Shown: piece by piece, positions 1-54,050 of the stretch | Numbering within the stretch: the first letter of the stretch is position 1 | Layout: each line of letters begins with the position of its first letter | DNA from: Chiloscyllium plagiosum | Lineage: Eukaryota | Direction of reading: 5' to 3' | Assembly (NCBI RefSeq): GCF_004010195.1 | Contig: NC_057757.1 | Span: 5,511,657-5,565,706 of the forward strand | DNA length: 54,050 nt | Notes under the pieces: model-generated | The model's database searches: none | What the model was told of the DNA's origin: nothing | What the model saw: the letters and a program-made list of their open reading frames with translations, nothing else | Program-made: the position numbers and the translations under genes

Positions 1-1294
1 CCTCCCCAGGGGACCCCCCCCGTAAATAGTGATGACACACTCCTAGTTGGGAGTTCCTTCCTCCCAACTCAGATTCATTCATGTTGCAACTTGGGCCAGT
101 CGGCACTCTGTGGAGTCTCATTGCCAGGAATCTGGGAAAGTGCAGGAGCGGATATTGGATCATTGAGTCAGTCCCGAAGGCGCCTCACCCTCTTGCTGTG
201 CAATATAGTGACCTGCCCACAATACTTTTGCAAAGAGTTTTGTCTTTATTGGGGGGGGGGAAGAGATAAGAGATTTAATGCAACAAAACACATTGACTAG
301 GCTTCCCTGCATCAGGCTGCTTTCCCTCCCCAATCCACAGTGAAGTGGGTGGCTGGCTATTCGACCTGGGGAGGCAACACACCGTGCAATGTCTTCCCAC
401 ATCTGGCCTCAGTTCGAAGACAAAACTCCCTGCCTTTCTGGAGCTCTCGAGCCAGATCTTTTAAAAAAAAATTTAAAAAAAAAGAAGTGGGACTCTCTCC
501 TTCTGAAAACATCTCTCTGTAACATTCGTCACACACCCATAACTCTGTGAAATTCCCTGAAAACCTGACCTTTGCCTGCACAAAACCTGATCAAAGGTAC
601 GAAACAAAACTACATCGACTCTTAATAACACACACACACACACAAAATGTATTTCCCCTCCCCAAGTTTGTTTAACTCTCCTGATCTTACAACTCCTGGC
701 AGACTCAGGAATAGTTTTTTTTTGACAGTGTCACAGCCAGTTGCTCACCTCCTGCTCATTGTTCATTCAGTTGTCCAAGCCACCATTCCGATCAAAGTTG
801 GGGGTTTAAAAAAAACACGAATCATTTCAGACAGATGCAGTTGTGAGTTCAATTGTGCTTCCCGTTCACATTGTTCAAAAGTGAGGAGAAATCCCGAAAG
901 CTGGAGTTATTCTGAGGAGGGTGTTTATCTGCCTCTCTGGTTTGAGCAGATTGAGAGCAGGATCCCTGAAGACACAAAGTTTGCAACGAGGCAGCGTGGA
1001 ATACCTCTGCCAAGTCTCTCTCCCTCCCACTCCTAAGAGGTGTGTTTAGGAAACGATACGGGATGTATTTTGAGCATGTGACTCACTTAACCAAACATGC
1101 ATTGTCTGAGAGTCGCAGGAAATGCGTGGAAAATACAAGAGCAACCCACGGGGGGGTTTTTTTTTATTTTGATCAGACCGAGAGGTGGAGAGGGAAGGGC
1201 TGGCGTTGAGCTAAATTGGGGATTTGCAAAGAAAAACTCGCAAGGAAAGGTGATGTGGGGGAGCCGGTGTTGGACTGGGATGGACAAAGTTACA

Positions 1295-1400
1295 AAAAAA
1301 AAATCACACAACGCCAGGTTAGAGTCCAACAGGTTTATTTGGAAGCACTAGCTTTTTTTTTGGAGGGGAGGGGAGTGCACCTCCATCAAGTGGTTGTTGA
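1295..1400 (-). mobile_element. Degenerate short Penelope-type terminal repeat fragment
   Basis: cacaacgccaggttagagtccaacaggtttatttggaagcactagcttt...ccatcaagtggttg resembles a recurrent shark repeat whose hammerhead-like core is disrupted here. Confidence 0.45.
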
Positions 1401-1494
1401 TATCAGAACTGAGTCTCACCTTTTTCAATGTCTTCAGAAAGAAGTGTTGAGGAAATTGTTAGAAGCCTTGGTCACTTTATAGACTGGCACTGGA

Positions 1495-1840
1495 GGAAGG
1501 TCAGGAGTGGCTCAGTGCCAGCGTCAGGGACTTGGGTTCGATTTGCACCCCCCCGTGTCTGCGTGGGTTTCCTTTGCGTGCTCCGGTTTCCTCCTGCAGG
1601 TTATGCAGATTGGCCATGCTAAGTTGTCCCATCAGCTATGATCGAATGGCCTTACTCTCAGACAATGCACATATGGTTAAGTGAGCCACTCCTGTGTCTT
1701 ATGGCCCCTTAGTGTACAGGGATGCGCAGGTTAGGTGGATTGGCCATGCAAAATGCAGGATAATATGGATAGAGTGGGTCTGGGCGGGATGCCCTTCAGA
1801 GGATTGGCATGGGCTGAATGGCCTGCTTCCCACACTGTCG
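1495..1840 (+). mobile_element. Degenerate HE1-like V-SINE
   Basis: gtggctcagtg head, gtgtctgcgtgggtttcc and caggttaggtggattggccatgc blocks. Confidence 0.7.
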
Positions 1841-1942
1841 GCATCCTACAGAGGTTGGCACACCAGGATGATCCCAGGTATGCAGGTTGAGTAGGTTAGC
1901 AATTGGGCTCACTGGGGTTCAGAAGAACAAGAGGCAACCTTA

Positions 1943-2236
1943 TTGAAACCTACAGTTTTTAAGATTAGAGTGTTGCTGGAAAAGCACAGCAGGTCAGGCA
2001 GCATCCGAGGAGCGGGAACTACAGGCAGTCCCCTGCGTCCGGGTCTGGAAGTCGATTTGACACACAATGCAGGATATTAGAAAGGAGCCTTGAAACCTAC
2101 AGTTTTTAAGATTAGAGCGGTGCTGGAAAAGCACAACAGGTCAGGCAGCATCCGAGGAGCAGGAACTACAGGCAGTCCCCTGCGTCCAGGTCTGGAAGTC
2201 GATTTGACACACAATGCAGGATATTAGAAAGGAGCC
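1943..2236. repeat. 147-bp tandem duplication (2 copies)
   Basis: gaaacctacagtttttaagattagag...attagaaaggagcc starts at 1945 and again at 2092, with few mismatches. Confidence 0.9.
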
Positions 2237-2264
2237 ATTGGTAAGTACAAGAAATATTTGTAAG

Positions 2265-2645
2265 GTAGGCTGGAAGAACACAGTAAGCCAGGCAGCATCA
2301 GGAGGTGGCGAGATCAACGTTTCGGATATTAACCCCTTTTCAGAACTAGATGTGGGGGTAGGGGGCGCTGATAAAGGGGGCGGGGAGAGCAGCGCAATTG
2401 TGAGGCAGTGATAGGTGGACACAGGTAGTGGGTACAACCTGGTTGTTCGATGGGAGGGATGAATCCGGTTGGTAGCTGAAAGAAGGGTGGGTCGGAGGGA
2501 AGGAAGGGAGTCAGGGGATGGGTGGGATGGTTACTTGAAATTAGAGAACTCAATGTTGAATCCTCTTGGCTGTAGGCTGCCCAGGTGGAAGTTGAGGTAT
2601 TCTTCCTCTGATTTGGTCAGGTTGGCCTTTTCAGGTTTGGCCAAA
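2265..2645 (-). mobile_element. Penelope-like element 3' fragment (GIY-YIG C-terminus plus terminal repeat)
   Basis: Minus strand encodes EEEYLNFHLGSLQPRGFNIEFSNFK*, followed by a degenerate hammerhead core (ctgaaaaggggttaatatccgaaacgtt) at about 2315-2345. Confidence 0.7.
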
Positions 2646-2744
2646 CAGTCAATATTTAAGATTACACTCCCGTGATTATGTTCATAGCTTATGGGTGTTT
2701 GTTAGCTATTCATAAACTGAGGACCCTGCTCAATAATAATAATC

Positions 2745-3085
2745 TTCAGGGGCTTGAGAGGGAAGATGTGGAGAGGTTGTTTCCCCTTTGAGGGAAGGTC
2801 TAAGACCAGAGGGGCATCACCTCAGACTCAGATCTCCCAGTTAAGACAGAGATGAGGAGGAATTATTTTCTCTATCGGAGGGGAGTGAATCTGTGGAGCT
2901 CTTTCCCACAGAGGGCTGCTGAGGCTGGGTGGTTAAGTATATTCGAGGCTGAGAGAGAGATTTTTGATCAGAAAGGGGAAAAGGCAGGAGAGTGGAGTTG
3001 AGGGTTTTCAGAGTAGCCATTGAATGGTCTCATTGTATAGCAGATCAGGCTCGATGGGCCAAATGGCCTACATCTGCTACTGCCT
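2745..3085 (+). mobile_element. CR1 LINE 3' fragment
   Basis: gagatgaggaggaattattttctc...gtgaatctgtggagctct and a CR1-type 3'UTR tail. Confidence 0.7.
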
Positions 3086-3384
3086 CTCACCGTCTTCTGA
3101 ATCACATAGGTGTTAGATTGGATGGGTGCACACACAGAAAGATACAGATATTCCTCCCATGTCGGGGATGTGGGGTGGGGAAGGAGGTCTAGTAGCCCAG
3201 CAATATGAGATAGTCAGTTGGAAACACCGCCCCCTGCAGGTTGCCCTCTGTGCCACTCTCCACCCTGACATGGAAATGTACCATTCCTTCAGTGTCCTTG
3301 GATCCAAATCCTGGAATTCCCTTCCTCAGGGCAGTGTGGGTCAACCCACAACACGTGGACTGCAATTGTTCAAGAAGGATACTG

Positions 3385-3640
3385 GAAAGATATGAAAGGA
3401 TGTTGCCGGGGTTGGAGCGATAGGGAAAGGCTGAAAAGGCTGGGGCTATTTTCTCTGGAGCATCGGAGGCTGAGGGGTGACCTTTATAGTGGTTTATAAA
3501 ATCATATGGGGCATGGATAGGGTAAATAGCCAAGATCCTTTTCCCCAGGGGAGGCGAGTCCAAAATTATAGGACGTGGGTTTAATGTGAGCGGGGAAAGA
3601 TTTAAAAGGGAGTAACTTTTTCACGTAGAGGGTGGTATAT
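3385..3640 (+). mobile_element. CR1 LINE ORF2 3' fragment
   Basis: Encodes RLKRLGLFSLEHRRLRGDL-like C-terminal CR1 motif. Confidence 0.8.
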
Positions 3641-3840
3641 CCACAGCAAGGAATGATGGGAACGCAGAGCTGAGGCGGAAGATTCGCAGTGATCGTTTTG
3701 AATGTTACGGCAGCTGTGCGGGCCTTCCGTGTCTAAGCTTGTCCACTCTATCCGATTTTGTTTTCCTTTTCTTTTCTTTGTGTATTTTTTAAACTTTTTA
3801 AACTTAATCGGATGGAAATGGAGCAGGCGGAGTCCAGACC

Positions 3841-4491
3841 GGAGGCTGTCGCGGGGATGCGAGGCCCGGACTGGAGGCCGTCACGGGGATGCGAGGCCGG
3901 GACTGGAGGCCGTTGTGGGGAAGGCAAGGCCCAGACAGGAGGCCGTTGTGGGGAAGGCAAGGCCCAGACTGGAGGCCGTCACATGGGAGGCAAGGCCCAG
4001 ACTGGAGGCCATTGTGGGGAAGGCAAGGCCCGGACTGGGGGCCGTCACGTGGGAGGCAAGGCCCAGACAGGAGGCTGTCACGTGGATGCGAGGCCCGGAC
4101 TGGAGGCCGTTGTGGGGAAGGCGAGGCCCGGACTGGAGGCCGTCACATGGGAGGCAAGGCCCAGACTGGAGGCCATTGTGGGGAAGGCAAGGCCCGGACT
4201 GGGGGCCGTCACGTGGGAGGCAAGGCCCAGACAGGAGGCTGTCACGGGGATGCGAGGCCCGGACTGGAGGCCGTTGTGGGGAAGGCGAGGCCCGGACTGG
4301 AGGCCGTCGCGTGGGAGGCAAGGCCCAGACTGGAGGCCGTCGCATGGGAGGCAAGGCCCAGACAGGAGGCCGTTATGGGGAAGGCAAGGCCCGGACTGGA
4401 GGTCGTCGCATGGGAGGCGAGACCCGGACTGGAGGCCGTTGTGGGGAAGGCGAGGCCCGGACTGGAGACTGTCGAGTGGGAGGCAAGGCCC
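3841..4491. repeat. GC-rich minisatellite, about 20 units of 32/33 bp
   Basis: Units ggaggcc-(variable)-ggcaaggcccagact counted by eye; three recurring unit types. Confidence 0.95.
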
Positions 4492-4524
4492 TTTGCAGGT
4501 TGGAAGCAAGACCTCGAGTTTTGA

Positions 4525-4835
4525 AGCTCGGTGTGGTCCGGAGGCTTGGCCTGGAAGCTTGGCCCGGTGCGGTCTGGACGCTTAGCCCTGTGTGGTCTGG
4601 AGGATCGTCCTTGTGCGGCTCAGAGGCATGGCCCGGTGCAGTCTGGACGCTCGGCCCAGTGCAGTCTGGACGCTCAACCCGGTGCAGTCTGGAGGCTCGG
4701 CCTGGTGTGGCCCAGACACTCGGCCCGGTATGGCCCGGACACTTGGCCCTGTGTGGCCCAGAGGCTCGGCCCGGTGCAGCCTGGATGACCAGCCCGGTGT
4801 GGTCTGGATGTCCAGCCTGATGCAGTCCGGAGGCT
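4525..4835. repeat. Second degenerate minisatellite, 22-23 bp unit
   Basis: Repeated ggcccggtgcagtctggacgctc variants. Confidence 0.85.
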
Positions 4836-5364
4836 CAGTGCTGGCAGGGACTGGGGTGGAAGCACTGTAAAGAGAATACTTTTTAAAAAAATTTTTCTTT
4901 TTATTCTTACGCTGGATTTCTTTTTATTATCTATTTTATACCAAATACTTAAGCATTTGTACCGAGGTATCTTGTACCTAAGGTAGCGCTGTTGGTGATA
5001 ACATTGCAAATGTTTCACTGCTCTGCACGTGGAATTGAAGCTGAAGGGGGCTGAATGGCCTTCTAATGCCCTGTGCTCCTGTAAGGAATGAGGGATCTTT
5101 CAACTGAAACTTTGCTTCATCATCAAACACTTGGTGTCGCTCATTAAAAGAGATTAAAATATCACTGGCGGATTGTCGAAGGGAGTTGCTTATCGCTGGC
5201 GGAGGTTATGGTGCTGAGTTAAAATGGACGTAATACCACAACAATGTTTCATTATGTAATGACGGAGCATTTCCAAATATGATGTCTTTCCCAATAGAGA
5301 GCAAAGGAATTTTTTGAGGAGAGCAGATTTGTGCTAAACATCGGCCTGCTGCCTCTACCCTTGT

Positions 5365-5950
5365 CACATAAGAAGTGGGAGCAGGAGGAAGCCATTTGGC
5401 CCATCGAGCCTGCCCTGCCATTCAATAAGATCATGGCGGATCTTTTTCTTGGACTCAGCTCCACTTACCCCTCCCCCCCCACTTACCCCGCCCACCCTAA
5501 CCCCTAATTCCTTTACTGTTCCAAAATCTTTTCACTGTACTCCTGTCCTTTTGTAACTCAAGTGCACGTGACAATAAACCTAATTCTAAAACATTCTAAT
5601 TCCAAAAACATTCAACAATTTAGCCTCAACTGCTTCCACAGATTCACAGCCCTTTGGGTGAAGAAGTTTCTCCTCAGCTCAGTCCTAAATCTGGCCCCGC
5701 CCCCTTAATTTGAGGCTATGCCCCTTCGTTCTCGTTTCACCCGCCAGTGGAAACAACCTCCCTGCTTCTAGCTTATCTGTTCCCTTCAGCGTTTTACATG
5801 TTTTGAAGGATCTCCCCACTTCATTCTTCCGAATTACAATGAGTGTAGTCCTGGTCTCCTCATAAGCAACCCTCTCAACTCCGGAAGCAACCCAGCGAAC
5901 CTCCTCTGCACCTCCCCACCCTCCTCAGTGCCAGTACGCCCTTTCTCAAG
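5365..5950 (-). mobile_element. CR1 LINE 3' fragment, interrupted at about 5530-5602 by a short retroelement tail
   Basis: Reverse-strand CR1 tail (aggaagccatttggcccatcgagcctgc...); inserted ttcactgtac...gtgacaataaacctaattc. Confidence 0.7.
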
Positions 5951-6774
5951 TGCCCAGCTCATCTGCTGATGAGACCCTTGTACAATACTTCTCCCAGCTT
6001 CTGACCATCATCTTCTTGAGTTTCAGCCTGTGTTCTGGGTACCGTATTGTCATTGCCGGTCAGAAAATGCCAGCGTTCCCTTTGCAACAGCACAGCGGGT
6101 GTCCCTACCTTCCAGGGACTGCAGTGTTACAGGGAGGTGGCTCACCTCCTCCAGGGTTACCACGGATGGGGCAATAAATGTTGGCATTACTCACATCCTA
6201 CGGAGGAGTGATGAAAAGGAACGTGAGTTTTGAACGCCCCCATTTTGAAAGTGCTTTACCTGTTTGCCCTGCTCCTCCAGTCGCTGACATCCTGTGAAGG
6301 GACACCACAGGAGAGGAGCTAAAGCAAAGCTGCTCAGGAAAATGCATGGCTAAGGAGATAGACAAGGAAAGTGAAATAGATTGAGGTTCTTCTATGAAAC
6401 AGGCGCAGTAACTTACCCTAGCTCAGGGTCCCACAGGCGAACGAAGAGCAGGTCCCGGGCTGACCTCCCACCAGGCCCGGACTCGCAGGCTAGGCCGAGG
6501 CTCCAGGTCCGCAGCTAGGCCTGGGTACCTGAGGGAGTAACAGTGTCAGAGAGAAGCGTGGACTGGCAGACTGGTGGTAGCATCTGGAGGAGTGTTGGAC
6601 AGGGAACAGGAACTACAGAGCTCACCCATCCCAGGCCCGTGGCTCCAGCTCCAATGTGGAGGCCGCAGGAGTGACAGAGGTCCATGACCAAGGCCCCAAA
6701 GCACGTGACCAACGTCAAGCAGTGATTGAAGGAACAGCAGAGGAGAGAAGAGCAACAGGACATGGGTTAGGCCA

Positions 6775-7175
6775 GTTTTGGAATACTATTCAGTTCTGGT
6801 CTCCCTGCTATCCGAAGGATGTTGTGAAACTTGAAGGGTTCAGAAAAGATTGACAAGGATTTTGCCAGGGTTGGATGGTTTGAGCTGCAGGGAAAGGCTG
6901 AATAGGCTGGGGCTGTTTTTCCTGGGGCATCAGAGGCTGAGGGATGACCTTTATAGACGTTTATAAAATCATGAGGGGCATGGATAGGGTTGGACCGAAG
7001 GGTCTGTTTCCATGCTGTACATCTCTATGACTCTATGAGAGGGAAATGATTGAAAAAAGAACTAAGGGGCAACATTTTCATGCAGAGGGTGGTGTGTGTA
7101 TGGAATGAGCTGACAGAGGAAGTGGTGGAGGCTGGTACAATACAACATTGAAAAGGAATCTGAATGGGTACGTGA
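6775..7175 (+). mobile_element. CR1 LINE ORF2 3' fragments
   Basis: IQFWSPCYPKDVVKLE and RLNRLGLF-like motifs. Confidence 0.8.
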
Positions 7176-7177
7176 AG

Positions 7178-7380
7178 AATCTTTAAGCTCTCAACCACCT
7201 CCATCTCAGCACAATTGATCCAGACAGGAGTGTATCCTCCAGTCCGCTTCCTGACGTTGATGACCAGCTCCTTCATTTTGCCGATATAGAGGGAGAGATT
7301 ACTGTCTTAACACCATGCCAACTCAGCTGGCTATCTCTTTCCTGTCTTGTCATTGTTTGAGATCTGGTTACCAGTGCTGA
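7178..7380 (-). mobile_element. Rex1/L2-like LINE reverse transcriptase fragment
   Basis: KELVINVRKRTGGYTPVWINCAEMEVVESLKIL resembles the KTKELI.DFRK....P..ING..VE.V..FK.LG motif. Confidence 0.6.
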
Positions 7381-8255
7381 TGGCAGTAATTAATGGCTGA
7401 ACCCGAACAACACATTTTGCCCGCATGGGGAAAATATAATGGGGGAACATCATACTTGAGATAATAATTTACTACTCCTACTAGCTTGAAGATGAATCTC
7501 AAATTTTATGTTACTTTCCTTCTGGGAAGGGTCTTCATCTTGTACTCCCTCTCCAAACATCCATCAATGTTGCTGGGGGCTTTAATGTCAACTCTTGGAA
7601 TTGGCACAGGAGAGGGGTCATGCTGTGGGTGGCACGGGTTGGCAATAAATTAATTCTGAACCTCTGAATGGGGGTCAGGGTGCTTGGGGCTTTGGAACAA
7701 AGGTTGCAATTTGGATCGTGGGTTATTGGCAAAACTAATTCCGATTGCTGGAACGGGTGTGGGAAAATGAGGAGGTGGGTGGAAGAGAAATGGGGAGATG
7801 ATGGAGGGGGGCACATGGGAGTAAGGTGTAANNNNNNNNNNNNNNNNNNGGGGGGGGGCACATGGGAGTGAGGTGTAGTGGGCACTGGGGGGGGGCAGTG
7901 CACATGAGAAAAAAGGTTTAGAAAGTACCGACCTAAGAATACATAGCGTGATGAGTGGTGCAGGAGTTGGTGGCTGATGGGCATTGCTAACACTATAGAG
8001 TTGGGAATAGAATGTTACAGTAGAGGTAGGAGCATAAAGATAAGTTTGGGAAGCTCAGAAAAAGTTTGGGGGGGCGGGTGTGGTTTGGAGGAAGGGGCTG
8101 CTGCAGTGAGTTGTTGGAAATGGTAAACTTTAGTGGTCGTGGGTACTGAAGGAAGGATGTGTGCCCAGTGGGCGAGATGCACTTCCTGTCTATCTGTGTT
8201 TGGAGGGGAGATTACAGGGAGTGGGGGGAGTTATTGTTGGCGATGGCCAACTTTG

Positions 8256-8767
8256 NNNNNNNNNNNNNNNNNNNNNNNNNNNNNNNNNNNNNNNNNNNNN
8301 NNNNNNNNNNNNNNNNNNNNNNNNNNNNNNNNNNNNNNNNNNNNNNNNNNNNNNNNNNNNNNNNNNNNNNNNNNNNNNNNNNNNNNNNNNNNNNNNNNNN
8401 NNNNNNNNNNNNNNNNNNNNNNNNNNNNNNNNNNNNNNNNNNNNNNNNNNNNNNNNNNNNNNNNNNNNNNNNNNNNNNNNNNNNNNNNNNNNNNNNNNNN
8501 NNNNNNNNNNNNNNNNNNNNNNNNNNNNNNNNNNNNNNNNNNNNNNNNNNNNNNNNNNNNNNNNNNNNNNNNNNNNNNNNNNNNNNNNNNNNNNNNNNNN
8601 NNNNNNNNNNNNNNNNNNNNNNNNNNNNNNNNNNNNNNNNNNNNNNNNNNNNNNNNNNNNNNNNNNNNNNNNNNNNNNNNNNNNNNNNNNNNNNNNNNNN
8701 NNNNNNNNNNNNNNNNNNNNNNNNNNNNNNNNNNNNNNNNNNNNNNNNNNNNNNNNNNNNNNNNNNN
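8256..8767. other. Assembly gap (512 N)
   Basis: Run of N. Smaller gaps at 7832-7849 and 16568-16577. Confidence 1.
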
Positions 8768-8799
8768 CCTGAGAATGATAACTTCTCATCCGAATGATA

Positions 8800-9258
8800 G
8801 CATAGAACATAGAAACGTACAGCACAGAACAGGCCCTTTGGCCCATGATGTTGTGCTGAGATTTAATCCTAATGTTAAATATGGTATCTTAACCTACACA
8901 CCCCCCTCAACTCACTGCTATCCATGTGCGTGTCCAGCAGTCGCTTAAATGTCCCTAATGACTCTGCTTCCACCACCACCACTGGCAACGCATTCCATGC
9001 ATTCACAACTCTCTGCGTAAAGAACTTACTTTTGATGTCTCCTCTATACCTTTCTGCTAATATCTTAAAACTATGACCTCCCATACCAGTCAATCTTGCC
9101 CTGGGGAAAAGTCTGACTATTGACTCTATCTATTCCTCTCATTAGTTTGTACACCTCAATCAGGTCTCCTCTCTCCCTCCTCTTCTCCAGAGAGAAAGTC
9201 CGAGCCTAGTCAACCTTTCTTCATAAGGCAAGCCCTCCAGTCCAGGCAGCATCTCTGA
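8800..9258 (-). mobile_element. CR1 LINE 3' end
   Basis: FFTQRVVNAWNALP motif; catagaa microsatellite tail. Confidence 0.85.
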
Positions 9259-10044
9259 AACTACAACACTCCTGTTCTTGGAACGTCCACCTGGTGTTTG
9301 CACTTGAGTCTCTGGGACCCACAACCTCCGGCTCGGAGCTCAGTTGAAAGTACAGTTGATCCCAAATCTTTGCTGATACTGCACACTGTAGCGGTAGCAG
9401 GTCCCAGGGACCCTCGGTGCTGCAGAAGGCTCTCTTCCAAAGGGTCACACTTTGTTTACGGGACTGAAGTGTGTGCCAATGGGCTGTTCCACCTCAAAAG
9501 GCATCATAGCCCATTCTTACAGATGCCCATGCTCAGTTGATCTCCAGTGATGACAGGGACGAGTGTGTGTTGCTGGAAAAGCACAGCAAGGCAGGTCACA
9601 TCTGAGGAGCAAGAGAATCGGCATTTCGGTCATGATAATCCGGTGACAGGGAACCAGTACTAGTGGTTAATGGATTTTTTTGGCCAGCCTGGAGTGGGGT
9701 TCTCCGGGGGTTTTAGTGGGGATCCTTGCTCCTCCTTTGATGAGTGTTACTGATAGGTGCACAGGGTGCAATTTGAGTATTTGCTTAAGTTGTAGAGCTT
9801 TTAAGAACTGTGAGGAAGCTGGCACAGAGCTTCAAAAGGACATGGACAGGAGTGGCCAGAAAAGTGGCAAGTGAAATTCAGCTGTTAAGAGACATCAGTT
9901 TGGAAGGTGCTGTTGGAGGAAGTTCAGTGAGTTAATAGTACTCACTGCTGCCATTGAACATCAGAAATGGCGGGAATGGATGGATGAGATGCTGAACGAG
10001 CGGGATGCTTTGCCCTTGATGGTGTTGAGCATCTTGAGTGTTGT

Positions 10045-10725
10045 TGAATCTGTACCAATGCTGCCTGCGCAAGGTCCTGCAAGCCTGCTGGGAAGAAGGA
10101 TGTGGCAACACCAGTGTCCTCAACCAGACCAACATACTCAGCATTGAGGCGAAAGTGAGGACTGCACATGCTGGAGATCATCGTCAAGGTTGTAGTGGTG
10201 CTGGAAAAGCACCATTCATTCGTTCCTGATGAAGGGCTTTTGCCCGAAATGTCGATTCTTCTGCTCCTTGGGTGCTGCCTGACCTGCTGTGATTTTCCAG
10301 CACCAGTCTAACCCATCCTCAGCATTGAGGCAGGGCTCTGACTGCCTTCAGTTGGCTACGAAGGCCTGGGCACGTCGTCCATGTGACCAACCCAAGACTC
10401 CCGGCTTCGAAATGGCAGGCGGGCCCCACTGAAGGAAGCGCTTCAGTGATACACTCAAGGCCTCGCTGGCAAAGTGCGGCATTCCTGCAAGCATCTGGGA
10501 ATCACTGGCCCAAGACCGTCCAAAGTGGTAGAGCAGAATCCAGGAAGGTGTCGAGCACTTGCTGATGGGGCAAAACATGGAAGCCAGGCGGGAACAGCAA
10601 GTGGAGCATGCTGCCACACCCACCCCTACCGTGACCACCATCCGCCCCAAGTATAACAGAGCATGCGGTAGCCACGTTGATCAATACAGCCACCTACAGA
10701 CTCAACTGGAAGGTGGAAGAGTCAT
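10045..10725 (+). mobile_element. RTE-clade LINE 3' fragment, interrupted at about 10151-10305
   Basis: CLRKVLQACW...NTSVLNQTNILSIEA and RKRFSDTLKASLAKCGIPASIWESLAQDRPKW, typical RTE C-terminus. Confidence 0.75.
10151..10305. mobile_element. Short Penelope-derived inverted-repeat insertion with hammerhead-like core
   Basis: gaaagtgaggactgcacatgctggag end; ctgatgaagggcttttgcccgaaatgtc at 10226-10253; ctcagcattgaggc duplicated at 10137 and 10318. Confidence 0.75.
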
Positions 10726-10782
10726 CCTCTCTTTTTTTTTGGTGAGGGATCACCGATCAATGAATGACTCAGCTGTACAAGT

Positions 10783-11082
10783 GGGCGGCACGGTGGCTTG
10801 GTGGTTAGCACTGTTGCCTCACAGCGCCAGGGTCCCAGGATCGATTCCTGCCTCGGACAACTGTCTGCGTGGAGTTTGCACATTCTCCCCGTGTATGCGT
10901 GGTTTTCCTCCCACAATCCAAAGATGTGCAAATCAGGTGAATTGGCCGTGCTAAATTGGCCACAGTATTAGATGCATTAGTCAGAAGGAAATGGGTCTGG
11001 GTGAGTTACTCTTCGGAGGGTCGGTGTGGACTGGTTGGGCCGAAGGGCCTGTTTCCACTCTAGGGAATCTATTCTAATCTAA
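10783..11082 (+). mobile_element. HE1-type tRNA-derived V-SINE, full length
   Basis: gggcggcacggtggc A box, tcgattcc B box, ggagtttgcacattctccccgtg core, aatct tail. Confidence 0.9.
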
Positions 11083-12440
11083 TCATACACCTGACTTGTA
11101 TCTTGGAGATAGTTCACAGCTTTTGGGTGTCAGGAAGTGAGTCCCTCTTAACAGTAGACCCATGGCCTGTGTCTCAGTTCTGTAGTACTCAGGAGTGTCA
11201 GTGTGCTGTAGCACTGCACCAACTCTGTTACAGAGCACCACTTCTAAATGGATATGGTCTCGGGTATAGGTTAGTGTTAACCTGTACATCTGAAGGCTGC
11301 TGATTTTGAGAAGTTGTTGAGACTGAAAGCATTAGGTATTCAATCAGGCATGGAACTTGCACGGTTCTTGAGCTTCAGTTCACTGAGCCAGTGGAAAGAT
11401 TATTCTATCCTTGAGTAATCCTTCTTCCTCTGTAATTTGCCTGCACTGATGTGACTCCCTATCTCAGAGTGCAATAGGTAGTCATTGATGGTTGCTGCTT
11501 GCTGTGTGCATAAGGCTGTCGACTGATTTGGGGGAAAGTGTTTGCATGTTTCCCATTTGCTCTCCATCTGGGGAAAAAGCCCTGGCTTCTGTTTGACACC
11601 TCTTCTGCACAGGTCAGGTGATCAATCTCAAAAGTCCTTGGGAACTGTGGGAGTGTCGCCACCCTGGCTTGGTTTGGCCTGTACCAGTGTTAATTCAGCT
11701 CCACACCACCTCAACCCAGTTTGTGTATATCCGCACTCCTTCCCGCTCCTCCAGCCCTGACTATTCCCTGATCAGGTGCACTGACAGCAAAAATAGAATA
11801 TCTGTTCAATATGGTTCCTTTTGTTCTATTTTGAGGGCTGCAGTTTCCAGCGCAGACGTGGGCCATTGGGCCCATCTGCTCTGTGCTGGTGGTTATATTG
11901 CGCCTGAGCTGCCTCCCCTCTTCCCCAACCCTTTCATTTCTCCCTGTCAGCATATCCTCCTTTTCTGCTGCATACATTCATCTGGCTCCTCCCTAGAGGA
12001 ATCTGTGTCGCACCTCAGCAACTGCTCATGATACCACTTTCCACACTTTAATGCCGAGAGCAAGAGTTGGCGGAGGAAATTTGAACAGGTTCGGTGGCAT
12101 CTGTGGAGAGAAGCAGAGTTTGCATTTCTGATTGATGTCCTTCCAGTTTTGCTGTGATGACAGGTCATCAACTTAAAAAGTAGACTCTATTTCTCTGTCT
12201 GGATTGAGATTTTCCAGCAATTTCTAAAAAATCCTATTTCAGACTCCAGGCATCCACGGTATTTTTCTTTTAGAATAGCGTCTGCACTTTGTAAGGTAAT
12301 CTTCTTAGTCCAAATCTCTTCTGGTTACTAAAGCCTTTACAGAGCTGTACAGCAGCAGAATGCCTTTTTGAATTTACTTCCCACATGTTTCCGCTAGCGT
12401 TATTGTATTTAATGTTCATTGCTGCAGTATACGTGTCCTA

Positions 12441-12666
12441 GGAGAAAGTGAGGACCCGCAGATGCTGGAGATCAGAGTTGAGTGTATGGTGCTTGAAAAG
12501 CACAGCAGGTCAGGCAGCATCTGAGGAGCAGGAGAATCAACGTTTCTGGCAAGAGCCCTTCCTCAGAAATATCAGTAATCCTGATGAAGGGTTCTTGCCT
12601 GAGACGTCGATTCTCCTGCTCCTCGGATGCTGCCTGACCTGCTGTGCTTTTCCAGCACCACACTCT
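12441..12666. mobile_element. Palindromic Penelope-derived element
   Basis: Arms about 12481-12567 and 12580-12666 are reverse complements; hammerhead-like cores on both strands. Confidence 0.8.
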
Positions 12667-13029
12667 TGCTCCAGTATGTGTCCTGTTTTGCTAGTTCCTC
12701 TCCTGTGATACTAATAGTTTGGGCTATTGTAAATATAGGGCAGGTCAAGTGAGAACTTCCGTGAGCCCCCTGTTGGGTTTTGTATGATTTTTGTAGATAA
12801 TTTGTCTGCTCCATTTACAAAAAGCAAATCCCAAATTTAACTGGCTTTGACTCCTGAATTCTGGGTAACCTGCCCATTGTCATATACCGCTCTGTACCTA
12901 TACTTCAGGGGCTGGGACTGTCACTGCTGAGTCAGATTGTTATGTTTGTGAGTCCCGTCCTTGATTAATGCTCCATCCCAAATGTGTGACCTCTGACCCA
13001 ACTGGAAGGATGGAGGCAGCAGATACAAG

Positions 13030-13332
13030 GTCTCAGTGGTTAGCACTGCTGCCTCACAGCGCCAGGAACCGGGGTTCGATTCCAGCCTTGGTCAACTGTA
13101 TGTGCGGAGTTCTTCCTGCGTCTGCATGGGTTTCCTCCGGTTTCCCCTCTCAGACCAAAGATGTGCAGGTTCGGTGGAACCATAAATTGCCCCATAGTGT
13201 CCAGGAGTATGCAAGCTCCATGGACTAACCCTGGGCAGTGTAAGGTAGGGGGTGAGTCTGGGTGTGATGCTCTTTGCAGGGTCGTTGTGGACTCGATGGG
13301 CTGAATAGCCTGCTTCAGCACTGCCGGGACTC
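13030..13332 (+). mobile_element. HE1-type SINE
   Basis: ctcagtggttagcactgctgcctcacagcgccagg head and conserved core. Confidence 0.85.
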
Positions 13333-13734
13333 TCTACCTAGGAAAACCACCCTCCATGTTCCTCTCCAAGCCATTCAGACTTCAAACCAAATCAGCTGTT
13401 TTTTCACTGTCGCTTCGATCAAGATCCAGGAGCTCCCTAACAGCTCTGTGGGTGTTCCTACCTGTTAGATACACCCACAGTCCATGTCTCCTATCACCTA
13501 CATCTTAGTGCTAGTACTGAGGGAGCACCACACTGACGGAGATGGTAATGTTTCATGAAGCTTTAAGCAGACGTTTTATTTGTTCATGACATGTGAGCGG
13601 TGCTGGTTAGACCAGCATTGATTGCTCATTCCTAATAGCCTAGGAGGCACTTAAGAGAGAATCACATTATACATTCGACTTGGCAAGGATGGCAAATTTG
13701 AGATTGTGGTCAGCATGGACTGGTTGGACTGAAG

Positions 13735-13963
13735 GAGGAAGTGAGGACTGCAGATGTTTGAGATCAGAGTCGAGAGTGTGGTGCTGGGAAAGCACAGCAG
13801 GTCAGGCAGCATCCGAGGAGCAGGAAAATCAACATTTCGGGCAGGAGCCCTTCAACGTGAATGAGGCCCTCATTCCTGCTGAAGGGCTCTTGCCTGAAAC
13901 GTCATTTCTCCTGCTCCTCGGATGCTGCCTGATGTACTGTGCTTTTCCAGCATCCCACTCTCG
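13735..13963. mobile_element. Palindromic Penelope-derived element
   Basis: Inverted arms around a central atgaggccctcat; mutated core ctgctgaagggctcttgcctgaaacgtc. Confidence 0.8.
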
Positions 13964-14832
13964 ATGATGGTATAGGAGCCCAAATCCCAAGAATATTAGC
14001 CTGGGGTTCTCAATTGCTCATTCAACGTCATTAGCACAATGCCCCATCGCCCCATTTGCCATCTTGGGTGGGTATGAATGATCCAGGAACATTTTTTCAA
14101 AGAAAGGCAAAGGAGTTCTCTCCAGTATCCACAATCCTTCACAAAGAAGGATTACCCAAAAGCCTGCTATGTGCAAACGGGTGGTTGTATTTCAGAATTG
14201 TTAAAGCACGGAGGTACTTTGGAAAGTGCCAAGGTTGTGAAAGATGCTCTGCAGATGCAAGAGCAAATTACTGCAGATGCTGGTATCTGGACTGAAAACA
14301 AAACATGCTGGAGATCACAGCGGGTCAGGCAGCATCCCTGGAGATAATGCAAGCTAATGTTTCGAGTCTCTCCTGAGGGGATCCTAACCCATATTCCTTT
14401 GCCCCTGAGCCTGGGGACCATGTTGATTTTTGAGTTGTGGCTGCTGAAGATGCGGAGTTCAACATGCTGAAAGAAACTGCTGAATCTTGCAGACGCTCTC
14501 CATACACAGGTTATTGAAAGGACTGTTCTCGTCACTGTGATGTCTCTTATGAGAGTCTGCAGCATGGATATCCTAGCCTCCACCCACTGGGTCTGAAGAG
14601 GTTGCAGTGTGAGAGAGGGTAAAGATTAGCAATGAGAATTTTAAAGTTTTTAGCGGAACTGGAAGCTAATGTAAGTCAGCGAGCACAATGGAGAGTGTGA
14701 AGGTGGGCCAATGTGATTCAGCGCGATTTAGGATGGGGTAGCAGAAAGTTTTGGATAACCTGATGTTTATGGAGCAAGATGCTGAGGATTTGGTGACGTA
14801 GTGGTAATGTCACTAGGCTAGTTAGCTCTACA

Positions 14833-14959
14833 GGAGAAAGTGAGGACTGCAGATGCTGGAGATTCGAGCTGAAAAATGTGTTGCTGGAAAAGCGCAGCAG
14901 GTCAGGCAGCATCCAAGGAGCAGGAGAATCGACGTTTCGGGCATAAGCCCTTCTTCAGG
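14833..14959 (-). mobile_element. Single-arm Penelope-derived element with intact hammerhead core
   Basis: Minus strand reads ctgaagaagggcttatgcccgaaacgtc (14931-14958); inserted in a tRNA-SINE head. Confidence 0.8.
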
Positions 14960-16504
14960 CAGGCTAATGTTCTGGGAATCAGAGTTCAAATCCCACCACT
15001 GTAAAATTTGAATCTAAACAAAGCTGAGGAGATCTGCTAAAGCAGTTTGTGTCAAGTTGCAATCCTCGTTGTAATGCACTCCCTCTGCCCTCGATCTGTA
15101 CTATTGAGCTGAACCTTGAACTGACCCGAGTTAATGAGGCTTGGGGATTTCATAGTTATTTAAAACTTATTTCTGGGAACAATTTGCGGGTTTAATGTTT
15201 AGTCATTGTTTTTAATTAAAAACAGATTTGAGATTGAGTCCAGCTAAAACTAAGCCTGGTGTTCTTTGAGTGAAATTAGTACAAATGACATTTGTTATCT
15301 TTGGAGTTGGCGTGATTTTCCTGTGACAGCTGGTTAAGATTGGGTGCTATGTTCTCCCCTCCTGGTCCACACTTCCATGCTTTTCAGTTGTGATTGGACA
15401 CTTGAATGAAATGTTGACTGCTGTTTGACAAAAGAAGGCCTCACAATGGAGTGTGAAACTGCTCTCGTTGAAGCTCCGTACTTAAGGGAAGTTCAAGAGG
15501 GAATTACCTGATGATTTAAGTACAAATCTCTGGTTATGGGGGAAAGGCAGGAGAGTGACACAGAGTTGTAATGTTGATTCAGAGAGCCAAATGCAGACAA
15601 GGCTGGACTGAACGGCCTCTATCTGCTTCGTAACAGTTCTGTAATTCTCTGAATTTCCAAGAAACATCACTGGAAGAAAGAGATCTCTGGGGTACCCTTG
15701 AGGGTTGCAAGACGTTTCAAAATGCTTTTCTAACCATTGGAGCATAGTATTAAGAGCAGAATTAGATCAGTTGGCCCTTCATGCCAGCAACACCATACAT
15801 TAAGATCATGGAAGAGCTGGTTGTGGTCTCAGCTCTACATTTGTAGCTGCCCCCTATACCACATAACGCCTAAAAATCTATCAGTCTCAACTTTGAATAA
15901 CCTCAAGCGCGGTGAAGAGAATTCCACACTCGATTGACCCTCTGAGAGAAAATAAACTCTCGCCTCTTTCTTCAAAAGGTTTTTTTATTCTTAAACTGCG
16001 TCCCCTAGTTTTAAAGTTGCTCACCTCCACATTATCTACCCCCCCCCGCCTCAGATCTTGCATGTTGCAACCAATAAAATACTGACTGAAACGAACTGTT
16101 GTAGCAGAGGAAACACAGCAGTCAATTTGCACACTGCAGCCTCCCACAAAAAGCAGCGTGCCATTCGCAAGTTGATTTATTTCAGTGATTATTGTTGAGG
16201 GATAAGAATTAGCCAGGTTCGTGTTCTCTGAAAGACTGCCCACTGGGTCTTGTCTGCCACCAGACTGGACCCAGATTCAGTGTCTATTCTGAAAAGAAGC
16301 CCCAGTAATGCAGCAGCATCTCACCCACTGCTTCAGAGTGGGTTGTTTTTGTAGTTTGTGGAGTGGGTTTCAGCCTGCAGCTTTCTGTCTTGGAAGTGAC
16401 AGTGCCGCCCACTGATCCGCAGCTGAGACTGTGTGCAACGATGAGGAATGGATGGATGTTCTGCTAGATATCTCCTCTGACTCTGGAGGCACTTGAGGTC
16501 ACCA

Positions 16505-16524
16505 TCTCACACATGCGCGCACAC

Positions 16525-16567
<43 letters not shown>

Positions 16568-16589
16568 NNNNNNNNNNCTCACACTCACA

Positions 16590-16629
<40 letters not shown>

Positions 16630-16630
16630 A
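16505..16630. repeat. (CT)n/(CA)n microsatellite containing a small gap
   Basis: Read directly. Confidence 0.95.
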
Positions 16631-18387
16631 CCCCACCCCACCCCAAATAAAAATCTTTTCTGAGATGCGCCGTCCACAACTGGGCACTGTTCCTGCAGCT
16701 GGGGACTGACTGAGCTCCTGTCAAACTGAAGCATCACTTGCATTTATGTCTAATTCTCTCAGTTGAGACAAAGGCTTCACAGGCACAGCTGGCAGCAGCT
16801 ATCCCAAGGTGAGCGTCACTGAGAGGAAATTAATATATTGCCTGCTCTACTGCTTACTTTCTTAAACAAAACAGCCTCCCCATTTCTCGCACACAAGATT
16901 CTTGGTTGATTGGGTAGCAGTGAGGAATAAGCAGTCTGGTTTAATCTCTCTATTGACATTGAGGTAGTTTGCAGTATTCCTACTGTTGACATCGGGTGAC
17001 TCCGCACAAACAACAAACTGGAGTGTTCTGATCGGCCCAGTGATCACTCGACAGGCCATCTGAGCTGCGCAGGCAGCCGGAGAAACTCATTCTCTTTAGC
17101 AGCCAAAAATACAGGCTTGCTTCTGTGATGTGTCAGAGCTTTCCTGCAGAATCTGGCTTTAAACTGACAAGTAGTATGCTTTGTTTGTGTCTCAGGGTTG
17201 GGGGGTGCGCGTGAAGAGAGTGGTTTGCCGGGGAGTGGCCAAGCAGGTTCCCACATTGCCAACGAGAAGGAGGAATCGCTCTGAGGCTGTTGTCATTGGC
17301 GGACAAGTAATAGGTGTAGACGTTTATTGGAACGTGACACCTGAGGCTGTTGGTGTGCTGCCAGTGGGCACGCTGATGGGCAGCTCACGTTTTTGCAGCG
17401 TGTGTATTTGATTCCGGGCCAAGCACTCGGCACATCTGCGGATTTTGTTCTTGTTGGAGTCGGGTGAGAGCTGAGAGGGTGTGGGTGCTGGTGGTTACAG
17501 ATGCTGGTGGCATTTTGGCTAATAGTTGGATGCTTTTTCTCTTGTAACGCGCTGACTGTTGACGCTGGCGTAGTGGAGAATGTAACTGATGTTTAATAAG
17601 GTTGAATGAGGGGCGCAGCCAATACGTGGGGGAGCAGGAAAGGTTTCCTCAGGTAGTGATGGTTTTTAAAAAAAAATTTGATTGTAGGGTTCAGCGCAGT
17701 TTCTGAATGTTTAAACAGACTGTTGCCACTGGGTCAGTAACTGAAAGGCGCAGATTTAAAGTAATTGGAGAGTTTTTTTTCATGTTTTACACTGCGAATT
17801 GTGATCCTGAACGTGGCCCCTGCAAGGGTGAAAGGTTGGTGAATGCCACTTTAATAAGACCGAAAGGGAAAAAGGATTAGGGGAAAGAAGAAAATGCGAT
17901 AGCTCGGCTAAAAAGAGCCAGCACGGTCTAGATGGGTGGACTGGCCTGTGTCTGTGCCGTGTCCTACAATTCTAAAGTTACAAAACAGATCACTGAAGGT
18001 GATATATTTATGTTACTTGATGCATTCCCTTTTCACATCAAGGTTCACTCTCGAAAACTGCCAGTTAATTTCAGCCAGATATTCTGTGCTGTGATTAAAC
18101 CCATCGTTTTAAAACAATAATCCATCTCGTTGGATTAAAGTGACACCAGGAAACCCAACACAAAATATTTCTGTCGTGAAACAGAAGCTGTAGAGGTCAG
18201 AGGCCTAAATATCCTATGTATTATTTCCTAACCTCTGGAATTTTTTTCCCCCCCCGGACTTCTCCTCTGACTCGTAGTCTCATCCCTCCAGCTACTGTTA
18301 AAACATACACCTTCCATTCGGGCTTTCTTATTTGGCTCGCTTTCAAATTATGTTTCTTAATGTTCCTGTGAGGCTGCTTGGGATTCA

Positions 18388-18726
18388 TAAAATCCCTACC
18401 GCGCAGAAGGAGGCCATTTGGCCCATCAAGTCCACACCGATCCTTTGACGAGCACTCCATCCAGACCCATTCCTCTGGCCCTATCCCAGTAAACGTAATT
18501 TCCTGTGGCTAATCTACCTAACCGTCACATCCCTGGACACTATGGGGCAAGTTAGCACGGCCAATCCATCCTAACCTATACATCTTTGGACTGTGGGAGG
18601 AAACCTGCGCAGACCACTGGGAGAATGTGCAAACTCCACGCAGGCAGTTGCCCGAGGGTGGGATCAAAGCAGGTCCCTGACGCTGTGAGGCAGCAGTGCT
18701 AACCACTGAGCCACCGTGCTGCCCCT
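18388..18726 (-). mobile_element. HE1-type SINE
   Basis: Ends gtgctaaccactgagccaccgtgctgccc (reverse complement of the head). Confidence 0.9.
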
Positions 18727-19169
18727 CCAGATGCTATTAAAACATTCAGGCTACCCCTCTGTGGCTCGGTTTCAGATTATTGTCTGTGAGGCTTCTGGTG
18801 ATGTTCTCACTGTGTTAAAAACGCTGTGATAATTGCAACACTGTTCATCTCCAAACAATGTTATCCCTGTTTCCTTCTGAGGACGCAACCAGCTTGCAGT
18901 TGTACCATCCACAGGCACCTGCAGGTTTCTGGGTAGTACCTGGCACTCGGATGAGCTTTGATCGCCTCTTTAACTTAGTTAGGCATTCCAGGTAAGTCAG
19001 TCTTTACACACACACTTTCAGCAAGGTGAATTGATAGGTGATACAATTGGAGAAATGTGGTTATGTTTTGCCAACCCCCATCCTAATCTAGTCATTTAGA
19101 AAGAGCTTGCGTTTATTTAGTGCCTGGTAGAACATTTTGTACTTTGCAGCCATTGAGATTTTCTTAAGG

Positions 19170-19790
19170 TTTTTCTTTGTTAGCGTGTTGCTGGCTGGGC
19201 CAGTATTCAATGGCCATCCCTAATTCTCATTATGAACTGGTGGTGAGCTGCATTCTTGGTCTGTGCAGTTTGTATGATGTAGGGACACTCATGGGGAAAT
19301 TTTGGTCCAGAGGCAGTGAAGAAATGGCCAGTGTAGTTCCAAGTCAGCATAGTGTGGGGCTTGGAAGGGAACATGCAGGTATTGGTGTATCTTGTTGCTG
19401 CTGCCATTGTCCCTCTAGCTGATAGCGGCTGTAGGTTTTGAAGGGGCTGTTGAAGGAGTCTTGGTGCGTTGTTGTCGTGCATCTTGTAGATGATACACAT
19501 TGCTGCTACTGAGCTTCAGTGGTGAAGGAATGAGTGGTGGATGGGGTGGCAATCAAGTGGGCTGCTTTGTCTTGGAGAGTATTGAGCTTTGTGAGTGTTG
19601 TTGGAGCTGCACTCATTCCTGACTAGTGCCTTGTAGATGGTGGACATGCTTTGGGAATGCGTCACTCACTTGTATTTCCAATGCCTGACCTGTTCCTGTA
19701 GCCACAGTATTTATACGGATGGTCAAGTTCAGTTTTTGGCCAACGTTGATAGTGGGGGATTCCTGAATGGTACTGCCATTGTTGTTCAGT
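19170..19790 (-). mobile_element. LINE (CR1/L2 group) 3' fragment; related copies at about 3185-3380, 22790-23190, 28050-28325 and 36360-36520
   Basis: CIIYKMH and SFTVAGSKSWNSL-type motifs recur across the copies. Confidence 0.65.
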
Positions 19791-22015
19791 CACTGTTACA
19801 GTGTGAAAAGTCTGGCAGCCGATTTGTATACAGCAAGCTCCCATAAACAGCAGTGTGATAAGGTGATCTGTTAATTAGTAATATTGGTTGAGGAGGGAAA
19901 TAATCCAAGAGCAAGTAATATTTTGTGGAATCTTTTCTGTCACGAGATGTGAGTGTCACTGGTAGGGCCAGCATTTGTTGCCTATTGCTAATTGCTTTAG
20001 ATCCAAGTGACTTGTTCGGCCATTTCACGTTGCTGTTGGTCTAGAGTCACACGTAGACAAGACCAGGTAGCGACAGCAGATTTCCTCCACTGAAGGGCAT
20101 TAGTGAACAGATGGTTCATGATAATCATTACTGACCATTTCCGTTCCAGATTTGTTTTTATTATGAGCCAAATTTAAATTCTACTAGATACGTTGAGGGA
20201 TTTGAATTTGCGACCACAGACTCTTTGTGTGGAACCCTGGATTACTCGTTGAGTGACATTACCGCTTTCTCACCGTCTCCTCTCACTTGTGTGCAATTGT
20301 AGTTAAAGAGATCCTTAATCTGCTGTGTCCTGAAAAAGTGCGCAATTAGATTAAGAGAGTAAATACACAGCTGTTCAGACTAGCAACAGATTTCAGGCCT
20401 GTAAACCGAAACTAATATATTGGATATTTTAATAATCTTCGATCTTTTTGTAGCTTTAATCATTTGAATTCAAGACAGGATCTATGTAAATGTACATATT
20501 TTTAAAGATTCCAAATTGATTTTTCTAAAATGAAAAGCTTTAAATCAAAATAGCTGCTCTATTAGAATAATTGATGGCCTTTGTTTGGGCAAAGCTGTCA
20601 TCTAACTGATTTATAATTTGAAAATACTCATCACTGTTCAGATATGCCTCTTCCAAGTGTCAAAAGTCCTTACTATATTAGCAGAAGCAGTGGGAAGAGA
20701 AATTGGCATATTAGGCAGTTGCTTTCTGACCAAGAGCCAGAAATTTCCATTTGAGTTCCAACAGGACTCAAATTGACTTCCACACATCCTGATTATATGC
20801 ACGTGTTCCATGTGAATGTGTAATGTATTTGTGTGTGTGTGTATAGATTCTGCGTGCTTGTGTCAATGTATCTGCAACTGCATGTGACCACGTGTGCGCA
20901 CATCTGTGTGTGTATCCATATGCATATATCCACGCACGTGTGTCCATCGTGCATCTTGCAGGTCGTTCTGTGCATGTGTGTAATCAGATGAGTCAGTTTT
21001 AATAAGCTATTGTCGAAGAGACTTTAAACAGATTTCCTGCTCCCAGTGCGTCATGATTTGACTTGCTGTTGTTCCCCAGCATTGCATTTCTTTTGGCCCC
21101 TCTTTGCACCCGTCCGTCTGATTCCCTCTGTCTCCGGTGTCCCTGATGAGCAGCTTGGTGAGGTCACAGAGAGGCGGCTATAAATGGAACGATGTCATAA
21201 TAACCTTGCTTGTCACACGTGACATCATAAGTATATGACAGAGCTAGCTTTGGGAGAAGATTTGCTTGATGAAAACTCTTGGGTGACCTACAGGATTCAT
21301 GGTTAGTACCTTCCGCTTGGCTCTCCGCATGACCATTCTTGGGGCGAATGCATTTCCACCCTCAGGCCCTGTGTCCCCGTTTCTCCCCCCACCCCCCCAC
21401 CTCGGTTGAGTGACTCCTCCTCGAGTTGGCTAGGGGCGGGGGGGGGGGGGGGGGCAGCTGGTGTGAGCACGCCGTGAGGAAGTGCCCAGTCCTGCCCCCT
21501 CAGCTGGCATTGCAGCTATCTGTACTTTGCAGCAAAGCGCAGCAGGGAGGGATGGGTATCGGGGGCTGGGGTGCTCTGGGAGGAGGAGGAGGGGGCAAGG
21601 GAGTAGTGGGAGGCAGCATTCAATCCTTCTCAGTGCACCTCATGAGACCTGATGCTGTTGTGGATCAAGTTGCCTGGAGTAAGTTACTTTTGTCAGCATT
21701 GTTCTAAACGGGCGTAATGGAAAGGCTGGAAATTTGTTCTCCGTGTAGACTGGGGATGCCAAAGGGATAACCAGAACTCTGAAGAGTCAGGAAGAGCTTT
21801 TAGATTTTTGTTAGGCAGCAAAGATACGCAGAAAGAGTTAAGATCCAGGTCAACCATGACCTGAGTGACTGACCTCTTTCTGTTCCCATGAGTTGATTCA
21901 GCTTGCTATCACCAGGAGTGGCTGCGGGAAGCCAGATAAACACGTGAGTGTGAAAGGAAATAGGGGGTTATGCTAAGTTGAAGTAGGCAGCTCTAGCCAA
22001 TCATGAGTCAATCAT

Positions 22016-22325
22016 TAGATTAGATTCCCCACAGTGTGGAAGCAGGCCCTTCAGCCCAACAAGTCCACACTGACCCTCCAAAAAGTAACCCACCCTGACC
22101 CATTCCCCCACCCTATATTTACCCCTGACTAATGCACCTAACTCTATGGGCAATTTAGCCTGGCCAATTCACCTGACCTGCACATCTTTGGACTGTGGGA
22201 GGAAACCCACACAGACACGGGGAGAATGTGTAAACTCCACACAGGCAGTCACCCAAGGCAGGAATCGAACTCTGGTCCCTGGCATTGTGAGGCAACAGTG
22301 CTAACCACTGGGCCACCGTGCCCCC
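22016..22325 (-). mobile_element. HE1-type SINE
   Basis: attagattagattccc tail; reverse-complement head at 22300-22325. Confidence 0.9.
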
Positions 22326-23278
22326 ATAAGTCAGATTTGTTGTAAAATTTGATGTAATTATTGGGAGTAATAGGTTATAGGGTAGGAAGGGATTGGGTGA
22401 CCTACTTTTGTTCCAGTGTACCTGCTCCGTCTGGATCTCAGCCAGATCATAGTTGACCTGAGCAACGTTGCCAGGCTATCGGTCTTCTGCGAGAGCTACA
22501 ACAGAATGGTGCCAAAGACGGAGGCAAACAGATGATCGCTTGAGAGGAAAATCTTACCATCCTTTCTCGAAGCTCCACCAGCTACACACTGCCTCAGAAC
22601 CTCCTCTTGTATCATGTGGAAGGTGTGGGGTGTATTTCAGTCCTCTTCGGGACTGTCTGTACAGTACATTGTTAGTACAGGAAAGCCACAATACAAATAT
22701 GAGTTGTTACAGATTAGTACAGTTCTGAAAGTTCTGTGATTTTTCACCCACTTGCTGTGTTAATGTCTATTTTATACACACCATACATTACCTCATCCAC
22801 CACCTTCAGCATTTATTCACTTCCTCCACCACCAACCCACAGTGCAGGAGTAAAAATACCATCCATAAGATGCACTGCAGGAATCATCAAGGCTTCTCCG
22901 ACAGCAAATTCCAAAATTGTGACTCCTGTCACCGAGCAGGATAAGTGCAGCAGATACATGAGAACACCATCCCCTCCAAGTTCCCGTCCAAGACACTCCT
23001 CATCCTGACTTGGAAATATATCGACTGTTCCTTCACTGTCGCTGGGTCAAAATCCTGGAATTCCCTTCTGAATAGCACTGTGGGTGTCTTTCCACCACAC
23101 GGTCTGCAGGAACGCCAGATCACCACTCTCTTTGCAAGAGCTATTAAACATGAGAAGCAATGGCTGAGCTTTCCAGCAGTTTTTATGTCCTGAGGAAGTG
23201 AAGTAAAACACAGCTGTGTTTTGAGCGAGGCAAGTAAGAGTTTGAGACTAAACGCAACTCCTTTCTGTTTCTTTTCAG

Positions 23279-23360
23279 GACCAAAGACATAAAGTCACAC
23301 TGAAGCGACACCGGTAGCCTTCTTCAGGACGGACTTATCTGGCTTTAGACCATTTTGCAG
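23279..23360 (+). other. HDLBP: Probable non-coding 5'UTR exon of the vigilin gene
   Basis: Strong pyrimidine tract and acceptor (ctttctgtttcttttcag|), strong donor (cag|gtgagt), unique sequence 1.6 kb upstream of the ATG exon. Confidence 0.7.
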
Positions 23361-23660
23361 GTGAGTTGAGATGATGCTATGGATGTGAGGGCAAATTAAA
23401 GCCACATTGGTGTGACATCAGAACTGAGAGATTATACTTTAGACCAGAGTTTGTTTCTCTGGACATAATTCTTTAGAGTGATGGATTTTTAATACGGTGG
23501 AGGTCGAAAAGGTGTCCCTACTTGTTTGGGGGTGACAGAACAAGACTCATAAGGTAGTAATTAATTCTAGACTTTTGCATAAACTTGTTCTCAGCGGTCT
23601 CTGGGTGAAGGTATAACTATCTCCCACATCCAGAGGTTGAGGCGAATCATGTAGATCTCA

Positions 23661-24275
23661 TTAATGCAATATTGTGGCTTTAAGAAATTATTTTGTCCTT
23701 TTGTTTTAATTTTGAAGAGAAGTGTTAAGGCGTGTTAAGGTGCGCAACCTACCAGAGCCTGTAGAATAAACAGCTTGAGGCCTTGGCGTTTTTCTTTTAA
23801 GTTGGAACAATAAAAGCAGCCTGACTGGGTGTGGTCAAACTCCCACAGAATCAGGATTTCTAGTTTAGCTTTCAGCAGTTGCCATTGGGATCTGGAAGAA
23901 GTGAAAGTTATCTCCTTCCCCCCCGTTACAGCCAAAAGCTGGGGGTTCTCTGTCTGCTACAGAAGTTGGATGTGAGATCGCCTGTCTTCTGAAGGGTGTG
24001 TTTATGGGGTGCTACTATATTGGAACAGTTACTGTTTAGTAGTAAAATAATCTATTATTCTGTTAAATTTTCCAGTAGAGTTAAGTTCCCCTTTCTTTTG
24101 TTGTATTTCAACTGTGGTGTTTGAACAAATTGTTTTGTGTTTAATGTCAAGTAGTTTTGACTGTTTGAATTGTATCTGGAGCACAGCACCTCACATTTAC
24201 CTTTAAAATAAGAAAATGTTAGGTGTAGGCTATCTTCTTAATATATTTTGAGGGATTCTGGTCTGGTCCATAGCA
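23661..24275. mobile_element. Solo LTR-like element, same family as 46955-47590
   Basis: Shares blocks aagcagcctgactgggtg, gaattgtatctgga and ggtctgg(t/g)ccata(g/a)ca end with the second copy. Confidence 0.65.
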
Positions 24276-25007
24276 TATGTGAATGTAAATGTGTTGGAGG
24301 TGGTTTAGAGGAAGTTTACAAGTTTGGGGCCTGGAATGAACAGGTGGTCCTCTGAGGAACAGTCGGATAGAATTGGTTTGTTGTCATTGTAGAAGAGTGA
24401 GGGGTGATTTAATTCTGTTATATAGCAACCTGAATGGCCTTGGCAAAGTGGACATGGACTCATGTGGGTAGGGGACACAGTTGTAAAATTAAGGGTCACT
24501 GATTTAGGATAGAGGTTTTTTTCTTTCTGAAGGCGTGGAAGCATTGAATGTAGAGGTAGATAGATTCTCGTTGGGTGGTTCAAAGCCGGTAGGAGTGTGG
24601 AAACATGAACAGATCATCCATAATCATACTGAATGGTGGAGCAGACTTGAGGGGCTGAATGGCCTATTACTGCTCCTAATTGTTGTGTTTACATGAGGCA
24701 GAAAGAAACAGATGTTTGTATCAATTGGGTGTGAAAGGAGGTGGGTGAGAGCTGATGTGGAGAGGAAATGCAGGCGTCGATGTGTTGGGCTGAATGGCCT
24801 CCTTCAATCCTGTAACTCCTATCCAGTTTGTGAAAGTCCTGCTCTGTTGATGGCACCGCATGCACGGGGTTGTTGCGTGGTGATGCCAGTGCCCTTGCCC
24901 GAAGCTGGAATCTTGGTGAGCCATAACTGATGCCCAACCCCTTCTCCTCCATCTTTTATTGCTGTTTCAGTGGAATATCGGAATCTGTCTAATCTGGGTT
25001 TGGAACC

Positions 25008-25083
25008 ATGAGCTCGGTTGCTGTGCTTACACCGGAGAGCTTTGCTGAGCATCGCAGTGGCTTAGGAGACCAGGAGACCAGAG
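25008..25083 (+). CDS. HDLBP: Vigilin first coding exon (exon starts about 24971), MSSVAVLTPESFAEHRSGLGDQETR, phase-1 donor
   Basis: Matches the vigilin N-terminus MSSVAVLTxESFAEHRSGL; Kozak-like aaccATG; acceptor tttcag ending 24970; donor G|gtgggt. Confidence 0.95.
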
Positions 25084-25340
25084 GTGGGTGTTGTCTTACA
25101 GCGGACGACCATCTTCAGCAATACCATGAGAAAAGCAATGCCCAGGATAAATGCTTGCCTTCCTTTCTGGAAGGGAAATCTGCTGTCCTTACCTGGCCTG
25201 CCCCATGTGGGACTGTAGACTTGGAACTACTATCTGAAATGGCTTAGCGAGCCTCTCCGTTCAGGGTCAGTGAGGGATGGGAGGTCAGTGCTACCCTTGC
25301 TCAGCAAAGTCACACGCTGTGAAAGACTAAAGCTTCTTTG

Positions 25341-25536
25341 CTTAAAAATGTGTTGCTGGAAAAGCGCAGCAGGTCAGGCAGCATCCAAGGAGAAGGAGAA
25401 TCGGCGTTTCGGAAGAAGGGCTTATGCCCGAAACGTCGATTCTCCTTCTCCTTGGATACTGCCTGACCTGCTGCGCTTTTCCAGCAACACATTTTTAAGC
25501 TCTGATCTCCAGCATCTGCAGTCCTCACTTTCTCCT
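25341..25536. mobile_element. Palindromic Penelope-derived element with 13-bp target-site duplication
   Basis: Near-perfect inverted arms; taaagcttctttg at 25328-25340 and 25537-25549. Confidence 0.85.
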
Positions 25537-25920
25537 TAAAGCTTCTTTGGCCCTGGTAATAAACACACCAAGTCTGCTTTGCTTCAGGAGATCCCAAGCC
25601 ACTTTACAGCCACTGAGGTACTTCAGAAATATTACCACTATTGTAGGAAATGCTGCAGTCAATTTGCACACAGGAATCCCCCACCAACAGCGAAGTGATG
25701 ATGACCAATTCTTTTTCTTTCCCAGTGGTGCTGTTTCAGGGATAAATATTGAATGCATGATGTCCTTTTGCTCTATTTGAACACCCTGGGCCTTGTTACC
25801 CCCACTTGAGAGGGCACAGGGTGGGGCCCCAATTGTGCGTTATTTCTGGAAGACAGTGTGGCATTCCCCTTGTACTGTACTTGGAGAATGAGCCTGGATT
25901 GAGACTCCTCTCCTCAATTT

Positions 25921-26232
25921 GGGATGGCACGGTGGCTCAGTGGTTAGCACTGCTGCCTCATAGCGCCAGGACCCGGGCAACTGTCCTGTATGGAGTTTGC
26001 ACATTCTCCCCATGTCTGCGTGGGTCTCCTCCAGCTGCTCCGGTTTCCTCCCACAGTCCAAAGATGTGCGGGTTAGGTGAATTGGCCATGCTAAATTGCC
26101 CCGAGTGTTAGGTGCATTAGTCAGGGGTGAATGTAGGGGAATGGGTCTCGGTGGGTTGCTCTTTGGAGGGTCGGTGTGGACTTGTTGGGCTGAAGGGCCT
26201 GTTTCCACACTGTCGGGAATGTAATCTAATCT
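25921..26232 (+). mobile_element. HE1-type SINE
   Basis: Head, core and taatc tail. Confidence 0.9.
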
Positions 26233-27060
26233 CCTGACTCAGATGCACTGCAGGAGGCTCCCAGTTTCATTCCCAGACTGTGTTGAGTTCCTGGATCTGC
26301 TGTAGCCACCCTTTGGATTCTGGGGAGAGTCTGGGGTCAGGTGTTGCGGGGAGGGGATTGGGTGCAGAAGGGTACCGTCCTGTTCTTGTTCCATATCGCT
26401 TTCCCGTGATGCATGTTGGCGCGCACACGAGTGTGACTATCAGGTCAGGACAGATTTGAGTCTTGATGGTGATGCCTTCACAGTCGAGCAGCTTTCCAAT
26501 GCACACTGTCTAGGCTCACCCACTTGGAGTGGTCCGTTAGCCAGTTAACGGAGGGCTTCTGGCAATTTTCCAGTTGTACCCTTTAACAGCTTCAGACGAG
26601 GAGGGGAGAATGTCGGGACCCAGGTCAGAGACCCTCACGAGTGGCCCACCTTGTCTCCAAGAAGGGAGGGAGAGACCGCGCCAGTGAAGATGAGAGACCG
26701 AGGCCAGCCCACACTGCTCCTTGTGCGCTCCCCTGGTCACAAAGGAACCTTGGCACAACCAGGGGCACCCAAGGCAGGGAAGGATGTGGGCTTCCAGACT
26801 GCAGCTACGGTCCAGCGAGTTCTGTTCTTGATTTCTGTGGTGACCTTAAAGTGAGGAGGGACCAAAACATTGAGACGTCAAGTGGCTATTGTGAGGTAGG
26901 AGGTTTTATTTGCTACGCTAACATTGTGGAGGGAGGGGCAGAGGTAATAGTTCCCCCCCCTCCCCCCCCTACCCCTGTATGTACTGTCCCCTTTTAAACA
27001 TGATGCTTATGTGTGGGATTCACGTGGGTTGTGTTGTTGTTGTTGCCTGTCTGTTTGCAG

Positions 27061-27209
27061 GTGGAGTACCTGAGGATGAAGCTTACATCCCCACTTACCT
27101 GGAGGCATTTCCCCCTCTCCCTGAGAAGGGAACACCGGGGGACAAGTCCGGCGAACCCATTGGAGCGTGGAGCAAAATCCGACCAATCAAATCCTCAGTA
27201 ATCACCCAG
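27061..27209 (+). CDS. HDLBP: Vigilin coding exon 2, (G)GVPEDEAYIPTYLEAFPPLPEK...WSKIRPIKSSVITQ
   Basis: tttgcag| acceptor, cag|gtacgt donor; 149 nt completes phase 1; conserved PTY..AFPPLPEK and KIRPIK.SVITQ. Confidence 0.95.
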
Positions 27210-30200
27210 GTACGTGAATGCTGTCTGTCGTGTGCAATTTAGGAAGGACCAGCACCTACTGTGCCGTCAGGGCCGCCCCAAGCCACGTCTTAGCTAGCAG
27301 ATCACTTTCACTTGGCCACGTTGTGATGCAGGGTAACACCAACAGCATGGGTTCAATTCCCACACTGGCTGAGGGTACTTAGCACAAATGACTCTCCTTC
27401 TCAATCTCTCTCCTCACCTGAGACATGGTGAAACCACCATCAGTCATCTGTCCCATGTGAGAGAGCAGCCCTTTCGCCCAATAACCGTAGCAAGCTCCCC
27501 TCAAAGAGTGATGTGTTTATGACTGGATCATCCAGGTTTTCTCTCTCACTATCGGTTGAGTGATTCCTATAGTTAAGACTCTGAGGGGAACTCCCCTGTT
27601 GTTCTTTAAAACGGTGTGGCTGAGGGATCTTTTACGTCCACCTGAGAGGACAGATGGGGTGTCAGTTTAACACCTGCGCTTGGAGAGTCACTCTGAATTT
27701 TTGAGCTTTTGTCTCTGGAGCAGGCAAAACCTCCTGACTTCAGTGTGTGTCACCCATGACCAACACTTTGTAAGACAGGCAGAGCACCAGAACAGTTCCA
27801 TCCGAAGCTGCAATTTAGCTACAGTCATGGGGAACTACCTCCACGACTTCTCCATTGACACAGCTGAATGCAGCAGTCACTTTCTGAGGCATTCTTCAAG
27901 CTCAAAAGGGCTTCCCTACCTTTATCCTGCTGCTCACCCATCATTAGTTCTCAGTAACCCAATGCCTCCAACGTAAAATTCTCATCCTCTGGTTTAGCCC
28001 TCTCCTGACTCTGTCCCTCCCTACATCTGTAACCCTCTCTGGCTTGGCAATTTTCCCAGCATCCTTTGACAACATCTTCCGAACTCTTGACCCCTACCAA
28101 CCAGGACGACAAGGGCAGCAGATGCATGGGAACAGCATAGTCTACGAGGTCACCCAGCCAAACCGCATACTGTCCGGACGGTATCATCATTACTGGGTCA
28201 AAATCCAGCTTCCTCTCAAACAGCATCACAGCTGTACTTCATCCCATGGATTGCAGTGATTTTGAAAAAAAGGGCGATTAGGGATGGACAGTAAAGGCTG
28301 GTCTAGTCAACAACACCCAATGAAAGTGAAAAGCAACCTCCCCCATTACCAAAATATCCATTGCTTTGAATGTGGTCTCTTGTTTCTACGCCTGCCCCTC
28401 CTTTCACCTCAAGGTCGACAGTGGCCTTCAGCTATTTTGGCACAGTGTTGTAGAATTTCCTTCCTAACTAACCCTGCTGTCTTTCCAATGTGTCTCATTT
28501 CAAATTTAAACATCTGTTCTTTAAGGTGGTTTTTTTTTATATACAAGCAGTTTGGGACAGGAATGCAAGTTATTGCAAGATCCCAGCTTTCGTTGCCAAT
28601 TTGTACTGGTGTCGCCAAGTCCTCAGTACCTCGGGTCTGTGAAAGGGGTTGGACAAAAGATCAGCCAGGTCCCTCCTCCAGACTGTTATCCTTTTGCCTT
28701 CTGATATCTAGCTTATCTGTAGTTTAAAAAGAGTTGCTCAGAATAAGCCCTGACAGAAAGTGACCCTAAACCTATTGAATTTTTTGGGTAAATAGAATTA
28801 GATGATTATGCCCAGTTAGTTCACCCTACTATAGGGAGGATATCAAACCATAGACAGGTTATAAAGGAAGAATATGCAGATAATACCACAGATAGTTATA
28901 TAGTTATGAATTGCAGCTCCAAGAACTAGAGATCTTAGCATAATCATTAAAGTAGAGCAGGTTTTAAAAAATTCATTCAAAGGATCTGGACATCGCTGGC
29001 TAAGCCAGTGTTTATTCCCCATCCCTAATTGCCCTTCTCATCTGCCTTCTCGAGCCAGTGAGGTTCATTTGGCGTAGGTACACCCGCAGTGCTGTCAGGG
29101 AGAGGGAGTTCCACAATTTTGACCCAGCGGCAATGAAGTTTAAAAGATGCATTCAGAGGCATTTTAATAACACAAACTGGAGAGAAGTTACTTCTGTTAC
29201 AAGAAGAGTTAATAACTAGATGATGTAAATTGAATATAATTATTGAAAGGTGAAAGGGAGTGTTATAGAGTCATTATGGCACAAGAGGAGGCCATTTGAG
29301 GGAGATGGTGGTGTAGTAGAAACCTCACTGGACTAGTAATCCAGTGGCCTGAGCTAATAGTCTCAGGACAGGAGTTCAAATCTCACCATCTTCTCCTGCC
29401 ATGGTGCTTTGTGTTTATGTTCCTCAAGCATCCTTTCCAATTTCCTTTTGAAATTGTTCACCAACTATATTTGCACCACCCTAGTGGGCAGCAAGTTCTA
29501 GGTCATTACAGTTCATCGCTTTTTAAAAAAAAAAACCTCTTCCCCTCATTCCCTGGCCTCACTTGCCCGAAATCTTAAATCTATGTGCTCGAGTCCTTGT
29601 ACCATCAGCTAACAGGAAGAGGTTTCTCTTTGTCAACCTTAAGGAAACTTATTATAATCTAATACGTCTCTGTCAGATCACCAAGCCCCCACCCCCCCAA
29701 CCCATTTCTGACATCTTCCTTCATAGCAATAATCTCTCACCTCAGCAACTGATCTAGAGAAAGGTTCACTCAGCTAATTCCTGGGGTGAAGAGTTCTTAT
29801 TTAGAACGAGAGGCACAAAGTTATAGTAGACGAGGGGTTCAAGGGTTTTGCGAGACAGGCAGGAAAGAGGAATGAAGTCCACAGTCAAATTTGCTGTGCT
29901 CTCATTGACTGAATAGCATAAATATAATCCAGAATAATTTCTAAGAAGGAAGTGGAGAAACCGCATTGGGTATGTCTCATTTGCCTTTTCCTAAGAGGTG
30001 GACATTTCCGAGGGATAATAGAAGTACAAGTGGACCAAAATGGCTTTGACCTGTGCTGTCGAGGTCGGTACTTGCATGCACATTGGTTTTGGAAAGTGTA
30101 CACTGTGCAAATCAGGACTGCAGCATTGAAAGCCTCTGTTCAGTGCTGTGCTCACAGTGGGATGCAGAGCTATACATAATTAGGGCCCAGTGCTTCCCAG

Positions 30201-31069
30201 TTTTAAATTGGTTTGAAAACAGGAGGATGAATTTTAAATAGATTTTGTTTCAGTTTCAGCTATCAACTTTTTTTTTACTCCAGGAATTGAGCCAGTCTTA
30301 AAAATAAAGGAACAGAATGGAGAGAAAAATGCAAAATGTACTTCCTTTGGTTTTTAGTCTGTGATTTTTATGTTAGAATTACCAAAACTTTATAAGAAAC
30401 AGCTGTGTTTAAGGAGATGATTATTAATTTGATTTCTAGGCATTGACATTATCAGGAAATACCTTAAATGTTGTTAAGTTTATGTTCGGGGTTAATTAAA
30501 AGCAAAGTTGCAGCTGTGAAGTTTTCCTAAAAATGTTTCTTACTGGGAGGTGACCAAATATAACGATCCCTGCAGAGACTGATTCCTGTTTATACAGGAG
30601 GTCCTGGTCCCAGTGGCCAACTTAAACGAACACTTTAAACTACAGGGAAGTTTCCTCATTCAAGTTTTAATGCATCTGAAAATCCTGCTCCATGCTTACG
30701 TTGTACTCTGTGCCTCAAATTGGCACACTTCTCCTGGAACCAGTCCAGAGTGATTTCTTGCATCTGATGGCATGTGTAAATCTGCAATCTCTGAATTGGC
30801 TTCCGTGGTTAGGCTTATCCTCTCTGTAGCTAGAGTAAGGCAAATCTTGGTTTAATTTCGATGCTTACAAACGCGGTCTCTTCAGTCTAAACATGAGCTC
30901 CCACATGAACCAAAGAGGCTAGCCGTCTCTAAATCCAAATTTTCTTTTTCTCTCTCTCTCTCAAATTCTGGTAGATGGTGATTGTCTACAACATTAAGTA
31001 ATATTTTAAGAATGCAGTCTGTATGCCAATCCTAAAGTGGCTTCCCGTGGACTTTTCCCTTCTCAACGT

Positions 31070-31300
31070 CCACCTGCAGAGCAGATGACACCAAGATTGG
31101 TGGTCTTGTGGAGGGTGAGAAAAGTTATCTGGGAACACAGTGAGTTTGGGTCAGTGGGCTGAGGAATGGCAGATGGAGTTTAATTTAGATAAATGCAAGG
31201 TGTCGTATTTTGATAAGGCAAATCAGGGCAGGACTTACACAGTTAATGATAAGACCCTGGGGAGTGTTATAGAACAAAGAGATTCAGGGGTACAGGTTCT
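31070..31300 (+). mobile_element. CR1 reverse transcriptase fragment, followed by an HE1 3' part (31320-31490)
   Basis: ADDTKIGG and WAEEWQMEFNLDKCKV motifs. Confidence 0.8.
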
Positions 31301-32281
31301 CAAATGAACTTTTAACAATTGGATTGGCCATGCTATATTGCTCTTGTTGTTGACGGATGTGTAGGTTAGGTAAATTGGCCATAGGAAATGCAGGGTTAGA
31401 GAAGGTGGGTGTGGGTGGGATGGTATTTGGAGAGTCCGTGTGGACCCGATGGGCTGAATAGCCTGCTTCTACACTGGAGATTCTATGATGTTGGCAAGGT
31501 AGAAATAACTCCTTCAGTCTGAGATCTAAGGCTGACACATCCTGTGTGATCACTGGCTTCCCTCGTGTGTCTCCCAAAAAGAGTATAAACCTTCCAGTGA
31601 TAAACAGGAAAACCTGCTTATTGTTGACGTCAGTGCCAACAGTGACTCATTTCCCCATACCATTTGTACTTTGGATATTTATTTTTGGTGACAGTCAGGG
31701 GGAAGACACCAGGTCATGAGAGTTTATTTCCTTTAAGGAGTCAGCCATAGAATATTGTTTCACTTGTTCAAGACATGTGGGAGTCACCAGCATTGATCAC
31801 TCAACCTTGATCAGCTTTGAGCCATCACCTTGAACCGCTGCAGACCACGTGTTGTAGGTGGACCCACTGACAGATAAAAGATGTCCATATATCTCCTAGT
31901 CCGGACGGTGACTGGCTCAGAGGAACTTGCAGCTGGTAGTGTTCACATCTACCTTAATGGCAAAAGATGTGTGAAATGGGTTTGGCACCGTAGGTTACTC
32001 ATGGACAGGATGGGAGTTGTTTTTGGCCACAAATTTGTTGTAGGATGGAATTCCCATGTCTGGGCATTGCTGGCAAGGCCAGTATATATTATCCTTCCCA
32101 GTTTCACAGTCACAGTCTCTGGAGGAGACTTGGTGTGCTTAACCACAGACCCGGACGCCACGGTGGCTCAGTGGTCAGCACGACTGCCTCACAGCACCAG
32201 AGATACGGGTTCAGTTCCAGCCTAGTCCAACACAATCACTAAACAGGACTGACTGCCGTTCTCTCTGTCTCCTCTGCTCAG

Positions 32282-32497
32282 GTGTTTCATGTCCCTCTGG
32301 AGGAGCGCAGGTACAAGGACAACAGTCAGTTTGGCGAAGGTGAGGAGGCGAAGGTGTGCTTGGACATCATGCAGAAGACGGGAGCCCATATTGAGCTCTC
32401 TCTGGCCAAAGATCAAGGCCTCTCCATCATGGTGACCGGCAAACTCGACTCTGTCATGAAAGCAAGGAAGGAAATCGTGGCTCGACTTCAGACCCAG
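32282..32497 (+). CDS. HDLBP: Vigilin coding exon 3, VFHVPLEERRYKD...ARKEIVARLQTQ
   Basis: ctgctcag| acceptor, cag|gtcggt donor; 216 nt, phase 0/0; close match to vertebrate vigilin. Confidence 0.96.
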
Positions 32498-33114
32498 GTC
32501 GGTCTTTGGGATTGGCGCACCGTGGTCACTGCTGCGGTTGGTGAGAGGTCGTGTCTTTCGCCCTGTTTTCCTTCCCCTCCACTTTTGTGATCAGTTGTAG
32601 ATCCTTTTGCCTTGTAATTGCTTCCTTAAGCTCCTCAGTTTTTTTTTCCGTGTTGAAGCTTCAGGCGTGAATTAATCGAGGTGTTTGGAATCCAAATTTG
32701 TCAAAGTCCCAGAGGACCACAGGTTGCTCTCTCGTTACAGAGAAACAGCTGATAGTGTTTTTAACCTGAGGGTCACCCTGTGTCAGGCGAGGGGCAAGGT
32801 AGAGAAGTTGGGGCCTTCATGTGACCTCAACCAGTGCAGGAATTGAACCCACACTCTGCTTTGCACCAAGCCGACTCAATTAATAGAAAAAGATTATTTC
32901 CTCTGGTGGATAGGGTGGGATTCTAGTTAAATGATAGAGAAAAGGCGCAAGTGATTGAATGGCTCAGTCCCGTTTGTGTTCCAAAGAGCCTCAAGGCCCT
33001 GCCCCTCCAGCAGACATTGCTGATACCACTTCATGTGCAATCCCTTTTTCAAGTGTAAGACTCCATAGATCAGCAGTCTGTAAAGAAGAGCGGAAGTGAT
33101 CTTGATTGTCTCTA

Positions 33115-33532
33115 GAGAGGAGAGGTTGGATAGGCTGGGACTTTTTTCACTGGAGCGTAGGAGACTGCAGGATGACCATCTTGAGGTTTGTAAAATTATG
33201 AGGGGCACAGATGAGGTGAATATCCAACAGCTTTCCTCCAGGGTAGGGGAGTCTAAAACCAGAGGGCATGGGTTTAAGGTGAGTGGGGAAAGATACAAAA
33301 AAGGTCCAGAGGGGCATTTGTTGATACACAAGGTGGTGAGTGTCTGGAACAGGCTGCCAGAGGTAGTGGTGGAGGCGAGTACAGTTTTGTCACTTAAGAA
33401 ACATCATGGCCAGGTACATGGATGGGTTAGGTATGGAGCGATATGGGATTGGATTAACTGTGAAAACTGGGCGGCATGGACAATTTGGGCCGAAGGGCCT
33501 GTTTCCGTGCTGTAAACCTCTATGTCTCTATG
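33115..33532 (+). mobile_element. CR1 LINE 3' end
   Basis: ERLDRLGLFSLERRRL...VWNRLP; ctctatg tail. Confidence 0.85.
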
Positions 33533-33830
33533 TTTGTGACATTGGTATTTGAAGTCCGAGCATTGACCTGCAAGAGAGAAGGGGACTCCTTGATAGCCTT
33601 CTGAAGATGTGATTGAAATGTAATATTTTGGCCAACGTCTTGTATACATGGTTGCCATTGCTGATTTGTCAGGTTAGTGAAAGTTATGAGCTGAAGCCAT
33701 GCCAATCACCTATTTACAATTATGCATTTATAATTCCTATATAAATTTGTTATCGTAATTGTTTGGCACTTTTATGTCAGGCTAATGTTGAAGCTACCAA
33801 TGAAATCATTTAGAATGGAAGTATTGTACG

Positions 33831-33979
33831 GGGAAGCAGTGGCCTAATGGTATTATCACTGGACTATCGATCCAGAGGCCCAGCTAATGTACTGGAGACC
33901 TGGGTTCGAATCCCGCTACAGCAGATGGTGAAATTTGAATTCAGTTCTAAAATAAATCTGGAATTCAGAGTCCGATGAT
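33831..33979 (+). mobile_element. tRNA-derived SINE head running into the gap
   Basis: gtggcctaatggt A box, gggttcgaatccc B box; related copies at about 14790-15015 and 29300-29395. Confidence 0.7.
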
Positions 33980-34479
33980 NNNNNNNNNNNNNNNNNNNNN
34001 NNNNNNNNNNNNNNNNNNNNNNNNNNNNNNNNNNNNNNNNNNNNNNNNNNNNNNNNNNNNNNNNNNNNNNNNNNNNNNNNNNNNNNNNNNNNNNNNNNNN
34101 NNNNNNNNNNNNNNNNNNNNNNNNNNNNNNNNNNNNNNNNNNNNNNNNNNNNNNNNNNNNNNNNNNNNNNNNNNNNNNNNNNNNNNNNNNNNNNNNNNNN
34201 NNNNNNNNNNNNNNNNNNNNNNNNNNNNNNNNNNNNNNNNNNNNNNNNNNNNNNNNNNNNNNNNNNNNNNNNNNNNNNNNNNNNNNNNNNNNNNNNNNNN
34301 NNNNNNNNNNNNNNNNNNNNNNNNNNNNNNNNNNNNNNNNNNNNNNNNNNNNNNNNNNNNNNNNNNNNNNNNNNNNNNNNNNNNNNNNNNNNNNNNNNNN
34401 NNNNNNNNNNNNNNNNNNNNNNNNNNNNNNNNNNNNNNNNNNNNNNNNNNNNNNNNNNNNNNNNNNNNNNNNNNNNNNN
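33980..34479. other. Assembly gap (exactly 500 N)
   Basis: Run of N; the round size suggests a placeholder of unknown length. Confidence 1.
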
Positions 34480-35375
34480 GCACTCTGAGTCAAACGCTCC
34501 AAGGCCTGCTGCAGTTTTCCACCCCACTGGGGGAACCACTGTGTAGCGTAGGCAGAGAAACATGTCAAAGACAGAACTCAGGGAACGCCCACGGGTGTCT
34601 TAAATTATTTCTTTCTGACTTATTTAACAACATATTTATAACATTGGTTTGAAATGTATTTCCTGATGTCTGTGTTTGTCAGTGGGACAGTCAATGATGA
34701 AGGATGGGACTTTAGGCGTGATTGGAGAGAGGTGTAGCTGAGGTTCTTGGTAGCACTCATAAGTAATCCAGGAGGTTGCCTTGTTGTAGACTCCCATCAC
34801 CCTGTCCCTTCCCCACTTCCTCCTCCTCGTGTTCCTCTATCTCATTTTCTTGTCTAATGTTGGGGGCAAGGGCCCCAATCAGCGGGTGGTGGAGCTGTGC
34901 AGCTGTACACAGTGAATCTCGACACCTGACCAACGGAGTACTGTAGATCCTCCTGCACAGTGAGCGCAGTGCAAGCTGTTACCCAAGGACAATAATGGTG
35001 CGCTGTGTAGCGTCCATGTAACTGTGAATTCCCAGCTCCCCACGCCAGGCGGATATGACCCTTGTCACCCAGATAGCTAGCCTTTAATCGGTCAGCTCAA
35101 AGAGAGGTGGAGCAGACTGCAACCGAATGAAAGGTCATGGGTGCCGATTGTGGGAATTGACTCCCATGGTACGTTGCCCTAGTTGTGCACATTCTGCACG
35201 TTGCAGGAGCCCGTTCCCGTTCTGGTGATGAAAACGGCCAAGTAATTGACAAAGTACTTGGGGGTTTCGTCAACAGACGTACAGAGTAAAGAAGTAGGGA
35301 AGTTACGCAAAACCATAATAAGGCATTAGTTAGACTTCACCGTAGAGGGTTGTGGCTGGATCTGGTCACGCCATA

Positions 35376-35520
35376 GCTGAAAATGTGTTGCTGAAACAGC
35401 GCAGCAGGTCAGGCAGCATCCAGGGGACAGGAGAATCGACGTTTCAGGCATAAGCCCTTCTTCAGGGGTCACGTTTCGGGAATAAGCCCTCCAGAGTGTC
35501 CTGCAGACCTCACTTTCTCC
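35376..35520. mobile_element. Penelope-derived insertion with 15-bp target-site duplication and hammerhead core
   Basis: tctggtcac(g/a)ccata at 35361 and 35521; minus-strand ctgaagaagggcttatgcctgaaacgtc at 35438-35465. Confidence 0.8.
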
Positions 35521-38024
35521 TCTGGTCACACCATAAGAAAGTTGTGATTGGGCTTTGAGAGGGGGCGCGGGGAAGGTGCTGGGCTGGAATTTAGCTGCAT
35601 GGGTTAGTTTGGAGAAATTGCAAGAAGTTGTCCGTGCAGTGAAAGAGGTTGACGGGAGACTTGGTAGAAGTGAACAAGTGGACGAAGAAGAGCTTGTCCC
35701 ATTTGAGCTGACAGTATGTAAACAAGGAGTATGGATTTAAGGTTTGGGCAAGAGCTATAGGACTCTCCCAGCACCTCCCTCCCAGTGGTCTCAAGAGTAT
35801 ACAAGCATCCCCCATAGACAAGTGCCTCTTAATTTTCCAGACCTCAGTTCCCTCACCCTGGTGTCAACGTAAAGTTTATGCTTTAGGGTCCGAGGGTGGG
35901 GGTTACGGGTTCAACCTTCTAACACCAAGACAAGAGGTGTTCCCACCCCCCCACTCCCCCGAGCCACAGCTGATGGCGACACCAAGAAGATATGACCGAG
36001 AAATGATGATCAAATAATGGCAGACTTTGCAGATTGCAGTAGGAAAGGCACTCGGTCTGGGAGCTCCATCGCTCTTGAGGTCCTGCGTGTGCGTGTGTGT
36101 GTGAGCAGGAGATGCTGTAAAACAGTCTTCCAAATGACGTTTAACATGTGAAAGTTACTGTAACCCTGGATGCCAACAAGAACACAATGGCAATAAAGTA
36201 GCTGACTAATATTTATTACGTAAGTTTGTGTGTCAGAGATTGATGTTTGAACATCACACGAATATGACAATCCATGTTTTGAAATTACTTTGTGAAAATA
36301 CAATTATTTTACATTCTCAACCAGACCATTCTTTCATCTGAGCTGCTTCACCTCCTATCTCTTTTGTGGGATGTGGGTGTCACTGGCTGGGCCAGCATTT
36401 ATTGCCTGTCTCTAGTTGCCCTTGAGGAGGAGGAGGTGGTGATGAGCTGCCTGCTTGAGCAACTACAGTCCATGTGCTGTCCACAATGCCATTAGGGAAG
36501 GAATTCCAGGGTTTTCACCCAAGGAAGGAGTAGACGTGCAGGTTGGGAGTCTCTGGGTTTGATATGTTGGAGCCATAGGTCATCCTGCAGCACTAAGTAG
36601 TCAGGGGGCTAGGTTTGAAAGGATGCAGCTTAGGGCTAGGGGTTTCAAGATTCAGGGGTGCGACTGTGAGCAGGAGTCCGTGGTCTAGAGACAGAGGCCA
36701 AGAGTTGAACAGAAATCTGCGTCTTATAGTTGGTGGGAGGGGTAAGGGACGGAACCTCGTGACTTCATTGGCATGTTTATGCCGTCTAAATTGGAGTTGT
36801 GACCCACGTTTTTGGAAGCTGCTGTTGTAAAGAGGCAACTTTTCTCAGAATGCTGAATGTTGTTGCATTTTCATCTTAGAGGGTACAAGGAAATTCAGAG
36901 GAAGTGGCCACAAAGGGCTAACCTTCCCTTATTGCTTAGAACTTGTGGGGATTGGAGCAGCCTATCCACCTTAAGGCAAAACCTTCCTATTGACTTCGGA
37001 CAACTTTTAAACTGGAACCCTGCGACAACAAGAGGATCATGAGTAAATCCAGATCAGTGTCTCTGCCGTTTGTTTTGTGGAGTTTTGCTTTGTGAGCATC
37101 CGATTCCTGTTTCAAACCCTGGTAAACAGCTGTGGTGAGGGCATTGTTTTCCTCTGGGTAAATAACAGCTTTCAACGGCACAAATAACAAACCTGCTCTT
37201 AGGCAGCACTTTTCGTGACCGTGGGTCAGTCCACAGCGTTTTGCGGGCAGGGCATGGGCCAGTATTTTCAAGGGGGTAACTCTCGGCCGAAAACGTGCAT
37301 TCGAACAGTGAGCAGATAAATTGCTAAAAGCATCATGTCCTGAGAATTCTGCAGACCCCTCAGGTCCCCCTAGCTGGAGGCAGATCCTTGGCTCATCAGC
37401 AAATGGTGCTTCACCCTTTCTTCAGCAGTGTGTTTGCCAATGGTTTGTCTCCCGCTCTGGGGTGAGGAGGCAGGTCACGGAGACAGGTCCCAGGTCTATC
37501 CGAGCCAGACTGGGGATTGTTGGTGTAAAACAGAACTGCACGCGAGGCCGCTGAGCTAACCAATCATCCAGGGAGTAGGCGTTTACAACCGAAATGTAAG
37601 CTTTTGAGCTGACTACCTAACTGTGCGTCAGTTTTGGGTGACATTGTCACATGATTGTAAATGTGTGCAGTGCAATCTTGCATCTCTGTCTCAGGCACGC
37701 ACATTCGAGATTTCATCGAAAGCAGTAGCCAACTCCAGAATTTTAGCAAACCTAAATCAGCAGATACGCTTTTCCCAGATTTAAAGTGTCCCTTGTGATG
37801 CTTACATTTTTGCGCACAGACTGTATACAAAGTTGGCAGTTTTGTACAGGACAGCTGGCTATATATACAAATATGTACGTATTCTGTGGGTAAATGTACA
37901 GTTGTATAGGGAGCGCTCATTAACAGAAAACTCTGTTGATACCAGTAAGGGAGGACTGCAGATGCTGGAGATCAGAGTCGAGAGTGAAGCCTTGCTACGT
38001 GGGCACGTAGCTTGGAAAAATGTC

Positions 38025-38225
38025 CGGATTAAAAGCAGAGTACAGTGGCTGCTGGAAATCTGAAACAAACCCAGTGAATGCTGGAGAAACTCAGCAGCGG
38101 TAAGAGAGAGAAACCGAGTTAACGTTTCAAGTTCGCGTGACTCCTCTTCAGTTCTGAAGAAACGTTACCACTGTTCCTCTCTCCATAAATGCTGTCAGAC
38201 CTGCTGAGTTTCTTTGTGTTTGTTT
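38025..38225. mobile_element. Palindromic Penelope-derived element, second subfamily
   Basis: gaaactcagcag / ctgctgagtttc arms; minus-strand ctgaagaggagtcacgcgaacttgaaacgtt at 38121-38151. Confidence 0.7.
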
Positions 38226-38327
38226 ACTGCTGTGGCTCAGTTGCAAAGTTCAAAGGCAATGGGTTAGATTTTTTTAATATCGTACCAGTCTGGTGCTGAA
38301 TGCTTCTGAACCCTGAAGCGATTGTTG

Positions 38328-38605
38328 AATCCCTACAGTGTGGGAGCAGGCTATTTGGTCCTTCGAATCCACGTTGGCCTTCCAAAGGATATCCTACTTG
38401 GACCCAACCCCCTATCTTATCCCTGTAACCCTGCGTTCCCCATGGCCAATCCACCTAACCTGCACATCTTTGGACTGTGGGAGGAAACCAGAGCACCCAG
38501 AGGAAGTCCTTGCTGGCATGGGGTGAACATGCAAACTCCACACACACTCACCTGAGGCTGAGATTCTGCTGCTGTGAGGCAGCAGCGCTAATCACTGAGC
38601 CCCAT
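38328..38605 (-). mobile_element. HE1-type SINE
   Basis: Reverse-strand core cacctaacctgcacatctttggactgtgggagg. Confidence 0.85.
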
Positions 38606-38989
38606 GTTGAATACCAGTTTAAAAGATGTTGAAATGCCCAGGGTTATTTGCTGCAGAGAGGGCTGGGTGGGGAGAATATTAGAGGAAAGCAATAAATTAA
38701 AACCCCCTTTAGCGTGTTTCAGATTGCCACAACCAGGAGAGCAGAGGATATTTCTGCAGGTAGTTCGAGTTTAATTACTTTTTTCCACCGATGGTGGTGG
38801 ACATGTGACCTATGGGAAGCAAGTTTTAGGAATTGATAGTTTTTTTTTTGTGGGAGTGGTGATGGATGGGTGATACCTTTTTGTTCTGGGTTAACTTGTT
38901 TGAAATACCATCCAACATAACTTACTGTCTTAGGATGTCAAAATCCTGGAAGAGGACACTACAGAGATTTATGACGATGGGACCAGGAG

Positions 38990-39550
38990 TGATAGAACCA
39001 GAGTCATACAGCACAGATACAAACATTTTGGTTCAAGCAATCCATGCTGACCGTAATCCCAAACTAAACTACTCCCACCTGCCTGCATTGGGCATATATC
39101 CCTCCAAAGATTTCTTATTCATGAACCTATCCAAATGCCTTTTAAATGTTGTAAATGCTTCTGCATCCACTATTTCCTCTGGCAGTTCATTCCACACAGG
39201 AATCGCTTTCTGTAAAAAAAAAAAAGTCCCCATTTTTAAAAAAATCTTTTCTCCTCTCATCTTAAAAATATGCTCCCTAATCTTGAAATTCCTAACCGAA
39301 GGGAAAACAAATACCTGCCATTCACCTTATCTACGTCCCTCATGGTTTTATAAACCTCTGTAAGGTCACCCCTCGACCTCCTACGCTCCAGTGGAAACAG
39401 TCCCAGTCTTTTCAGCCTCTCCTTATAACGTAGACCCTCCATTCCTGGCAGCATCCTGATAAATCTCTCCTGAACCCTCTCCAGTTTAATAACATCCTTC
39501 CAATAACAGGGTGACCAGAACTGGACACAGTGCTCCAGAGGAGGCCTTTG
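38990..39550 (-). mobile_element. CR1 LINE 3' end
   Basis: YKERLKRLGLFPLERRRSRGDL and VWNELPEE motifs. Confidence 0.85.
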
Positions 39551-40189
39551 ACGTGACTGGAGAAACTGGGCTAGTTCTCCTCGGAGCTAAAGAAGGTTTA
39601 GCAGAAACTTAATAAAAGCATTCCAAACAAGAGGGAATGTCTCTGGGAAAGATCTGTTGGAGGATAGAGTTTTAAAATAATTATTGAGAGGAGGGAGAAT
39701 ATTTATTTATGCAGGGAGCGATCGGAATCTGGATTGCACGCAAACTGATGTGTTCACAGCTTTTAACAGGAATGAGAAAAGTGGTTGTTGAGAAGGAAAT
39801 ATTTGCCTGACTTTTAAGGCGAAAGCAAGGGGAATGGGATTAATTATGTAGCTCTTTCACAGAGCCAGCTACCCCAGTCTACACTGAACATGTAACGTCC
39901 ACGAGTAAATAAAGGTTCACCTCAAAAAGCTTGAGGAGCAACTCCAGCCCCTTGATAATTTGAAAGGTTTGAATCCAGTCCTTTAGACCTCTGGTGTGAG
40001 AGGCGTACATCATTTTCTTCACCATGACTGGGTTATTCAAATAGCTTCCATGTCACGGACTCCTTGCTATCAAATTATAATATGATAAAATGCACAGTAT
40101 GAAAAGTAGGGGCAATGGTAGATAGGTATAGAGCCCAAACACAGAGGAGAACGGTTGGCCCGATAAAGGAGTGGAGGGCGACCAGGTTA

Positions 40190-40960
40190 TTTAAAAAGAC
40201 CCTGAGCTTCCAGTTACCTGCTACTTCAACACCACCCTTGTTCCCTGGCCAACATCTGTCTCTGGCTTGCTGCAGTGCTCCAGCAAAGCTCAGCAGAAGC
40301 TGCAAGAACAACATCTCATTTTCTGCTTGAGGACCTTGCAGTCTTCTGGACTTGATATCAAGTTTAATAACTTCAGGAGTTGAGCTTCCCCATGTCTTTT
40401 TCCCAACCCCTCTCACACCAGGTCTTTTCTTTAATCACATAGTCTGCCATTACAACACAATCCATTGTTAGCCACTAACAGTCCCCATTAATAGATACTT
40501 AGCCTGCTGAGCCTGATCATTATTCACTTCTTTTTAAGATTAAATTAGATCCACTACAGTGTGGAAACAGGCCCTTCGACCCAACAAGTCCACACTGACC
40601 CTCCAAAGAGTAACCAACTCAGACTCATTCCCCTACTCTGTACCCCTGACTAATGTACCCAATACTATGGGGCAATTTAGCTTTGCCAATTCACCTGACC
40701 AACTTTGGTCTGTCCAACAGTTCTTCTCTTTCTTTGGGCTCCATCCTCACCTATTTGGTCCCTACCCCTCTCCCCCTACCCTATCTTCTGCCTATAAAGT
40801 GACATTTTCCTAGCTACCATCAGTTCTAGGGAAGGCTCACTCAACTCGAAAGGTTAGCCCTGATTTCTCTCCACAGATGCTGCCAGACCTGCTGAGCTCC
40901 TCCAGCAATTTCTGTTTTTGTTTCTGATTTCCATCATCCGCTGTCCTTTTGGTTTTTAAC
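40190..40960 (+). mobile_element. Penelope-like element 3' end (GIY-YIG C-terminus plus terminal repeat), split by an HE1 fragment at about 40540-40700
   Basis: LPVTCYFN...GLLQCSSKAQQKLQEQHLIFCLRTLQSSGLDIKFNNFR; degenerate hammerhead at about 40825-40856. Confidence 0.7.
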
Positions 40961-41384
40961 TGCTTTCGCACTCCTGGTTCTGAAGATGAGTCATAATCGA
41001 ACTCAAAACGTCGACTGTTTTATTTTTCATCTGTCCGCAAGTGCTACTAGACCCATTGAGTTAGAACCGTTAAACAGTTCTGCAGAACAATGCGTGGGTC
41101 TGCTGTATATTTAGTCTTATTCGAACTACAAAAGCCCTCTTGGCCTGCCTTATCAATTTTATCCTCCAGTTGTAACTGGTGACATCGGAATCTCATAATT
41201 GAGCAGCAACTACTTTATTTGCATGAATTTGCATGGTCATCAAAGCCCCACCTCTATTTTTCATTGAATTAAACCTGCAAGTATTTACAGAGCAAAGTTA
41301 GCATCCAATAGTTTTATATCTGGATTTAAAGAGACATGTTAAATTGAGACGGAGTGGAAATGAAGCTGGTTGGACTGCTTGGAA

Positions 41385-41543
41385 CTGAAAATGTGTTGCC
41401 AGAAAAGCGCAGCAGGTCAGGCAGCATCCAAGGAGCAGGAGAATCGTCGATTCTCCTGCTCCTTGGATGCTGCCTGACTTGCGCTTTTCCAGCAACACAT
41501 TTTCAGCTCTGATCTCCAGCACCTGCAGTCCTCACTTTCTCCC
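41385..41543. mobile_element. Palindromic Penelope-derived element with centre deleted, 11-bp target-site duplication
   Basis: Arms meet at gagaatcgtcgattctc; actgcttggaa at 41374 and 41547. Confidence 0.85.
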
Positions 41544-41654
41544 TGAACTGCTTGGAAGACAATAATGCTCACCACTATACCACTGTGCATAAAGCTGCTT
41601 CCCAGACCTTGTGGGGCATTTTAGATAGTTACTAGTTAACCTGTTCATAAAATC

Positions 41655-41946
41655 CCTCCCTACAGTGTTGAAACAGGCTGTCTGGCCCAACCAACCCTCC
41701 GAAGAGTAAACCACTGAGATCCATTCCCCTGACTAATGCACCTAGCCTACACATCCCTGAACACTCTGGGCAATTTTAGCATAGCCAATTTATCTAACCT
41801 GCGCATCTTTGGACTGTGGGAGGAAATCCACACAGACATTGGGAGAAGGTGCAAACTCCACAGACAGTCGCCCGAATCAGGGCTTGAACCCGGGTCCCTG
41901 GTGCTTTGAGACAGCAGTGCTAACCACTGAGCCGCAGTGCCACCCC
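41655..41946 (-). mobile_element. HE1-type SINE
   Basis: Reverse-strand head and core. Confidence 0.85.
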
Positions 41947-42284
41947 AGAAATGTTATCACACACCTCTGGAGCAGGTGGGACCTGAACCCAGGTGTTCTG
42001 GCTCAAATGGAGGGACACTGCCACTGCATCACAACAACTTCATGTTGGGTGGATAAGTTTACGAAGTGGGAGAGTTTAGGATGTGTCCTTTTGTGAGCCA
42101 GTTAGATATCTTCCTAATCGACCTGTTGAGAGGTGGCATTATAAATCTCTGAATCACGCAGGACTTGAACCTGGTTGTTCTTGTCCGACGGGAGAGGGAC
42201 GACCACTGCACCACCAGAGCCTTTGGGTCCGATTTGGTTTCAACTCACTGTGACCTTATTTTTTGTTGTTAGCTACTAACCAGT

Positions 42285-43457
42285 AAATCACCTGTGTAGC
42301 AACGCAGACCATCTGGAAGAGAAGGAGAGGGGGCTAAATCAAAATGTAATTAGAGGGATAGACAAAGCATTGTATTCCCCTGTGGTACCCACCTCTCTTT
42401 AAAGGCGTCAAGAGTGTTAATAGACTCGGTGTGCTTTGTCTTCAAGGACACTTGGGCAGAACCTAGCCAAGGAAGAGGGCTGCACTGTCAGCAGAAATGA
42501 ACCTTTTTGTTTCTTTTTCCTATTTTCTGTTTTCTTTTTTTCCTAAATTGTATTTTCTTTTTTCTACTTTTTTTTCTGTATTTTCTATTTTCTTTTTTCT
42601 TTTTCCTTTTTTCTTGTATATAAATATATATATCCAGAAGTGTTCTTACACGCAACTGAATGTTTTTATTTTCCCTCATCACCAATTCATTATGACTTTT
42701 GTTTTACCATTAACCACCACCAGTAAATCACCCATTGGATATTTATGTAGGGCCCTTTATGTAAAGTAGCAGAAGTGAGGGAGGGATAGGGAGAGCAGGA
42801 AGAGGTGAAATCGAAATGGAGTCGGATGGGGAAATAAAGCACTATATCCACTATAATGCCCACCTCTTTATAAAGGAGGGGGTCTGCTGTATCCTTTTTT
42901 TAATCCTTTGACATATGGAAGTGTTATCACCCACAACCGAATGACTTGCCACCACCAAATCACCATGATTTATCTATTAACTACGAAGCACCGCCACTAT
43001 TCACCCGTGTAGCCAATTGAATATTTACAAGTACGGCAGATTGTGGGCAATATGAACCATGAAAAGGGGAGGGGAAGGAGGGAGAGCGGGAAAGGGCTAA
43101 ACCAAAATGGAGGAGGGACATAAAGCTGTGTATCCCCCACATTGCCCCCTCTCTGTCAAGGCATCAGGAGCATTGATGGAAACTGTGTGCTCCCTCTCCA
43201 ACAACACCTCTCTGCTTTATCTTTTTTTCCCTCTTTATACCCAGAAGTGCCATCGCTGAGTGACTTTCCCACCACCATGACACTCCTTTATGCATTCTTT
43301 TTGCTTTTAACTTTGCAATAAAACATCTGTGTAGCCGATTAAATATTTACAAGCAAGCCACCAAAAGCCTGTGGTGGGGGGGGAGGAGAGGGAAGGGATT
43401 AAATTAAAATGGAGTTGGAGGGAGAAATAAGGCACTGTATCCCCAGCAATGCCCACT

Positions 43458-43506
<49 letters not shown>

Positions 43507-43570
43507 GAAGACATTGAGAGCATTGATGGACATGGCGTGCTCTCTCTCCAAGGTCACCCGGGCACGAATG
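42285..43570. repeat. Old degenerate tandem array, about 4 units of 300-430 bp
   Basis: Recurring blocks (cacc..tgtagc, purine run, aaaatgga..gaggga..taaagcactgtatccc..tgcccacctct) near 42290, 42725, 43000 and 43325. Confidence 0.7.
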
Positions 43571-44065
43571 AAGCACCTGTTTCTTATTTTGTTTCTAACC
43601 AACCTGTTCAGCGATATCAGTACACACCTCTGGAGCAGGTGGGACTTGAATCCAGGGCTCCTGACTCAGAGGTAGGGATGCTACCCATGATTCGCTTTAT
43701 CAAGGGCTCAGATGGTGAGTTACAGTTGGTCTAGCCATTGCCTGTTACTAGGGGAACCCATTGTCAACAAGCTCCACAGGGAGATTAATTAGTTATTCCC
43801 CATGGGCCCTACAGGATTATCTCACTTTGGGTTGTTTTCCTCAGAGCAGACAAGGCTGAAGGGGAAACCTGACCGAGGTGTGCAAAGTTAGAAGGGGCAA
43901 AGACAAGGTAAAAAAGGAAGAAACCTTTTTCCTTAGTGGAGAGGCGAGTTAATCAGGGGATGTCAATTTAAGGTGAAGGGCAGAAGGTTGAAAGATTATT
44001 TGAGGAAACGATTTTTCACCCAGAGGGTGGGAATATCTGGAACTCATTTTCTGAAAGATTTGATA

Positions 44066-44376
44066 AGATTCCCTACAGTGTGGAAATAGGCCCTTCAGCC
44101 CAAAAAGTCCTCCACTGACCCTCCGAAGAGTAACCCACCCATACTCATTTCCCTATACTTCCCCCTGACTAATGCTATGGGCAATTTAGCAAGGCCAATT
44201 CACCTAACCTGCACATCTTTTGGAATGTGGGAGAAAACTAGAGCACCCGCAGGAAACTCACGCAGACAGGGAGGATGTGCAAACTCCACACAGACAGTTA
44301 CCCGAAGCCTGAATCAAACCCAGGTCCCTGGTGCTATGAGGCAACAGTGCTAACCACTGAGTCACCGTGCTGCCCC
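44066..44376 (-). mobile_element. HE1-type SINE nested in a CR1 fragment (about 43820-44440)
   Basis: CR1 sequence (FFTQRVGISGTH..., gtagtggaggcagg) resumes after the SINE. Confidence 0.85.
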
Positions 44377-44842
44377 AGAGGGTAGTGGAGGCAGGAGCAA
44401 TCGCAAAATTTAAGTAGTACTTACATGAACATTTAAAACATCATTGCAAACAATTAGAATTAGCTTTATTGTCACATGTACTCAGATGAGTGCATTGCAA
44501 ACTTTACAAGTCGCCATTTTTGGCACCATCTTGGGTACAAGGTACCTAGGTGCAGGTTCTGTTATTGTCCTGGGCACATGGGTTCAACTCCCGTCATGAT
44601 AGTTGGTGAGACTTAAAGTTAGTGAATTAATAACACTGGAATTGAACGATATTTTATCATAGACTGTCCCCATTAATGAATAGCTACTGGTCTTGGCGAC
44701 TGCAGATGCAATGACCCTTGGATGGCCGAGCAAGTCACACAGTTCAAGGTCAGTTGCCCACATCCCATTAAAGAAGGAAGGAGGATAATGTTTTCAAGCC
44801 AAATGGCATTTGCTTATTGATTCCATATTTTGGGGTGATACA

Positions 44843-45560
44843 TTGGCTCAGTGGTTAGCACTGCTGCCTCACAGCGGGGTCGATTCCTGCCTCGGCTGAC
44901 TGTCTGTGTGGAGTTTCCATAGTATTCCCTTATCTCTGTGGGTTTCCTCTGGGTGCTCCGGTTTCCTCCACAATCCAAAGATGTGTAGGTTAGGGTGGAC
45001 TGGCCAGGGGTAATTACCCATAGTGCCCAGGGATGTACTGGTTAGGGTGGATTGGCCAGGGGAAATTACCCATAGAGCCCAGGGATGTGCAGGTTAGGGT
45101 GGATTGGCTGTGCTAAATTACCCATCGTGCCCAGGGATGTGCAGGTTAGGGTGGATTGGCCATGCTAAATTACCCATAGTGCCCAGGGATATGCAGGTTG
45201 GGGTCGATTGGCCGTGCTAAATTACCCATAGTGCCCAGGGATATGCAGGTTGGGGTGGATTGGCCGTGCTAAATTACCCATATGTTCAGGGATGTGCAGG
45301 TTAGGGTGGATTGGTTGTGCTAAATTGCCCCATAGTGTTCAGGGTTTTGTAGGTTAGGGTGGATTGGCCGTGCTAAATTGTCCCATAGTTCCCAGGGATG
45401 TGCAGGTTAGGGTGGATTGGCCATGCTAAATTGCCCCATAGTGTTCAGGGATGTGTAGGTTAGGTGCATTCGTCAGGGGTAAATACAGGGTAGGGGAATG
45501 GGTCTCGTTGAGTTACTCTTTGGAGTGTTGGTGTGGACTTTTTGCGCTGAAGGCTGGATG
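44843..45560 (+). mobile_element. HE1-type SINE with 9 internal tandem copies of a 52-bp unit (44981-45450)
   Basis: atgtgcaggttagggtggattggccatgctaaattacccatagtgcccaggg repeated. Confidence 0.92.
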
Positions 45561-46010
45561 CCACACTTTTATGATTCTATTCTATGCTTCTGTTTGTCCT
45601 CGCAAAGGCACTTCCTCACACCTTTGTATTCACTACCTACTAGGTAAGACAATTAACCCACTCTGTACAGCAACTTCCCACTCCCAGTGTGCACCATGTC
45701 AGCCTCCAGTTTCTCATATTGCCCACCTGTCATGCTGACCTTCGTATTTTCCCTCCAAACCCCATGTCCCCAGGAAACTCTCAGCCAAGAGGTGGAGAAG
45801 CCCTTGTCTGGGACCCTTGTTCCTTGTGACTAATACTTCCATCTATATGTACACATGTCCGTGTATAGAGTGAGAAGGAACTCAGGCTCCTACAACCCCC
45901 TCAGATCTCTGTGCTCATCTAGCCTCTCGTTGCCAATTTTTAATCATTTCACCGTTGGTGGTTATGCTTTCAGCTGCTTGGACACCAAAGCTCTGGTGCT
46001 CTCACATTGG

Positions 46011-46316
46011 AGGCTCAGGGGCTCAGTGGTTAGCACTGCTGTCTCACGGCGCCAGGGACCCGGGTTCAGTTCCAGCCTCAAGGAACTGTCTGTATTGTGT
46101 TTGCACGTTCTCCTCGTGTCTGTGTGGGGTTTCCACCCACAGTCCAAAGATGTGTGCAGATTAGGTGGATTGGCTACATTCTAGTGTCCAGGGATGTGTA
46201 TGTTAGTAGATTAGCCTTGGGGAAAAGTGGAAGGAGGGGGAGTGATGGGTCTGGGTTGGATGCTGTTCAGAGACTTGATGGGCCAAATGGCCTGCTTCCC
46301 CTCTGTAGGGATTCTA
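46011..46316 (+). mobile_element. HE1-type SINE
   Basis: Head and core. Confidence 0.85.
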
Positions 46317-46719
46317 AGCCCTCAGCCATTCTCTTTACTCCTTTAAAGCACTCATTTAACCTCGCAGCTGCGTGAAGTTGGTCACCCATCCTAATATCTC
46401 CTAAAATGCTCCTGCAAAACTACTGTTGCAAAGATAAAGGTGCTATATAAATGCATGTTCTGGATTGTGATGCTACCCAGCAGGCCAAGTCAGATCAATA
46501 CAGTGGTTCCACTCTCCATGAAATGTGAAGGGTGATTCAGAAGGGTGTAGTCGCAAAATCCTAATCAGTAAGGAGTCAGTAAGTTTCAAAAGAGTGAACT
46601 GTTTCCCCAACCCTCCAGGGGAGCCATTGACAAGCCTTAAAATACTCTCCCGTGTTGAATTTGCAGCTTGCCTCGTGTTGGGGTTGGCCAGTTTTCAGCT
46701 CTTCTCTTTCTGCCAACAG

Positions 46720-46926
46720 AAACGGAAAACCACAACGATATCGGTCGAGGTGAAGAAATCTCAGCATAAGTACATCATAGGCCCGAAAGGTAACACCCTG
46801 CAGGAAATACTGGACATGACCGGGGTATCCGTGGAAATGCCGTCACTGGAGAGTAGTTCTGAGACCATCATTCTCCGGGGAGAGCCTGACAAACTTGGCC
46901 CAGCTCTAACTCAGGTCTATGCCAAG
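46720..46926 (+). CDS. HDLBP: Vigilin KH-domain exon, KRKTTTISVEVKKSQHKYIIGPKGN...LTQVYAK
   Basis: ccaacag| acceptor, aag|gtaaac donor; 207 nt, phase 0/0; KH GxxG loop IIGPKG. Confidence 0.96.
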
Positions 46927-46954
46927 GTAAACCTTCTGATCCCTGACGATGTGC

Positions 46955-47590
46955 TGTGATAATACTGTGGCTTGAAGAGATGTATTTTGTCCTGATTTCT
47001 TCTTGAAGGTTGTTTGAGATAGAGGTAGCAAGCAGTCTGCTTCAAAGCCCACAAAGCAAACAGCTTGGGATCTAAAACAAAAGTTGGAATAATAGAAGCA
47101 GCCTGACTGGGTGGGATCAAGCTCTCGCAGAACCAGAAGTTTTAGTTTCAGTTTTTTAGTAGCAGTTGCTGGGGTCTTGAAACTGGGTTTGGAAGCTGCA
47201 GTACATCTCGCTCTCTCTCGCTCTCTCTCTCTCTTGAGTTTTCTCGTGATGTTTTTCCTTTTGCTTTGGAGAATTGCCTGTAAGACCATCTATTTTACTG
47301 AATTTGTCTTTGCCAAGGATGTGTTTATGGGATGTTATGATACTGGGACAGTTGCTGTTTAGTAGTTAAATAATCAATTATTCTATTAAGTTTTCCAGTA
47401 GAGTTATGTTATTCCAATGTCTTCTTTCTACAGTGTATGAATAAGGTGTGCTTCGCTTCAAGACTGGTAGTTTGACCAATCGAATTGTATCTGGAATGCA
47501 ATGCCTGGCACTTGCCTTTAAAATAAGGAAAAGTTAGGGTATAGGCTATCTTCTTAATATATTTTGAGTGGTTTGGTCTGGGCCATAACA
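46955..47590. mobile_element. Solo LTR-like element
   Basis: TGTGAT...ATAACA termini (TG..CA, short inverted ends); homologous to 23661-24275. Confidence 0.7.
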
Positions 47591-47846
47591 ATGTAGAAAC
47601 CCACTTTAACATCAGGTGGTAAAAAATATCCCTTTGCCACCAAGCCTCTAGATAATCGTTTGTTATATGCTTTCCAAAAGTACAGTAAGAACGGAGTATT
47701 GCTACAGGGCTTTGGTGACACCACACCTGGACTATGGTGCATGGCTTTAGTTCTAATACTTAAGAAAGGATATATACTTGGCTTGAAAGTGTTAAAGCAA
47801 AGGTTGTTCTTTTGGCTGAGGGGGCTGTTCTGTAAAGAATCAAAAC

Positions 47847-48138
47847 ATCCCTATAGTGTGGATGCAGGCCATTTGGTCCACTCTGGACCTCCAAAGAGCA
47901 TCTCACCCACATCCCTGTACTTCCCATGGCTAACCCACCCCCCTTGCACATCCTTGGGCATTTTAGCTTGGCCAATCCACCCTAACCTGCACACCATGGG
48001 AAGAAACCGGAGCACCCGGAGGAAACCCACGCTGACATGGGGGAGAATGAGCAAACTCCACAAAGACAGTTGCCCGAGGATGGAATCGAACCCGGGTCCC
48101 TGGCGCTGTGAGGCAGCAGTGCTAACCACTGAGCCACG
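47847..48138 (-). mobile_element. HE1-type SINE
   Basis: Reverse-strand head and core. Confidence 0.88.
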
Positions 48139-49099
48139 GAGCTGCTCTCTCAAAGCTCAGTATTTTGGATTGGTGTTCTTTGCAGCTTTGAAGAATGGAA
48201 GGTGATCTCATTAAAACGTGCAAGATGCTGGAGAAGCTTGATTGAGTGGACACTGAGAGTTTGAATCTGCTGCTTGGGGCATCCATATCACAGGGCCACG
48301 CTTTCAGCAGAATCATTTAGGACTGAGTTGACTGAGTTAATTTCTTTTGAGTTCTTAGTCCCAGAGAGTTGTGGATGCTCCCTCCCTGAGTATATTCAAG
48401 GCCAGGGTTGATAGACCTTTGAGGGATTCAAGAGAGTGGGCAAGAAGGTGAGGTTGGGGCAGAAGGTCAGCTGTGATTGTGTTGAATGGCAGAGCTGGCT
48501 CGAGGGGGCGAGTGGCCTATTCCTGCTCCTGTTTCTCCCGGTCAGCTCTCAGGAATCTGCCAGTGCCACCCCCTGCCCATGTACAGTGGCAGTAATTTTG
48601 GAATGGCTTCCCCTTCCTGAACTGGAGAAACAGGGAAACAGAAATCAAAGCATCAACACTGAGGTGAACTGTATTGAGCCCTTTCCTCACCAGTGGTTTG
48701 ATGCTGCACTTTGAGTTCCATTTGTTGGTCACGGTCTATTGCCTTGATTTTACCTACAATCTTGATGCTCTGTGCCATTGACATTCCAGTTCCTTAGTAT
48801 TCTGCTTTCCTTGGTGCTATTTTGGTCACTTGGCATACTCCCTTGGTCATGCATCAATATTTGATACCATGTTGTCACCCGTATTCTAGTAGCATTTCAT
48901 GTAACGATATGTTCATATGTAACCAACTCTAATAATATGAATCTCGAAGTCCTCAACAGAGTTTGCAAACCCCTTTATTGCATTTCCTCCTATTGCATTA
49001 CCGATGTTTGAAAATTAGTGTCCTAATTTATCTTGCCATCCTTTTCTTGTCCCACTCCTCCTGTGCGGTGTCCAGTGGTGGCACTGTCATCTAGGGCTG

Positions 49100-49347
49100 A
49101 CTCATGTACCAACAGATTCAAGGACAGTTTCTTCCCCGCTGTTATTAGACTTCTGAATGGACCTCTCACATTTTAAATTTAATGTTGATCTCGCTCTTTG
49201 TACATGTTCTCTGCAGCCGTAACATTGAATTCCTCGCTCTGTTCTGTTACCACAAAGCACCTTGTACAGCATGCTCTGCCCGTATTGCACGTCAAACAGC
49301 ACTTTTCACTGTACCTAGGTACAATGGACAACAAATAAATCAAATCA
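49100..49347 (+). mobile_element. Rex1/L2-like LINE 3' end
   Basis: TNRFKDSFFPAVIRLLN followed by a tail ending acaaataaatcaaatc. Confidence 0.65.
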
Positions 49348-49413
49348 GTTTGGCCCTTTTCTCCACATTAGCCAGAGCCTTTTATTGACCTGTTTGTGTT
49401 CTCTAACTCCAAG

Positions 49414-49521
49414 GCAAAGAGTGTGATGGTGGCTGAAGTAACCGCGCCGGCCTGGTTACATCGCTTTATCATTGGCAAGAAGGGACAAAACATTGGCCGT
49501 ATAACCCAGCAACTGCCCAAG
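49414..49521 (+). CDS. HDLBP: Vigilin KH-domain exon, AKSVMVAEVTAPAWLHRFIIGKKGQNIGRITQQLPK
   Basis: ctccaag| acceptor, aag|gtaagc donor; 108 nt; GxxG loop IIGKKG. Confidence 0.95.
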
Positions 49522-50255
49522 GTAAGCACTGGGTCATTACAGGGCTCGATCTCCTCAAGAAACTTAGACTTATATCGTGTCTTCAACATAGTCCCTGCGC
49601 TCTTCTTAGTGAATAATATTTTGACCGGAGCCACAGGGCGGCAGTATTCGATCTTGGGGTAGAGTTTTAGGAGAATTGTAAAGAAAGAGAGAGACCGAGA
49701 AGGTCAGGAAGGAAATTCCCAGAGCTTTACAACCCGTTGCAGCTAATGGCATATGGCCACCAACTGCGAGGCAAAGGACATCAGGAAGCTGCTCAAGGGA
49801 CTAGAATTGGAGAAGTGAGAGGTCTGGGAGGTTTCTAGAAGTAGGGGAGACACCACGGACAGTGGAAACTTTCATTTCAGTGTTCACATAACCAGGAGAT
49901 GGAGTGGGTCAGGGCGAGGGGTTTCTGAGAGTTTCAACAGGAGCATCTGAGATTTGGTTGAGTTTCAAAGGGATGATAGTTGGGAGACTGGGGAGGCAAA
50001 CAGTCTTGTGAGAGTCCCAGCAGGGAGTAAGCTGAGGTAGTACAGACCTGGAAGACAGCCAGGAGAATGACGGGGCAGGACAATGTCCCTGAAAGGAAGC
50101 TAATTTTCCTGCACTTACATTGCTCTGGTTATCCAACATAGCCAAGCACAAAACCTTGAATCGAAAGCGGGGGCGTGAGAATGTATGGTGTCATCGTATG
50201 ATATAGTTGGCAAAAGTAACGTATATCTCTGGGTTATATGACCCGTCTGGTGTAG

Positions 50256-50360
50256 GTTCACATTGAGTTCACTGATGGTGATGAGAAGATCACATTGGAG
50301 GGTCCAACAGAGGAAGTGGAGATTGCTCAAACCCAGATCCAAGACATCATCAATGACCTG
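50256..50360 (+). CDS. HDLBP: Vigilin exon, VHIEFTDGDEKITLEGPTEEVEIAQTQIQDIINDL
   Basis: Translated by hand (not in the ORF track in this frame); tgtag| acceptor, ctg|gtcagt donor; 105 nt; matches VHIEFT.G..KITLEGPTE.V. Confidence 0.95.
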
Positions 50361-50369
50361 GTCAGTATG

Positions 50370-50850
50370 TCATAGTCATCCAGCACGGAAACAGACCCTT
50401 CAGCCCAACCAGTCCATGCTGACCATGTTCCCAAACGAAACTAGTCCCACCTGCCTGCTCCTGGCGCATATCCCTCCAAAGCTTTCCTATTCATGTACTT
50501 CTCAAAAGTCTTTTTTAAACGTTGTAACTGTACCCACATCCACCACTTCCTCAGGAAGTTCATTCCACACACGACCTGCCTCTGTGTAAAAAAAAACCTG
50601 CCCCCTCATGTCTTTTTTAAATCTCTCTCCTCTCACCTTAAAAATATGCCCCCTAATCTTGAAATCTGCCACCCTAGGGAAGAGATACCTGCCTTCTACC
50701 TTACCTACACCCCCCCCGCCATGATTTTATAGACCTCTATAAGGTCACCCCTCAACCTCCTACGCTCCAGTGGAAAACGTCCTGGGCTATCCAGCCTCTC
50801 CTTCTAACACGCACCTTCCATTCCCGGCAACATCCTGGTAAACCTCTTGT
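50370..50850 (-). mobile_element. CR1 LINE 3' end, about 10 bp downstream of an exon donor
   Basis: Same family as 38990-39550. Confidence 0.85.
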
Positions 50851-51123
50851 AAATGTCTTCCTATTCCGTGCAAAATTGCACTGCCATTTCCCTCCACCCT
50901 TCGGCAGTTCACTGTCCAGCTCTTTCCTCTCAAAGCCCGAGCTGCGGGGTCGTCAAAGTGAAGAGCCCGTTCCTCTCCCATTCCTTTTAACCCTGACATC
51001 GTTGCACCGCGGTTTCTCTTCACCTCCCTGAAGCTGAGCCACGTACATCATGGAGCTGTCACTGGGTAATGAAGCTTTGCAGCTGGTGAGTGACCTCGCT
51101 TATTTTTTATGTCTCTCTTACAG

Positions 51124-51202
51124 CTGACGCGCATGGACTACACAGAGATCACGGTCGAGCAGAAATACCACCGTCATCTAATAGGAAAGAATGGAGCGAA
51201 TA
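51124..51202 (+). CDS. HDLBP: Vigilin KH exon, LTRMDYTEITVEQKYHRHLIGKNGAN, phase-1 donor; gene continues beyond the window
   Basis: Translated by hand; ctcttacag| acceptor, A|gtgagt donor; 79 nt; GxxG loop LIGKNG. Confidence 0.95.
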
Positions 51203-51409
51203 GTGAGTTTCTGTCAGGATTCCTCTGGAATCTAACCAACATCACATAAAGAGGCTTCTCAACCCCTTGGGATTCCTGAAAGAGCTGTATTCTGCTTTAT
51301 CCTGTTTCCCTTCACCTGCTTATGTTCAACCTTTTCAAATATTTATCCACTTTCCTTTAAAAACATTCTGCTCTCCGGTAGGACATTTCCCTTAACCAGT
51401 GGCAATCAC

Positions 51410-51868
51410 AGAATCCCTACAGTGTGGAAGCAGGCCATTCAGCCCATCGAGTCCACACCGACTCTCTGAAGAGCATCCCAGCCAGACCCACCGTCCTGTC
51501 CTATTCCTGTACCCCTGCACTTCCCATGGCTAATCCACCACACCCACCCAGACCCACCGTCCTGTCCTATCCCTGTACCCCTGCACTTCCCATGGCTAAT
51601 CCACCACACCCACCCAGACCCACCATCCTGTCCTATCCCTGTATCCCTGCACTTCCCATGGCTAATCCACCACACCTGCATATCCCTGGACACTATGGGG
51701 CAATTTAGCATAGCCAATCCACCCTAACCTCTACATCTCTACATCTTTTGGCTGTGGGAGGAAACTGGTGCACCCGCAGGAAACCACACAGACATGGTAA
51801 GAATGTGCAAGCTCCACGCAGACAGTCGTTGGAGGGTGGAGTCGAATCCAGCTCCCTGGTGCTATGTG
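51410..51868 (-). mobile_element. HE1-type SINE with 3 internal copies of a 66-bp unit
   Basis: cagacccaccgtcctgtcctat... at 51483, 51549 and 51615. Confidence 0.9.
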
Positions 51869-52036
51869 GCACTAATTAATGTCTTTTTGACTCCCTACTC
51901 ATTTACCCATGGAAATTGGTTCATGCTATCTTAATTAACATTAGTTAAAGCATCTTAAATATAAACATCTATAAGAGATCTCCACTTATGACCATGTTGT
52001 ACAGCAAAGGGCTTCCACCACGCTGTCACATAATTT

Positions 52037-52370
52037 GGGACAGCACGGTGGCTCAGTTGTTAGCACTGCTGTCCCATAGCGCCAGGGACATGGGTTCGAT
52101 TCCATCCTTGGGCACCTGTCTGTGTGGCATTTACACATTCTCCTCTGTGTCTGCATGGGTGTCCTCTTGAGTCCTCTGGTTTTCTCCCACAGTCCAAAGA
52201 TGTGCAGGGTGGGGTGGATTGGCCGTGCTAAATTGCGTCATAATGCCCAGGAATGTGCAGGCTAGATGGAATTGCCATGGGAAATGCAAGGTTACAGGAT
52301 GGGGTGGGTCTGGGTGGCATGCTCGTTGGTGTGGACTGGATGAGATGAATGGCCTTCTTCCACACTGTAG
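52037..52370 (+). mobile_element. HE1-type SINE
   Basis: gggacagcacggtggctcag head and core. Confidence 0.88.
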
Positions 52371-53078
52371 TGTTACGACACAGGGTAAACCCTCCTGCTT
52401 AATGTAAAACCAGCAACACTGAAAAGATTTATCCCATGCAGTAATCTGTAAAAATTCGAGTGGCCAAGAACTATTTAAAAGTAAAAACAAACAACTTTAT
52501 TTCTTAAAGTATAACAGAGAATAATTAACTAACAACAATTTACCATTCCTTACCCTAACCTATCTGTTACCTTCCCTTCTATAATACTAGTCTGATAAAA
52601 CTCTTAATTGAGAAGTATAAAACCTCCCTTCTTATCTCAAAACCAGGCAGCTATCGTTCTCCTATTCGGATCTTCCAGTGTCTTTTTTTTTAGGAATTTC
52701 TGCATCACAGGTTACTGATCGAAAAGATACCTTTTTAAGAGAGTTGTTTTCAGACAGTCTTGTTTACATGCTGTGCTTGTCAGTTCTCCTCTCAACTGTT
52801 CAGTTTTCCCTGGTCTAATACCCCCAAAGCATCGGATTGTGTCATTGGCTTTAAGATTGTCAAATGCTCAATTCAAACTGGATTGGAATTTGATATTTTT
52901 CGGGGTATAATTTAAATTGATTGGCCGAATTCACATTTGTTTTTTGTCTCCAGGCAACGAGCTAATCGAGTTGTTCAACCAAGTGTTACATTGTTACTTT
53001 ATTGAGAAAGCTTGGTGCTATGTCCGTTAGTTCTGCTGCTTTTAACTCTCTTAAAGTATACCCACATCTTCGTAGGCA
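52371..53078. mobile_element. Possible solo LTR of a different family
   Basis: TGTTACGA...TCGTAGGCA imperfect inverted termini; replaces the SINE tail. Confidence 0.5.
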
Positions 53079-53328
53079 CTCTGTGATCAAAGCTATGGCA
53101 TCACTTGTGGGTCTAATCCCTACCCTCTCCATGGCCTTGACATCCCTCCTTATGTTAATCTATTGAGTAGTTGAGGTTCAGAAGGGCTGTTCGTTGATTT
53201 GATTAATTGTCTGGAATCCTCCATGACCAGTGGAGATCACCAGGGTCAGAGTGCATTTTAGTTCCCCGTTCCAATATTGTGGCTCGGTGGGTTAACCATG
53301 ATAAATTGTTCCATAGCATTCAGGGATG

Positions 53329-54050
53329 TAGAACATAGAACAATACAGCACAGAACAGGCCCTTCGGCCCACGATGTTGTGCCGTACATTTGTCCTAGCT
53401 TAAGCACCTATCCATGTACCTATCCAATTGCCGCTTAAAGGTCACCAATGATTCTGACTCTGCCACTCCCACAGGCAGCGCATTCCATGCCCCCACCACT
53501 CCCTGGGTAAAGAACCTACCCCTGACATCCCCCCATATCTTCCACCCTTCACCTTAAATTTATGTCCCCTTCTAACACTCTGTTGTACCTGGGGAAAAAG
53601 TCTCTGACTATCTACCCTATCTATTCCCCTGATCATCTTATAAACCTCTATCAAGTCACCCCTCATCCTTTGCCGTTCTAATGAGAAAAGGTCTCGCACT
53701 CTCAGCCTATCCTCGTACGACCTGTTCTCCATTCCAGATAACATCCTGATAAATCTTCTCTGCACCCTCTCCAAAGCTTCCACATCTTTCCTAAAGTGAG
53801 GCGACCAGAACTGCACACAGTGGCCTTACCAAGGTCCTATACAGCTGCAACATCACCTCACGACTCTTGAATTCAATCCCTCTGCTAATGAACGCTAATA
53901 CACCATAGGCCTTCTTACAAGCTCTATCCACCTGAGTGGCAACTTTCAAAGGTCTATGAACACAGACCCCAAGATCCCTCTGCTCCTCCACCTACTAAGA
54001 ACCCTACTGTTAACCCTGTATTCCGCATTCTTATTTCTCCTTCCAAAATG
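53329..54050 (-). mobile_element. Relatively young CR1 LINE 3' end, continuing beyond the window
   Basis: DLGVCVH..LKVATQVDRACKKAYGVLAFISRGIEFKSREVMLQLYRTLVRP and QFWSPHFRKDVEALERVQRRF. Confidence 0.92.

Follow-up and report, generated by a model that had tools for sequence, protein, structure and literature searches.

The window, by which we mean the whole stretch of 54,050 nucleotides analysed here, contains the vigilin (HDLBP) gene on its plus strand, with coding exons from 25008 to 51201 (Pfam KH_Vigilin, E 1e-24), in agreement with the vigilin locus named in an earlier note on this DNA. Forty-nine residues of one vigilin exon are 100% identical to Chiloscyllium plagiosum and Hemiscyllium ocellatum, and 92-98% identical to other cartilaginous fishes, which identifies the host as a bamboo/epaulette-type shark. 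Exons for vigilin residues ~148-284 were not found in the window between 32498 and 46700, an interval with flanking exons present and with an N gap at 33980-34479. The C. plagiosum model P0001 is without the same part of vigilin, and the missing residues probably reflect an assembly gap.

Ten kilobases upstream of the vigilin start codon, and antisense to the gene, lies a minimal type-I hammerhead core (14931..14958, minus strand). Direct reading of the minus strand gives CTGAAGA-A-GGGC-TTAT-GCCC-GAAA-CGTC, which matches the letters reported earlier: C3 to A9, an extra A between 9 and 10.1, a 4-bp stem II, GAAA, a loop-less palindromic helix III (ACGU) and GUC, with one of the first four pairs of stem I kept. 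The conserved core CUGANGA / GAAA / NUH is present in the minimal hammerheads of the window, by direct reading and by descriptor, as are the extra nucleotide between 9 and 10.1 and the G10.1-C11.1 pair; in an alignment across subfamilies this last column is G-C in seven rows, G-U in four and something else in two. Helix III lacks a loop, being the palindrome ACGU in the focal copy and in six of the eight folded copies, and AUGU in one. The whole focal unit (14832..14959, minus strand) is a single long arm, made up of the core and 99 nt past the cut site. Its final ~31-38 nt (14832..14867) form a tail that only long arms have and over which genome-wide depth is lower. The unit has no target duplication and is inserted in another repeat, a tRNA-like sequence that it splits (14790-14831 and 14960-15015) and that recurs in related form at 29308-29388 and 33836-33945. 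At the junction, 9 other bases stand in place of about 12 of this host repeat. A contig of a second species enters the focal element by 21 letters, a length under our bridging rule, and the presence of the insertion in that species is suggestive only.

As the earlier note had proposed, the window was searched for minimal type-I hammerheads with a descriptor of 28 letters that tolerates at most one mismatch. Eight sites matched against 0.14 expected by chance, a number that none of 100 shuffles reached: 2316-2343 (-), 10226-10253 (+), 12539-12566 (-), 12581-12608 (+), 13876-13903 (+), 14931-14958 (-), 25410-25437 (+) and 35438-35465 (-). An Rfam search of the window at gathering thresholds returned no hammerhead, and scans for the core pattern gave no matches in metagenome contigs and none in viral contigs. 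A profile built from 13 window copies produced 28 matches at E<=1, seeds included, of which 22 fall below 1e-4, compared with a single match (E 0.44) in the reversed window. In total, the window holds 11 main-family loci, one of them a tandem duplicate, and six older relatives, which occupy 2265 bases or 4.3%. All entries in the earlier list of copies are real, including the damaged ones near 40825 and 40980, but the list was incomplete, having missed 12539-12566, 13826-13853, 9554-9634, 25341-25412, 41385-41542, 14265-14378, 12086-12263, 37944-37996 and 1966-2164. Its description of dispersed cores was correct as far as it went, but overlooked that six of the 11 main-family loci are head-to-head inverted pairs (10151, 12440, 13733, 25341, 35376 and 41385), as are two of the six older loci.

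The pairs differ in what they retain. At 10151..10313, an internally deleted long arm on the minus strand is joined to a short plus-strand arm with an intact core (10226-10253) and a stem I of the family type, and a target duplication (17/18) lies at 10133 and 10314. The head-to-head pair at 12440..12669 combines a long minus-strand arm (core 12539-12566, with a G10.1-A mismatch) with a short plus-strand arm (core 12581-12608), has a target duplication with a 2-nt indel, and folds as one long hairpin. The 12581 core is present as reported and carries A14G, but the AAUC read as its stem I lies at an inversion junction, the family consensus being AUUC. In the head-to-head pair at 13733..13964 both arms start at the identical base, 8 nt upstream of C3, with a junction palindrome near 13860-13875; no target duplication was found in its flanks. 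The head-to-head pair at 25341..25537 (short arm minus, long arm plus) lies in the intron just downstream of the first coding exon of vigilin and has a perfect 13-bp target duplication. A target duplication of 14/15 surrounds 35376..35521, which consists of a short minus-strand arm, another core piece that is decayed, and a plus-strand arm reduced to the tail; the short arm has the intact core reported at 35438-35465, but with G10.1-U11.1 instead of G-C. The second core-region copy, at 35467-35500 in the centre of this insertion, suggests a template jump. The sixth pair, 41385..41542, is head to head, lacks a core, is joined at the cut-site palindrome, and has a duplication of 13/14. The other main-family loci, besides the focal arm, are a single short arm with a decayed core at 9560..9641 (minus; duplication 10/11, 9 exact), two core-less pieces at 1966..2164 (minus), and a tail-side fragment at 37944..37996 (minus). 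The core-less pieces lie within a 147-bp tandem duplication (1943-2236, 96% match).

Among the older subfamilies, the head-to-head pair at 38030..38226 contains the core reported at 38121-38151 (-), with a different stem II (U-A/A-U) and GUU, as claimed. Terminal repeats with a decayed hammerhead (40821..40951, plus) and with a G8A core (2264..2347, minus) each lie downstream of an ORF remnant, the former also downstream of a pyrimidine-rich spacer. A core with G12A and a 5-bp stem I (40973..41040, plus) was recognised by eye and was missed by the profile search, which did detect an arm with a decayed core at 14265..14378 (minus) and a highly decayed probable inverted pair at 12086..12263 (profile E 3e-5 and 0.13). 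In these older subfamilies an AG immediately precedes the 5´ strand of stem I (40812-40825, 2344-2352 and 38158-38170), and at 40812-40825 it follows a pyrimidine-rich tract (40740-40820). This AG resembles the intron end at helix I described for D. virilis Penelope (PMC4209133).

The ends of the arms fall into two main classes. Seven of eight far-end arms (one being the reference) stop at +98/+99 after the cut site and the eighth at +96. Short arms end at +63 to +68 in four cases by alignment, and at about +61/+62 in two more by eye; three arms diverge near +50 into a third variant. The tail accordingly measured is 31-36 nt in four pairs or arms (alignment) and ~37-38 nt in two (by eye), and this 31-38 nt difference between arms corresponds in size to the Penelope tail. 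Target duplications of 9-18 bp, with 10-17 matching bases, were found at six of 12 tested loci, against a background in which 2.0% of 1422 random pairs have at least 10 matching bases; six loci, the focal one included, are without. In the portions of the literature covered, endonuclease-bearing (EN+) Penelope-like elements likewise have head-to-head repeats, of which one end bears a tail of 30-40 bp, together with short target duplications, junction palindromes and solo pLTRs (Arkhipova, 2013, PMC3846280; Craig, 2021, PMC8557442). The shark insertions differ in being nearly all terminal repeat alone (85-230 bp), and in duplications of 9-18 bp rather than the 8-10 bp target site duplications of those papers. 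We thus consider it likely that this hammerhead, at the head of a ~135-nt repeat found as single arms or as head-to-head pairs with duplications, marks dead-on-arrival end-pieces (pseudo-LTRs) of endonuclease-bearing Penelope-like retrotransposons.

How the second arm arises is less certain. The same Penelope-like origin would be compatible with a first cDNA that primes itself by folding back at the hammerhead palindromes, a route we consider possible but rather doubtful. Pair junctions do centre on short palindromes (13860-13875, 41433-41450 and 25408-25420), both arms of any pair belong to the same subfamily, and self-priming has been proposed for these elements (PMC3846280). The two arms of 25341..25537 also have in common a private variant that is absent from 10 other arms, though no such variant is shared in three other pairs, and the shared variant fits fold-back copying as well as twin priming. 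However, fold-back by itself leaves the stop of the second arm at +61 to +68 unexplained, a single short-end arm with a duplication exists (9560-9641), and the protein of the Anolis Poseidon element PAc cut and extended both strands in vitro, from two internal start sites (Frangieh, 2024, PMC11167929).

The protein evidence for a Penelope-like origin comes from the older relatives. A GIY-YIG-type (Penelope-like) ORF is represented at 40198..40383 (plus) by its final ~60 codons, and this 61-residue remnant has 27 relatives at E<=0.001. GIY-YIG matches were found in two of the 19 relatives scanned, below the Pfam cut-off (E 0.002 and 0.008), one of which also matches RVT_1; several of the 19 are chimeric gene models. 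A second ORF end remnant (2531..2620, minus) is identical at 16 of 26 positions to the C-terminus of P0126, one of the relatives with a sub-threshold GIY-YIG match. Both remnants adjoin older relatives (2264-2347 and 40821-40951) across a pyrimidine-rich spacer, and both of these repeats show similarity to the focal arm (E 8e-8 and 3.5e-6). Neither a reverse transcriptase nor a full ORF for the main family was found in the window, direct Pfam scans of both remnants gave no match, and neither the ORF remnant nor residues 250-379 of P0141 retrieved any in word-index protein searches. For these reasons we place the main weight on architecture and treat the protein link as indirect. The Penelope-like origin proposed in the earlier note is nevertheless well supported by the inverted pairs, the tail, the target duplications and the ORF remnants taken together. 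P0141, another relative of the ORF remnant, has a CxxC stretch ahead of its GIY-YIG part, which hints that the ORF-remnant lineage may be Neptune rather than Poseidon.

The claim of a very dense family is borne out genome-wide. The ~135-nt repeat was found on 122,935 contigs of one DNA run and 104,149 of another, from two species, with depth concentrated on 14824-14977, and 13,910 and 13,151 contigs leave the family into other sequence. This comparison used one query stretch against four runs, at 82% likeness; its summed depth ratios, 7e6 and 1.3e6, are inconsistent with each other and should not be taken as copy numbers. For a host genome of a few Gb, the density of the window extrapolates to a rough estimate of 10^5-10^6 insertions. 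At the 5´ side, loose ends behind 14959 have seven letters in common and then no consensus (1685, 1571 and 634 records in three runs), from which it follows that most copies begin ~8 nt upstream of C3. A weak consensus just beyond the long-arm end at 14832, the same in both DNA runs, could reflect a preference for certain targets or, alternatively, a small share of longer elements. Within the motif, the listed variation falls at N7, in loop II and at CpG sites (G12 included), N7 being the sole listed non-CpG core position that varies family-wide. The CpG changes at G12, C11.1, 15.2, 16.2 and C17 reach 9-18% of DNA depth among the variants listed.

The sharp 5´ edge bears on whether the main family constitutes a non-autonomous element in its own right, with a ~135-nt RNA that has its own fixed 5´ end and is amplified in trans by a Penelope-like protein. 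The common edge, with no shared upstream continuation in the 1685 and 1571 contigs, would be expected of such an RNA; continuation into an ORF is seen at none of the 11 main-family loci and at two of the six older ones; and non-autonomous derivatives of Penelope-like elements are on record (PMC8557442; bioRxiv 2026.07.22.740005). It does weigh against our preferred explanation that the ORF remnants belong to older relatives and that the sharp 5´ edge fits a short non-autonomous RNA too. However, neither a promoter nor a discrete transcript was seen for the main family in the RNA reads described below, 96% of which run on, and a full-length transcript on which copying starts internally, close to its 5´ end, would, as can be inferred from PMC11167929, yield the same short product without a separate master. 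We regard a true non-autonomous element as a minority possibility. The units would suit terminal pieces of autonomous Penelope-like elements just as well as the separate family of non-autonomous retroelements posited in the earlier note.

Another class of short, non-coding, hammerhead-bearing elements akin to the pLTRs of Penelope-like elements is the non-LTR retrozymes (Cervera and De la Pena, 2020, PMC7229834; Li, 2026, bioRxiv 2026.07.22.740005), of which the axolotl has up to 120,000 motifs according to the same two sources. If the shark unit were a retrozyme, tandem monomers would self-cleave into circular RNAs that are then reinserted. Head-to-tail joints (14959->14832) do exist, in 54 and 40 contigs of the two DNA runs and in two of 3557 RNA reads, and CCT is common to the 5´ flank and the 3´ end. 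These joints, however, amount to ~0.1% of local depth and have mixed spacers. Retrozymes are head-to-tail tandem arrays that yield circular RNA, whereas the shark family is dispersed as single or inverted copies: no tandem array of the unit was found in the window, and six of 11 loci are inverted instead. Stem I is also weak and helix III has no loop. We thus think a retrozyme very unlikely. A circular-permutation model was likewise rated low.

The ribozyme has left different signatures within the main family and across subfamilies. Over ten main-family rows, conservation is 94/104 (90%) in the core, 62/71 in stem II and 418/457 (92%) in the downstream DNA. Contrary to the expectation of the earlier note, the core is thus not conserved above its neutral flanks, and the copies therefore decay neutrally. 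Across subfamilies, 94% of stem II cells and 62% of stem I cells are paired, and two-sided changes occur in 12 stem II cells, at two of the four pairs, against 5.8+-1.8 in shuffles, a control that ignores relatedness, which inflates the test. The claim that stem II changes between subfamilies while pairing is kept consequently stands, for comparisons between subfamilies only. Since the copies show no excess conservation but stem II covaries across subfamilies, selection on the motif acted on the source elements. Stem I is the weaker helix: the main-family consensus does pair at three of four positions (C-G, U-A and A-U), but with an internal U·U, and helix I is reduced to one pair of four in the focal copy and reaches 5 bp in the older copy at 40980. 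The 99 nt downstream fold no better than shuffles (z -0.74); across subfamilies, two helices in this segment pair in 86-90% of cells.

Folding suggests further impediments to cleavage. Stem I has a probability of 0.00 in all eight folded copies. Four of seven paired loci are predicted to form a single long hairpin (z -16 to -23), and the stem II probability is 0.00 for the cores at 12539-12566, 12581-12608 and 13876, so that several cores are predicted to be hidden by an antisense arm. In four of four copies the hammerhead-type dimer is 14-26 kcal/mol less favourable than the free fold, these energies being nearest-neighbour estimates without tertiary contacts or protein. The caution of the earlier note regarding single copies was well placed: considering weak stem I, CpG decay and masking by the antisense arm, most scattered copies are probably inactive.

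These results also bear on the host gene. The vigilin introns hold several copies, all those from 25341 onward being intronic, and the intact core at 10226-10253 (+) may lie in a 5´ UTR intron, such that working ribozymes could in principle regulate the vigilin pre-mRNA. However, none of five sense-strand arms within the vigilin coding span has an intact core (two of six antisense arms do, but the numbers are too small for a test), the focal copy lies antisense to the gene, and the stem I probabilities and dimer energies given above speak against cleavage. We found no evidence for ribozyme control of vigilin and give the idea almost no credence.

RNA reads from one poly(A) single-cell run document that uncleaved family RNA clearly exists. 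The 3557 reads on the family (275 per million records) come from both strands, assigned by the usual first-mate rule, and 96% of them continue into unlike sequence; none were found on the unique flanks of the focal copy, and a second RNA run gave no reads on the family. There is no pile-up of read starts or ends in this run, at the cut site or elsewhere, which is a weak test given that a poly(A) single-cell library would under-sample cleaved 5´-OH ends. Depth drops across the cut site by 8.4% on the hammerhead strand and 5.8% on the antisense strand; the slightly steeper fall on the former (p 0.02, with reads that are not independent) speaks to some degree against inactive copies. The same reads offer a weak lead toward A-to-I editing of the family hairpins. 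A>G plus T>C changes make up 21 of 49 sites listed in RNA versus 7 of 31 and 7 of 30 in DNA (p 0.09), and T>C at 14863, 14870 and 14902 (A>G on the hammerhead strand) reaches 15-22% in one RNA read class versus 1-6% in DNA. These three sites are strand-biased as editing predicts, but editing stays a lead because non-editing changes at 14892 and 14939 are equally biased; locus bias would fit as well. By comparison, editing is established for lizard Penelope, which is heavily edited, and for frog Harbinger, whose self-folding, ~200-bp palindromic repeats resemble the shark pairs as ADAR substrates (Porath, 2017, PMC5625713).

Taking Penelope-like end-pieces as the preferred reading, the following scheme would account for the arms. 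By analogy with PAc (PMC11167929), the element protein would make a staggered cut in the target. Two internal RNA sites, spaced ~35 nt, would then serve as alternative starts of reverse transcription, which could take place at one DNA end or at both and would proceed through the uncleaved hammerhead to stop at the 5´ edge of the RNA. Two such cDNAs could be joined head to head. The ribozyme itself was selected in the source elements, where it probably worked as a switch assisted by dimer formation or by protein; the scattered copies decay neutrally and in most cases probably cannot cut. PAc offers parallels in its two internal start sites, which define the tail, in its use of uncleaved RNA as template, and in the lack of RNA reads that end at the cut site. 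A difference is that the PAc ORF starts in stem II, and none starts there in the focal shark copy.

These hammerheads belong to a known class: earlier publications cover the minimal hammerheads of Penelope terminal repeats as well as the inverted pairs and the tail (PMC4209133; PMC3846280; PMC11167929). Minimal hammerheads were described in the pLTRs of metazoan Penelope-like elements by Cervera and De la Pena (2014, PMC4209133), and those of the shark resemble them in the conserved core, the extra base between 9 and 10.1, G10.1-C11.1, and the palindromic 15.2-16.2 without loop 3. Further likenesses are the several consensus families per genome, the predominance of single motifs from truncated elements, and opposite-strand pairs 100-700 bp apart. 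The shark main family departs from that description in helix I, with three of four pairs and a U·U compared with 4-5 bp (2 bp in D. virilis), and in a copy number far above the 4,000 of coelacanth and 9,000 of Xenopus. No shark is named in the parts of that paper covered. Our search of published papers found none on the hammerheads of this shark family; the recent retrozyme survey sampled one chondrichthyan (bioRxiv 2026.07.22.740005), and an intronic expansion of Penelope-like elements has been reported in the whale shark (10.1101/443036).

What the shark adds is scale. More than 10^5 sequence variants allow start sites, 5´ edges and junctions to be counted, and such counts could tell twin priming from fold-back copying, a question about the Penelope cycle that the papers cited, in the parts covered, describe as unresolved. 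The abundance also means that shark introns carry many ready-made RNA hairpins. More speculatively, and with the expectation that this is rather improbable in full, the hundreds of thousands of strong-stop-like cDNAs might constitute a genome-scale fossil record of Penelope replication, preserving two internal starts, an uncleaved hammerhead and the 5´ edge of the RNA. The hammerhead would then act less as a nuclease than as an RNP or end-defining structure, and the paired products would silence their own ribozyme and supply ~90-bp duplexes that could be a major substrate for A-to-I editing in sharks.

Other repeats in the window are of a different kind. GC-rich minisatellites of 33 and 23 bp and tandem arrays of 52 and 66 bp occur at 3834-4491, 4551-4825, 44980-45484 and 51477-51676, and the 52- and 66-bp arrays derive from another common repeat of ~300 bp.
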